A DNA stretch of 63,526 nt, filler included, from Globobulimina sp. (Eukaryota): the NCBI GenBank assembly GCA_003354225.1. It is 14 parts of 14 records of this genome, joined end to end, with 100 filler letters (N's around TTAATTAATTAA, not from the genome) between each part and the next. Parts side by side here need not be neighbours in the genome. Positions count along the whole stretch, not along the records: positions 31,827 to 36,270 come from PIVH01001238.1; 13 more parts are not named here. One strand, written 5' to 3'. The notes beneath the pieces were generated by a model, which saw nothing but the letters and a program-made list of their open reading frames with translations, was not told the origin of the DNA and did no database searches. Both the position numbers and the translations under genes were made by a program. Positions within the stretch are counted from its first letter, which is position 1; each line of letters opens with the position of its first letter. This document shows positions 1 to 63,526 of this stretch, piece after piece.

Positions 1-306
1 TATAAAAAGCAAATTAAATATTGGTAAGAAAAAAAAAAAAAAGAAAAACGCATCCGATATATTCAAAATGAAAGTTTTCCAATCAAAGTCACACAGTGTT
101 GGTAATTCGCAACCAATCAAAAAATTATTAAATCTACGTCATTCCACTATGTCTGGTCCCCCTGTCACCAACGGTAAAAACATCAATCTGTAGCTACTAA
201 GTGGTTTTCACTCAAAAGTTTTTTTGAGTGAGTCACTTTGAAAATGGTCAATGTTTACACACACACTTTCTGAGTCAATGATATATTTTTTTTTGTGTTG
301 TAAGAA

Positions 307-3300
307 ATGTCGGAGCTACATCGAGGACGAACTAAGCGAAGATTTTCCGAAATCACATCCAAAAAAAAACCTACCTCACAATCACCGTTTGCAGCATTAT
401 CCAATCCAGGAAAATACGGCAAAAAAAAGAAAAAAAGAGTGCCTCAAACGCCACCACCAAGAAAAAACGCATTGTTATCCTTATCATATATATCTGCCAT
501 AGCCAATAAAAGCAAGTCATTAACGCCTCAATTTTTGCCCAAAACAAAACCATTGACACCAAAGCACAAAAAAACAAAAAAAACCCGCTCGCGCAGCCCG
601 TTGAACCTGTTGTTAGGTGGCAGAAAAAAGCAAATTAAAACTGAGAAAAAGCTAAACAATTCGCTAAAAAATCCCAGTCTGAGCTTGGAAACAGAAGATA
701 TTGACATTGTGTTACGTGAACAAGCAGAATATTACAGCGATGACGAAATAAATTCATTTAACAAACATGAAAAATTATTATTTTTACCAGCAAATCGAAG
801 TTTATCGCTATCGCAAATCGAGCGCTTCAAACCCAAACGGCGGAGATCTTTCAGTGAGGATGATATAAAATACACATATATAAAAAACCGCAACTCAGAA
901 AAAACCGACAACGCCGATACCAAATCTGTGACAAATTTGAATCTCAACAATGACAATTTCGATGAAAATTTGTTGCCAGATGAAGATGAAAATGACGAGT
1001 ATGTGTTGAAAGAATTGGAGTTCGACATCGGTGCGTTTAAAGAGATGGACCTTGACATTGACATTGCGACTGAAGCCAACGAGACTGAGTCGACGATAAT
1101 TAATGTGATTGAGGATGACGACGACAGCGACGAAACGGGCACCTTATTGAATGCCACCATGATTGACTATGACGAGAATGTAATGTCAGACGAGGACACT
1201 ATGGATATTAATGCGCGAAACACCGCAGAGACTGAGACGGAGTCATTGGTGGTGGCGGCGCCGTTGCACAAAGACAAGGACGGCACGATCATAGTCAGTG
1301 AGCCGGCGGGGTCTGCGCCGCCCATACAACACGACATCATGATGGCGAATAATAACAAGCAGCGATCTTTCCATTGCTCGCTGTCGCAAATCAACCGAAA
1401 CGGATTACTGAATGGCGAGTTTGACGCAGTTCAAACAGATTGGAATGAGGCTGCCATTTCGGATTCGTTGGGAAATTTAGAAAAGCAGCTTGAAAGTGAG
1501 GGAGATGAAAAGACAAAACGCAGAAACTCGATGGAGAATGAAACAGAAACGGATGTTTTCGACAATAATGGCAGCACCAAACCCGGCTTGTTTTCGGATG
1601 GCGAGTCTGATGAATATGGCAATATGAATGGAAATGCTAGCAGCAAACAGTCCAATTCGTCGATGGACCGCTCCTTTGGTGAGATTGTAGTCAGCCATCC
1701 CTTGGCCGAGGAAGCGAATGTCGGCGTATCTGCGGCTGAGACGACATCGTGCGACGATATGGACATTGAGAACCAACGCAGACGCAAACGAAGTAAACGC
1801 GGCCAGCGGCCAAATACAATGATCTCTGGCTTCACGCCGCATTTTTTAGCAAACATCCACAATATTTGCGAGATTGAGGAGAAAGAGAATAAGGCGCTGT
1901 GGAAGCAGATCATGAAAGACGTAAATCGCACCTTTCAATATCGAGATTTTTTCCGCAAGAAAGAGACGCGATATTCGCTGGGCAATTTGTTGTATATTTG
2001 GAGCAGAATCAACCACAAAATCGGATATTTGCAAGGAATGCACGACTTGGCGAGCATTATTACGATGGCCATCTATTTCGATTACAAAATCTATAATGTC
2101 GACGAGGACAATGAGGACAATGCGACCTTGCAAGAATTGTTGGATCCGAAGTATTTGGAGCATGACATCTATTGCATCTATTCCGCTTTGCTGCAATTAA
2201 CAGTCAAGTTTTTTGAGCAGGCGGTGGCGCCGGAAAAAGAGCCGGAAAATGCAGAGGAAGACAAGGAAGAGGAAGAGGACAACAAATCGCATCTAAACCG
2301 CGGTCTCTTTGATTCCGGCTCGAACTGCTCATTGTACTTAAAATTGCATTATTTGCACCACAAATTGCTGAAACACTTCGATCTGACATTGTATACTCAC
2401 TTTGAGGCAATTGGGCTGTCGCCGCAGTTGTATATGTTGCGGTGGATTCGGGTGCTCTTTTCGAGGGAATTCTATTTGGACCAAATCCTGCAACTTTGGG
2501 ACGAATTGTTTGTGTCTGAGAACCTCATCGAATTCATCGACTACATCGTGATGGCGATGATAAATAATGTGCGCAATGACTTGCTGTTGACGTCGGACAT
2601 GACAATCATTGCCATCCTGCAAAACTACCCCAAGAAAGGCAGCGACATCGCCGCTTTGGCCTCGATTGCGAGGGACATTCAATTGGGAGAGATCCGGTTC
2701 GATTTTGTGTCGTCCAACAAAGAGTTGTATAGCGACATCAAATCGGTGGAAAAGATGCGAGATTATTACCAGGAATCGATGTGGTTATTCAATAAAGACA
2801 TCAATGATTACGAAAGCTTCCCGCCACCGGCCGCCACGGCGACGGCCAACACTCAGATCGCAAACGAAACGGACCATAATTACTATCACTTTCTGAATGG
2901 AGCCGATATTCGGATCCCCGGCTTTGGAGAGATTACGCCGACACAAAAATATTTGGTCAAGAAAATCATCGACAACCATTATGGCCGCAACATTGACGCA
3001 ATGCACCGCAAATACATTCGAATGGGCTATTTGGTGAAAAGAGGGAGCGGCGATCAGTCCATTTTTGCGAGAAGGAACTTGAAAATAAGGTGGTTTGTCA
3101 TCGACGAGAATCAGAAAATGTGCTATTATAAAAACAAAAAAGCTTATCTCAAAAAGGAAGAGGCGCTGCGGACTCCCATCAAATTGAAAGGAAGGGCCAT
3201 TCGCGTGGTGCAATCCAAGTATCTTTGCTTTGAAATCTCTGGCATCAATGTGTCGAAGAGAGCGTATCTGTTATTTGCCAAAGACTTTACTGATTTTGTG

Positions 3301-3357
3301 TTGTGGCTGCATACTTTGATGTGGTGCGCCGATAAATCTTTGTATGAAGCCATCTAA
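307..3357 (+). CDS. Rab GTPase-activating protein: long acidic/basic disordered N-terminus, TBC domain, C-terminal PH domain
   Basis: TBC motifs IMKDVNRT (Arg finger), GYLQGMHDL (Gln finger) and LRWIRVLFSREF..LQLWD. PH-like end GYLVKRG..RWFV...RAYLLFA..DFVLWL. Intronless 1016-aa ORF. Confidence 0.9.
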   Translation: MSELHRGRTKRRFSEITSKKKPTSQSPFAALSNPGKYGKKKKKRVPQTPPPRKNALLSLSYISAIANKSKSLTPQFLPKTKPLTPKHKKTKKTRSRSPLNLLLGGRKKQIKTEKKLNNSLKNPSLSLETEDIDIVLREQAEYYSDDEINSFNKHEKLLFLPANRSLSLSQIERFKPKRRRSFSEDDIKYTYIKNRNSEKTDNADTKSVTNLNLNNDNFDENLLPDEDENDEYVLKELEFDIGAFKEMDLDIDIATEANETESTIINVIEDDDDSDETGTLLNATMIDYDENVMSDEDTMDINARNTAETETESLVVAAPLHKDKDGTIIVSEPAGSAPPIQHDIMMANNNKQRSFHCSLSQINRNGLLNGEFDAVQTDWNEAAISDSLGNLEKQLESEGDEKTKRRNSMENETETDVFDNNGSTKPGLFSDGESDEYGNMNGNASSKQSNSSMDRSFGEIVVSHPLAEEANVGVSAAETTSCDDMDIENQRRRKRSKRGQRPNTMISGFTPHFLANIHNICEIEEKENKALWKQIMKDVNRTFQYRDFFRKKETRYSLGNLLYIWSRINHKIGYLQGMHDLASIITMAIYFDYKIYNVDEDNEDNATLQELLDPKYLEHDIYCIYSALLQLTVKFFEQAVAPEKEPENAEEDKEEEEDNKSHLNRGLFDSGSNCSLYLKLHYLHHKLLKHFDLTLYTHFEAIGLSPQLYMLRWIRVLFSREFYLDQILQLWDELFVSENLIEFIDYIVMAMINNVRNDLLLTSDMTIIAILQNYPKKGSDIAALASIARDIQLGEIRFDFVSSNKELYSDIKSVEKMRDYYQESMWLFNKDINDYESFPPPAATATANTQIANETDHNYYHFLNGADIRIPGFGEITPTQKYLVKKIIDNHYGRNIDAMHRKYIRMGYLVKRGSGDQSIFARRNLKIRWFVIDENQKMCYYKNKKAYLKKEEALRTPIKLKGRAIRVVQSKYLCFEISGINVSKRAYLLFAKDFTDFVLWLHTLMWCADKSLYEAI

Positions 3358-3399
3358 AATCTAAATAACAAATTACAGTTTTTTTTTAAGCTTTTGGTC

Positions 3400-4450
3400 A
3401 TGTCTTCTTCTTTGGACTTTGTTGTGTCATTCTCGGTGCATTCCTTATGTCTGATTGCGATGACAGTCATCATGGCCCATTTCTTTGTGAAAATGAGGAA
3501 GCCAAGTCGCCAAATCTCCAAACCACTGAAATTTGCAGCGGTTTCAGTATTGTCATTTGCGTGGATTGCAATCGCCTGTGACGTAGCCATCAATATTTTG
3601 GACTTGCTCTCTTTGAATCATTTTGCTGCTTATTGCTACTCCATTTATTGCATGAGATACATTCGGATGATATTGTTCGAGATGGTGTTATCCGTATTTT
3701 GGATCATTCGGTTAACGCACACCTTCAAATACAGTGCCTTAGCAATAAAACTGAAAATATTCATATTCATATTCGTTTTAATTCTCATTGTCTCGGCTGC
3801 CTTGTCTCTTTTCTTTATTCTTTTGTTGACAGATTTGGAGCATGCAAATATATATCACACCGAGCTGCACTTGGCAGCGATGCCAGCAAACGCACATTCT
3901 TGCTCTATTGAGTGGAATGCTTACATTTTGTATTTATTATTGGCATCACAAATATTAATCTTAATCCAAAACATCGGATTTACGGCGTTATTCTGGAAAC
4001 AATTACGTTCGTTGCATGCAATTGTAATCAATTCCGGCGATGTGAGCGGCCAAAGCGGTCAACGAATCCGACGAATATATCAATTACAGCAAAAACACAC
4101 TTTATTGGCAACCATACCAATATTACTGACCTTTATTATTTATATTTTATTTGATCTCTCTAATTTTTATGGCTATTTTTCATTATATTTCTTAACAAAT
4201 ATCGATTGCATCAGCAAGGCACTGTGCATGTTGTTATTTTTCAAATTTTATCAACGAAGGTTTGGCCAAATTTGTTGCTGTTGCATTAAATGCATTGGCT
4301 ATGCAAATGATGAATTATTTCCTTATTTCGATCCCAAACAAAAAATAAATATTAAAAAACAAAAGCCGGACTATGTGTGGGATACAATTTATTATTTGAA
4401 TGCAATTAAAGCCGGACTATGTGTGGGATACAAGAAATCGAGCATACCTT
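3400..4450 (+). CDS. Seven-transmembrane, GPCR-like membrane protein (runs to contig end)
   Basis: About 7 hydrophobic segments with a Cys cluster (ICCCCIKC) after the last helix. ATG at 3400. The ORF-track extension into the Ns is artefactual. Confidence 0.6.
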
Positions 4451-4550
4451 NNNNNNNNNNNNNNNNNNNNNNNNNNNNNNNNNNNNNNNNNNNNTTAATT
4501 AATTAANNNNNNNNNNNNNNNNNNNNNNNNNNNNNNNNNNNNNNNNNNNN
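4451..4550. other. Artificial contig linker (44 N + TTAATTAATTAA + 44 N); first of 13
   Basis: Identical linkers at 8999-9098, 13545-13644, 18091-18190, 22637-22736, 27182-27281, 31727-31826, 36271-36370, 40815-40914, 45359-45458, 49902-50001, 54444-54543 and 58986-59085. TTAATTAATTAA gives stops in all six frames. Contig lengths never increase, running from 4450 to 4441. Confidence 0.99.
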
Positions 4551-4669
4551 CCCCGGATTGTGCACCTGCAACCTATGAATAATGTATACGCTTATGGCGC
4601 CATGCAAAGCTAGTACAATAAGGCAAAAAGCATGCACAGGTGCAGAACCCCTGTGGGAAGACATACTAC
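4551..4669 (-). repeat. 3' LTR, truncated by contig edge
   Basis: Exact copy of 8880-8998, immediately downstream of the PPT on the minus strand. Confidence 0.85.
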
Positions 4670-4682
4670 CACCTTTCCCCCC
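4669..4682 (-). promoter_or_regulatory. Polypurine tract GGGGGGAAAGGTGG
   Basis: Purine run between the pol stop (4697) and the 3' LTR. Confidence 0.8.
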
Positions 4683-4696
4683 AAAGAAAGTAAAAG

Positions 4697-7600
4697 TTAT
4701 GGGGATGGTGAGAAACGAACAGGCGGTTGACCTAAATTTGGCCGATTTGAACGGCGTGGTGTAATAAGTACAGGACCAGGATCAGGTTCAACGTCAATAG
4801 TAGTCCATTGGTCCTCAGGGTCATAATAGCGCTTTAAGCGGCGCGCGCTCCAAGTCTGACCATCAGACAAGCGATAAGTATAGCGACCCAAAACGTCAAC
4901 CACCTGGAGTGGTGCAGAAAACGGCGACCTGCCTTTACGCACATGCGGCAGTCGAACTAGAACGCGATCACCCTTTTTGAATCGACCCCTCGGATGGGTA
5001 GGTGATAACGAAGGCGCGGGAAGCACAGCGGCAGTTTCCGCAGCAGGCATGGCAGGGCGTAAAACCGGCTGGTAATTTAAGCGCATCGCACGACCAAAAA
5101 ATAATTCAGAGGGACTCTTGGTTCCAGGCAAAGCAGGCGTGGCGCGGAATTGAAACAGAAGTTCGCGGATACCCTCTTCCCAGGGCGTGCGAGCAGCTTC
5201 AAAAGCTTGGACTCCATGTTTCAATGTTCGATTGAAAACTTCCACAACAGCATTCTCTTGTGGATTATAGACAGCTGTGCGGAGGTGTCGAATGTCGCGT
5301 TCACTCAGAAAAGTAGTGAACTCATGGCTGACAAACTGGGGACCATTGTCACTGACCAGTTCAGCCGGATTGCCATAGCGAGCAAAAAGCTCAGAGAGCC
5401 AACGAATGATGCGAGCAGAGGTCGTGGTACCTGTAAGTAACACCTCTGGAAAACGCGAGTGGTGGTCAATAACCACGACCACATAATTTTGATGCATAGG
5501 CGCGACATCAAATGGACCAGATATATCAATCCCGATCCGTTGCCAAGGCTCAGTAGGTGGCGTGATGCGCGTAGCGGGCATAGCGGCAGGTGGCGCGGAC
5601 TTGGCACTTGCCTGACATGGGGCACAATGTCTGACCATGTGTTCCACATCTCTGTCCATACCAGGCCACCAAAACGTAAGGCGCATTTGACGCTTCATAC
5701 GCACGATTCCCGGGTGACCAGCATGTGCAAGTTGTAATAAATTTTTGCGAATTGAAGCTGGTACCACAATGCGATCGTCCTCTCTTGTCAAAAAACCATC
5801 TTCAAGAGAGATAGCATCACGAATACTAAAGTAGGGAAGTAGTTCCGCAGGGCAGGCGCGTTTAGAAGGCCACCCAGCACGCACATAATGAGCAAGCTTC
5901 TGTTGTAAAGCGTCTGATGCATGAGCATCACGAATAGCAGAAAGAGGTAAACCATGTGAAGTAACGCGTTTAATAATGAGCTCATCTGGCGTGTCCTTAA
6001 TAGCAAGATCAGTAGCTTTAAGCGACAAACGCGACAATGCATCAGCAACATGATTTTCAGAACCTTTTCGATACACTGGTGTATAATCGAAAATAGATAG
6101 ACGCTCAGACCAGCGAACATACTTGCTTGATTTGCGCTGATCTGTACAAGGAGTAGTAAGCAATTTTTGCAGAGAAGAATGATCCGTGCGCAAATAAAAA
6201 TGACGCCCAAGTAAATACTTTTCAAAGTATTCGCACGACCAAACGCCAGCTAAATATTCAGTTTCACCAACTGAATAATTGCGTTCTCTAGGTTGCAATG
6301 TATGTGACGCAAAAGCAATAGGCACTTCGCGGCCATTTTGTACTTGACTAAGTACAGCGCCAATCCCCACATCGGAGGCATCAGCAGATACATAAGTTTC
6401 GTCACAATTAGGGTCAAAAACGTAAACCCGAAGCTTGTCAGCGACCAAGCGTTTCAATGTATCAAAAGATTGCTGACATGATTTGTCCCAAACAAACCGC
6501 ACGTTTTTTCGCGTTAGCCTACGCAGTGGCTCAGTATGTGTAGCGAGATTGGCCAAAAAATCACCATAATAATTGACCATACCAAGAAAGCTAAGCACCT
6601 GTTTCTTAGTAGTAGGGCGCGGCGCGCTCACAATAGGCTCAATATTCTTTGGGTCTGGCTCAATGCCATCAGCAGAAATAGTATGACCTAAGAATGTAAT
6701 TTTGCTGCTGCCAAAAACACATTTAGCTAGATTAAGCCGAAAATCTTTCGCAGCCAAACGTTCCAGCACAGCACGTAAATTTTTATCATGCTCCTCTTTG
6801 TCCCGTCCGAAAACAACAATATCGTCTATATACGGGAGAGCACCTGTACAGCCTGCGAGAGTTTGCGCTATAAGACGCTGGCAAACGGCGGCAGAGTCCT
6901 TTAGACCCATAGGAAGTCTTTTATAGCGACGCAGACCTTGATGAGTAAGTGTGGCAGTTAAATCGCGACTTGATGCTGCAAGCAAAATACCGAAAAATGC
7001 CTTGAGCATATCAAGTTTAGAATAAACAGTCGCGCCTTTTAACTCCAAGAATAATTCCTTGATATTTGGCAGCGGATACCTGTCTGGTATGACAAACTGA
7101 TTAAGAGGTGACAAATCAGTGGTTATACGGTAAGTGCCATTTGGCTTAGGGACCGTAACCATCTGATGTTGCCATTCAGCTTTGTCCACAGGCTCCCAAA
7201 TATCATTTTCATCCAATATTTGCACTTCGCGCGCAACTGCATCGCGGCGAGCAAGCGGAACTGGGCGCATCTTTTTAGCAGAAGGCACCGCATTATCAGA
7301 AAGTTTAATAGTGTGCTCGTAGTCCGGAAAACAACCCATTTTTTCCGACAACAACACTGGAAATTCTTCAGAAATGAGACGCTCGTAATCAGTTTTGACC
7401 AGTTTAATCTCAGGCGCTGCGGAGCTGTAGGAAAGCAATTGCATAGGCACTATGAGATTCTTACCTATCACTGGCGAGCACTGGTCATTTGTAACATAAA
7501 TCCTGACATGTTGAGAGCGGCCTCTAATGGTAACTTTAGCACTGAAATGGCCTAGGATACCGGAAATAGGCGAACCATCAAAATTACACAATGGTTCCCT

Positions 7601-8698
7601 AATCTTTTTAAGCAGCTTGTCAGAAAAGTGCTTATCATAAATAGAATGGGTAACAGTAGTGGTGTCCGAGCCGCAATCTAACTCAGATCCAATGCGAACA
7701 AAACCTTTGCTGCTCTGTACATACATAGGGCAAGCAAAATCTGCAATTGGTTTAGTATTGGACACCTTTTTAATGACACGAGGCTGGCGAACTGCTTTAA
7801 CGTTTTTATGCGAGCCTTTACCAGAGGCCGAGCCTGACTGCTCATTTTTCTGTCTGCAACAGCGCGCATAATGACCTTTCTGACCGCAAAAATCGCAAAT
7901 AGCATCGCGAGCAGGACACTCTGCTGAATTGGCCAAATGGTCAGTTTTACCACAGCGGAAGCAGGACTTAGATTGACTAATCGACGCAGAACCAGAACCA
8001 CCACGGGCCTGACCTTTAGAATTAGAATTATTAGGTCGGTTGCCTGGTCGCTTACCTCCCTTGGTTTTAGAATAAGAATTATTAGTAGTATGTGCAGCTC
8101 CCACTTTAGGTGTCAAAGACAATGATGACATTTCAGAATAATCAATACTGGCAGATTCATGAGAACGAACAATTGTCAAAAATGTATTTAGATCTAATTC
8201 ATTTTCTTTCAAAAGTGCTTTCTTGGCGTCCGAATGTCGACAACCAACAGCTAATTGTGTCGCTAATTGTTCGTTTTCTTGTACTCCAAATTGACAATCC
8301 ACGGCCAAAGATCGAAGTTCTGTCAGAAATTCCTCTACAGTTTCATGTGATCCTTGTTTGCGTAAATGGAAGTCATTTCGAGCACGAACTTTGCTGACGG
8401 GTTTATGGAAATAAGCAGTAACCGCAGCACTAAAATCTGCATAGGTAGTTGTGGTAATAGCAGCTATAATTGGTTGATTTGCAAACTGACGACCACCTTC
8501 TTCGCCCAACAATTGAAATAAGTAACGATTTTTTCTAACATCCGGCATTTGTTGACCAGCAGGTAATGCATCCTCTGTCAGTGCCAGAAAGTTGGTAAAT
8601 CGATGAAACCATGGCCGAAAGGCAGGTTGAACTTCCGTAGGAGAGTCCCAATAGGAACGAATTTGATTCAAACGGACTGAAGGAGCTTCATGGGCCAT
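4697..8698 (-). CDS. Gag-Pol polyprotein (two CCHC knuckles, aspartic protease, RT, RNase H, integrase)
   Basis: CFRCGKTDHLANSAEC and CDFCGQKGHYARCC; protease LDCGS; RT LPMGL..YIDD; RNase H ADASDVGIGAVL; integrase HAGH..CAPC, GIDISGPF, SDNGPQF, ENAVVEVFN. 1333 aa, no stops. Confidence 0.96.
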   Translation of the reverse strand: MAHEAPSVRLNQIRSYWDSPTEVQPAFRPWFHRFTNFLALTEDALPAGQQMPDVRKNRYLFQLLGEEGGRQFANQPIIAAITTTTYADFSAAVTAYFHKPVSKVRARNDFHLRKQGSHETVEEFLTELRSLAVDCQFGVQENEQLATQLAVGCRHSDAKKALLKENELDLNTFLTIVRSHESASIDYSEMSSLSLTPKVGAAHTTNNSYSKTKGGKRPGNRPNNSNSKGQARGGSGSASISQSKSCFRCGKTDHLANSAECPARDAICDFCGQKGHYARCCRQKNEQSGSASGKGSHKNVKAVRQPRVIKKVSNTKPIADFACPMYVQSSKGFVRIGSELDCGSDTTTVTHSIYDKHFSDKLLKKIREPLCNFDGSPISGILGHFSAKVTIRGRSQHVRIYVTNDQCSPVIGKNLIVPMQLLSYSSAAPEIKLVKTDYERLISEEFPVLLSEKMGCFPDYEHTIKLSDNAVPSAKKMRPVPLARRDAVAREVQILDENDIWEPVDKAEWQHQMVTVPKPNGTYRITTDLSPLNQFVIPDRYPLPNIKELFLELKGATVYSKLDMLKAFFGILLAASSRDLTATLTHQGLRRYKRLPMGLKDSAAVCQRLIAQTLAGCTGALPYIDDIVVFGRDKEEHDKNLRAVLERLAAKDFRLNLAKCVFGSSKITFLGHTISADGIEPDPKNIEPIVSAPRPTTKKQVLSFLGMVNYYGDFLANLATHTEPLRRLTRKNVRFVWDKSCQQSFDTLKRLVADKLRVYVFDPNCDETYVSADASDVGIGAVLSQVQNGREVPIAFASHTLQPRERNYSVGETEYLAGVWSCEYFEKYLLGRHFYLRTDHSSLQKLLTTPCTDQRKSSKYVRWSERLSIFDYTPVYRKGSENHVADALSRLSLKATDLAIKDTPDELIIKRVTSHGLPLSAIRDAHASDALQQKLAHYVRAGWPSKRACPAELLPYFSIRDAISLEDGFLTREDDRIVVPASIRKNLLQLAHAGHPGIVRMKRQMRLTFWWPGMDRDVEHMVRHCAPCQASAKSAPPAAMPATRITPPTEPWQRIGIDISGPFDVAPMHQNYVVVVIDHHSRFPEVLLTGTTTSARIIRWLSELFARYGNPAELVSDNGPQFVSHEFTTFLSERDIRHLRTAVYNPQENAVVEVFNRTLKHGVQAFEAARTPWEEGIRELLFQFRATPALPGTKSPSELFFGRAMRLNYQPVLRPAMPAAETAAVLPAPSLSPTHPRGRFKKGDRVLVRLPHVRKGRSPFSAPLQVVDVLGRYTYRLSDGQTWSARRLKRYYDPEDQWTTIDVEPDPGPVLITPRRSNRPNLGQPPVRFSPSP

Positions 8699-8723
8699 CC
8701 TTCAACAATTGAGAGAGTTCAAA

Positions 8724-8741
8724 TCAGCACCAGCGTCGCCA
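8724..8741 (-). promoter_or_regulatory. Primer-binding site TGGCGACGCTGGTGCTGA
   Basis: Begins with TGG (complement of tRNA CCA) 1 nt inside the 5' LTR. Confidence 0.75.
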
Positions 8742-8742
8742 A

Positions 8743-8998
8743 TAGTATGTTGGTGGCGATTGTATGTGAAGTGGTCTTATTAGAATATAAGCTTTAATTA
8801 CACTTAGACCAATTATACTGTAAGTAAAATACACGTCCGCTCAAAGGACTGAGATACCGACAACTGAAGATAAACTAAACCCCGGATTGTGCACCTGCAA
8901 CCTATGAATAATGTATACGCTTATGGCGCCATGCAAAGCTAGTACAATAAGGCAAAAAGCATGCACAGGTGCAGAACCCCTGTGGGAAGACATACTAC
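8743..8998 (-). repeat. 5' LTR (~256 bp)
   Basis: Lies between the PBS and the contig end. Its outer 119 bp are identical to 4551-4669. Bounded by an 8-bp inverted repeat TAGTATGT/ACATACTA. Confidence 0.8.
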
Positions 8999-9099
8999 NN
9001 NNNNNNNNNNNNNNNNNNNNNNNNNNNNNNNNNNNNNNNNNNTTAATTAATTAANNNNNNNNNNNNNNNNNNNNNNNNNNNNNNNNNNNNNNNNNNNNG

Positions 9100-9453
9100 C
9101 AATTAAAAAATGCGCTTATTGGTAACATTAAGGATATGGATCAACAGAATGGTATTATTACCCATTGGGTTTCGGAGAGATTAATTGATCATTTTTATTA
9201 TACGTGTAATAATTTAAAGTGTGTGTTATGTATGGAGACAGTGCCAGATTTTATGAAAATGGATGGGAATGAAATTATTAAAATGAATTATCCAAATAAA
9301 AATATTGTGTCTGATCATTTACCAATTGCTGCAATGTTTGAAATAGGAAATAATGCCATACAAAGTGAAATGGATAGTAATGATAAAAGAAAATTTGATA
9401 CGGTTGATGAATATGATGAACCTGCACAAAAGAAACGTAAATTAAACAGCTAA
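9100..9453 (+). CDS. C-terminal fragment of an endonuclease/exonuclease/phosphatase (CCR4/nocturnin-like) protein
   Basis: LIDHFYY and YPN..VSDHLPI motifs. Frame is open from the contig start. Confidence 0.75.
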   Translation, partial: QLKNALIGNIKDMDQQNGIITHWVSERLIDHFYYTCNNLKCVLCMETVPDFMKMDGNEIIKMNYPNKNIVSDHLPIAAMFEIGNNAIQSEMDSNDKRKFDTVDEYDEPAQKKRKLNS

Positions 9454-9504
9454 AAGAGTTTTTCATGTCATAGTTTTCCAGTTCTTCCAACAAACTTTAT
9501 AACA

Positions 9505-10816
9505 ATGTCACTCCACACCAAACTGTTTGATATAGATTTTTTGCACTCAGTCAACAAAACATATGACACACCATGATTACATATTCACAGGAATTAATAG
9601 AATATGCAATAAAACAATACCAAAACGCTTTTGGATCGCATATAAAATATGCAATACATTACGCAGTAAAAGCAAATTCTAATTTATCCATTTTATCCAT
9701 CATTAAAAACTTAGGATGCGGATTTGACATTGTATCCATTGGAGAATTACAAAGATGTTTAGAAATTGGTGCTGATCCTGCAAAAATAATATTTTCTGGT
9801 GTTGGTAAAACAGATAAGGAAATAAAACAAGCTCTTGCTGCAAATATAGGATGTTTCAATTGTGAATCGATTGAGGAAATATTTATAATCAATGAATTTG
9901 CCGCATCAATGGATAAAATTGCAAAGATTGGACTGCGTATAAATCCAGATATTAATCCTCAAACTCATCCATATATTGCTACCGGTTTAGCTCACAATAA
10001 ATTCGGTGTTTCAATGACGGAAACATTACAAATATTAAAATTTTATAAAAACAAACAGTTAACAAATATAAATATAATTGGTTTAGGATTTCATATTGGA
10101 TCTCAATTAATGGATATTTCACCAATTTTGCAATCCATCCAATCCATAATACCATTGATTGATAAATTTAATCAGGTTTCAAAAGTACAGCATATTGATA
10201 TTGGTGGTGGTTTAGGAATAAATTATAATATGATACCATTCAAAGCATTAAACAATAATTATAATACCAATCAGGATCAGGCCAATATTGATAAATCATT
10301 AAATAAATATGAATTATATCAGCGATTTAATGAGCATTTATTTAAACCGATTTATAGTTTGCTGAATGGCGTTAAAATGCAACTAAATAAATATAAACAT
10401 TTAACTATTTTATGTGAACCAGGAAGAAGTATCGTTGGTTATGCGGGGATTTTATTGTCGAAAGTATTGTTTGCTGAAAAAAGGGATTTTCTAATTATTG
10501 ATGCATCGATGTGTGAGCTTATCCGCCCGGCATTGTACGGAGCTAAACATCCCATTATTTTGCTCAAAGAAAATGCAGATAATAAGGAATTGAGTGAGTT
10601 AACAATGAGGAATGTTGACATTGTCGGTCCAGTCTGTGAAACTGGTGATTTTTTGGGCAAACAAAGAGAAATATTTAATGTGAATAGAAATGATTTAATG
10701 TGTATTTGTCATTGTGGAGCATATGGATTTTCAATGAAATTAGTATAATAAAACCAAGACAAAGTGTTGCTTCTTTATATAATGATGAAAAACAATTGTT
10801 ACAAAGTAGACTGTAA
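9505..10816 (+). CDS. lysA: Diaminopimelate decarboxylase, bacterial type; disrupted as assembled (1-nt frameshift at ~9573, apparent internal deletion at ~10735)
   Basis: YAVKANSN (PLP lysine), GFDIVSIGEL, KIIFSGVGK, THPYIATG..NKFG, HIGSQ, DIGGG, EPGRS, LIRPALY, VGPVCETGD, GAYGFSM. The N-terminus (MSLHTK..TYDTP) and C-terminus (EISIIKPRQ..QSRL) lie in other frames. Confidence 0.88.
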
Positions 10817-11074
10817 TATTATATTCTATTTTATTTTTTATATTATTGGTAGAAATGACCGATCCTCAATTGACTGATTTTATTTTTCATTTTGTGTGTT
10901 TTCGTGTGTTTTGTACTTGTTTACAAATCAAAAACTTTGTGTTCATTTTATGAGTGGGAGTTGATGATGGTATAATAACTATGTCCGAAAAGATATACAA
11001 CAAAAACGAGTGTGTCAAGACATGCGACGGGAAACAAACAGTCAAACATATCACAAAAAGACAACACGAACACA

Positions 11075-12121
11075 CTAACGAAGAGGAGATCCATTTATAT
11101 TATGAGTAACTTCAGTTATTGTAATATTCTCTATTTCAGTCAAATCCACAGATGTTCCATCATTTGCAGGGTTTGTAGTATTTTGAGTATGTTGCGTAGA
11201 TTGTTGCAATTGAGGCGATGGCTGAGTTAATTCTGTTTTATTTGCTTCAGTTGGTATCGTTTTATAAATAAATTTCTTACAACAACAACACAAATGAGCA
11301 CCGGTAATACAGTGTATTATTGAAATATAAACCTTTGTATTTCTCTCCACCATTATAAACATTGTAAAACATGTGACTGAAAGATCAACGCTAGTAATTA
11401 TTGCAAAACCTAAATGTTCATAGTGTCCATCACTTAGACTTAATGATATGGTAAAACTTATAAGTGATGAAATAGTAACTATCTCTGCAAAAATGGTCAA
11501 TATTAATACTTTACGTAATAATAAATTAACTTTTTTATGCGTAATGCCCTGTTTCCAGTTATTTATTACTGATTTTTTTTGCATTTGCCTTATTTTCACA
11601 ACAAACATAACAATAACAATTATGGCCCATATATAATACCATAATGCATATATTGGCGAGGCAGAATCATCAAATATTTGGTCACAATGCTTCGTCTTTG
11701 GATTTACAGTAATTTTCATTTTTGACACGTTTGTTATGTATGAGGCAATCATTAATAACAAGCCATTTAAATATAAAATAACAAATACACATTTCGGATA
11801 ATCGTGTTTAAAACAATAATGTAATCTGCATATTTGATAGAATGTGAATATGATTTTGATGGTGGTGTAAGATATCCCGTATTTTGTATTCACATATCTG
11901 CAAATTCCCGGTGCTTCGAATGATATCACGAGTATTAATCGTATAATACATGAGAGCATACATAACTGAGAGAATCGTTTTAACCATTTTTGGAATATAT
12001 TGTCACTCGAAACAATGTTTAAAACACAACTAATCAAATCAATACAAAGTATGCAAATACAAATTATCAATGCAAGAAATAACACTAAATACGATAGTAT
12101 TACTTGGGTCAAAGGTGACAT
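11075..12121 (-). CDS. Seven-transmembrane, GPCR-like membrane protein
   Basis: About 7 hydrophobic helices, LCCCC after the last helix and a T/Q-rich tail. Same general layout as 3400-4450. Confidence 0.6.
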   Translation of the reverse strand: MSPLTQVILSYLVLFLALIICICILCIDLISCVLNIVSSDNIFQKWLKRFSQLCMLSCIIRLILVISFEAPGICRYVNTKYGISYTTIKIIFTFYQICRLHYCFKHDYPKCVFVILYLNGLLLMIASYITNVSKMKITVNPKTKHCDQIFDDSASPIYALWYYIWAIIVIVMFVVKIRQMQKKSVINNWKQGITHKKVNLLLRKVLILTIFAEIVTISSLISFTISLSLSDGHYEHLGFAIITSVDLSVTCFTMFIMVERNTKVYISIIHCITGAHLCCCCKKFIYKTIPTEANKTELTQPSPQLQQSTQHTQNTTNPANDGTSVDLTEIENITITEVTHNINGSPLR

Positions 12122-12208
12122 TGTTCACAATTAGAAACAAAGTGTGAGTTAAGTTGTATATTTGGATAACTCCGTCGATTAATATTCAATTTTATAAAGC
12201 TGCATTTA

Positions 12209-13376
12209 TTATAAAGTTTGCAGCTCATAGGCCAATACACACGTCAATCCAATTAAAACATAGGTCAATCTATAATAACAAAACACAGTTTCAGTTAACT
12301 CCTGTCCTGTAATACAAGCATCTTTTTCAACCAACACAAACGACACACTTACAATCAATACAAAACCAATAAACAAATTAATTAGTTTCATATAGAATCT
12401 CTCAAATTGAAACTTATGTATTCCTAAGATATAAATGGCAACAAATATTTCAATCATCCCAATAAAACTCGCAAAGCATAACATCCACCATCCAATGCAT
12501 ATGATGGTGAATAATTCGTCATCGATGAGCAACTTCTGGCCAATAAAATCAATACCAAAGCCATTGCCATATTTAGTTAATGCAATGACGGTAAACAATG
12601 TATTAAACCACAACACAAATGCAATGGTCATGGTTCTCGCATATTTATTATTCAATATGCTCCAAATCACATCAATGCCCAACAACATTGGAAATAAACA
12701 GCCGAGGTTTGATGCTCCGATATATCCGATATAGCAATAACCGTTTTTATCATCAATTGTTACCGAATTATAACAATGGCCGTGTGCATAGACAATGGTG
12801 GCTGCAAAATGTGCACAGCCGCCGGCGATATATAATGAACCGATCATCGATCCCAGCCAGAAATTTCTGAATTCGATGATTTCAAATAATAATAAAAGTA
12901 TACAGGCAAAGAGTATAATAGTCATTGAGCTTAAATGTAATTTATTGTTAATAATAGAATATTTACGTATGAATGCTTGTTGATTGTCATTATTTGCATA
13001 AATATCTAATGATAATATCAATGTGGGAATGCACCAAATAAATAATAACATGGACAATAATAATAATCGCTGTTTACGATCATTTAAATTTAATGTATGT
13101 ATTTTAATGACATCTCGCGACTGCAACTCTTTATCTTCATTACTGTTGGTTATTGAGTACTGATTAAAGGATCGCGAAGACGTACTGATTATCATCATCA
13201 CCCAATTTTGCTAAATGACTTTGGCTTCCTTGAATTGATGAGGTTTTAAGACTACGACCAAGGGATGGAATTAAATGTATTGAACGAATCTCGTTTGGAT
13301 TGTCATACAATTCATCGTCTGAATCAACTGGCGCTACTACTCCTGTTTTAGGTATAAGCTCTTTCTGTTTGTCCAT
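12209..13376 (-). CDS. Multi-pass membrane protein of unknown function (two ORFs joined by a frameshift or a 22-nt intron near 13160-13195)
   Basis: The hydrophilic ORF 13376-13164 overlaps the start of a 330-aa ORF with about 8 TM segments. Confidence 0.55.
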
Positions 13377-13779
13377 TATGAGGAGTAGCTCAGTTCTTAG
13401 TACAAACTCTTTTTACTTGAATATTAGCAAATACATATAATTATTTCGCAAAGCATTTATAAATAATTATTTAATTTAAATTACATAGAACATATGGAAG
13501 ATTCTGACCATCCACATATTTTACAATTGTTATTTGTGATTATANNNNNNNNNNNNNNNNNNNNNNNNNNNNNNNNNNNNNNNNNNNNTTAATTAATTAA
13601 NNNNNNNNNNNNNNNNNNNNNNNNNNNNNNNNNNNNNNNNNNNNTTAAGTGCAATTAATGGAGTATTAATAATAAGTAATACCAAAAAAAAAAAGAACAT
13701 GAATGACACAGTAAAAGCATATAAAACCAAACAAAAAACAAAGTAAATGCATATAAAAGCCAAACAAAAAACAAAGAAA

Positions 13780-14469
13780 TCAAATATTAACAATAAATGA
13801 ACTTGGGCCCGCCTCAATTCGTCGCTGTCTTCTTGTCCTCATTTGATGTCTCGGAGCCATAAATAATTGATCTCTTTGGCTTGGCGGTAGGACATAAGCA
13901 CTTCCTGTTGTAACAGACCGCGACACTGAGGCTGTCCATTCGTATCGATCAGAGGGATGCCTTGGATCGTAATAAACACCGATTACCCGCACCGTGGAAC
14001 TTGGTGAAGAACTGTCGCTTTGCCGCGCGGCGGAACTTGGAGATGAACTGGCGCTTTGCCGAGCGGTGGAACTGGCTGTTACACTGGGCGAAGCACTTGC
14101 GCGTGGACGCCCCGTCATGCTTGCAGCTGAAACACTTGGTGGTGCGGAATCTGGTGGCTCACTGGTGTCCGCCACATTGATATTAATAACTTGGTTGAAA
14201 TTGCCATTCGGTGCAGACATAATAACATTGTTGCGATTCACCGATAAAATTCTGTCACTGCTAATGGTTCTCGTTCTCTCGCTGCTGCTTGGTGACAACG
14301 AGTTGGTGTTTGGTGTTCGTTGATAGCCGTGTGCGGACGGCGTTGCTGTAAAGTTGTGATTGCCGTTGGGTGACGGCGTTGCTCTAAAGTTGTGAGGCCG
14401 CAATGGTTCAAGATATGTGGTTGGAGAGGAGGATGTGATTGGCGACTGTGTGTTTGGCGACGGCTGCAT
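13780..14469 (-). CDS. Low-complexity Ser/Thr/Pro-rich hypothetical protein with short internal repeats
   Basis: 229-aa ATG ORF with repeats HNFRATPS/HNFTATPS and SSTARQSASSSP/SSAARQSDSSSP. Confidence 0.4.
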   Translation of the reverse strand: MQPSPNTQSPITSSSPTTYLEPLRPHNFRATPSPNGNHNFTATPSAHGYQRTPNTNSLSPSSSERTRTISSDRILSVNRNNVIMSAPNGNFNQVININVADTSEPPDSAPPSVSAASMTGRPRASASPSVTASSTARQSASSSPSSAARQSDSSSPSSTVRVIGVYYDPRHPSDRYEWTASVSRSVTTGSAYVLPPSQRDQLFMAPRHQMRTRRQRRIEAGPSSFIVNI

Positions 14470-15286
14470 TCTTTCAGTTAATTTGTATTTTTAAAAAACT
14501 TTAAAATTTTAAAAACCTTGAATGAGCGAACAACGCGTTTCTAATCGGATTAGATTGTAATTCGCAATTTCACAAAGTGCAAGCATTATTAAATAATAAT
14601 ATAAGTAATTCCCATACAAAAAAAATACAGACGCAATTCACCCAAAAAAAAGGAGCATAATGAAACGCTGACGTTGGTATTACCCGAAAATATTGTTGCC
14701 GCATCATCAAATTGTGATTATCATTTGGTACGTTATTAAATTGGTGAACATTGCTCCGAGATTTTAATGCTTGATTGGGAGGCATTTATAAAGCCGAATG
14801 AGTCAATAAATAGGTCACTGCCATAATATTCAATGTATGCACCGGATATTGTCTGTACAGCCGAATTATTAGTAATAAATAAGGGGCCATTTGCAACCGA
14901 ACAATCATAACCATTTAACAAAATCGATGCTGATGGCAATAATTCAATATTTGAATATGACACTATTGAGACATCCATCAAATCAATATTGAGAAAATGA
15001 TTATGAGATATTTTTGTAAATATCAATACCATTGGCAGCCGATATTATGACACCATTACTATTTTGTGCAAATATGGTTTCACTGTCATTGCCAAATATG
15101 ATTGATCAAAACCAGCAATATACATTGTACCATTTCGTGAATCAAATATTAGATTTTTACCATACAAGCGCGATATTTCTGCATTTAATAATTTCATTGA
15201 ATACACATTATTATCCAATGCCACTTCCTCTGTACCACCAATTAGCATTGAATTACGCGATGAACATTCTTCGCATATTTTGAATG

Positions 15287-15321
15287 AAAATGTCATGCAT
15301 TTCAGCTGCAATAACTCATAA
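15287..15321 (+). repeat. Palindromic repeat family, copy 1 (right arm + tail only)
   Basis: AAAATGTCATGCATTTCAGCTGCAATAACTCATAA, identical to 16070-16104. Confidence 0.85.
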
Positions 15322-15477
15322 ACAGAAAATATTTAGTCATGTATTTAATTGATTGATTGATTTATTATATATGTCCGAATACAATAATGAACAGTTGCAA
15401 AACAAAACAATGCGATATATTATAAATTTAATACATTCATTTATTGGCATAATATAAATTAATACATTCAAAATAGA

Positions 15478-15542
15478 TGCAGCTGAAATACATGACATTT
15501 TACAAGAAAATGTCATGTTTTTCAGCTGTAATAACTCATAAT
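15478..15542 (+). repeat. Palindromic repeat family, copy 2
   Basis: TGCAGCTGAAATACATGACATTTT-acaag-AAAATGTCATGTTTTTCAGCTGTA + ATAACTCATAAT; arms 22/24 complementary. Confidence 0.9.
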
Positions 15543-16040
15543 CCTAAAATAATTGATTAATTCTGTTTAATTATCAGTTTGAACTAACACGTTTTGTAGA
15601 AACGGGCCGTTATTCAAATTAATATTAATGTCCATATCTTTAAGTAAAATGTTTCCCGCTAAATCCCTATAGAACAATAAATACGTCGAAGCATTCTTCA
15701 TTGCAAAATTAATAAGCATTGTTCTTTGCAAAATTAAACAGGGTGCCAAAATTAGCATATTGCAAGAATTTATTTCTATATTACATTTATCCACATCCAA
15801 ATTGACGAAATTGTGTTCAGAGCCAGCGAGGAAACGCCGTCCAGATTAATAATATCCGAATATGCGATGGCGATCGGATCATTACTATTATTCTCAGTGA
15901 AATTATTTATTTGAGTTTGAAGCAACATCATGTCGCTTCTTTTCATGGTCAATAAGCCACCACTACATCAACAATCTTTGTACTAACTTCATGAGTCAGT
16001 ATTACAATTTTCAAATCCAACATCCTCCTTTGAAAAAAAA

Positions 16041-16105
16041 TGCAGCTGAAACACATGACATTTTGTTTTAAAATGTCATGCATTTCAGCTGCAATAACTC
16101 ATAAT
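16041..16105 (+). repeat. Palindromic repeat family, copy 3
   Basis: TGCAGCTGAAACACATGACATTTT-gtttt-AAAATGTCATGCATTTCAGCTGCA + ATAACTCATAAT; arms 22/24 complementary. Confidence 0.9.
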
Positions 16106-16609
16106 CGTTCAACATTTATTAAAAAAATCTTCCTCAATAGAATAAGCAACAATCAATGCAACCAACCACTATCCCACGAATGTCAACCAGATTTTCTCGA
16201 GTTTGTGCAACGTCATTCCATTCTTGTCGTTTTTAGCCTGGATATTCGCAGTCTTGTCGTTTGGGCCATTTTAGTTTAAAAGGAATTAGTATACAGTTTA
16301 TGCTGCAACGTGTCTCAATGTGATGTAATTGACTGCCATATATATATTGCATGCGTTACGAGCGATATTTAAGACTCACTGCTATGTAATCGATAATAAA
16401 CTTCTCAAAATAACTGTCTGAATATATGTCCATCATCTGAAATAACAATGACACCGCACTGTTGCTGTTTGGATAAAGTATTCCTGTTATTCATAATTGC
16501 TTAATTGAATATTAATTGACGACCGAATTGTCTGAAGACTAGACACTACTTTTTTGAGGTTAGTAAGTTTGTTTTTTTGCTTAAATCTTTTGTTGTGTGG
16601 CTTAGCAAC

Positions 16610-17773
16610 ATGTCGTCACCAGAAGTGGGTCGTTTGTACACACGTATCATTAATTGGTTAATGAGTGCAGATAGAAACCAGGCGATCTATGATATAATGG
16701 CAATTGAAAAAATAATGGAAAGAATGGCACACGAAAGTGAATTACCTATTACCGTCAACACTGATGGATTTACATTGAAGAAACATTTTGATTTTTGGAA
16801 ACGTGAAACAGAATGGAAAAATATCAAAAAATTGACGGACATAAATAATATAAATTTAGCACAACAAATTATTGTTTCGATGCTAACGATCCATTATCCA
16901 GATATTGTAAATGGGAAAGAAACATCAGTCGCTCATAGTGTCCATTGCATTGGCTCTCATGGTAAAATGGGAGTACATGATCCAAATCCTCCATATAAAT
17001 CACCAGAAAAAACTGAGTCAATGAAGATTATTAGGAAAGGACATTTTGGCGCTGTAGACTGGATGCACGCGGAGAAGAATGTAAATATTTCCACAGAATT
17101 TTTCGAAAAAGGGACATGTTGCACTGTTGCAATAGTAGCCAGTCTCAACACAATGTTAGAATTAATATATAATCGAAATTGGAAGAGGACCGTCTTTAAA
17201 CCACAAACATTGACCAATATTTTCACCGCATTTATTGAGGAAGATTGTGATGAAAAACAACATTACAATCATGAGAAAGAAACCGTGGACTTTGTGTTGA
17301 ATGAGATGATTAGCAAATTGCAATTTCAATATCAAAAAATGTATCCGAAGAATTTAAATGAATTAAATGGCCCAATTTTTGCATTATTACAAGAATTGGA
17401 AAAAGAATGCAAGATTGAATGGTTTTGGCATCGCATTGATGAGATTAGGGATAATGCTCAATATTATCATTTAGTATGTCCGTTATCCTCCGATTTCGGA
17501 ACGATATCACAAAAATCGGTCACCAATGGCTTTAAAACATTGGATAATTTTTTACAAGAATCGGAATTGGTTTGGATCAATGCACGCATGTATAAGAAAA
17601 AAGAACATTGGCTTCATATTGAATCGTTAAAGTTAGAAGCCAAATTTAAACTACTATTTAATCGATTTGTTACGGAGTATTGTATTGAAAATGGTCTGAA
17701 TGAAACTTTGCAATATTGGAAAATAGGAGAAAATAATTATAAACCCTGTGCAGTGCCTGTCGACGAAGATTAA
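16610..17773 (+). CDS. Hypothetical globular protein (~387 aa), family not recognised
   Basis: Long intronless ORF in AT-rich DNA, ATG at 16610, normal amino-acid composition. Confidence 0.6.
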   Translation: MSSPEVGRLYTRIINWLMSADRNQAIYDIMAIEKIMERMAHESELPITVNTDGFTLKKHFDFWKRETEWKNIKKLTDINNINLAQQIIVSMLTIHYPDIVNGKETSVAHSVHCIGSHGKMGVHDPNPPYKSPEKTESMKIIRKGHFGAVDWMHAEKNVNISTEFFEKGTCCTVAIVASLNTMLELIYNRNWKRTVFKPQTLTNIFTAFIEEDCDEKQHYNHEKETVDFVLNEMISKLQFQYQKMYPKNLNELNGPIFALLQELEKECKIEWFWHRIDEIRDNAQYYHLVCPLSSDFGTISQKSVTNGFKTLDNFLQESELVWINARMYKKKEHWLHIESLKLEAKFKLLFNRFVTEYCIENGLNETLQYWKIGENNYKPCAVPVDED

Positions 17774-18190
17774 AGTGATTATGTACTTGCTATTTTTAAA
17801 TTTCTTTCATTATCATAATTTTATATGTTTCTAAATAAAAACGAAGGTATACAACGTTTTTACAAGAGAGAGCAGCATGTACAAAGTTATTCTCTATGGC
17901 TATGCAAGATAGCAACAAAGTCATTTAAATTGTGTCCAATTGCCAAGTCGCGGCATGTACTAATAAATTTCGTTTGCACCAAAACATTCCCATTTGATAA
18001 CGATAATATTATTAATAGTTTGTCGATTTTAATTGCATAGAAATGGATTTGTCATTCAACAGTAATTTCGATGGGCGAGTAAATATGTATNNNNNNNNNN
18101 NNNNNNNNNNNNNNNNNNNNNNNNNNNNNNNNNNTTAATTAATTAANNNNNNNNNNNNNNNNNNNNNNNNNNNNNNNNNNNNNNNNNNNN

Positions 18191-18450
18191 AATTTCAAAG
18201 AATCAGACAATTTTGCTATATTATGAACCAGAATATTCATTGATGCACCATCGCCAATAATATGGTGCATATCAAAAAGAAGTAGTTGTTCTTGATCTGA
18301 TATCGGACAAAGTACCATACGAAAGAGTGGCGGATTCGATAAATTAAAGGGATGTATAAAGCTCTTTATAACTTCTTCCAGCGTATTTCTATCTTTGGAC
18401 ATTTCTTGAATATGAAAATCAACATGATCATGTACTATTTGTACCGGTTT
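18191..18450 (-). CDS. Fragment of a bacterial-type NRPS condensation domain
   Basis: PVQIVH..VDF...FIHPFNLSNPPLFR..LLLFDMHHIIGDGASMNIL, containing the HHxxxDG active-site motif in a typical context. Confidence 0.85.
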
Positions 18451-21400
18451 ATGATTTCTAAACTCAACGCCCAAATTAGTTTTAGTCATTTGATAAAATG
18501 CTTTGCTCACATCCTTTGATCCTAACTTGACTAATTTCCATCCAATGTCCACACCGCATTCTTTTAAATCATCCCCAAACATTTTAACAAATGCGGCAAT
18601 CACAAAGCCGCGTCGTCCCTTTTCTGCAGAACTACGGAGATATTTATCCATATTATGATACAATCGCAATGTCTTCACACCATCGCCATCAGCGATCACC
18701 TCCACTCTCTGCTTATTCTTATTCTTTTTCGTATTACCTCCTCGCGGCGACCTTGCCTTTGTTGTTACATTTTGGCTCTTTTTATCATCCAAATCTGACG
18801 ATGTCTGTGCTTTTTCCTTTGCTTTTTCAAATACAACTTCATATCCATTGGCACGATTTTTCCGCGACGCCGCTGTGATTTGGTTTTTCAACATTGCAAA
18901 CATTTTATTTCCTAATACTTTGTTTGCACATTCAATGATTTTCCATCCTTCGCCAACACCTAAATCACTCAACGCCGCACCAAACTCATTTTTGCTCATT
19001 TGTTTGATGACAAATCCCTTATTTCCATCACTTGCTTCCGCACTGAAAAAATGCCTAAATTCCTGTTATATATTTGCATTTTTATACACATAGATCTGAC
19101 CCAAACACGTATTGCAAATACCTGATACATTTTTATTTTCTTTTTATCCGTCATATCCTGTATTAAATAGCATGCTTTTGGTGCTTCATAGCTGCTCTTT
19201 CTTTGTTTTTTGAATTTCTTTTCTTCAATTTCGTCCTCACTCGGTTTTAGTTTGCTGGCTTTTACAGTTATTTTATACGCACTTGCTTTAGGCTTAGGAG
19301 TGGTGGATATTGTCGCCGCTGCGGCTAACGGTGGTATAGTCGCTGTAGTTGTTGTATGCAACTCGATGGGATCCACTTTCTTTTCCTCCATCTTTGCTTT
19401 GGGTGTTGTCGTGGTCACTTTTGCTTTGCTTTTGGTCGGTGTCTTGACAGCCTTCTCCGCGGCTACTTTTTTGCTGACTTTTACCTTTGGTTTGTCACTA
19501 CTTCGCGGCGTTGAAGTTTTTGGTTTTGGTGATTTTGGTGTTTTTGGTGTGGTGCCTTTTGCTTTTTGCTTTTGTTTGGCTGCATTGGCACTGTTTTTTT
19601 TCTTTATTTTGAGTTTACCAGTTTCTGCATTGCCTTTTTTGCCTATTTTTGGCTTTGCTTTGGCAGTCTGACTAGTCTGTGCATCGATATCCACCTTTTG
19701 TTCATCTGTATTTATCACTTTTTGCGCATTCGGGTTTTCAAATATAACGTCATATCCATTGGCACGATTTTTTCGGGCAGCTGCAGCGATTTGGTTTTTT
19801 AGCATTGCAAACATTCGATTTCCTAACGCTTTATTTGCACATTCGGTTATTTTCCATCCTTCGCCAATGCCTAAATCGCTCAACGCCGCACCAAACTCAT
19901 TTCTTTTCATTTTTTTCACTGCAAATCCTTTATTTCCCTTTGCTCCCTAAACAAGAACGTAAAGTTTTGCTTTTTTAAATTGACAAACAATTCAAATAAT
20001 TATTAGAGCTTAACTTGCGCAGAGAAGAATTTCTCGAAATCTTGGTATAATTTTATTTTTTTTGTGCCTGCATTCATTTCTTCCATCAATTCACATGATT
20101 TTGGTGCTGAATAACTGCTTTTTTTCTTGTTTATTTTTGGTGCCGATGGCGTTGGTTTTGGTTTTGCTTTTGTTTGAGTCTTGTTTTTTGATGTTATATT
20201 AAATGATCCTTGTTTTGGAGCCACCGCAATCTGCTCTTTTTCCTTTGCTTTCTGTTCGGTCGCAATCTCTTCTTTTGCCGCTTGAACAGCAGTCGGTGTC
20301 TTGACCTTTTTTGGTTTAGTTTCAGTTTCTGATTTTTTGGGTGCTGTAGGTAACGGTTTATGTTTCTTTTTTGGTGTAATCTTAAATGCACTGCTTTGTT
20401 TAGCAGCAATTTTCTTTTTTTCCTTCGTTTTATGTTCAGTTTTATTCTCTTCCTTTGCTGCTATCACTGTTTTTGCCGCAATTTGAGTCTGTTTTGGTTG
20501 CGGTGCAGGTGGCGTTTTCTCTTTTTTTTTGCTCGGAGTCGGTGTCTTCACCTTCTCTTTTTTTGCTGTTTTCTCCTTTTCTTTACTTTCAATTTTTTCC
20601 TTTGGTGCTGCTGTCGCATTGTGCGTTTTCTGTTTTTTTTTATATTAAAAAACGTTTTTCATCAATTCCAAGCTCAAAAACACATATACACAAAATACCA
20701 CTTTTTTAGCAATTGGCGTCTTCTCTTTTTTTTTCGTTGCGTTTTCCTGAGATTTTTCATCGTCTTTTTTCGCAGATATCGGACTCGGAGCTGCTATTTT
20801 TTTGGTCGCCTGTGTTGGCGGTCTCTTTTTGTTGATATCCGTCTTATTTATTTTCGGACGAAATTTGGGTTTATCCGGACTGGTCGGCAACGAATTGTTC
20901 CTTACATGTTCCATTTTGGTTTTGCCACTTTCATTTTCTTTCTTTTTCGTATCGCCAATATTTAATTGCTTCATACCACCAAATGGGTCCTCTGCAGTTT
21001 GTAATTGGGGCTCTTTCTTCTTCTCTTTCTCCTCCGTTTTGCTCTCAGTTTTGGTGTTAGTTTGTTTTTGCTTTGGTGCGCTCACAGGATTTAAGGGTAC
21101 CGTTTGTGGGACATTTTTATTTTTATTAGTGTTATTATTGGCGATATTGGGTGAATTTGGAGTGGATGAACTGTTACGTTTGGCTGCGGTATCAATGAAC
21201 GTCAGCTCATATCCGAATTTTTTCGCAGTGGACGCTTGAGCCATTAATTGATTGCGAAGCATAACAAATGACGATTTAGTCACGTTTCGTTTACCTAATT
21301 TGCTTAATTTCCATCCAATTGCAATGCCAGAATCTTTAAAGGAATCACAAATAAATCCGTTTATAATCAAACCTTTGCCGTTCTCTCCCTTAATTCCTTC

Positions 21401-22636
21401 GAAATATTTATCAAATGTAGCAAATAAGCGTACTACTTTTAACCCCATCTCTTCTTTCACCAATTCACATTTTAGCGTAGTCTTAATCTGTACCGGTGCC
21501 ATTTCTGTATATTCCCACGCAAAATCGCATAAACGTCAAAAAATATGAATTCTGACAATGAAAAATAACTGAAATATTTTAATTACAAAACTTTGCTCCG
21601 TGGGCTCTTTTATGGGTTGTTTTATCTGCGATGTAGGAGCCGCTGCCGGTTCCGGTTGTTGTGATTTTTTGTCATATTCTCCTTCAAAAGTCACAGTGTA
21701 CCCTTTGGTCCTCGTCATTTGTGCTTGATTCTTGAGCTGATTTTTAATGATAAAAAACGACATTTTAGTCGCATCGGACTTAGCTATTTTACTCAATTTC
21801 CATCCGATCCCAATGCCTACATTTTGCATTGCTGCGCCATACTTGTTCTCGCAAAAAGCATCAATCACTAAACCTTTGCCACTCTCTCCCTTCTTACTGC
21901 TGACATATTGCTGCAAATCCACAAATAAACGCACATGTCGCTTACCATGTTTTTTAGACACAATTTCTATCAATTTATCATCCTCATTCCCTGCCCGCTT
22001 TGCCAGGCTATATCCCGATGCATTTATAGTGGGCGTTTTGGAGCTGTTTTTGTTATATTTGTTCAACATATTAGTACCACCCATATGCATCATCGGAGTG
22101 GGTGTTTTAGACATAGCCACATTACGCGGTACATCACGTTTAGTCTCGTCGCTGTCTGGCGCAGTTTCTATGGGTATCAACGGTGCGGTGGTCACTCCTT
22201 TACTGAATGAACGGGACTGTCCTCGATCTCTGCTGACGCCTAGCTTGTGTTTGTGGTTATTATCGTCTTTGGTTGCTTTGTTCAGTTTGTTGCCTTTTTT
22301 AGATTTCCTTTTAAATCCACCCGCTAATAAGCTGCCCATACCACCCATTCCCATGCCATACTTCTTCTTTTTTGTGGGCGATGGGTTGTCATTGGATTTA
22401 TTCTCGGCGGTTGAGCCTGAAATAGGTTTTGTTTTTTTCATGTTTATATTGGAGGATACAGATTGTGCAAATTGATCCGTATTTTTTTCGTCAGTGTCTT
22501 CTAGTTCGTCGAAGTTGAGAGCAACTTTCTTCTTTTGCTTGTTTCCTTTTATAACGATTCGGTCCAATAACGCTGAATTATCCAACGAGGCGCGTCTTTG
22601 TCTGGTTTTTTTTTTGCGAATTGGTCGCGCGCCGCC
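18451..22636 (-). CDS. Multi-exon eukaryotic protein with five copies of a divergent ~90-aa PDZ-like module separated by Lys/Pro/Thr-rich linkers (partial)
   Basis: Repeated consensus (R/K)L(F/Y)x(D/E)xxx(Y/F)..G.KG(L/F)VI..F....G..L...G(I/V)GxGWK(L/I)..(F/Y).(M/I)(L/T)KN(Q/L).....GYx(L/V)xF. GT-AG introns restore frame at 21505-21591, 19947-20014 and 19063-19121. Confidence 0.7.
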
Positions 22637-22736
22637 NNNNNNNNNNNNNNNNNNNNNNNNNNNNNNNNNNNNNNNNNNNNTTAATTAATTAANNNNNNNN
22701 NNNNNNNNNNNNNNNNNNNNNNNNNNNNNNNNNNNN

Positions 22737-23240
22737 GTATTTGCGATACAAGATCATACTATTTTTATAACCAATGATTTGCGCAAATTTGCAATTTTCA
22801 GTATGAGAGTGAATGTTGCGTGAAAAATGGAAATCTTTTAAGGTGGAATATTTGGAGGAATATGAGGTCCATTCTCGTAAATATCGGTCGCCAACAACGG
22901 AGACAATTTTATTGTTTCCTTTGATATAAACATGGCGAACGGTCTCGTAATCTGATTCTATTAGGCGACGGCAATAATATTTATTATATTTCGCACTCTT
23001 ATTCTTATTCTTAACGCTATCATTCACATTCACTTCGTGCGTCTTTTCCTCTCTTGCATTTATTGAGATTCTGCCATCTAAATCAATCGGCAACGGCCAC
23101 GCGTCGACTGCACCGGATGCTAATCCTGTTAATAAAAAGCCATTCACATAATCCACATGAAAGGATATTACAGGGTTTCCTTTTTGAACCGGACAAATTT
23201 GATAAAATGCATCTGATGGTGCTGATGCTGTGCGCGACAT
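22737..23240 (-). CDS. N-terminal part of a possible WD40/beta-propeller protein
   Basis: PVISFHVDYVNGFLLTGLASGAVDAW and IVSVVGDRYLREW resemble WD repeats. Truncated at contig edge. Confidence 0.45.
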
Positions 23241-23299
23241 TTGAGATTTGTTTTTTATAGGATTTTTTGTAAATAAATGTTGCTGTGATTTAGTCAAAA

Positions 23300-24037
23300 A
23301 TGACTTCATTGACGCAATCTGAGTTAAGTCAGACGATACAAACAATACAAACGGAATTCAGTCAAATTACAATCCAGACTGAAATATCAGCACTAAAAAC
23401 AAGAGAAATCATCCCGATTAATGTAACCACCAGCACAGAAGCAACATGCTGCAAAAAAATTGATATTTACACAGGATTATATATAATATTTGGGTGTAAT
23501 ATATTTATTGGATCGTTACTAATATTAATTATAATCTGGGCTTTTGAGTTTACGGATTTTCCAAACGTTATTGTAGTTTGGAGCATATTGTTTTTGATAA
23601 TCAGATGTGGTATTTCTGTGTTAGGATTTTATATCGTTCCTAAAATGGCTGGTTTGCATGGTGACCAACTACTTGATTTAAAAGGTAAATATTTCAAAAT
23701 AATCAGGTTTTGGTCTGTATTGTTGTTATATGGACCGGCAATATTTAATATTATATTATTGATTGGGTTTATTTTCTATTCTGTCATTCTTTCCATTCTA
23801 TTATCACAAGATGCGGACACTTATAATTCATACAAACCATCAACGTTTCCCCAAGTCACATTATATGAACCGGTCGATCGTTTTACCGCAAAGTTTTTAT
23901 TGTTTTGCATGGGGATTATAGCCATTATTGTTGTTATTGATATAATCACTGAGCTAATGTTTTATGATACAATCAAAAAGTTTATGGAAGCAAAACTGGA
24001 ATGTAAATTGTGCTCAGTTCCATGCAAAAAAAAGTGA
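23300..24037 (+). CDS. Four-TM membrane protein of unknown function
   Basis: 245-aa ORF with four hydrophobic helices. Confidence 0.6.
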   Translation: MTSLTQSELSQTIQTIQTEFSQITIQTEISALKTREIIPINVTTSTEATCCKKIDIYTGLYIIFGCNIFIGSLLILIIIWAFEFTDFPNVIVVWSILFLIIRCGISVLGFYIVPKMAGLHGDQLLDLKGKYFKIIRFWSVLLLYGPAIFNIILLIGFIFYSVILSILLSQDADTYNSYKPSTFPQVTLYEPVDRFTAKFLLFCMGIIAIIVVIDIITELMFYDTIKKFMEAKLECKLCSVPCKKK

Positions 24038-24595
24038 TATAAATCGTAAACTGTGCATTAATATGTTTTTGTATTCGATTTAAGGTTAATTTAAACCATT
24101 TTCATTGTTAATATACTATTATTCAAATAAACTTTTCTGTTTAATATTGCGTCATTAGATTAAAAGCAGCTTAAATAAGTTGTTTTGTTCATGGCTTGCA
24201 TCAAACGCCCCGACAACAAATAAATAGGCACAGAAACGTTGCTCATCTCAAGTGTGAAATGCGACGGAAAATCAACTCTGAAGGTTTTTTCAGTGAGCCC
24301 AGATTGTAATGATTAACTTTAAGAACAAAGCAAGACTATCAAGTGGTAAATTAAATTTATCAAATATTAATCTAAACATAAACACTGATGCATTGAAACC
24401 TGGCGCTGTAAATCCATGGCTTGCAAGTTACGCATTTTTCACACTGCAATATCGTGCATATTAAAGACAAAACATTAAAATATCTAGAAAGCAAAAGTGC
24501 GAAACAATCCACTGAATCGGTTTCATGTGGTATGTAGCAATTACTCTGAACACATAATTTCATTATACACAATGCAACATATATACCACATAGCA

Positions 24596-25223
24596 ATGGC
24601 AGAAAATGAGTCTTTTGAGAAACCGATTATTCCGCCAGAGCTTCGTAGGAAAAAAACCAGATTGTATAATGTTGACATGCCAGATGTTACGCATAATATA
24701 TATTATTTATTTTTTATTCTTTCCATGCATAATTTGTTAATTTAAAAATATTTGACAGAATGAAATGCAAATTGAGATTAGTGAATCGACGGAAATTTCG
24801 CAACCAACCGAAATCGTAGAATTTGTGATAACGGATATTGATACGGATGAAGTTGATGAAATGGTAAAAGCTGTTCGATCAGATGGTGAAAGTACTGTTG
24901 ATTTAGACCAGGAAGAGGACAATGTTCTATTTGATGAAGAAAAACATATTGAATTGGTTACTATAAATATAATAGCATCAGAACCAAGTTCTACTACATG
25001 TGATTATAATGTTGGTGTTGGGAAAACCAACCAATTATTATTAGAATCGACAGATAAATTGGATGCTGTCTATGGAGAACAAACCGATATCGAAGCATAT
25101 GATGTAACACAACCAAAAGAAATAACGGCAACACAAAGACGGGTATCAAGATGTTGTTTTGTATGGAATCTTTGTGCATTTTCATTTAAATCAAATCCTG
25201 AATTATAGACAGAATCCGAATAA
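24596..25223 (+). CDS. Acidic hypothetical protein, probably spliced
   Basis: ATG 24596 (MAENESFEKP), Glu/Asp-rich exon ~24760-25142 and a plausible GT-AG intron to a terminal TESE*. Confidence 0.4.
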
Positions 25224-25371
25224 TTGCGGTGATTAACATATATATTTCGTGACATTGTAATTTTTAAATTTTTTAATAATAATTGAGGTACAATGGAATA
25301 TCAGGACATAAGTAATCATTTTTGCAATTTATTTAAATCATTTTTTTAATGTATACGAGTTAAGCAGTTTT

Positions 25372-26667
25372 TTGGCTGTTTTTTTTACAATGACAACCTC
25401 AGCTCAAGTGACTGATGGGGATTTCTGGTGGATTGCAGTGGTAATTGCCATTATCGCGTGTATAATAGACGCAACAGGATGGGTAATAGAGAAATCGACT
25501 CATATGAGCCTGGAGTCTCAACTCCCATTAAATTATAATAGATCTGAAGAAACGACAAAAGAATCATTGCAATATTTATGTTCATGCCAATGGTGGTGCG
25601 GCTTCACAACGCATATATTTGGCACAGCATTATTTTCCTCGTCGTTGGCCTTCAGTGACGCCTCGTTAGTGATGCCATTGCAATCAGCAACACTTGCATT
25701 CAATACATTGTTTGCCTGGAAATTTCTGAATGAAAAATTAAATAAAAAGCAAATATTTGGTACAATTTTGATTGTTATTGGCTGCAGTTTTGCTGTGGTT
25801 GTTGGGTATGTTATGTATGAATATTAAAATGCATTTACTTTTATAATTATTAATGATATCCAGCCCAAAAACGAAAAAATCATACTACACTGCTCAAGAT
25901 TTGGGTGACCGTTTCAAAGAAATCCCCTTTTTGGTATTCACGGCATTTGTCCTATTCCTTGCCTTCGTCGATTATGTTTTGTTCAAATACGTTCTCAATA
26001 ATTACACTCTTTTGTTGTTAAGGTTTGTTTATTCTCCTTTTTATAATTATAATATAATATATTCTCACTTTGTTTGTATTGCAGTTATGTATTTAAGGCC
26101 GGTTTCTTTGCGGCGTGGAACATTTTATTTATTAAATGCTTTATTGAGTTAATAATATCCTCATCGAGCACAATGGAACAATTTCAAGAGAATGGCAAGA
26201 ATTGGATTTCCTATATTTTGTTTTTCTTGATTTGTTTCTCGAAAATCACATCAGAATTCTGGAGGGAGGGAGCACTCAAAATATATCCTGGCAATTATGT
26301 TGGATCAATCTATACTTTGTTCTACATTGTTGGCGCCATTTTGTTCGTATCCACATATTTCAATGAATTCGAGGAAACAGAAGGAGCCATAGTTTTGGCC
26401 TTTGCTATTTGTGTTGGCATTTCCTTCATCGGTGTGCTGTGCCTAACATTTGGAGGAACACTGACCATTATGGACCAGCGCTTAATTGGCGATGAATCCA
26501 TTGTATCTCCGATAAGTAGAATGAGTGAATCCATTGAAATTGGGTCGATTGAAAGTAACTATCAAAACAATGTTTACAGGAAAAGTAGTAATATGGAAAT
26601 GACAACGTGTGGCAGTCCGACAGAAACACATAAATTGATGAGGAAATTATATGCTTATATGAAATAG
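25372..26667 (+). CDS. NIPA-like magnesium transporter (DMT superfamily), start uncertain
   Basis: WWCG..GTALFSSSLAFSDASLVMPLQSATLAFNTLFAWKFLNEKL..GTILIVIG. Introns 25806-25863 and 26023-26084 join three ORFs in frame. Confidence 0.8.
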
Positions 26668-26806
26668 CGTTTGTTTTTTTGATGACTAGTTTATTAACAC
26701 AGAAATAATCAAAGGTTTGGAATTCTGATACTTTTCTGTGTCAGCAAGCTGGTCATTGACTTTTTTTTTTCATTTGACTTTTTTATTTGACTTTTTTATT
26801 GTTTGT

Positions 26807-27181
26807 TCAGTTAATTATGTATTGGTTGTTTATAACCCATTGACGCTTCACAGCAGAAACATTCGTTATCATTCTATCTTTATGCCGCAATAAGTCGAAA
26901 AGTTGTTTCCCAAAAAACATGTTAAGATTGGTTAAACTGGAAATCATCAAAGTTTTGACAGATAATGAATGTCCATGCACAGTTATTGTGCTATCGTTAT
27001 CGTTATAAAAAGCACTATATTCAGTTTGGATTAATATAGCTAACAACCAAACACCTAATATTATTTTGATGCATATTTTAGTTTGCCATCCATCACTTAA
27101 ACCAAATAGCATGCATGCTAACATTGTGCCTATTCCATTGCATATGTCCTCAATCAAATATTGAATGTCTGACAGATCAGA
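26807..27181 (-). CDS. C-terminal fragment of a membrane protein
   Basis: Hydrophobic segments, truncated at contig edge. Confidence 0.4.
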   Translation of the reverse strand, partial: SDLSDIQYLIEDICNGIGTMLACMLFGLSDGWQTKICIKIILGVWLLAILIQTEYSAFYNDNDSTITVHGHSLSVKTLMISSLTNLNMFFGKQLFDLLRHKDRMITNVSAVKRQWVINNQYIIN

Positions 27182-27286
27182 NNNNNNNNNNNNNNNNNNN
27201 NNNNNNNNNNNNNNNNNNNNNNNNNTTAATTAATTAANNNNNNNNNNNNNNNNNNNNNNNNNNNNNNNNNNNNNNNNNNNNAAAAA

Positions 27287-28615
27287 ATGAGACATCAATC
27301 ACGTTCCAATTTTCTTAAAAAAAGTAGAAAACAATTTGAACCAAATAACAACAATAACAATGAAGCTCCAATACAACGACCAATAAAAAAAGCAAGAATA
27401 TCTCTACAACCGTTAAATAATGAAAATTATAATGATAATGCAATGAATGGAAATGCAAAAGCAAATGCAAAAAAAAGTGATAATAAGAAAAGCAGAGGAT
27501 TTCAAACTCACTCAAATAAATTACAAGAAACAATTGAACAAAATAGAAAATTAAAAAGACAATCCGCACTGCAACAAAAGCATGAAAATGCGTTGGGTGT
27601 AAGAATGAGTGACCCGAGTGCTTGGTTTGGCTTTTCAACAAATACAAAGAGAAATTATATGAATGAGGGTTGTAATGGTAGGGAATCGTCATTTGATTCT
27701 GTTGAGTCTGCCTATTCGAATTCTGATCAATCAATGACTTCAAATCCAAACTCAAATACAAATAATAATTACAACCCGACGACAAACACTAATCACAATG
27801 ACATTCATTCTGCGCACTCTGCCTATTGTACACCGGGACCATTTAAAGGAAAACGTCGACAGAGTTCTATTCCGAAAACATGCCCTCCAAATACAACAAA
27901 GCCATATGCAAATACTACAGACACTAATTTAAATAATATAAATGACATAAATGTCAACCGAAACTTACATAGACCGAGAAAAAATGTGTTTCCTTACTTT
28001 GCTACAAATCCATTTGCAGACAATGTATTAAATATAAATAGTGTCAGTGTGACTGATATAAATATAAATAATGAGAATATTAATATTGCCGAGGATATCA
28101 ACAAGAAACAGGAAGACAAAGAAAAAGAAACAGAAAAAAAAGAAAAAGCCAGAAAGAAACAAGAAAAGAAGGCAAAACGGGAAGAATTAATACGTATTCG
28201 ATCGGAAAAAAGAATCAAAGAGCTGAGAGACAATAGAAACAATGAAAAAGAAAGAGAGAAATTGAAGAATGTGCTGAGGGATAAGATCCATCCTCAAATA
28301 ATTAGTAAAGCTCATCCGGTCAAACATAATCCGATTCTTTTAATAAAATTGTTTTACCCAAAGACCAGAATAAAAACTAATGCCAATACTAAAGACATTT
28401 TGAAGGCGTTCAAGAGGGCGTTGGCTAATTTCCATCCGGATAAAACTGTAAATAAATGTATTAATGAACAGATTATGGCGGAGGAAACATTTAAATTATT
28501 ATCTGATGCCATGGACAAATTTAATACAAAAACTCAGAATCAATATAAAGCTACGAAACCTTATAATAATTATAATAAACCAAATAAACGTAAAAAAAAG
28601 TATGGATGGTTTTGA
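27287..28615 (+). CDS. Asn-rich/coiled-coil protein with a C-terminal J-domain
   Basis: ILKAFKRALANFHPDK....AEETFKLLSDA (HPD motif). Confidence 0.8.
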   Translation: MRHQSRSNFLKKSRKQFEPNNNNNNEAPIQRPIKKARISLQPLNNENYNDNAMNGNAKANAKKSDNKKSRGFQTHSNKLQETIEQNRKLKRQSALQQKHENALGVRMSDPSAWFGFSTNTKRNYMNEGCNGRESSFDSVESAYSNSDQSMTSNPNSNTNNNYNPTTNTNHNDIHSAHSAYCTPGPFKGKRRQSSIPKTCPPNTTKPYANTTDTNLNNINDINVNRNLHRPRKNVFPYFATNPFADNVLNINSVSVTDININNENINIAEDINKKQEDKEKETEKKEKARKKQEKKAKREELIRIRSEKRIKELRDNRNNEKEREKLKNVLRDKIHPQIISKAHPVKHNPILLIKLFYPKTRIKTNANTKDILKAFKRALANFHPDKTVNKCINEQIMAEETFKLLSDAMDKFNTKTQNQYKATKPYNNYNKPNKRKKKYGWF

Positions 28616-28931
28616 ATGTGAATGTGAATGTGTTTGTATTTCATTTCTCTTTTCTTGTTTTTTGACTATTTGTATTCTGTTTTATTTCACTTACTCTCTC
28701 TTTTCAAATCAAAACATTATTTATTAAATATTTAATGCCATTAAATAGTTATAATTATCAATGTACGCAATTATTTAAAACCCTATCGAGATTTACACGC
28801 AGTGCAAGGATAATGTCTGTTCCATTTGAACTTTTTACTCGACTCTACTTTGCGTTCATTACCATAGGAAGAAGGGGGGTATATCTCGTAACTCTCATCG
28901 TTTAGCTAAACATTTATATACTGATAGTCTA

Positions 28932-30208
28932 ATGGCAGAAGCATCTGAGAAACCGTGTTCCACCGCCAACTGCACGAAAAAAGCCACTTCATTAAAATGC
29001 CCAATTTGCGCAAAATTAAATCTGAGTCCCTCGTATTTTTGCTCTCAAGATTGTTTCAAACAAAACTATCGTTTTCATAATAGCCAGATCCACAAACCAG
29101 AACAAGAGCGTGTTAAACGTGAGAATGGATTAAAAACATTTAAACTGCCACGATGGGATTATACCGGTCCATTACGACCATCCTACATCACGCCAATGAG
29201 AACCATTCCAAATAGCATTTCAAAGCCAGACTATGCCGCCACAGGCACTCCATTCGCAGAGAACCGACAACAAAATAATAAAAATATCCCCATCTACACT
29301 GCCTCGGACATAAGGGGCATACGCCGTGCTTGCGCCTTAGGTCGGCAAGTCTTAGATATTGCGGGCAATTTGGTACAAATAGGCATAACCACGGAAGAAA
29401 TTGATATCGCAGTACATTGCGCCTGCATAGAACGGCAATGCTATCCCTCGCCATTGAATTATCGCCGTTTCCCAAAGTCGTGCTGTACGTCGGTGAACGA
29501 GGTGATCTGCCATGGAATCCCCGATTGTCGCAAGTTGGAGCGCGGCGATATTGTAAATATTGATATTACGGTCTATAAAGATGGCTATCATGGCGATTTG
29601 AATGAGACTTTTATCGTTGGCGAGGTTTGTGATATAAAAAAAGAATATTTACAGTTAATTAAAGCGACATATGAGGCCACTATGAATGCTATAAATCACG
29701 GTATTATCCTTGCACTCTGTTGGTTGGATAGTTAATATTTTGATTACTGTACACAGTGAAACCGGGAGTAATGTGCCGTAAATTTGGTGAGATTATTGAC
29801 AATTTTGTGAAGAGAAAGAAATTGAGTGTAACGAGGACGTACTGTGGACATGGAATTGGAAAATTATTTCATTGTTCACCAAATATACCACATTATCGGC
29901 GAAATAAAGCCGTTGGGAAATTGAAAGAAAACATGGTGTTTACCATTGAACCGATGATAAATATGGGTTCGTGGAAGGATAAAACCTGGAATTTTGATGG
30001 TTGGACTGCAGTCACAATCGATGGCAAAAGATCTGCACAGTTTGAACATACTGTTTTAGTCACAGCAAATGGTGTTGATATATTAACAAAAAGAACGCCT
30101 AATTCTGTTCCATTATGGTGGGAAAGATCGGAGAAAAAGGAAACTAAAACAGAACCAAATGAGTCGAAAACTGACAAAACACAACAAAATGCTAAGGACG
30201 ATCAATAA
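28932..30208 (+). CDS. METAP1: Methionine aminopeptidase 1 (eukaryotic, with N-terminal zinc finger)
   Basis: [18 protein letters not shown] zinc finger; [52 protein letters not shown]. Intron 29701-29756. Confidence 0.97.
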
Positions 30209-30268
30209 TATTTTTTTTTTGTGAAAAAAGAAACTCGAAAAACATCTTTAAATAAGTAGGCACTAAGC

Positions 30269-31498
30269 ATGTTGAACGAGTTATTGAAATCTAGGCATTA
30301 TAGGTTAAAAGTCGAATGTTTAATATTGATAATGTATCTAATGTTTAATTGTAATGGTTTGATATGGTTAACATCATTACATTTAGATTTTTATTCAGAA
30401 GACCATGTGAAATTTTTCCCCGACGAAGGCTTTACAGGTTTCGGTATTTCGTGTATATGTTCTTTAATCGCAGTGGTATTGTTTGGAATATTTTCGATTC
30501 GTATAATATTACAATATTATTATAAAGAAAAGGATATTAAATGGATGAAATGTAGTAAACTTTACGCCCAAATTGGCTCAATATTTTGGATTCTATCCAT
30601 GTTGACATGGACCATTACAATATTATTCACCGAAGTGGATGGCTGGATATTTAAATTAGCATTGGCATTCATTCCGGCTTGGAACAAATCATTATGCATT
30701 GGCCTTATATACAGCATATTTTATGAATTCTCTCCTTCTGTGTCACGCACACAAAGAGTGGTACGATGGATATCCATTGTTGTTATTTTCTTATCTGTCT
30801 ATGTCGCTGTATTATCTATGATGTGTGGCATAAGTTGGCTAATGTGGATATTTGCAGTACGTTACACCTCTATATATATATTATATATTTGTTATCCTCG
30901 CACATTGACACATTCTACATATATATGACAGTGGTTTGGCGGAGCCGCCGCTGTTGTGATTGTAACCGTATATATGATGCTTTTAAGTGTTGTGTTAACA
31001 CCATTTTATAATTTTTTTTTTGTTTTATGGGATCAGTTACGGCCAAGTTTCAATTTTAAATATTATATGATTTGTATACCGTGTTGTTGTGGATGTTTCT
31101 GCCATGACCAATGGTTAAGTTGTTGTGTGTGTTCCTGTTGTAGAAGGTATAAAGAAGTGATCTGGTTAATTGTAGGAATGTCATTTGTGTGGTTGGTGTG
31201 TACAGTGTTTGGAAATGACAATGAATGTTTGGCAGATGCGTCGGTCAGAGAGTTTGCATACGGATTCCGTGGCGCTGCCATTTTAGTGTTGTTGTTCAGT
31301 GTTTTAATCAATATTGAATTGATATATAGTGGACATGTTAAGAATAGATTTGAGGCTAATAATATAAATCAAAGACAAGGCGTTAATTTACAAGTTGGAC
31401 ATGCTACAACGTCAACTGTTCAAGCTACAAATGCTAATGAGGAGGATGAGGATGAGGATGAGGATGACAATCAGAATGAAATTGTACCTGTCAGATGA
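30269..31498 (+). CDS. Multi-pass membrane protein with a Cys-rich loop and acidic tail
   Basis: Two hydrophobic ORFs joined in frame by GT-AG intron 30857-30931. Confidence 0.6.
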
Positions 31499-32150
31499 TA
31501 TGTTGAGTGTAATGACATGCTTTGTCCATGACTATTGACCATTGACTAATGGCTGTTATGTTAAAAACAAATTATGAAAGATTGTTATTGACCTAGCTTT
31601 TTAAATTTTAATGTTAGATCCGTAAGTTTCCATGATCACAGTTTTCAAAAACAAGAGCAAACAACATCGGAACACCTAATAGAGTTTTCCTATTTGACCT
31701 TGATTTTGCTCATGATCAACTTTTTTNNNNNNNNNNNNNNNNNNNNNNNNNNNNNNNNNNNNNNNNNNNNTTAATTAATTAANNNNNNNNNNNNNNNNNN
31801 NNNNNNNNNNNNNNNNNNNNNNNNNNGATGACAGATATGATTCACTATGTACACAGACCTCGTGTCCCAGAAAATGTTTTCAACATTGAGAGACTGTCGA
31901 AAAATCTCCCTAAACACAATGACAGATACTATTTACTAGTCACACATAGCTCAAATAGTTTTCAGTCTGTGTTTCATTGAAGTTATGTAGCGACTATCGT
32001 TATGTTGTGATATTTTATATTCCTTTCATATCATTTTATTTATTTTATTCCAAACGAATTTAAAGTTGGCCATATCATTCTTTTAGTTCCAGCTGTTTCA
32101 CAAATTGCTGTGGTATTGTTTTTTCACTATATTTTAAAGGAGAGAAAACA

Positions 32151-32549
32151 ATGCAAAGGACGCCTTCCAGAAAAAAGCCCTGCCGTATATGTAGAAAATG
32201 GTTTGTTCCTCATCCTCGACAAAAAGACCGGCAAAAAACCTGCGGAGATCCGGAATGCCAAAGAACGTGGCACAAGAAAAAATGCTCGGAATGGAACAGG
32301 AAGAACCCGGATTATTTTAAAGAAAACTACCTGCAGAAGAAGCTTGATTCAATTGCAACCAGCACTCCCGAACCGCCCAAAACCCACCCCGAAGCTCTTA
32401 TCCGCAGCCGTTTTAAGACCGGACTACCCCTTTTGTTTGTTCAAGAGGTGATAAACATTCAACATGTTGTAATGATTGAATATCTGGCGCAACTACTCCA
32501 TGTGCGTTTTAAAGAGGTGATAAGGGCACAAGCTCCTGTTAATACATGA
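32151..32549 (+). CDS. Small basic Cys-rich (putative zinc-binding, nucleic-acid-binding) protein
   Basis: KKPCRICRKWFVPHPRQKDRQKTCGDPECQR (CxxC-16-Cx4C), with an AAGGAGAG RBS upstream. 132 aa. Confidence 0.8.
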   Translation: MQRTPSRKKPCRICRKWFVPHPRQKDRQKTCGDPECQRTWHKKKCSEWNRKNPDYFKENYLQKKLDSIATSTPEPPKTHPEALIRSRFKTGLPLLFVQEVINIQHVVMIEYLAQLLHVRFKEVIRAQAPVNT

Positions 32550-32592
32550 TATCTGAACGGACTACTCGTCTTTGGGTTTTTAAGAGGCGATA
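32420..32592 (+). repeat. Three degenerate direct repeats with a 69-bp period
   Basis: ACTAC at 32423/32492/32561 and AAGAGGYGATA at 32443/32512/32582. Confidence 0.8.
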
Positions 32593-32643
32593 GACATTGG
32601 ATCAGGATTTATGCTGATATGAGAAGAAAAAGGAGAGCCGATT

Positions 32644-33909
32644 ATGACCAACAAAAGGATTGTTAATCCGGACAGAAAGACACTGGAATCCATACAATGG
32701 CTTGAGCAATACAGCAAAGAGCACAATCTGCCGAGTAAAGAGACATCTGTAGTCGAAGATCTTAAGCAGGCTGCGGCTGAGTATCTTAAGTGGATCCCTT
32801 CAAAAGGATATACTCAGGGCACCCAGAACTGTTACAGGCAGAATCTGAATCAGTTTGTAGACTTTATCAGCCGCAGAAGGTTTTCATGGGATGAGATTTT
32901 TACATTAGAAACCGTAAATACGTTTATGAATGTTGCCGGTCACAGGCGGGCGTTTGGGATAAGGGGGCTTGCACGATATTTGTTTCTGCAGGGTAAGATA
33001 AAGCGTCCGATAGAAACAGAAACAAGAGGCTGTCTGCCCTGCATATATGAAGAGTATCTAAAATACTATGCAAAAACCCACAGGATTCACAGGGGAACGA
33101 TAACCAGCGCAAAAAGAGTGCTTCGATCATTTCATAGTTATCTTATAAAAAACAAAACCGCTCTTTCTGAATTAAACATAGAACGTGTAGATGCGTTTAT
33201 TGCCGAGTTCACATATGGTCTTAATCCGAAAACAGGCAATGGATATCGTTCTGCTTTTCGCGGGTTTTTGCGCTACCTGTATCATGAGAGGGAAGTGATA
33301 AAAAGAGACCTTGCGCCGCTTGTGACCGGGGTCCCCTGTTTTGGGCAAAGCAAACCGCCCGCGTTTTTAAGGCCGCATGAAATTGAAAGGCTGTTTGATG
33401 TCCAGGAAATCAGCACGGCATCGGGCCTGCGGTCATATGCGATGATTCAGCTTGCCTGGAGCCTGGGACTTCGGCCAAAAGAAGTAAGCCTGATCCGGCT
33501 GGATGACATCTCATTTAAAAAATATGAACTTTGTCTTACCGACAGGAAAAACAACACGCCTGTGGTGCTGCCTGTGCCGGAAGAAACGATCAAGGCTGTT
33601 GCTGCCTATATCATAGGAGCAAGGCCGTCAATAAAACACAGGCTGCTTTTTACAACGCTTAAGGCGCCTTACAGGCCCGTTACTTCCCAGGGAGTCAGCC
33701 GCTGCATTAAAGCCTGTATGCAGAAAGCCGGCCTTTCTTCAAAGGCTTACCACTTGCGGCATACCTATGCCCGGAGTCTTCTGGAGCAGGGGGCAACGAT
33801 CTTTGAAATAAAAGAGATGCTGGGCCATGATGAACTGCAGTCCTCCATGGCATATCTTGCTGTTGATACGAAATTAATGCGAAAGGTGCTTTTTAATGAA
33901 ACCGTTTGA
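32644..33909 (+). CDS. Tyrosine recombinase RitA-like
   Basis: GLRPKE, HLRHTYA, LGH and the catalytic Tyr in SSMAYL, plus extended N-terminal SAM-like regions. Confidence 0.92.
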   Translation: MTNKRIVNPDRKTLESIQWLEQYSKEHNLPSKETSVVEDLKQAAAEYLKWIPSKGYTQGTQNCYRQNLNQFVDFISRRRFSWDEIFTLETVNTFMNVAGHRRAFGIRGLARYLFLQGKIKRPIETETRGCLPCIYEEYLKYYAKTHRIHRGTITSAKRVLRSFHSYLIKNKTALSELNIERVDAFIAEFTYGLNPKTGNGYRSAFRGFLRYLYHEREVIKRDLAPLVTGVPCFGQSKPPAFLRPHEIERLFDVQEISTASGLRSYAMIQLAWSLGLRPKEVSLIRLDDISFKKYELCLTDRKNNTPVVLPVPEETIKAVAAYIIGARPSIKHRLLFTTLKAPYRPVTSQGVSRCIKACMQKAGLSSKAYHLRHTYARSLLEQGATIFEIKEMLGHDELQSSMAYLAVDTKLMRKVLFNETV

Positions 33910-34873
33910 GAGCTTTATGGCACAGGAACTGGAAGATTATATTCTGTTCCGCCAGAATACCGGCAGGGATATTAAAAGCATAAGGTCATCTCTTATTACT
34001 TTTGACAGATACCTTACGGATGCAAATGCAAAATCCCGCAGGCTGGAACCTTTGTTCTTTTTTGAGTTGAGGGAACGGCTCAAGCAGAATCCTCGAACAG
34101 TCAACGCGATCCTGTCCGGCCTGAGGAGTTTTTTTAAATTCCTGGTACGTAAAGGAAGCTATACACAAAATCCTCTGAAAGATATACCTCCTCTCCCTGA
34201 GAGTTATTTTATTCCTTTTGTGTTTTCTCCTGAGCATACCGACAGTCTTTTGGCAGAGGCCTGCCGGATGATACGAAAAACCGAAAGGTATTATGTAAAA
34301 GATCTTGCGGTATATACTGCCGTGGTACTCCTGGCCCGCTGCGGTTTGCGGATCTCAGAGCCTGTGAAGATGAAAATAACCCATTACAGGCCTGATGAAA
34401 AAACCATTTACATAGAAAAAACCAAATTTAAAAAAGACCGGCTGATACCTGTTCCGCTTACCGCTGCAGCCGTCCTTGAGAATTATATAAGCGTTCGAAA
34501 CACAATTCTTTCTGATGATCATTGTGAATATCTTCTCGCTGACGGCAGGGGGAACAGGTTAAACGGCCCCGGTGTCAGGCAGTTTTTTCATCAGGCTGTA
34601 AAAAACATAGGTCTGGACTGTCCTAAACTGATTGAAAAAGGCATGACCTTCGGCAATCCGACACCTCACAGCCTGAGGCATTCTTTTGCCATAAACACTT
34701 TAAAGCGGATAAAGGAGAGCGGAGGATCACCGCAGCAGGCGCTCCCTGTGCTTGCCGCTTATATGGGGCACAGAAAGTATAAGTACACAGGAGCGTATCT
34801 TAAAGTATCAGACGCAAAGGATGTGCAGGGCCTGATTAAATTTGCGGCTGCGCATAAAAAACATTCAAGATGA
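33896..34873 (+). CDS. Tyrosine recombinase RitB-like
   Basis: GLRISE, KTKFKKDRLIP, HSLRHSFA, LPVLAAYMGH..YTGAYL. Overlaps ritA by 14 bp. Confidence 0.92.
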   Translation: MKPFESFMAQELEDYILFRQNTGRDIKSIRSSLITFDRYLTDANAKSRRLEPLFFFELRERLKQNPRTVNAILSGLRSFFKFLVRKGSYTQNPLKDIPPLPESYFIPFVFSPEHTDSLLAEACRMIRKTERYYVKDLAVYTAVVLLARCGLRISEPVKMKITHYRPDEKTIYIEKTKFKKDRLIPVPLTAAAVLENYISVRNTILSDDHCEYLLADGRGNRLNGPGVRQFFHQAVKNIGLDCPKLIEKGMTFGNPTPHSLRHSFAINTLKRIKESGGSPQQALPVLAAYMGHRKYKYTGAYLKVSDAKDVQGLIKFAAAHKKHSR

Positions 34874-35889
34874 AATTATCCACATTTATAAAAGAGTTTT
34901 TTGTCAACTACCTGCCGCATATAAAAGGCGCAGGCGATTATACTGTCAAATCGTATAGGGAGACATTTAAGATCCTTCTTCCTTTTGCGGCAGAATACCA
35001 CAAGGTTAAAATCGAATCCCTTAAGCTGAAGCATCTCTCATCAGGTCTTGTCCTGGACTTTCTGCAGCATCTTGAAAAAGAGCGCAAAAATACCGCAAGG
35101 ACAAGAAACCAGCGGCTTGCGGCAATAAAGTCCTTTGCAAGGATGATACGGTTTATGTGCCCGGAAAAACAAAAAACAGCGGAAAGAATACTGAATATAC
35201 CCAAAAAACGGACCCAGAAAAAACTGATAGGTTTTTTTTATCAAGAAGAAATCATGGATATTTTTAAAACCGTTGATATTAAAAAAAAGGAAGGGTTCCG
35301 TGATTATACTATCCTGCACCTGCTTAACAACTCAGGTGCCAGGGCGGGTGAGGCAGCCTCGCTGACGGTTGACAGCCTTGATCCAAAAGAGCAAACGCTT
35401 GTCATACTCGGCAAAGGGGACCGGTACAGATTAATCAGACTGTGGCCAAAAACAGTACAGCTTGTGAACCTGTACATGGCTGATTACAGGATAGAACCTA
35501 AGCCCTTATATCGTGACCGGCTGTTTATTAATCAGCGGGGTGAAGGCTTTACCCGCCACGGGATATACCGCATCTGCAGAAAGTATATCAGAAAAGCGCT
35601 TCCGGCTAAACGTCTTAAAAACATAAATCCCGCGCACAGCTTTCGTCATTCGTGTGCCATGAACATGCTTGCGTCCGGGTACTCGATCTCTGACATCCGG
35701 AATCATCTTGGACACGACAACATACAGTCCACGATGATTTATCTTCAGATGGATCTTAGACATAAAAAAGAAGTGCAGAAGAAATTTATAGAACATACAC
35801 AGTCACTGTTAAAGCACGATGATAAAATAAAAGAGCTGATAGACTGGGAAAACAAAGAAGAGATAATGACCTGGCTGGACAGTTTGTAA
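34870..35889 (+). CDS. Tyrosine recombinase RitC-like
   Basis: TRNQRLAAIKSF, GARAGE, LGKGDRYR, HSFRHSCAM, LGH..STMIY and a C-terminal IMTWLDSL. ATGA overlap with ritB. Confidence 0.92.
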   Translation: MKLSTFIKEFFVNYLPHIKGAGDYTVKSYRETFKILLPFAAEYHKVKIESLKLKHLSSGLVLDFLQHLEKERKNTARTRNQRLAAIKSFARMIRFMCPEKQKTAERILNIPKKRTQKKLIGFFYQEEIMDIFKTVDIKKKEGFRDYTILHLLNNSGARAGEAASLTVDSLDPKEQTLVILGKGDRYRLIRLWPKTVQLVNLYMADYRIEPKPLYRDRLFINQRGEGFTRHGIYRICRKYIRKALPAKRLKNINPAHSFRHSCAMNMLASGYSISDIRNHLGHDNIQSTMIYLQMDLRHKKEVQKKFIEHTQSLLKHDDKIKELIDWENKEEIMTWLDSL

Positions 35890-36162
35890 AAATGCTGTAC
35901 ACCAACCAGGAACATGAAAAGAAGTACGCAGGAGGTCAAATTATTACGCTGTGTGTTTATCTGAAAATATTGGCGGTTTTGAGATATCTTGTTGATTTTA
36001 AAATCAAAAAGACGTTTTCAGGAGTGTCGTTGAGCTTTTGAATGTTTTTAGAGGGTTAGGTCTACTCGCAACATAATTGAAGTACAGTGTCATTTTTTAA
36101 CGCTTTTTTTCAAAAAATCCAGACACTAAATATGGGATTGTTCGTATATCCAATTTGTCCCC

Positions 36163-36270
36163 TTTATTGTCCCATACGTGTATTAAACGTAAATGACCAT
36201 AAATATATGTTTGGTGGAAGGTGTAACAAATACACCAACATGAGAAAAAAGAAAAAAACTGATGATACGA
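36163..36270 (+). pseudogene. Internal fragment resembling a bacterial CoA-substrate-specific enzyme activase / 2-hydroxyacyl-CoA dehydratase activator fusion
   Basis: YCPIRVLNVNDHKYMFGGRCNKYTN resembles the Cys-rich linker of these anaerobe proteins as I recall them. There is no upstream coding context, so it appears interrupted. Confidence 0.5.
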
Positions 36271-37063
36271 NNNNNNNNNNNNNNNNNNNNNNNNNNNNNN
36301 NNNNNNNNNNNNNNTTAATTAATTAANNNNNNNNNNNNNNNNNNNNNNNNNNNNNNNNNNNNNNNNNNNNTATTGTATGAACTGTAATATCAAAATGTGT
36401 GGAATAAAGCAAAAATGCTTATTAATTTTACACGTAATACGCGCCTTTGTTTTACGGGTTGGCCCCACTGTTTACGATGTTGAAAAAAAAGTGAGTATTC
36501 TAGGATGGGTAATAGGTCTCTTTTCTATTTGAACAGCTAAATGTATGACCTTCCTGGTTTGTTTAAAAAGTTTGCTTGCCGCTGCAACGGATGACTTAGC
36601 TTCACCAACACAAAGTACATCATAAAATGCAGAATTCGCAGTATAATTATTCATCGCATAATTATATTTTATATATCTGGTAACTATTAAAGTCACATTA
36701 TCATCACTTCTTTGTTTATCCAAAATGGTTGATAGAGAGGCCATGGATTTTTTATTTTACACACAACCTCATTTTGTTATATAAAACACAGATTCCACAC
36801 TCAAACTACCCAAAGCTCTCTTAACTTGTCGTAATGTCACTGGAAAAATGATGTGGATACAACACTTCTCCTTTTGGATCATTTAAACGTCCAATAACTA
36901 ATACACATTTCGCGTCATTTATTACGATCCTTTATTTTTGTGGCCTCTGACGCAAAGTTGTAAAGAAACGTTTGAAGCAGTTTCTGCAGGATGCCATGTC
37001 CATGATTTTCAACTGTTAAAGTTTTTTTTTGTGTACAAATTTCACTAAAGCTCACGTACAAGA

Positions 37064-40000
37064 ATGGCGTCTACAAAATTCTCTTCACGCGAAAACGTGA
37101 AAGTAATCATCCGCTACCGTCCAGTCAACAAAATCGAACGCAAACATGACAACGACGTAATCGACGCGGAACCAATGACTTGGGACGAAAAAACACATAA
37201 CATCAGAATCGGCAAAAAGCGAAACAAAACATGGGGCTTTGATGGCGTGGCCGGTCCCACCGTCGATCAAGAAGCAATGTTCCGCATTGTCGCTGAGAAA
37301 ACCTGCAAAGATGTACTCAACGGCTACAACGGCACCATCTTCGTTTTCGGACAAACCGGTTCCGGCAAAACCTATACAATGTATGGCGCCGAAGACAAAC
37401 CGGAGGACGTCTCCTTAATGGGGGTGATCCCACGCTGCGTATCCTACATTTTCAACGAAATCCAGGCTGACCCAGAAATTGACACATTTCGTGTTACTTG
37501 CTCCTTCTTGGAAATATATCAGGTACCATCCACACCCAATTCTGCATAACCTATCCTCGCAAAATCGCACATCAAACCTCAGGAGAAGCAGCGGGATATA
37601 CTCAACAACGACAAACACCAAGACCTCAAAATTCGGCTAAACAAACGCCACGAGACCTACGTCCAAGGCCTGGTGGAGCATCAAGTCGAATCTATCACGG
37701 ATGTGTTGCAATTGATATCCATCGCTGTGGGGAACCGCGTGACGGACAGTCATACGATGAATGCAGTGTCCTCGCGGTCGCATATGTTGATGAAAATGAC
37801 CGTTGTGGTGAAATTAAAAGATGGTACCATACGCATTGCGGCTGCGAATTTCGCAGATTTAGGTACTTTTTCTATGGTTGGGTTGGTGTAATATATTAAT
37901 ATATAAATGTTATTTAGCCGGCAGTGAGAAAGTAAAAAAAACCGGGGCTCGCGGCATGAGATTGGACGAAGCGAAGTCTATCAACAAATCATTGACTGTC
38001 TTAGGTATTTTTGCATGTTTTTAGTTGTTTGCCATAAATGAATTAATGTATTTCGTGACTGTCAGGTATGGTGATTCATGCACTGAGCAGCGCGAAGAAG
38101 AAACACGTACCGTTTCGGGACAGTATGTTGACGCACGTATTGCGTGACAGTTTGGGCGGGAATTGTAAGACGACGCTGGTGGTGACAGTGAGTCCGCATA
38201 AATATAATCGGAACGAGAGTATAAATTCATTGCGGTTTGGTCGCCGCTGCAAGTTAGTGACCAATAAAGCGAGTGTGAACCGCGTGTTTTCTAACGATGA
38301 GCTGATGCGCAGATTGGCGATGTTGGAGGCGAAGAACGAAGAGTTGCAAGAGATGCTGAAGCAAAAAGCGTACGATGCGTTTCAAAACAGCGAGTTGCCG
38401 AAACAGATTGAAGCGTTGCAGGGCGAATTGGGCGAGGTATGTACATAAATTTTAATATCAACCAACCCGAAATGTATTATTTTTTTGTCAACCAATACAA
38501 AATACATTTTTTGACATAGATACGCGAGAAATTGAAGGCAACGGAGGGTGCGAATGACGATTTGGATAAAATTATCGCGGAATTAAGGAGTGCGAAATAT
38601 GAGTTAGAGGACAAATCGAATGAGGACATGAAGCAAATTGAAGGCTTACAAGCGAGGATCAAAGAGTTAGAGGCCATTGTGAAGGAATTGAGTGCCGAGT
38701 TAGAGAAACAACGACAGAATGCCGAGTATATGAATAATAATAATAAATTGCTTGAGGATAAATTAGAAAAAATGACGCAATCCAACGAGGATATAAATGC
38801 ACAGATTGGTGTGTTACAGACTGATTTGAGTGGTTTGAGGCAGTTTAAATATGATACCCAACAAAGTGCGATTGTAAATATGATGAAACAGGAACAGCAA
38901 CGGAATGAAATGAATTCGTTAAAGCAACAGATACAGCAACAATCGTTGCAATATCAACAACAAATTAGCACTGAAAAGAATGCGACCGTGTCAGTGCAGA
39001 AAGAGCTAAATTTACAACAACAGAAATTAAAGCTATTACAAGGGGATAATGAGAAATTAGAACAAGAAAAAGAATCGATCGAAGAGGAGAGGCAGGCGAT
39101 GGAACAGGAAAAGATGAAATATGAGCAAGAATTGGTGGTGAAAGAGAAGGAAATCTCCAAATTATCGATGGAAAAACTGGAGGAAAGCAACGATAATAAC
39201 AGCGAGGAAATGAAGCAAGAAATCCAGAAAAAGGACATCGAAGAAGCTGTCCAAGCAAAGGAAGATGAGCTAAATGCGCAATACAAGCGTATGGTGGATA
39301 AAATCCAGAAAGAAAATACGTTGAAATTAGAGAAATTGCAAAGTGATTTTACATCGAAAAACGCAGAGTTACAAAATGAACACAAACGCAAAGAACAGGA
39401 ATTAGCGGACAAGGAAGAGCTTTTACGCAATGAAATTAAACAAGAACTGACCATACAGATTAAAAACGAAACCGACAAGGAATTCAACGCCAAAATGATG
39501 GAATCGCAGAGCGAATTTACATCGCAATTAACGGGTTTACAAACTGCGTTGAATGAGGCCCATACGGGCAATACTTCCATGCGAGAGGAGATTGAGGAGG
39601 AACGCAAGAAAAATAAGCAATTGCGGACAGAGGACAACACGAAATCGGATAAAATCCTCGAGATTCGCAATGAAAACGAACAGTTACAGTCGGAATTGGA
39701 GCATTTACGCAAACAATTGGCAGAGGAGAAGAATAACAGCGGCAATATGACATTGATGGAGGAGGACTACAAGCATCGTATGGAGGAGCATGATGAGGAA
39801 AAAGACAAATTGTTGCAAGAACAGGAAGCGTTGAATCGTATGGTCGATGACGAACGGCGCAAAATCGATGTGTTAAAGGACGAATTCCAGCGCAAAGCAG
39901 AGCTGTTTGGAGCGAAGGAAAAGGCGCAGGCGGACTTATTGCATAAAGAGAAGCAGGAAAAGAAAGTGATTAAGACGGAGTTGACGGAGCACCGAGGCAT

Positions 40001-40814
40001 TATTACGAAGTCTCACCACTTATTGGCGAAACAGAACAAGTTATTGAAGCAGCGGGAGAGCAAAATCTATTCGTTAGTGGAGAAACAGAGCTCGTACTTG
40101 GATAACATGAATAATTTGCGCAGTATACAGATTGGAATGGACGAGGATGTGGCCAAGAGATTGCTGGATAAGGAGGCCGAGGTGGAACGGGCCCGCATCC
40201 TCAAACTGGAGGAGCAGCGGCGAAGGGATGACGAGTTTGTGCGTAATTTGTTGATGCGGGAACATAAGAGCGTGGATAATGTGGATATTAAAGGCAATGC
40301 AAAGGCAAAGCCGAAAGCAAAGGGGCGGAATAAGAGCGGTGTGGACAGTAAGAGTGTGACGATCGAGTATGATGTGAGTAGTGGCGATGTGGAGCAATTG
40401 ATGCAAATTGCAAATGCAAACAGTAAAAGCAATTTGTCGCAGCAGATTGCCAGTGTCGCTTTACGGCAACAACACGATCGGTTGATGGGTGGCAAGGTAC
40501 TGTTCTATACATAAACAAATATTATATGTTGTATGCTATTGCATTGTATAAGGTGAAGAAAAGCGTGTTGGATTTGTGGATCAAATCGCAGATGCAATTG
40601 ATGTGTGGACAGTTGCCGACATTGTGCAAGAAATACGGCGTACAATTGAATAAATTGAATGATATGTACGGTGATAAGAAGCGAGACTATCAACCCAAGA
40701 TCGACCAACATCATTACTTAAAGTTCCGTGGAGCGAACTGGGACCCAAAAGAGTTTGAGACGCCGATGGGCGACGACATGAAGGATTTCTATAACGGCCG
40801 CGGCAGATTTGGCA
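37064..40814 (+). CDS. Kinesin heavy chain-like motor protein with a long coiled coil (3' partial)
   Basis: [68 protein letters not shown]. Introns 37523-37582, 37863-37917, 38005-38065, 38437-38519 and 40497-40551. Confidence 0.95.
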
Positions 40815-40914
40815 NNNNNNNNNNNNNNNNNNNNNNNNNNNNNNNNNNNNNNNNNNNNTTAATTAATTAANNNNNNNNNNNNNNNNNNNNNNNNNNNNNN
40901 NNNNNNNNNNNNNN

Positions 40915-41681
40915 GTTTGCCATGGGCATGGATACGTTGTGCAAGATGGATAATTGCGGAGCCGTAGAGGCAAAGTTCATATGTGGACGCGTGATAGACT
41001 TCGCTTGCATTTTGGCAGCAAATAAGCGCTCCGTTTCACTGCCATGCTTCTCGCCTTTGGTGTCTTTTTTATAGGCATAGCTGACATGCACTGGGCGGTT
41101 GCACAGAAACTGTCCATTCATGTGTAAGATGGCGGCATCCGAGGACTCAAAGTCTGCGAAGTTCACAAAGGCAAAGCCGCGCGATGTGCCGTCATCTTCG
41201 TACATGACTTTTGCTGATAGGACTTGGCCAAATGCGCTGAATGTGTTGTATAGTAACTGTGTGGCGGTGTGTTTGTGTTTGTGTTTGAGTTTGTGGCTGG
41301 TACTCATGATGCACGCCTTGCACCGGTGTTGTGTTTGTTACATACTTGATCATCAACTTCGGGGTCGAGGTTGCCAACGAATACATTGGCACCGACGCCA
41401 GTGTCTTTTCTGTCGCGCGAGGCTTTGTTTATTTTGAGCGATTTGCCATAGAGACGCACCATGTTCATGATTTTCATGGCGTAGTCTGCGTCTTCTTCAG
41501 ACGCAAACTCACAAAATGCATAGCCTTGGTGTTCGTGCGTGATTTTATCGCGTGGGATGTTGACAGACACGACGGGTCCGGCTTGGATCATTAGTTCCCA
41601 TAATAGTGACTCGTCTACGTTTTCATCCAGACCACCTATCCAAACGGTTGCTTCTTGGTTTCGATCAAAATGGAGTGCCAT
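40915..41681 (-). CDS. SF3B4: Splicing factor 3B subunit 4 (SAP49), 3' partial
   Basis: [45 protein letters not shown]2 [28 protein letters not shown]. Intron 41257-41345. Confidence 0.97.
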
Positions 41682-41856
41682 TGTACGTGGGTTTGATTTG
41701 TTTTAAATAAAAACCTTAACTCAACTTAGCTTAAAAAATGTCTCGGAGCAAGTTTTATTTTAACGGATATACTCGGAGCAAGTGTTATCGTGTTCATATA
41801 AGAATTCATTTTCGAAAAACTGTATATTAAAAAAACATTTTTTACATGGACCCAGA

Positions 41857-43698
41857 TTACGGTTGAGTTGATTCTAAGGGAACAAAAGCATTTTCATCAT
41901 CACCATCCTCATCCTCATCATCATCCTCATCCTCACTGTCATTTTGTTGCATTTCTGATGGTAATGTGATTATAGGTTCTTGCGCTTGTTCATCATCGAT
42001 ATCATAAATAATATCCACAGTTGGTAATATTATAGCATTTGTATTGGGTGAATTCGGAGAGTCCATAGTCGTTGTAATTGGTGTCTCGACTTTTGCGTAA
42101 TCCATACTTGTAATAATTTGATTAATTTTAACATTCTCCTTCTCATCATTCTGAGCATGCACATATTTTCGAGCTAACTCCTTTTCAATTTGTTTATACT
42201 TTGCAGTTTTAATAAACCGCGCCAACGAATCATTTAATAGCGACAAAATCGATTGTATTGTTTCATCAAATAAATGAACTAATTTCATCTCATTTAAATT
42301 ATTTATATTTTCCAAATCATTTAATAATTTTCGTTTCAATTTATATGAAATATTTATTTCAAACTGACATTGATTTACAATATATTTTTCGATTAATTGT
42401 TTTGCGATATTCTTGGCATCAAATATGCCGTCTTCTTGCTTTGGATCATGAACAATAATACTTTGTGGAATAATGTGTGGCGGCAAGGATAAAATTTGTA
42501 ATTCATTATTCGGATCATACTCATTGCCATTTCCATAGATTTGTTTCATTAATATCTGATATTGCGTAAATTCAATGATTGCCAATGCAGATTCTAAACA
42601 GAATTCGGTCAATAAATGAGATAAAAACATTTGAAATCCGTGCTCATTTTCTAATATTGAGATTAATAATGAGATTGCTTCGTTTTTCGTGCCAGAGCTA
42701 GTGCTAAGTCTACCACTATGACTATGTAAGCTTGATACTCTATGTCGCGTAATATTAATTTCTAACTTTTTATGCGACACTCTACGATTAAATGACCGAT
42801 AATGTAAATACAATTTGGAGGGTTGCTGATTTATATATAATCGATGTTTATTTTTGGAAATGGTCCAAAAAGTTAAATGTAAGCCACAAATAAAGACACC
42901 CGACAAATATGTATATTCAATGCATAATGATACGATAAAACGCGAAGGTGGATTGAGTGAAAACGTTGTTACAACACCGAATATTAAGTACAAAACAATC
43001 AAACTGCTCCCAATAATCACCAATATGCGACATTCTTCCCGTACTCGAAAATAATCCAAATATTTTGGTGTTTTATGCCAAATTATGGTGGCTAATATTA
43101 ACGGTGCGGTCATCAGCAACAATGAGATAATATTATGGTATTTATTGGTATATTTTAGAAACGCGAAGAATGGGATGATAAGCGATGGCAATAATATTAT
43201 AATTAAAACTTTCTTAAGTAACCACCTCTCGTTTCCAATGGTTGTTTTGTGTAAAACATACCAATTTGTGTGGTAAGTGACATTGTGGCGATTGATATGC
43301 GTTTTCCATTGATTTCCTTCGGAGAATAATACAAATTGAATGTCATAATATAGCAACCAATATTTTATTAAACAGATCCATAATACGGAATGATTTGTGA
43401 CTGGATAGGTTAATATAAATATGACGCGCAAGATTTCCAATTCATAATATATAGCATTTGCGCAATAAATTATACGGTTCATAAACATACACAACATAAC
43501 TAATTCTACATAAATTGTAATATTTGGTCTGCGTGTTTTAATACATGCGGCGTCTCGAAATTTGCTATATTTAAAGGTAAAATACAATAAAATTGGAATT
43601 GCCAAACCATATAAGCCCATCATAACTTGCAAACATATTATATCTGTGTCCGTGGACGCTTGCAGGCCAGAAGCATTCACAAGAAATACATCTATCAT
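41857..43698 (-). CDS. 7TM-RGS protein (seven TM helices + regulator of G-protein signalling domain)
   Basis: Hydrophobic N-terminal half; RGS-like ILENEHGFQMFLSHLLTEFCLESAL...LIEKYI..QFEINISY...LFD....LLNDSLARF. Confidence 0.85.
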   Translation of the reverse strand: MIDVFLVNASGLQASTDTDIICLQVMMGLYGLAIPILLYFTFKYSKFRDAACIKTRRPNITIYVELVMLCMFMNRIIYCANAIYYELEILRVIFILTYPVTNHSVLWICLIKYWLLYYDIQFVLFSEGNQWKTHINRHNVTYHTNWYVLHKTTIGNERWLLKKVLIIILLPSLIIPFFAFLKYTNKYHNIISLLLMTAPLILATIIWHKTPKYLDYFRVREECRILVIIGSSLIVLYLIFGVVTTFSLNPPSRFIVSLCIEYTYLSGVFICGLHLTFWTISKNKHRLYINQQPSKLYLHYRSFNRRVSHKKLEINITRHRVSSLHSHSGRLSTSSGTKNEAISLLISILENEHGFQMFLSHLLTEFCLESALAIIEFTQYQILMKQIYGNGNEYDPNNELQILSLPPHIIPQSIIVHDPKQEDGIFDAKNIAKQLIEKYIVNQCQFEINISYKLKRKLLNDLENINNLNEMKLVHLFDETIQSILSLLNDSLARFIKTAKYKQIEKELARKYVHAQNDEKENVKINQIITSMDYAKVETPITTTMDSPNSPNTNAIILPTVDIIYDIDDEQAQEPIITLPSEMQQNDSEDEDDDEDEDGDDENAFVPLESTQP

Positions 43699-43744
43699 TA
43701 TGCTTACTGCCTACTTTCCAGTCACAGTCCGCAACTCCAACACC

Positions 43745-44323
43745 ATGGCAATGAAAAGAATCATTTCAGTGAACACTCATTTATCATTAAAGCAAATATC
43801 ATATGCTAATCGGATACATTTGAGAAGGTTCTGCGCGATTCAATGCGGTACTGAGCCAACAACATTTGCCAAGCGATATGCATCGCGATGTGAAACAACA
43901 GGAAAAGTAAAGTTAATGGTTGGGGATTATACAACAGCGAATAAAACCTTTACATCGGCAGATGTTCAAACCTATGCAGAGATAACGGGTGATGATAATC
44001 CAGTGCATAATGTGAATAATGATGAAGCTGCCCAAGCGGCTGGATTTAACGCATCAATATGTCACGGCATGTTTAGTGGTGCATTATTTAGTGCAGCTGT
44101 TGGTGGTAGTTTTCCTGGCGCAGTTTTAGTGGAAAAAACGCTAAAATGGAAAAAGCCATTGTATCTAAACGAAGCATTGCATGCACGGGTTGTGGTTTCA
44201 AAAGTATTGACGAGGAAAAAACTTGTTTTATGCGATATGAGTGCTAAAAATCAAAACGACGAAGTTATTGTAGAAGGAAAAGTCACCATTCTTGTCAGAG
44301 ACTTGGATGAATCTTCAAAATGA
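43745..44323 (+). CDS. MaoC-like hot-dog (R)-hydroxyacyl dehydratase with a probable mitochondrial presequence
   Basis: DVQTYAEITGDDNPVH, ICHGMF, FPGAV. N-terminus is Arg/Ser-rich and poor in acidic residues. Confidence 0.88.
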   Translation: MAMKRIISVNTHLSLKQISYANRIHLRRFCAIQCGTEPTTFAKRYASRCETTGKVKLMVGDYTTANKTFTSADVQTYAEITGDDNPVHNVNNDEAAQAAGFNASICHGMFSGALFSAAVGGSFPGAVLVEKTLKWKKPLYLNEALHARVVVSKVLTRKKLVLCDMSAKNQNDEVIVEGKVTILVRDLDESSK

Positions 44324-44894
44324 TAATAACAACATCATACTGTATAATATGTTTGCATTTGTTAGTTGAAAACGTTAAGAATGAATACCGTTAATTTGTT
44401 CTGACGATGAAAAATTAATTACAAACATTGTCATTGTTAACATTTTACGTTTGATTTATATAGAAAATAATGTTAACATTTTACCATAATAAATGTGAAA
44501 CACATTCAAAATTAATCTCCGCAAAATTGTGTGTCCGAATAAAACAGGCATCAAAGGAAATGATGATACAACAGCAAAAACTCTTTTTGGTATAACAATC
44601 GGGAAAAAAACGTCATTGTTCAAGGAACTGTCTAATATTTTTTCTCCATGCACCAAAACGTGATGAACGAGGCGAGGTTATGTATTGGAGATTTGTGTTA
44701 ATGCTTCAAAGCTAAGAAATCCAATTAAACCAAATCTATAATCCAATCCACACCAGAAAATATTTGGTGTAGTACTGCACTTTGATATTCTTATTGGCGG
44801 AAAGAATCCTGTGTTTGTGGAATGATACTAATTTTAATGTTGACTGATGTACTGTATCTGGAATAGTGTACTGCCGATATAATGTAATGATTTG

Positions 44895-45358
44895 TCAAAA
44901 CAAATGTTGCCATTTCTGCAACATTTTCGTACATTTTTTCTGTGGATCGCCAAAGTACCATCGTAACATTGCAATTCGTTTTCTAGTTTCACTCCAATCA
45001 CTTTTATTATTTATTTTATTTCCATAACATTTCAATCCAATTTCTATTGATTTCCCAATGTATTGTAAACATTTATCAATTGCAATACAATCACCACTAT
45101 GATTATTATCACTATTATCATTGGCATTTATTTTCATTAAAATATCAGCACAACGACTCAATAAATTCATTTTCAAAATTGGATATCCGTTATATTCATT
45201 ATCTAAAATATGTATTGCCATTTCAATGTTATTTACTGTTTCATGTCGACGTCTCAATAAATTTGTGTATTTTGTGATTATATCATCTTTGTTGGATTTC
45301 ATATTAAGACATTCCTTACATTTGCATAAAACTGAATATTTATTTAATAATATTTCTT
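44895..45358 (-). CDS. C-terminal fragment of a probable SMYD-type SET protein
   Basis: Starts EILLNKYSVLCKCKECL (post-SET-like CxCxxC) followed by a helical tail. Confidence 0.45.
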
Positions 45359-45669
45359 NNNNNNNNNNNNNNNNNNNNNNNNNNNNNNNNNNNNNNNNNN
45401 NNTTAATTAATTAANNNNNNNNNNNNNNNNNNNNNNNNNNNNNNNNNNNNNNNNNNNNGAATAATGTATACACTGCATCAATTGGTTTGTATTTTTGATA
45501 ACTTTCGTTTCCCTCACCTGAGCGTTGGATGCCATAACCACAAATAAATAGTTTATTCCTAAGTTCTTCACTGTCACCTTCTATACGTTGAGTAATTTGT
45601 TCAGTTTTATCTTTCCGAGTAATTATTGTAGTAACAACATATTGATTGGTAAGACAGTATTAGATACTT

Positions 45670-46470
45670 TGGGAAATGGTATTGTTACTTACAGCATTAC
45701 CAGCCCGGGTAGTAGTGTAGCATTAACAGTTTCAAGACATAACTTTCACACTTATATTGACAGCTTGCAAATTACAGGAACATGTACTTTCCCGCCGGCT
45801 GTCGAAACGCTTGCAACAAGTTCAGTAGGACAGACAAGTGCAATTGCCAATGGAGAAATCATAAATGATTACGGGTATCCGGTTATAGAAAGCGGCTTTG
45901 TTTTCGGTGCGAATCCAAATCCAGAGGTCAATGGGGATAGTGTAATACAGATACAAACCTCACCTACAGTAACTTTCGGCACTTTTTCGGCTCTGCTTAA
46001 TGGGCTTACAGCAAATACAATTTATTATATTAGGGCCTACGCGATAAATGCCAACGGAATCAATTATGGTTCTAATGATGTTTTTGCTACTTCTCCATTA
46101 TCGACAACCCTGCCATGGATCGAAGACTGGGAAGAAGTAAATACTACCACTTACACTGTAGACGCATCGTTTATCGAAGGTGCCTCAGAGTGGGAATACA
46201 ACATCGTCGATGAAGGTGGGAGGCTGCGGTTTGAGGCTGGAAGTGGCTTTTATCATGGAGGATCCAATGCAGCCACTATCGACAAAGAAATAAGCGGGAA
46301 TACCAATACAAATTTTCTTACTGCGAGTTTAAATCTGGAAAACTATAGTGGAGCAACAGATTTGGAATTATCCTTCTATTTCATGCACCACAACGATGAA
46401 CCCCATTTAAACGATCGTGTGTGGATACGTGGTAGCTTTGCTGATCCATGGATTGAACTATATAATCTGG
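45670..46470 (+). CDS. Fragment of a bacterial-type secreted/surface protein (FN3-like module plus a further beta-rich domain)
   Basis: PAVETLATSSVGQTSAIANGEII.DYG.PVIESGFVF...FSALLNGLTANTIYYIRAYAINANGINYG; LPWIEDWE...LNLENYS...LSFYFMHH.DE. Both ends run into unrelated sequence. Confidence 0.7.
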
Positions 46471-47010
46471 GAAACATAGGGAATAAATCAGTAAATAAAC
46501 GGATACAAAACCATGCAAATAACCAGGATGCGGGGAATGAGTACATTGAATAATAACTGCAATAATAAATTGAACCAAACAAAACACAGCCAACACTTAT
46601 ATGTTTTTTGCAAGAAATTCAGAAATTTCTAGTGTTTTCAAAAGGTAATACAGATTACAAACGACAAACGTTGTTGAGCTGGTATTAAATGAATGCATCA
46701 TTGAAGTAACACCATACGGATTATGGTTTAATAACGTATGACATGAATAAAATGTACCATTCCAACCAGATGGCTTTTTAATGTTTGCTTTATTAACTTC
46801 ATAATCTGATAATGATGGTGCTTCATACAAAGAATTCGAACAAGATGTTGATTTTTGCTTGGATTTGGATTTTGATTCTGGTTTATATTTTGATTCTTGT
46901 TTGTACTTTGATTTTTGTTTAGATTTTGCGACAGAACTCATAGGAGATGCACCACGTAATAGACCATGATAATTTATGTTTATTCGATGGGAAAGACGCA
47001 ACCATGACAT
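46470..47010 (-). CDS. Eukaryotic hypothetical protein (frameshift or stop near 46597; truncated by a junction with bacterial DNA)
   Basis: ATG 47010, presequence-like start, SKQK/SKYK repeats and a hydrophobic continuation past 46597. Confidence 0.4.
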
Positions 47011-47066
47011 GATAATTCACATACTATACTTGCTCCAAACTCGTCTCATGCTCACCTAGCTTGGTC

Positions 47067-48350
47067 ATGGCGGTTGGTACTGATTTATGGGAATTGATTC
47101 TAGATTTAAAGTCGCGATTCGATGGATTAGGTACACCATCCCAATTTGTGACATTATCACTCGGATCACTGCTTTGTTCATTTATTTATGGCTATTTGTT
47201 GGATGGATGGATAAATGAGGATGTAATGCATGTGGACAATTATACAGTGATTGCGCAATCTGAGAATCTATTTGCAATGTTAGCAGCAATAACACACGCT
47301 TTGTGTGCTGCATTTGAACGTATATTGCGTGACGCATTCACCATTGCAAAAGCAAAAGAACACGAAGATAATGATGTGGTGAAAGAGGAGGACAAAGCTG
47401 AGTTGATAGGTTTATTGGCATCCATCAAAATAAAAAAAGAAACGGAAATGGATAGCAATGAGTCCAACGCTCTGCAATTTAATATAATAAACTCTATATT
47501 TTACAGGGATGCATCATTGCGAAGTTATATGATGTACAGCACATTGGAATCATTGGGCATATTATGCTTGAATTGGAGTCTATTGTATGTGGACAAACAT
47601 GTTTGTGCCATATTTAAATCAAACAAAATAATATTAATATTAATTGGTGAGGTCTTTTTTTTGAAATCGAAAGATGATATCAGTGGATTTGAAGTAACAT
47701 CCATTTTGGGAGTGGCAGTCTCGATGATGTTACTATCATTGTCTGAATTGGATGAATTGTATCATTTTGATTTAAATGGTATTCCGCTCATTTTATTTGG
47801 TATTTTAGCATCCGCATCGGCACCGATATTGGCCAAACAATATATTTTTACCAAATATTCACCAAAGAGAACCGAAGTATTATTCTTTCATAAATTCTTT
47901 ACAGCAATCTTTCTTTTTATGGGGGTTTTACCACAATTTATTCAGTTATTTTTCTATGAAAATTGGTTCAATGAACATTTATTAGGATTTGCAGAAATGT
48001 TGATGTTATCAATTGTTTCTTATTTTAGTTTATCATTAATGATGATTATTATTGACATATTTGGCCCTACAAATTCGGAATTGGTTGAATGTACATCATT
48101 GGTGACTTCAGTATTATTTTCATATTATTTTATTGAGGCTGGCTCTGAATTTGTGCTTGTCCATATTTTAGCTATGGCTGTGTTTGTTATCTCATTTGGA
48201 TTGAATGTTAAAAATTTATCACAACAGCAAACACAAATTGATAAATTGAATAAAGAGCAAGAGATTCAAATCTTAGAATCTACTTTAAATAAATTTAACA
48301 AACATCAAGACATTAAAAAAAGGGATGAAACTAGAACTGATCTCAAGTAA
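47067..48350 (+). CDS. Nucleotide-sugar transporter-like protein (SLC35/UAA family, DMT superfamily)
   Basis: About 10 TM segments; LNWSLLYV....AIFKSNKIILILIG; IDIFGP. Confidence 0.7.
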   Translation: MAVGTDLWELILDLKSRFDGLGTPSQFVTLSLGSLLCSFIYGYLLDGWINEDVMHVDNYTVIAQSENLFAMLAAITHALCAAFERILRDAFTIAKAKEHEDNDVVKEEDKAELIGLLASIKIKKETEMDSNESNALQFNIINSIFYRDASLRSYMMYSTLESLGILCLNWSLLYVDKHVCAIFKSNKIILILIGEVFFLKSKDDISGFEVTSILGVAVSMMLLSLSELDELYHFDLNGIPLILFGILASASAPILAKQYIFTKYSPKRTEVLFFHKFFTAIFLFMGVLPQFIQLFFYENWFNEHLLGFAEMLMLSIVSYFSLSLMMIIIDIFGPTNSELVECTSLVTSVLFSYYFIEAGSEFVLVHILAMAVFVISFGLNVKNLSQQQTQIDKLNKEQEIQILESTLNKFNKHQDIKKRDETRTDLK

Positions 48351-48372
48351 TTATATAATAAAAACATTGTTT

Positions 48373-49802
48373 TTAGTTTAATCGCCTTTTCTTTGTGGGA
48401 TGATTATTGCAGTTCTCATCATTGTTGTTATCATTCTGACTTTCTTTCAATGATCTTTTCTTATTATTTTGCTGTAACTGGGACAAATCAATTCGATCAA
48501 ATGAATGATCAACAAATGTAAAAGGAGTGATTTCTTTCAACTCATTAACTTTTAATATTGCTTTTACGATTTGTGTAGGTGTTAAAAAATCATTGTTCTC
48601 CATAATAACACCATGGTCAAAATTATTTAATTTCCTTCCAATTTGTATAATACATCCAATTCTGTCCCATGCAAGAAATCCAAAAAAATATGTTAATATT
48701 TTTGAATACGGTTTAATTTTAAGCCAAGTATAAAATCTCTTCTTATAGGATGTTAACGAGGCTTCTCTACATTTTGCAAATTTAAAATATTGTCTTTTAT
48801 CCATTTTGGTTGTAAATGTATCAGATTCAATCAATCGCGAACCACATCCAATGTCAATATCCAATGATTCAACATAGATTGTATCAAAATCATTTCCTTT
48901 ATTTTTCCGTAATGCTTCTATATAATCATCATCTTCCTCTTCCTTATCATCCTCTTTATTATCATCCGCATCACAAAAATCTGGCGCCTTATTTTCATGC
49001 TTTTTTGCTTCAAACTTAAAATATTTCCATTTTTTAAATACTTTCACCTGTCTCGGATACCAAATTGCTAAAATTGCCAAAATGGCCAAATTCTTGGATT
49101 TCGGACTGCATTTTGCTTGCATTTTATTTATAATACATTTTAAATATGATTTGATATGATTTAATATGATCAATGCAGAATATCTCGATGGCCGTGGTCC
49201 ATCACCAAAGGAGCGCATCATTTTAGTTATTGTCATTAGAAAGTGCTCCTTCTTAAATTGCTGATAATTTATATGTGAGGAACACGCATCAATGGTTCGA
49301 TCATTATCGTCCTCATAATCTGATATGGCACAAACACTCTCAAATTCAACTTTTTTCTTATTTACACGCGATAACTTCTCTATTTTTTTACGTATTTTAT
49401 TCGATGTGGAATAGCCAATATATTTACGACGACCTACACCAATACGCGACAATGCATTATTATTATTGTTAGTATTCTTATTCTCATTATCCAAATTATG
49501 CAAAGCAGTCTGCATTTTACGATCACGATTATTTGAATTTTTATTCTTATTCAGAACTGATGTCATCATTTCGAGATACGATTGTTGTGTATGTTTTGGT
49601 AATGACAAAATAAGTGTTTTTAATGTATCACGCTCCAACTTATGAAGCAATTTGCTTCTTTCGTTGAATGGTAAATCAAATATGGCCCGAAACAGTCTGG
49701 TTTTATCAAGAGATGGCGGCGGATTGGCTATCATTTGCACCTTCATTCCTGTCGACATAGTTGGGAATAATGTTAACCAGCTACTTTCTGAAGATGCCAT
49801 TG
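48373..49802 (-). CDS. SPT3: SAGA subunit Spt3/SUPT3H-like histone-fold protein
   Basis: ITKMMRSFGDGPRP (first histone fold) and RLIESDTFTTKMDKRQYFKFAKCREASL..KKRFYTWL...FGFLAWD (second fold). Confidence 0.8.
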
Positions 49803-50001
49803 TTTCAAAGCTAGCCAAACTGCCAAAGACAGAAGAAAAAAAACAAATAGTTCAAAAAAAGTTATATTAGGCGAGAGATTTGATTATGCTTCAAAACGAA
49901 ANNNNNNNNNNNNNNNNNNNNNNNNNNNNNNNNNNNNNNNNNNNNTTAATTAATTAANNNNNNNNNNNNNNNNNNNNNNNNNNNNNNNNNNNNNNNNNNN
50001 N

Positions 50002-51933
50002 AGAAGTTTTGAGTGTGGAATTTGCGATAAATAATCCAGCCAAACGGGCCATTTTCATCCCAATATTCGTTTTGATTCGAATCGTCTTCGAATTTTATGT
50101 AAACCCAAGGCTTATTTTGTAGCGGTTGGTACGCTTTTTTGTAGGAATTGTGTTGGTTAAAGGTGCCGTTTAATGAATATGCGCCGTCCAAGTTGTCAAA
50201 GCCAGTGCGTTGGACACAAATATAATTTTTATTCACTTGGTTGGCTGTAATGGGATGATTGCTCGGTTTGGGCGTCGGATTATTATTTGTATTGCTATCC
50301 GTGTCACAAACACCTTTTGTTAAACTTATTATTGCTTCGTTGCCGCTCCACGATGTGACCCAATGGCCGCTGCAGTTGGTCACATCCGATATGTTTGCCG
50401 CCAGCACACAATGTAGAAACCATAAGTTTTGCCCATTTTTGCTATCAATATCTCGATACACTATCCACGATCCATTGGATTTCGCTGCGTTGTAATATAA
50501 ATAAATAAATGGGCGGTGTAATTGCGGTAAATAGGATTTGAGGAACATTTGTTTTCCATTCAATGTGCCATTGGCAATGTAGGTGCCATCAAATGAGCCA
50601 CCGGCATGCCGTAAACATACCGCTGCATTGATTACTTGTGCTGCTATAATTGGTGCAGCTGTCGGTGCAGCACTCGGTGTTCTACAGTTTACATAAAGTT
50701 GACATGCTAACAACACAAAAACTGTTCAGTGTACTTAACAATGTCGGCGTAGAGGCAGCAGTGGGCGCAGTGGGAAATGTATCGCCTTCACACTGATTGG
50801 CTTCAATTCCGATTGGATACACATTGTCAAACTCATTGCCTGTAAACCATTGATTATTGCATGAGATGGGGTCATTATCGAACGTATAACAAATATAATG
50901 CGGAGCTAACCGCCATGACGCACCTCCAAAGGACAAATATCTCTCATCATTGGATCCATGCTCCATTTTGCTCCATGAATGATATCCATTTGAAATCGTA
51001 CCCGTTTTAATATAAGTGCCAGATATAAAATATCCGTCTCTATGCTGTGCTAAATCGACACAAATATATTCATAATCTGCGAATGGCTCAACATTTGCTT
51101 GCAAAGCATTACATTGTTCCGTTTCGTCTCCATCGGACATTAAGACATTGACATCGCGTAAAAAAGCACGTACCGTTTGAATGGTGGTCAATGTACCAAA
51201 AGGAAGTGCAACTTATCAGTGCACCGTAATCAGTCCAATCAAACCTATCATGATAACATTTTGCAATAATTGTTTGATTCACAGTGTCTTTAATAAACCA
51301 GCTCTCATCGCACGCACTGTAATAAATAATAAAAGCAGGGTTATTCTGCGAAATATAGACTGGGTTATACTGTCTGCTCTGACTCGCGTTGCCTGCCATA
51401 CCTTGAATCTTCCAGACACCATTTATATTCTCCACAATCTGCGCATCGCCCCATTGCAGGCCATAAATGCAAAATGTATTGTAATATGTGATCAGAATGG
51501 CATCAAATGATGAGAATAATTGCAAAGTTTCGAAGCCTAAGTCATGATCCAAACAAGTTTGACCTTTATAGCCTGGATTGCAAATACATGACAATGAGGC
51601 ATCGTCGTAATGGCCATGGTAGCGTTGGAATGGTTGCTGGCTGAAACCGCACAGAGTGTCGATGTATGGACATGTGATGGATAAACATTCCATTCCTATC
51701 GGACACACAACATTCACTGTGGCACCTTCGTCATGTCGATAGCAGCTCACATTGGAATTTATGTAAAGTCCGTCATTTATAGTTATAATCACATGGTCAT
51801 AGCCATGCATTTCAGCATTCCAACTCATACAAAATACATCGAAACAAGCAGCGGTTAACTTATTTGGCCCACTGTTGGTTTGCACGCAGCGCGAGTTTCT
51901 ATGTCCAAATGTTTGCACAAAGGTATTGTCCAA
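50002..51933 (-). pseudogene. Frameshifted secreted protein: leishmanolysin/GP63-like C-terminal Cys region, EGF-like motif and repeated extracellular modules
   Basis: FGHRNSRC..ACFDVFC..SC...ITCPYIDTLC; CICNPGYKGQTC; repeats (I/L/F)(N/S/D)G.(Y/W)...G....(W). Frame changes near 51150 and 50700; upstream part degraded. Confidence 0.55.
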
Positions 51934-52387
51934 ATGCGATGTGTCTGTCTGGATGTAACCATATTATATCGGCAGCAGATGCATTCTTATCAATATTATG
52001 CGTATCAATGGCACAGCTCGCGGTGTCCCAAAATATATTCTTTGATTGTAAATACAACTCGATACTTTCACTGTATCCCTTGATAACACATTTTTTTGTT
52101 TTACGTTTAAACGTTCCAGATTTGACATAATCTGGAAACGATTTCCAATCTTAACCAACAAGATTACGTGGTTTTTGCTCATTATTCCACTTCCTGAATT
52201 CAATCAATTTTAAACATAAATTGCCGGTACCGTCGATGCATTTTAGCGCTAATTTTTTGAAAATCTTTTTTTATTGATTCAATTCTTGTTGCGGTGGTGT
52301 CCATGTTTATATTATTAATTTTTCTTTTTTGATGTTTCAATAATATTTGCGGCGGTGTTTTCTAATTATATCTCATAATTTAAGCGA

Positions 52388-52443
52388 ATTATGAGTTTAG
52401 ACATGACATTTTGTGCAAAATGTCATGTCATGTAGCTGCATTT
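52388..52443 (-). repeat. Palindromic repeat family, divergent copy 4 (different contig)
   Basis: Reverse complement reads AAATGCAGCTACATGACATGACATTTT-gcac-AAAATGTCATGTCTAAACTCATAAT. Confidence 0.75.
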
Positions 52444-53201
52444 CATATTTTGCGCATCTTTGGCAAAAGCAAACTTTAATATTGGCAAAATACTGCTGCA
52501 CATTCTCCACACTTTGCGCTCCTCACGCCTCGCCATACTTATTCCTAAACACATTCTGGAAATCCTGGTCCTTTTCCAATGTGACAAAGCCCTCCATCGC
52601 AATCAACTTATTAATATTCTATCAATTTTTATATTATCGCATAATACCCGGCATATTTCACTACATATATCGCACCGAGCGGTGCGGCCTATGAACCTGT
52701 GCCAGTGGCTTCAGATTGGTGGTAGCTAACTTCTTCATAGCATTGTCATTATTATATGGATAATATTAACTGCTTTCGTCGATTCATTATTGTATATGCT
52801 TTCAAAGCGTTTGGTTTGTTCTGATGATATTTTCCAGCTATTTCTTGTTGTAATGAACAATAATAATTTGCGATTTTTATTCTGTTTAAAATGATAAATT
52901 ATGAATGGAATAAATATCTGTAATAGAAATAATACCATAATTGAATGATTAACTGCGGATAACACTCAGTCTAAACAGTCAGACATGTATTTGTAAACTT
53001 ACTTGATGACGTTACTATTTTTACAGTTCAGTTAGCAGAGCGTGAACGGAGTTACACTATAAAGAACAATGACGAAAAACAGAAATACAAAGAACATTTT
53101 ATTAAATATCTCACGGTAGCAAATATAATGATAATAAATTATTTAACAACGCTCATTTGAATATAACTCGCATTTAATTTAATAATATCATTCGTTGATC
53201 C

Positions 53202-53268
53202 TTGTGATGATTGGGATTTGAACCCGCATATTCTTCAAAAAGACGCTCTCATTGAGCTATCATCACAA
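53202..53268 (-). ncRNA. tRNA-like element 1 (truncated anticodon arm)
   Basis: TTGTGATGA-TA-GCTC aatga GAGC-G-TCTT tttg AAGA-ATATGC-GGG ttcaaat CCC-AA-TCATCACAA: 9-bp acceptor-type stem, D arm and GTTCAAA B-box/T arm. Confidence 0.65.
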
Positions 53269-53584
53269 ACTATTTTAGTGGAATGGCACCGTATTAAATA
53301 CGTCAATGGCACCGAATACTGCACCGCATATTGCCCGAATAATACAGCATCGATATCGGTGCTACGCACCTCATAAAATACGCCATATAGCACTAAAATA
53401 CCTCTCTTCATAATATACGGCATCGATGAATACACCGCCACACTCTCATAATAAACGGCATCGATCGATGCCATATTCCTTCACATTGCAGATATAAATC
53501 TGTGCTACGGCACCTCTCCAAATAACGCATAATACGCGGCAGTTTGATCGGTGCGGAGCACCTCATACAATCCCATAAAATACA

Positions 53585-53971
53585 CCCATTGAGGCACCAA
53601 ATAATATGCCCAATGAGGCACCAAATAATACGCCCAATAAGGCACCAAATAATACGCCCAATAAGGCACCAAATAATATGCCCAATGAGGCACCAAATAA
53701 TATGCCCAATAAGGCACCAAATAATACGCCCAATAAGGCACCAAATAATATGCCCAATAATACGCCCAATGAGGCACCAAATAATACGCCCAATGAGGCA
53801 CCAAATAATATGCCCAATGAGGCACCAAATAATATGCCCAATGAGGCACCAAATAATATGCCCAATGAGGCACCAAATAATATGCCCATTGAGGCACCAA
53901 ATAATATGCCCAATAAGGCACCAAATAATATGCCCAATAAGGCACCAAATAATACGCCCAATGAGGCACCA
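53585..53971. repeat. Tandem repeat, ~16 copies of 24 bp (RAGGCACCAAATAATAYGCCCAAT) built from two related 12-mers
   Basis: Directly visible. One unit lacks 12 bp (~53752-53763). Degenerate related GGCACC/AATAC units extend to ~53280. Confidence 0.97.
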
Positions 53972-54029
53972 TAAATAATACCAATGGTTTCCTTTTCTAA
54001 ATCAATTCATTTATTTGAATACGTTTATT

Positions 54030-54102
54030 TGGAGCTGCCTCAGGCTTTGAACCTGAATCTTCTGGATATATCTATCCAGTGCTCTACTTGAGCTAGGCAG
54101 GC
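54030..54102 (-). ncRNA. tRNA-like element 2 (73 nt, 8-nt anticodon loop, ends in CCA)
   Basis: GCCTGCC-TA-GCTC aagta GAGC-A-CTGGA tagatata TCCAG-AAGAT-TCAGG ttcaaag CCTGA-GGCAGCT-CCA. All four stems pair, with one acceptor mismatch. Confidence 0.75.
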
Positions 54103-54545
54103 GTTTGAGGATTGTCCATTGGATTGAGATTGCATTTGCAATTCACAATCATCCAATGACTGACTTTTTGATAATACTGTGTTTCCATGACGAACAATCT
54201 ACAAAGACTGTGTTTTTTGAAAAAAACAGTATGTTGGTAGTTTGTTTTTGAATGCAAAACAGGAACATTTCTATACCTTAGTTTTATGTTTCGATTTCGC
54301 ATTTTCAAAAATTAATACATAAATATCCATATTGTACCATATGACTTTCCATATTGTTCTTTTTTCCATTTTTCTTCTCCTTTCGTTAAAATAAGTTTGT
54401 ATCCAGCATGTACCATCAATTCTGGACGTGTACCAACTGCAATNNNNNNNNNNNNNNNNNNNNNNNNNNNNNNNNNNNNNNNNNNNNTTAATTAATTAAN
54501 NNNNNNNNNNNNNNNNNNNNNNNNNNNNNNNNNNNNNNNNNNNTC

Positions 54546-55510
54546 GCTTCAATCGAAATCATACAACAAAAGCAAGACTCTATTTTCTCAACAACGAAAT
54601 TACATACTCCAGTGAGGGGAGCCACTGCTCATGTCATAGATGGCTATTTATTGGTGGTAGGAGGATGTAAAGGACCTAAACAACATATAAATACTGTGCA
54701 GTTGGTGGAAATTGATGAAGTCATTGCAGAAAAAGAAAAAAAGAATTGGAATTCACTCAATTCAGCAATACAGAGTTTAGATTGAATAAAGAGAGATCGT
54801 GTCATATGTCTGCTTATAGTGAGAAGCAAAGGAAGTTATTTGTTCTCGGTGGATTTGACGGATGGGAGTGTTTGGATTGTATCGAGGTTCTGGATTTGAG
54901 CGTTTCTATCAAAAAAACAATTGCAATGCAAGAGGAAAAAGTGGACAATAATCCATTTCAAGATTTTGATAATGTCAATTTTGTAAAATTTGGGAAATTG
55001 CCCAACGAACTTAAAAATAGTACGTGTTTCATCAATGAAAAGAATCAAAATATTTATACATTTGGTGGGTGGGATGGCAAAAATACTCTGGATTCAGTGT
55101 GGTCGATATCAACTTGCGACGTCGACGCCAAATATCAGTTTATTGGTTTTCTCCCACGAAAAAGTGAAGGACATGCCATGGTGCACATTGTAGAGAGTGA
55201 GAGTGTGTTTATATTTGGGGGCTTTGATGGTTTTGCTGTTACAAATCGAATTATTAAATTCAATATAAAGACGAAAGCGAGTTGTATTGTTGACGGGGAA
55301 ACATTGTCTGAAACAAGGGAGAATTTGGTGGCACAGAGAATAGAGAACAACACAATTATTGTATGTTCTGGATGGAATGGTCGCCAATCTTCAAACATAA
55401 TCGATACTTTCCAGTATGATGGGAAAACGGATTCCATTCAACGGATAGATTCGCATCAACAAAAACTGCAAATTAAACGAAACAGACCAACAAGCATTGT
55501 AATAATGTAA
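54546..55510 (+). CDS. Kelch-repeat protein (5' partial; 1-nt frameshift in the A-tract at ~54735-54745)
   Basis: Repeated LLVVGGC, LFVLGGFDG, IYTFGGWDG, VFIFGGFDG and IVCSGWNG. Confidence 0.88.
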
Positions 55511-55551
55511 TTTAATGGTTAAAAACAATCAATATTTAATGTAATATGTTG

Positions 55552-58500
55552 TTATTCATCTGATTCACTTTCAGATGATTCATCATCATCAGAATCGCCT
55601 TCATATTCATCTTCTTCTTCATCCTCATCTTCATCATTTTCTTGTTCCTCGTTCTGATGCAGTTTATATATTTTTTTTTCTTCGAGTCCTCGTTCCGATT
55701 TTAACGATCGAATATCAAAAGAGTGTCCACGTCCGGTTGAATGAAGATACATTTTCGATTTCAGTAACCATTCATCCAAAATACTTTTCAATTTCGGTAT
55801 TTTATCCGCAACGGATATCCATTGTTTCTTTGATGCATCGGAGGCATTAAATTGTCCGCATTTCTTTTGCACTCTATACAAAACTCTGTGTAACATTCGT
55901 GACACAATTTCAATTTGATTCAAATGGCTGACAATATGTTTTGCATTGTGATTGTCGACAAATTTTGATATTTTATGCATACATTTTGTAAACATTATGG
56001 TCGCGGAATTGATGACATATCCAGTGGTCTTAGCTGTGTCCAAAGAGGATATAATCTTTGTCAACTCATTAAAATGTGCAATGCATTTGGTATGAAATGT
56101 CAATCCAACATCATTTCCAATTGAATAGGAGCCATATAATGAGGTCGTACATTCTAGCATTGGTTTTAAAAAATGTGATATGGTTTTTTTATTCAACAAT
56201 GAATGCCATTTATTAATATTCCGGTCTTCGATCGAATTAATGGCTTTATAGCATTCTGCCACTTCTTGCAATGATTCTCTTTCATTTTCACAATTTTTCA
56301 AATAAAAACTTACAATTTGTCCTACATTTGACGCATTTTTTATTTGTCCCATATATCCATCGCCAGTTCGGCCGAGTAACATATCGCAACAAATTGATTT
56401 TATTTTAGCTTTGTAATCTGAACGAGTTTCGCTATCAAAACGTGAATTTTTCAGAATAATTTCCATTAAACATAAAATTTTTACTGCCACGTTCAAATCT
56501 TGTACAAAACCACATATTTTCTCCAACATTTTAATCAAATTCACACTCATTTCTGTAAATGATAAATCGTCCATATCCTCGTCATCATCATCAACAATAT
56601 CAGAGTTATATAAATTTTTTAACAATTTACTATCAAATATTTTCTTATTCGATACCAATTCAAATTGTTTATACTTAAATAATTTCGTCAAACATTGAAT
56701 AAAAATCGCAAAACAATCCTCAATCAAAGCCGGCAATGTTCGAAAATGTGCCACTTTTTCTTGATTTTGTCGATCATCCTCAAGGACGCCATGGATGGTT
56801 TGGATAAAAGTAATCAATGAATAGATTTGTTTGGCTATGAAACCAAATATAAATCCATATCTTTGCAATAACAAAACTGGCGTATACTCAATAATACTTT
56901 CTGTGACTTCCTTGCTGACAAATCCTTTCCTCGCAGACTGATTATTGACAATTTCAATGGCTTTGTTACAAAAATCGCGTAATAAAAAATGAAATCCTTT
57001 CAATGAAATCATGGCTGTAAAATGGCGATTGGCCGTCGATACATCACCACATCGACGGAGCGCTCGTTTAAAGTAATTCCGATCCAATATCTCAAATTGC
57101 AATAAAACAGAAACGGATAAATCCAAAGCACGAAAGTATGGCTCTACTTTTGTTAAAGCACTGCGAGTGTCGGAGGATTTTGTTTTGCTTTTCTTTGATT
57201 TTACTTTTGCTGCTTTGACTGGTTTTTTTTTCTTTTTCTTTGCAGCTTTTCTTTTCTTTTTCCTTTTACTCAGTTGTTTTTTGGGTGATTTCTTTTTTTT
57301 ATTTTTATTACGATTATTATTGTCTTCATCATCTTCCTCTGAATCTATCATCAATTTATCATTGCTGCCGTCATCATCATCGGTCATAGTCAGATTATCC
57401 TTTCTTTCGCCAACTTTTTTTTTCTTTTTCTTGTCAAACGATAACATTTTTCTTTTCCATGGCGGTGAATTGAGCCATGTTTGTTGTTTATTTTTGGAGG
57501 GAATAAAGGAAGGAAGGAATTGTTTATTTATATTTATGCTCATAAATGTTTCCAATTTGCTTTGCAAACAAACCAAATGATCCAACCGATGACAGAGTCG
57601 CGTCTCAAGTTTGCGCAGTCTCCGATGTGATGGCTGTGATATATTATTATTCTCCGCATTGTGATTATGTTCCATTTCGTTCCTACAAATTTGCCCATAT
57701 TCGGAGCAAAACATGTTTAATAACTCAGCGATACAATTAATTGCAGAGAATATAGAATCGCCCATAATCTGCCGAGTAATCTTACCTTTGTCAATACAGA
57801 ATCTTCGCTGTAAATCAGTGGCATCGAACATGACCAACGGCGCAGTTAAAAATGAATCAATACGCTCCAGATCACCGTGGGAGGCATTGCATAGGATACC
57901 AAATAACCGAAATAAGGGACTAAAAACCCACATTAATTTCTGCGAATCCTGAGCCACAAAAATCGGTGCGATGCGAAAATATATTTTATTATTGGACGTG
58001 TCGTCATTATCTGTGGTATATTCTGTTGCTTCTGAATCTATTCCAGAACTATTCCTTATTTGTGGCTTTCTGCCACTTAAATTGAGCCACATTTGTGGCT
58101 TTAAATCGTTTCTCTCGAATTGTGGTTGTTGTGTGATCATTGACTGTGAGCCATCGCCTTCACTGCGCATCACCCACGACTCAGATATCATATCTTTGGC
58201 GGTCTCATATAATTCTTTTAATACATCTTTGTGAATGGGATAAAATGCAGTGAATGCACTCTCGTCTTCCATTTTGAAATCATTATCAATATCATTATCA
58301 TGCTGATTCTGTGTGTACTCATTCCAAGAAATGACATTTTGATTATAATTCCTCGAATGTTCGATCATTAAACTTAATTCATCGCAAAAAATAGCAAACA
58401 ATTGCACGTTTTTATGTGCATTATTCACAATTTTCTTGACTAAATTATTGGCGTTCTCTATCGCATTGGTTGTGTGAACTGCGTATTTGGTAGAAATTGT

Positions 58501-58985
58501 ATAAATTAATTGAATGCAACCCACAATTCCCGCTTGTTGCTGGTGTAAAAAGCCAGAATGTGCCAATTGTTTTGTCACCAAATTCATTAAATTGTTGCCA
58601 ATTTGCAGTTCATTATTACTGTCAATATGAATGGACAATAAACTGATTATTTTATACAATAATCGGACCTGCGAATTATTAAAACTTTCGATATAATCAC
58701 ATAGTAACATTATCTGTGTCTGATACCGCTTTATAGAGCCATGATTTTGCAGTGTTAATTGCAGCAATAAATGCAATGAATTATTCACTTCAATCTGTGT
58801 CCCACTACCAATGGACGACGTGATTGAACTTATTAATTTCGACTGGTATTTGTCATTGGCGCCGGTACCCATGGCTCGGTACAATATCTTATATAACAAC
58901 TCACCACATTTGCTGACAACGGCACTCTTACTTTCCAGCATGCTCTGTGCCAAAAACAACACAGAATCAAAGACCTGAAGCAAGC
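55552..58985 (-). CDS. FANCD2: Fanconi anaemia group D2 protein homologue (5' partial)
   Basis: LCDYIESFNNSQVRLLY, LVTKQLAH...QAGIVG, FSPLFRL....HGDLERIDSFLTAP, SAINCIAELLNMF, YFRALDL and an acidic tail. Confidence 0.82.
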
Positions 58986-59085
58986 NNNNNNNNNNNNNNN
59001 NNNNNNNNNNNNNNNNNNNNNNNNNNNNNTTAATTAATTAANNNNNNNNNNNNNNNNNNNNNNNNNNNNNNNNNNNNNNNNNNNN

Positions 59086-60033
59086 AACGCAGATCCAGAC
59101 GACACAGATAATTGCAATAAAACTAATACTGACAATATCCATATTGAAACTTTCAACAATGAGAGGAAAAAACATACACAACAACGCAAACAACATATCA
59201 AACGGCATGAAAATGTAATCAATCAAAGAACATTCCATCCCCCAAATGAATCAGAATCAAATTCACAAACACACAGCGATTCGGGTTCAGACACTGATTC
59301 AGATACTGATTCAAGTTCTACTTCAACAGATTCTGAGCAACAACGAAGGCGATCGCGAAAACGAAGGAAGAAACGGCATAAAAAAAGACGTAAACACAAA
59401 CATAAACATAAACGCAAACGCAAACATAGAAAACATAGCAAACACAAAAAACATAAACATAAACACAAACGACATGAAAGCTCCTCAGACAGTGACAGTG
59501 AGAGTGGCAGTCACAGTGAGTCCGCATCGCCAACGCCGAAACCAGTGGTTATGAAAGATTTTGCCGATGAGGACAAAGGCGACAATGCTGAGTTAGTATG
59601 GATAGAAAATGAGAATGATATTTCAAATGAGAGTGAGAGTGACAGTGATATTGAAATTGGAGATAATAACATTGGACCCAAACAAATTGATGATGTGACC
59701 TCGAAATTGGACCGGCGGGATTACGGTGGTGCGATGCTGCCAGGTGAGGCCGATGCGATTGCCAATTTTGTGCAACGTGGCATGCGGATTCCGCGCAGAG
59801 GCGAAGTGGGATTGACCTCGCATGAGATTGCTGCGTTTGAAAATACTGGCTTTGTTATGAGTGGCTCGAGGCATAAACGAATGAATGCTATTCGAATTCG
59901 AAAGGAAAATCAGATTTATTCTGCGGAGGAGAAGCGTGCTCTGACTATGGTCAATTTTGAGGAGAAATTGAATCGGGAAAAGAAGTTAATGGCGCAATAT
60001 CAAAAGGTGCTTAATGAGAAAATGAAAAAGTAA
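59086..60033 (+). CDS. NKAP: NKAP-like protein (5' partial)
   Basis: YGGAMLPGEADAIANFVQRGMRIPRRGEVGLTS.EI..FE..GFVMSGSRHKRMNAIRIRKENQIYSAEEKRAL. Frame is open from the contig start through Ser/Asp and Lys/His-rich tracts. Confidence 0.95.
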   Translation, partial: NADPDDTDNCNKTNTDNIHIETFNNERKKHTQQRKQHIKRHENVINQRTFHPPNESESNSQTHSDSGSDTDSDTDSSSTSTDSEQQRRRSRKRRKKRHKKRRKHKHKHKRKRKHRKHSKHKKHKHKHKRHESSSDSDSESGSHSESASPTPKPVVMKDFADEDKGDNAELVWIENENDISNESESDSDIEIGDNNIGPKQIDDVTSKLDRRDYGGAMLPGEADAIANFVQRGMRIPRRGEVGLTSHEIAAFENTGFVMSGSRHKRMNAIRIRKENQIYSAEEKRALTMVNFEEKLNREKKLMAQYQKVLNEKMKK

Positions 60034-60102
60034 ATATTTAAAATAATTATCCTTGCACGCACAGCACGTTTATATACACAGTTTGTTTGAGCGGTGATGT
60101 AT

Positions 60103-60621
60103 TTATTCTGCTTTTTCAATTTTGCTTAATTTACCTCTGATTCTGAATAGCGCATTGAATTGACACTGCAAAACAAGAAATGGCACTACAATCCATATGC
60201 CGTTTGGAATGATATAAAAAATAATTAAACGAGATATTGGATTATGTTTTGTATGAATGAATCCAGTTTCTCCGCCACAAATATTCACCAATAAATATAT
60301 AACAGTCTTCCAAAATGTACATAAGGTTGCTATAAAACACCATGCATTGCTTAAAGCTGTGTTTGAAGTAAAATGATAAAAAATTGCAATCAAATTAAAT
60401 ATCATTTCAACAAGATTAAGATATGATTGTGCAATTACAAATCCATCATGTAAAAGACCATACGCTTTGTCAATATGAATATAAATATTAGTATATGGTT
60501 TGTAAATGGTCCATTTAAATGACTCTGGTCTGTTGAGAATAAACATTGCGTCCATCGTTACTACAATACTTGTTACAAGTAACCACGTGATAATCCATGC
60601 TGGCAGACGTTTGAAGGTCAT
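60103..60621 (-). CDS. EXPERA/EBP-like four-TM membrane protein
   Basis: D.MFILNRP, YKPY..YIHIDKAYG, FVIAQSYLNLVE, TFWKTVIY, YIIPNGIWIVVP. Confidence 0.75.
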   Translation of the reverse strand: MTFKRLPAWIITWLLVTSIVVTMDAMFILNRPESFKWTIYKPYTNIYIHIDKAYGLLHDGFVIAQSYLNLVEMIFNLIAIFYHFTSNTALSNAWCFIATLCTFWKTVIYLLVNICGGETGFIHTKHNPISRLIIFYIIPNGIWIVVPFLVLQCQFNALFRIRGKLSKIEKAE

Positions 60622-60880
60622 GTCAGAAGCACGAAAGTTTTTTTATTTTAGATATTTTTTGTTCATGGCTTCTTACAAAGTACATTCGAGAGTGGATAAT
60701 GTCAAAATTAATAAAAAATTCAAAAATAAGCAATCCGGATATCGACCAAAAGCTTGCCAATATGGAGACATGTTAATTATTCATCTATTGTGATTTATAT
60801 AATATACTAATACCAAACTCATATATATGACTGATTAAAGATGGACTCCTGAGTCATACCCATCGACTGTAAGGCGGAAA

Positions 60881-62554
60881 ATGAAAAACAATGCAATGAG
60901 AAGATATTATGAGGAATGGATGGACTGTGAACTGCACAGAGATTCAGATTCTATCATTGTTTTAGACCATGACAATTATGATAATATTCCCATATGGCAA
61001 TGCAAACTATGCACATACTTAAATGTGGAACGATTAGCATTCTGTGCAATGTGTAATCATCCGTTTAATTTTAATTTCACGCACAACGAAACTAATATAA
61101 ATTATATAACATATAACAGATACAATTGTAATCCATATCGGTTCAATTCAAAAAATAATCGAAAACGAAAACGAATTCGAAAGAGAAAGAGAAACAAAAA
61201 AATATCAAAATGCTCCAATACAGATTTCAAAGTGTATTGGGATAAAATGAATGAAATAAAACAATTTCAATTAAAATATTGGCAGCTTTCGGATAATCAA
61301 TGTGTTGAACAGCAAATCAAACAGAAACCAAAGTTACCAAACAAACATAAAGTATATCTATCAAAGATTTTTGTAACTCATCCATACACAACATATCATG
61401 CTAAGAATTGGCATAAATCGGAAAGTGAAAGAACAGAAATTTGGAGCACAACATTTAATTACAATCATAAAATGATGAAAATCACATTGTATCAAACTGA
61501 TGGTATGAATAAATATTATGACCTACAAACTATCACCAATATCCCCATTATGTTCGATAGTAAGATCTTCTCTCAATTACGGCCGCAGCGATCTGCGCTG
61601 GATACGATAAGGAATAAAGTTTATACTGTCATTAGGGAGCAACTGCAACAGGAAAAATGTGAATTTGCAGCAAAATCTATTTTATGTGGTTATAATGATA
61701 TCGATACATTGGATTTGAGTGGGTATAACAAACTTTATTCTGCGAAAGAATTACGAGTTAAAGCGAGAGAACATTATGAAGAAAATCATATTTTTAGAAA
61801 CAGATTTGTGTCGAATGAACATGACATGAATATTGAGGTTAAATTTTTGATTTTAAATCATCGATTGCAGCAAGTGATGGTTGATATAAATATTAAGAAT
61901 GGTGCTTGTATTGAGTATGAGTGTAATACCACGACTCAGCGAGGACTAAACATGTTTGGTATTAAAGATATGGCACTATTTCAATTATGTCAGGGTTGTT
62001 TTAATTGTGAGGGACAATTGAGAGCTAAAAATACTGTGGTTTGGTTGCATAATTATACAAAATATTGGGCGTTGGATTGCCAATATTGGGCAGTGGATTA
62101 TACAAAAGAATCTGGTGCCGATCGTGTCAGTATACAGAGTATAGAGAGTGTGCTACGAGATGTATTCCCCAAAGATATCTGCAGGATTGCATTAGGATAT
62201 TTATATTATGATTTGATATTGATTGTGCAAGGCAAAGTAGACAAGAATTGGAAGAACTTTTGTGTAGTTGGGGATGATGCACGTGCAGTTGGCAGAACTT
62301 ATTCGCCTTATTGGACGTATAAATATCGATATTATGATTGGAAGAGATATTTTGGATATAGTGATAAGTCTGGGCATGTTCGATATTTTGATAAGCGTTC
62401 CGGAATGGAAGGTATTGGCTGGGCAAAAGTAACAGAGTGTGGAGACCATATCAATGAATACAATTGGTTGGATGATTATTCCACTGGGAGTAGCGCACCA
62501 ATCCCTGATTTGTTTCAATTGTTTGGCCATTCTGATTCGGATTCTGATTTTTGA
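60881..62554 (+). CDS. Hypothetical protein with an N-terminal RanBP2-type zinc finger
   Basis: WQCKLCTYLN.....CAMC and a basic NLS-like tract; 557-aa ORF (frame may begin at ATG 60841-region exon). Confidence 0.65.
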   Translation: MKNNAMRRYYEEWMDCELHRDSDSIIVLDHDNYDNIPIWQCKLCTYLNVERLAFCAMCNHPFNFNFTHNETNINYITYNRYNCNPYRFNSKNNRKRKRIRKRKRNKKISKCSNTDFKVYWDKMNEIKQFQLKYWQLSDNQCVEQQIKQKPKLPNKHKVYLSKIFVTHPYTTYHAKNWHKSESERTEIWSTTFNYNHKMMKITLYQTDGMNKYYDLQTITNIPIMFDSKIFSQLRPQRSALDTIRNKVYTVIREQLQQEKCEFAAKSILCGYNDIDTLDLSGYNKLYSAKELRVKAREHYEENHIFRNRFVSNEHDMNIEVKFLILNHRLQQVMVDINIKNGACIEYECNTTTQRGLNMFGIKDMALFQLCQGCFNCEGQLRAKNTVVWLHNYTKYWALDCQYWAVDYTKESGADRVSIQSIESVLRDVFPKDICRIALGYLYYDLILIVQGKVDKNWKNFCVVGDDARAVGRTYSPYWTYKYRYYDWKRYFGYSDKSGHVRYFDKRSGMEGIGWAKVTECGDHINEYNWLDDYSTGSSAPIPDLFQLFGHSDSDSDF

Positions 62555-62682
62555 ATGACTCAGCAATTTGCCTCATGGTTCTCCTTTGAAATTGAGTATA
62601 TAAATGGAATTCTCCTTTTCCAACCATTTAAAAATGGAATTAAATTATTAAAATTAACTCACTGTTTTTTCAACTAACGAAT

Positions 62683-63526
62683 ATGGCAGAATCAATTGAA
62701 CCGGTAGGCACCAATCAAGATGACGCTAATCTGTCTAATCAACGAGATGACGCTTATGAAGATGACAACCAAGATAAGCCTTTATCGCCCTCATTTGTAG
62801 CTTCTGATTCCGAAGCAGATGACAATAAATTAAAAAGCCCTTCATGCCCAGGACAACCAACAGCAATTTCCTTCACGACCTCCCTTTCCCATCATGATAA
62901 AAGTAAAACCGTAACAAATGTACAAAACCTGTTTCAAAAAGGTGAACAACCAAAAACGGATAAATATGAAATATGGGCATGGTATTGTTATGATTGTTAA
63001 GTATAAAATTATGTTTAAAAAAGCCCAAAAACATACCTCAAAATTAAAAAGGGGCAAACTCTCCGTTTGGAGGAGTCGCAACGTCGTTATTAATACCATT
63101 ATTATTAACCAATTTGGCAGAAGAATACGGATGCAGTCAAGCGGCATATGGCTGTGATATAAATGCGCATAATATTGAGACCCAGCAACTAATCCAAGTC
63201 TCTGTTGGTGTGTGGGAATTGAAAGCAACCTCTTATGCAGCGGCAATGATCGGTTTGTCCTCCTTAATCCAAGCCGTTGTGTACTTATTCGTAGGTCCTT
63301 TAGCTGATTATGGTCGCTATCGAACATTATTATTTCGTATCACCTCCATCGGCGCTGGAATTGCCACTTGTTTGTATGTCTTTTTTGGTGATAAATCATT
63401 ATGGCAATTTGTGGGATGGTGGACTGTCATAGCAACAGTCATATATGGTTTAAGTATCATATTTTACAACTCGTGGTTGCCGCTACTGGTGGAAACGCAT
63501 GAAGATATTAGCAGTGACTGCAAGAA
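62683..63526 (+). CDS. Atg22/UMF1-like MFS transporter (3' partial)
   Basis: Removing intron 62996-63051 gives WAWYCYDWANSPFGG; downstream VLIVGPLADYGRYR and FYNSWLPLLVE. Confidence 0.85.

Follow-up and report, generated by a model that had tools for sequence, protein, structure and literature searches.

RIT elements have reportedly been treated by Van Houdt in 2009 and 2012 and by Ricker in 2013. The acronym stands for recombinase in trio (PMC3414803; PMC10214605), and in the available text of these two papers the elements are widespread, their movement has never been shown and their need for three recombinases is unexplained. The proteins share a catalytic "RH-Y" motif (PMC3414803, text available), RitA has two sequential core-binding domains, and RitC has an extra C-terminal helix (PMC8138268). 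Elsewhere, small proteins act beside the recombinases: Srap of SE and GinD of GInt are required for attL x attR recombination, according to the available text of PMC10214605 and PMC5385486. None of the papers retrieved on RIT elements describes an array of repeats or a small gene lying upstream.

The locus compared here with these systems lies on a 4444-bp contig (PIVH01001238.1), which holds a whole element with short flanks and occupies positions 31827–36270 of the window (the whole stretch of DNA analysed, 63,526 nucleotides). The window strings together unrelated contigs, each of ~4.45 kb, by 13 N/TTAATTAATTAA linkers ~4.5 kb apart; the linkers at 31727–31826 and 36271–36370 flank the element contig, whose neighbors are unrelated to it. 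As in RIT elements, three tyrosine recombinase genes adjoin and overlap on one strand (+): a RitA-like gene (32644–33909, 421 aa), a RitB-like gene (33896–34873, 325 aa) that overlaps it by 14 bp, and a RitC-like gene (34870–35889, 339 aa) that overlaps the second by 4 bp. All three products match PF00589 (E 3e-21 to 3e-24). The RitA-like protein has two SAM-like core-binding regions (matches at residues 53–80 and 136–215) and the RitC-like protein a C-terminal tail of ~45 residues past the catalytic Tyr, so both RIT features are present at the sequence level. A motif of the R..HxxR..Y type was read by eye in all three translations, as GLRPKE, YHLRH and MAYL in RitA, where the first His position is Tyr, as GLRISE, HSLRH and GAYL in RitB, and as GARAGE, HSFRH and MIYL in RitC; these are the residues that we take to be the motif positions of tyrosine recombinases. 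The NCBIfam search of the trio, run like the others with libraries that contain no RIT-specific profile, returned sub-threshold Xer-type matches only. With the RitA-like protein as query, tblastn matched the RitA proteins encoded in the trios of pHG1 and pBPHY02 (26–27% identity over 89–97% of the query), the best plasmid match being the RIT-rich pHG1.

Terminal inverted repeats are also shared with RIT elements. The ends, which were located by comparing five copies within a single genome, consist of 11-bp arms, each beside an 8-bp direct core. On the left, the 8-mer ATTGAAGT (31976–31983, +) precedes the arm TATGTAGCGAC (31984–31994, +); on the right, the inverted arm CTCGCAACATA (36065–36075, +) is followed by an identical 8-mer (A + TTGAAGT; 36076–36083, +). 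Read directly, the left arm and the reverse-complemented right arm agree at 9 of 11 positions. The direct repeat at the left junction is a putative crossover core, analogous cores of 6–8 bp being found in rows from 34 loci including the window, and the arms are presumably the core sites of the recombinases. The arm motif recurs in direct orientation as TTATGTTGTGA (32000–32010, +), and this second copy is overlapped by a promoter-like site (TTGTGA-18-TATCAT; 32005–32034, +) for the gene described below; the same arrangement occurs in locus L002, and a second arm copy also occurs in L013. Across the lineage, which is hosted mainly by Desulfobacterota MAGs and is very abundant in anoxic-sediment metagenomes, the element is compact (4.1–4.6 kb, 4–5 genes).

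Upstream of the trio, a gene at 32151–32549 (+) encodes a basic, Cys-rich protein of 132 aa (CxxC..Cx4C..H..C), referred to here as the zinc protein, for which the homologue search returned at least 399 clusters. It matched no Pfam or NCBIfam family, gave nothing usable against PHROGs and NCBIfam, and met nothing but "hypothetical protein" clusters in the ESM Atlas. Its AF2 model (mean pLDDT 73) is confident in the N-terminal half, disordered at residues 73–88 and helical at 94–126 in the C-terminal part; Foldseek against pdb gave no row at E<=0.001, and a wider structure comparison found no match, with a best Z of only 3.4. A complex prediction for two copies of residues 86–132 scored 0.02, below the cut-off, a value that says nothing either way on self-association. 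In relatives, a winged-helix gene (at least 4014 clusters in its own search) lies directly after the array of repeats that overlaps the end of the zinc gene, between the array and ritA, in 75 of the 89 loci with enough sequence. The window's copy has lost this gene, and its RitA-like protein looks like a deletion-fusion, because its N-terminal 11 residues correspond to the beginning of the relatives' winged-helix protein. A sequence-only reading of this DNA had proposed that the small protein and its repeats form a separate module, and gene order agrees: a ritA-like gene comes next in 88 of the 89 loci, and zinc gene, winged-helix gene and repeat units are all missing from three classical RIT elements. 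The zinc gene, the array and usually the winged-helix gene are thus, judging from gene content, a module added to a RIT-type trio.

The array comprises three units on the plus strand. Unit 1 (32413–32481; nhmmer E=1e-16), the synonymous sites of which are fixed across 36 genes, contains box A (ACTAC, 32423–32427), box B (AAGAGGTGATA, 32443–32453) and a spacer motif TTCAAC..TTGTAATGATTGAATAT; unit 2 (32482–32550; E=1.2e-11) contains the boxes at 32492–32496 and 32512–32522 and holds the stop codon; and the extragenic unit 3 (32551–32620; E=3.7e-05) contains them at 32561–32565 and 32582–32592 (AAGAGGCGATA). The three repeats first reported as R1 (32420–32453), R2 (32489–32522) and R3 (32558–32592) were recovered at those positions, and R3 does lie beyond the stop codon, a TGA at 32547–32549. 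The starts of box B (AAGAGGYGATA), at 32443, 32512 and 32582, are 69 and 70 apart, and successive ACTAC boxes are 69 and 69 apart; the extra base of R3 therefore lies between the two boxes. The 63.5-kb window matches the pattern ACTAC-N12-16-AAGAGGYGAT three times, where 0.00 matches would be expected, and none of 100 shuffles contained any; box B alone, with at most one mismatch, has five matches against 0.91 expected. The units are too degenerate for Tandem Repeats Finder, which lists none; a general repeat search recovers the family. The three-repeat observation is thereby confirmed. The ATATCTG noted before R2 and R3 is present in the window but is not conserved in homologues.

Among homologous loci, an HMM of the unit gave 364 matches in 124 loci, all on the plus strand and none on the minus strand, and at least three same-strand units were found in 111 of the 116 sufficiently complete loci. 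The spacing is (69,70) in 87 of the 116, (69,69) in 5 and (69,71) in 2, so the period is conserved, and homologous loci carry both the periodic boxes and extragenic copies of them. This spacing is maintained although the region just downstream of the array is rich in indels, and the array is kept in 13 loci that have no winged-helix gene. In each unit, a variable core of 8–9 nt and a T-tract separate box A (CGACTACYC) from box B (AAGAnGTGAT), after which comes a type-specific spacer, and the units fall into three distinct types, each conserved individually. In one clade with five slots, the in-gene unit 2 lacks box B, a complete set of the three types lies downstream, and the last two or three units, units 4–5 among them, follow the stop codon with boxes and 69-bp spacing retained. 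Comparisons of representatives used 38 at <90% identity, among which shared ancestry remains, so that the loci are not independent.

Boxes of ~35 nt alternating with intervals of ~35 nt bear a superficial similarity to a CRISPR-like repeat-spacer array or to a source of ~69-nt small RNAs, and processing into such RNAs had been one of the early proposals. The spacers, however, which had been called variable, are conserved position by position between loci, with synonymous sites fixed there too, and the repeats are degenerate rather than near-identical. RNAalifold on the 38 representatives gave 4 pairs, none of them covarying, at -1.26 kcal/mol, and hence no conserved fold or hairpin; Rfam has no match to the array; and by eye the cores match no crossover core in L006, L013 or the window. 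That the array is of this kind is scarcely credible.

Several smaller resemblances were considered and set aside. Box B contains GAGGTGATC and could mimic a Shine-Dalgarno sequence, which is rejected because the fifth base of the box is unconstrained and may be G, A, T or C depending on the locus and the unit. A small hairpin in the unit 3 core is weak (mean z -1.0, below -1.5 in 11 of 38, no structure in 6 of 38), though it occurs in most representatives. Boxes A and B taken as inverted half-sites of a recombinase core agree by eye at ~6 of 9 positions, and the terminal arms are dissimilar; no relation between the boxes and the 11-bp arms was seen. The likeness of the unit 1 spacer CAACAT to the terminal arm CAACATA was likewise rejected, extragenic units carrying yTAAy.

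Units 1 and 2 encode codons ~89–132 of the zinc protein, the last third of the gene, and here the nucleotides themselves are under selection. Relative synonymous-codon entropy across 36 genes has a median of 0.32 over 30 array codons and of 0.81 over 42 N-terminal codons (Mann-Whitney p=4e-8). At five codons of the array, Gln is CAA in 30–35 of 30–35 sequences, while outside it the CAA:CAG ratio is 20:16 at Q28 and 14:15 at Q62. Synonymous sites are frozen over ~45 codons, and the constraint spans nearly the whole unit rather than the two boxes; no other frame is open across the array, which leaves no overlapping ORF.

These data bear directly on the possibility that the array is a decayed protein repeat, that is, a 23-residue helix repeat of which R3 is a functionless, frameshifted relic. 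The period of 69 nt equals 23 codons, the R1 and R2 peptides are alike (GLPLxxVQEVI and AQLLxRRFQEV), and the C-terminal helices are conserved even in the clade whose unit 2 has lost box B. Against this stand the frozen synonymous sites, the retention of boxes and 69-bp spacing in wholly extragenic units, and the conservation of the frameshifting base itself (69 then 70, 87 of 116 loci). Moreover, box B of unit 3 is conserved although it is untranslated in 12 of the 38 representatives and read in another frame (SRGD) in 26; in the homologue P0083 it is read as QEVI. A relic of this kind is very improbable. The encoded peptide (QEVI/KEVI) does not fully explain the similarity, conservation is at the nucleic-acid level as the sequence-only reading had held, and selection acts on nucleotides, not on the peptide alone.

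A sequence of the form TCGACx-(16–19, mostly 18)-TAtaaT comes after the last unit in 33 of the 38 representatives, and there this unit provides the -35 of a promoter-like site for the recombinase operon that lies downstream; the same rule is satisfied by unit 1 in 7 of 38 and by unit 2 in none. An independent promoter scan of L007 called TCGACA-18-TATAAT, with 11 of 12 matches. Repeated sites therefore overlap a promoter-like site in those 33. The window is among the other five: unit 3 has a -35-like TAGACA (32591–32596, +), the candidate -10, TGATAT (32615–32620, +), is weak, and the promoter scan makes no call there. An autoregulator with phased operators, or an accessory site, fits best among the early proposals, because the last unit overlaps the promoter-like site.

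Tentatively, and with somewhat less than an even chance of being right, the array is read here as a phased protein-docking and operator array for a predicted binder. On this reading, the three repeats represent, in the window, a conserved array that acts in cis. Its three ~69-bp units lie on one strand, overprinted on the last third of the zinc gene and ending in the control region of the recombinase operon, and it would most likely work as DNA. An element-encoded protein would dock cooperatively on the phased sites and control the promoter whose -35 sits in the last unit; docking may also organize a recombination complex. The first candidate is the zinc-ribbon protein, whose own gene carries the array, and the second is the winged-helix protein, which most relatives encode just downstream. 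We infer protein binding to the array, the identity of the binder and the regulatory outcome from this arrangement. Several points count against the docking reading: no DNA-binding family was recognized among the proteins of the element, the constraint on nearly the whole unit exceeds the need of a simple operator, and the window's copy has a poor -10 and lacks the pairing with the ribosome-binding site (RBS) described below. The 69/70-bp period, far longer than the periods of known operator or iteron arrays, equals 6.6 turns of relaxed B-DNA, so neighboring sites would face different sides of the helix unless the DNA were wrapped or overwound.

The same control region also raises the possibility that the array acts as RNA. 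In many relatives, the tail of unit 3 (GTGATCGACTYTT) is complementary to the Shine-Dalgarno and start region of the next gene, which in the window is the first recombinase gene with its RBS AAGGAGAG and ATG (32630–32646, +). The boxes could then be linear mRNA motifs bound by the basic zinc-ribbon protein, which would set downstream translation by opening or stabilizing this fold-back; control of mom translation by Com in Mu is a precedent. The predicted duplex averages -10.6 kcal/mol, compared with -4.9 when partners are shuffled, and it is the best pairing within 370 nt in 20 of 37 representatives. The pairing tolerates G-U (103 G-U versus 38 A-C among 481 positions), L003 and L005 have changed both sides of one pair, every unit lies on the coding strand, and a conserved TGA that coincides exactly with the end of the anti-RBS sequence closes the ORF in 26 of 38 representatives. 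Yet that same pair position is uncompensated in L045, L057, L085 and L112, and 17 of 37 representatives have no fold-back; one of these is the window, where the duplex reaches only -1.5 kcal/mol and pairing is absent. In addition, units 1–3 show no conserved structure or covariation, transcripts from the promoter-like site would miss all three units, and strict 69/70-nt spacing is hard to square with recognition of single-stranded motifs. The fold-back with its G-U pairs, a further point against the docking reading, indicates that many lineages read unit 3, at least, as RNA too, but an array that works at the RNA level throughout seems rather unlikely. In many lineages, the tail of the last unit would have a second role alongside docking and control: being complementary to the following gene's RBS and start, it would silence read-through transcripts.

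Another role that would also use the array as DNA is that of a recombination accessory site or internal enhancer, an architectural platform that aids synapsis of the ends and overlaps the promoter only secondarily. Comparable roles are played by the accessory sequences of Xer sites, the TnpI IRS repeats and the internal enhancer of Mu. A cis array with strictly conserved spacing and three distinct unit types, 430–640 bp from the left end and likewise from the joined-end core in an excised circle, is consistent with such a role, as is the need of related multi-recombinase elements for the small proteins Srap, GinD and TnpC (available text of PMC10214605 and PMC5385486). The boxes, however, are unlike the terminal arms, the core lies rather far away for arm-type sites, classical RIT elements work, or at least persist, without the array, and mobility data for any RIT are absent from the literature as represented by the available text of PMC3414803 and PMC10214605. 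As its primary function, this is distinctly unlikely.

The winged-helix gene points to a further use of the array, as an iteron-like origin at which the winged-helix protein, as initiator or loader, would replicate the excised circle, while copies without the gene, such as that in the window, would retain the sites and rely on protein supplied in trans. The gene adjoins the array in most loci, the 13 loci without it retain the array, and its product has a match to HTH_36 at E=0.003 (below the Pfam cut-off), one to a DnaD-like phrog at E=0.055, and best Foldseek rows to the N-terminal domains of RepA_N-type plasmid initiators (5kbj and 4pt7, E=0.02–0.04). None of these similarities reaches significance, and all are of a kind common to winged helices in general: MarR, Crp and SmtB rows score like RepA_N. 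A PDB sequence search with the winged-helix protein gave no match. Known iterons, moreover, are 17–22 bp long at ~22-bp spacing, unlike units of ~60 nt with a 69-bp period; instead of short, identical, helically phased repeats, the array has degenerate 69/70-bp units of three types. Neither an AT-rich unwinding element nor a helicase gene was seen, and the element has only 4–5 genes. An origin of this kind is highly doubtful.

A bolder extension of the docking reading is a long shot: the last third of the gene might double as a three-site platform for the protein that it encodes, with each unit type recruiting one recombinase to form an internal "enhancer". If true, this enhancer would assemble the RIT recombination machine and tie expression to assembly, and it would give the first mechanistic handle on why RIT elements need a trio.

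Arrays of binding sites upstream of element operons are familiar from the TnpI sites of Tn4430 and Tn5401, plasmid iterons and the operator/enhancer of Mu. The array described here resembles them in placing direct repeats beside or over the promoter of the element's own recombination or replication genes, where a protein of the element could bind them and so combine autoregulation with architecture, but it differs in its 69/70-bp period, theirs being ~11–22 bp, and in having three non-identical types, two of which lie in coding sequence under dual constraint. In IS10 and IS50, translation of the transposase is inhibited by a fold-back, and here too sequence upstream of an internal promoter-like site is complementary to the next RBS and start (20 of 37), and read-through transcripts alone would be silenced; the difference is that only the tail of unit 3 is involved, that the window's copy is without the pairing, and that the fold-back is predicted from sequence. 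The array is a clear natural case of coding sequence under a strong second layer of constraint, a region that gene annotation and dN/dS analyses would misread. Like Srap, GinD and TnpC of Tn554, the zinc protein is a small, familyless protein encoded beside recombinases with a helical C-terminal part, but its gene lies upstream rather than downstream of the trio, it has an N-terminal zinc ribbon, and it comes with a repeat array, none being described for those systems in the available text of PMC10214605 and PMC5385486. With clean ends, one or two accessory genes and a sharply defined cis array, the element offers the parts for reconstituting a system. Set against RIT elements, with which it shares the trio and its terminal inverted repeats, it has only ~25–29% identity to classical RitA, arms of 11 bp plus a 6–8-bp core where the archetype has 34 bp (PMC10214605, text available), and an extra upstream module, the zinc gene, the three-unit array and usually the winged-helix gene, by which it differs from all three classical RITs compared.

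The window consists of unrelated contigs of approximately 4.45 kb each, apparently sorted by size and chained by 13 linkers of the form N..TTAATTAATTAA..N (4451–59085); hence, the genes flanking 31827–36270 are not genomic neighbors of the element. The 4444-bp contig at 31827–36270 carries, on the plus strand, the ORF of the 132-aa Cys-rich small (zinc) protein (32151–32549) and three overlapping tyrosine recombinase genes (421, 325, and 339 aa). The repeat positions proposed in the sequence-only reading are exact, with box B of units R1, R2, and R3 starting at 32443, 32512, and 32582, respectively. As the stop codon of the small gene is positioned at 32547–32549, R3 is extragenic, and its 1-nt insertion, also read correctly from the sequence, is located between box A and box B. 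A pattern search of the 63.5-kb window for ACTAC-N12-16-AAGAGGYGAT gave 3 matches against 0.00 expected. The left flank, outside the element, contains two 34-nt direct repeats (ATGACAGATA..ACTA..CACA; 31828–31861 and 31919–31952) with 76% identity, 91 bp apart, which could be a target-site feature.

A search found at least 399 relatives of the small protein, none of them named or assigned a Pfam domain. Loci were gathered from genomes (43) and metagenomes (80), and a profile search of 124 sequences yielded 364 unit matches, all on the strand of the gene and all at the same place. Of the 116 loci whose sequence covers the 3′-part of the gene plus no less than 120 nt of what follows, 111 contain three or more units; the spacing is (69,70) in 87, (69,69) in 5, and (69,71) in 2, and 17 loci show a spacing of 139, 135, or 136 followed by 69 (and 69 or 70). 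The proposed array and its period are thus retained in homologues. These loci share ancestry and are not independent, and statistics were based on 38 representatives with less than 90% identity over the array. On one 5.7-kb contig (L068), the small gene with its array occurs twice (1283–1738 and ~5490–5658), ~3.9 kb apart, indicating tandem or adjacent elements. Many element copies occur in Desulfobacterota, and others in metagenome-assembled genomes (MAGs) labeled Halobacteriales, Hydrothermarchaeales (both archaea), Pirellulales, and Aminicenantes (L027, L040, L005, and L034), a distribution due either to wide transfer or to misbinning of short contigs; L027 sits on a 522-kb contig.

Each unit is composed of box A (CGACTACYC in non-coding copies), 8–9 variable bases, a T-tract, box B (AAGAnGTGAT, with a free fifth base), and a spacer characteristic of each unit type: yTAAC..TGTAATCATT in type 1 and CAA..TGTAAATACA or TGAATATAATG in type 2, while that of type 3 leads into GATCGACt-(~18 nt)-TAtaaT-RBS-ATG. 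Four independent lines indicate that the constraint on the array acts at the nucleotide level, as had been proposed, rather than on a protein repeat. First, in 36 aligned genes, the median relative codon entropy is 0.81 for 42 well-conserved N-terminal codons but 0.32 for 30 array codons (p = 4e-8), so that the expected reduction of synonymous variation is present: five Gln codons of the array are CAA wherever Gln occurs, with Q28 and Q62 split about evenly, and V97 and Y111 are GTT and TAT, respectively, in 36/36. This constraint spans boxes and “spacers” alike. Second, box B of R3 is untranslated in 12 of the 38 representatives and read in another frame, as SR(G/C)DR, in 26; in one homologue it is translated as QEVI. 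Third, one clade has kept the peptide-coding sequence of slot 2 and lost its box B, and carries a full set of the three unit types downstream at 69-bp spacing, with units 4 and 5 past the stop codon, a natural separation of the peptide and array functions. Fourth, no alternative open frame was found across the array. A decayed protein repeat is therefore very improbable, and the array is very probably a selected cis-acting nucleic-acid element. All three units have C as the fifth base of box B in the clade of L036, L037, and L041 (AAGACGTGAT ×3); the encoded QEVI thereby becomes QDVI, and the pattern hints at concerted change of units within one locus.

The proposal that a short array is processed into ~69-nt RNAs was not supported: RNAalifold predicted only 4 pairs, 0 of them covarying, across the 38 representatives, the array has no Rfam match, and the intervals between the boxes, previously described as variable spacers, are conserved among loci, unlike CRISPR spacers. 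Such a small-RNA array is scarcely credible. The tail of unit 3 is complementary to the Shine–Dalgarno (SD)/start region of the next gene, with a mean duplex energy of -10.6 kcal/mol versus -4.9 kcal/mol for shuffled partners, and in 20 of 37 representatives no sequence within 370 nt is a better partner. G-U pairs are tolerated in this duplex; at one variable pair, two lineages are compensated and four are not, and the window lacks the pairing (-1.5 kcal/mol). An RNA-level motif array exerting Com-like translational control is rather unlikely.

A -35/-10 pair, scored by one fixed rule, is present after the last unit in 33 of the 38 representatives, versus 7/38 for unit 1 and 0/38 for unit 2, and TCGACA-18-TATAAT of locus L007 was called independently by a generic promoter scan. 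We tentatively infer that the array acts as DNA, as a set of phased operator or protein-docking sites, since it ends in a promoter-like site, is strictly spaced, shows no RNA fold, and is linked to accessory genes specific to this lineage. A simple operator model is harder to reconcile with the 69/70-bp period, with the wide extent of the constraint, and with the promoter-like site after unit 3 in the window, which is among the weak ones.

Between the array and ritA, 75 of the 89 loci that extend far enough downstream carry a gene for a ~133-aa protein. This protein gives a weak HTH_36 hit (E = 0.003) and has an AF2 model with a mean pLDDT of 74; the top Foldseek rows are RepA_N-type initiator N-domains (E = 0.02), and MarR, Crp, and SmtB rows score alike. 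The protein is a generic winged helix. Its gene is absent from 13 loci, namely the window, L068, and a set of copies near-identical over unit 3 (L004, L010, L075, L079, L090, L091, L095, and L106–L109). RitA of the window has 35 additional N-terminal residues (32644–32748), the first 11 of which match the start of the winged-helix protein (relative, L013 6463–6861); this suggests that the gene was lost by an in-frame internal deletion that retained the initiation region. The array remains intact where the gene is missing, and in cis the winged-helix protein can be dispensed with. It is improbable that the array is an iteron-like origin at which this protein acts. Every member of the family has the zinc protein, for which fold searches found no known fold.

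A 4434-bp unit was delimited from five copies of the element in a single long-read MAG. In 34 loci including the window, the ends share a plan in which a 6–8-bp core is directly repeated at both junctions beside inverted 11-bp arms (TATGTTGYGAG and CTCRCAACATA), with a further direct arm copy at the left end. In the window, the 8-bp core ATTGAAGT is located at 31976–31983 and 36076–36083, the inverted arms at 31984–31994 and 36065–36075, and the second left arm at 32000–32010, overlapping the -35 of the small gene's promoter-like site (within 31976–32034); the L013 ends lie at 5768–5800 and 10185–10205. The cores vary among element lineages (GGCAAG, TAGCAG, TTGGAG, CTATATT, TATCAGT, GAGCTC, and others), which suggests lineage-specific target cores. 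Joining of the ends would yield a core site of the classical tyrosine-recombinase type; the ends provide three arm sites for three recombinases. The array boxes are unrelated to these arms, and a recombination enhancer or accessory site is an unlikely role for the array.

The trio shows the RIT features examined, including gene overlaps, two RitA core-binding regions, a RitC C-terminal extension, catalytic motifs, and inverted ends. A full-text search of the literature outside Ricker 2013 and supplementary files, where a mention is possible, found no description of the accessory module. The RIT trio of Cupriavidus necator pHG1 (L124, 1676–7778) illustrates the nesting and decay of such elements: it is immediately preceded by an incomplete second pair of recombinase genes, and an ISAe1 copy interrupts its ritC. 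No small upstream gene, winged-helix gene, or unit-like repeats were found in three classical RITs (pHG1, pBPHY02, and a Sphingobium plasmid). Whereas these lack an accessory module, the present element carries the zinc gene and array and usually the winged-helix gene; it is an RIT-type element with an added accessory module, in which a cis array is overprinted on coding sequence.
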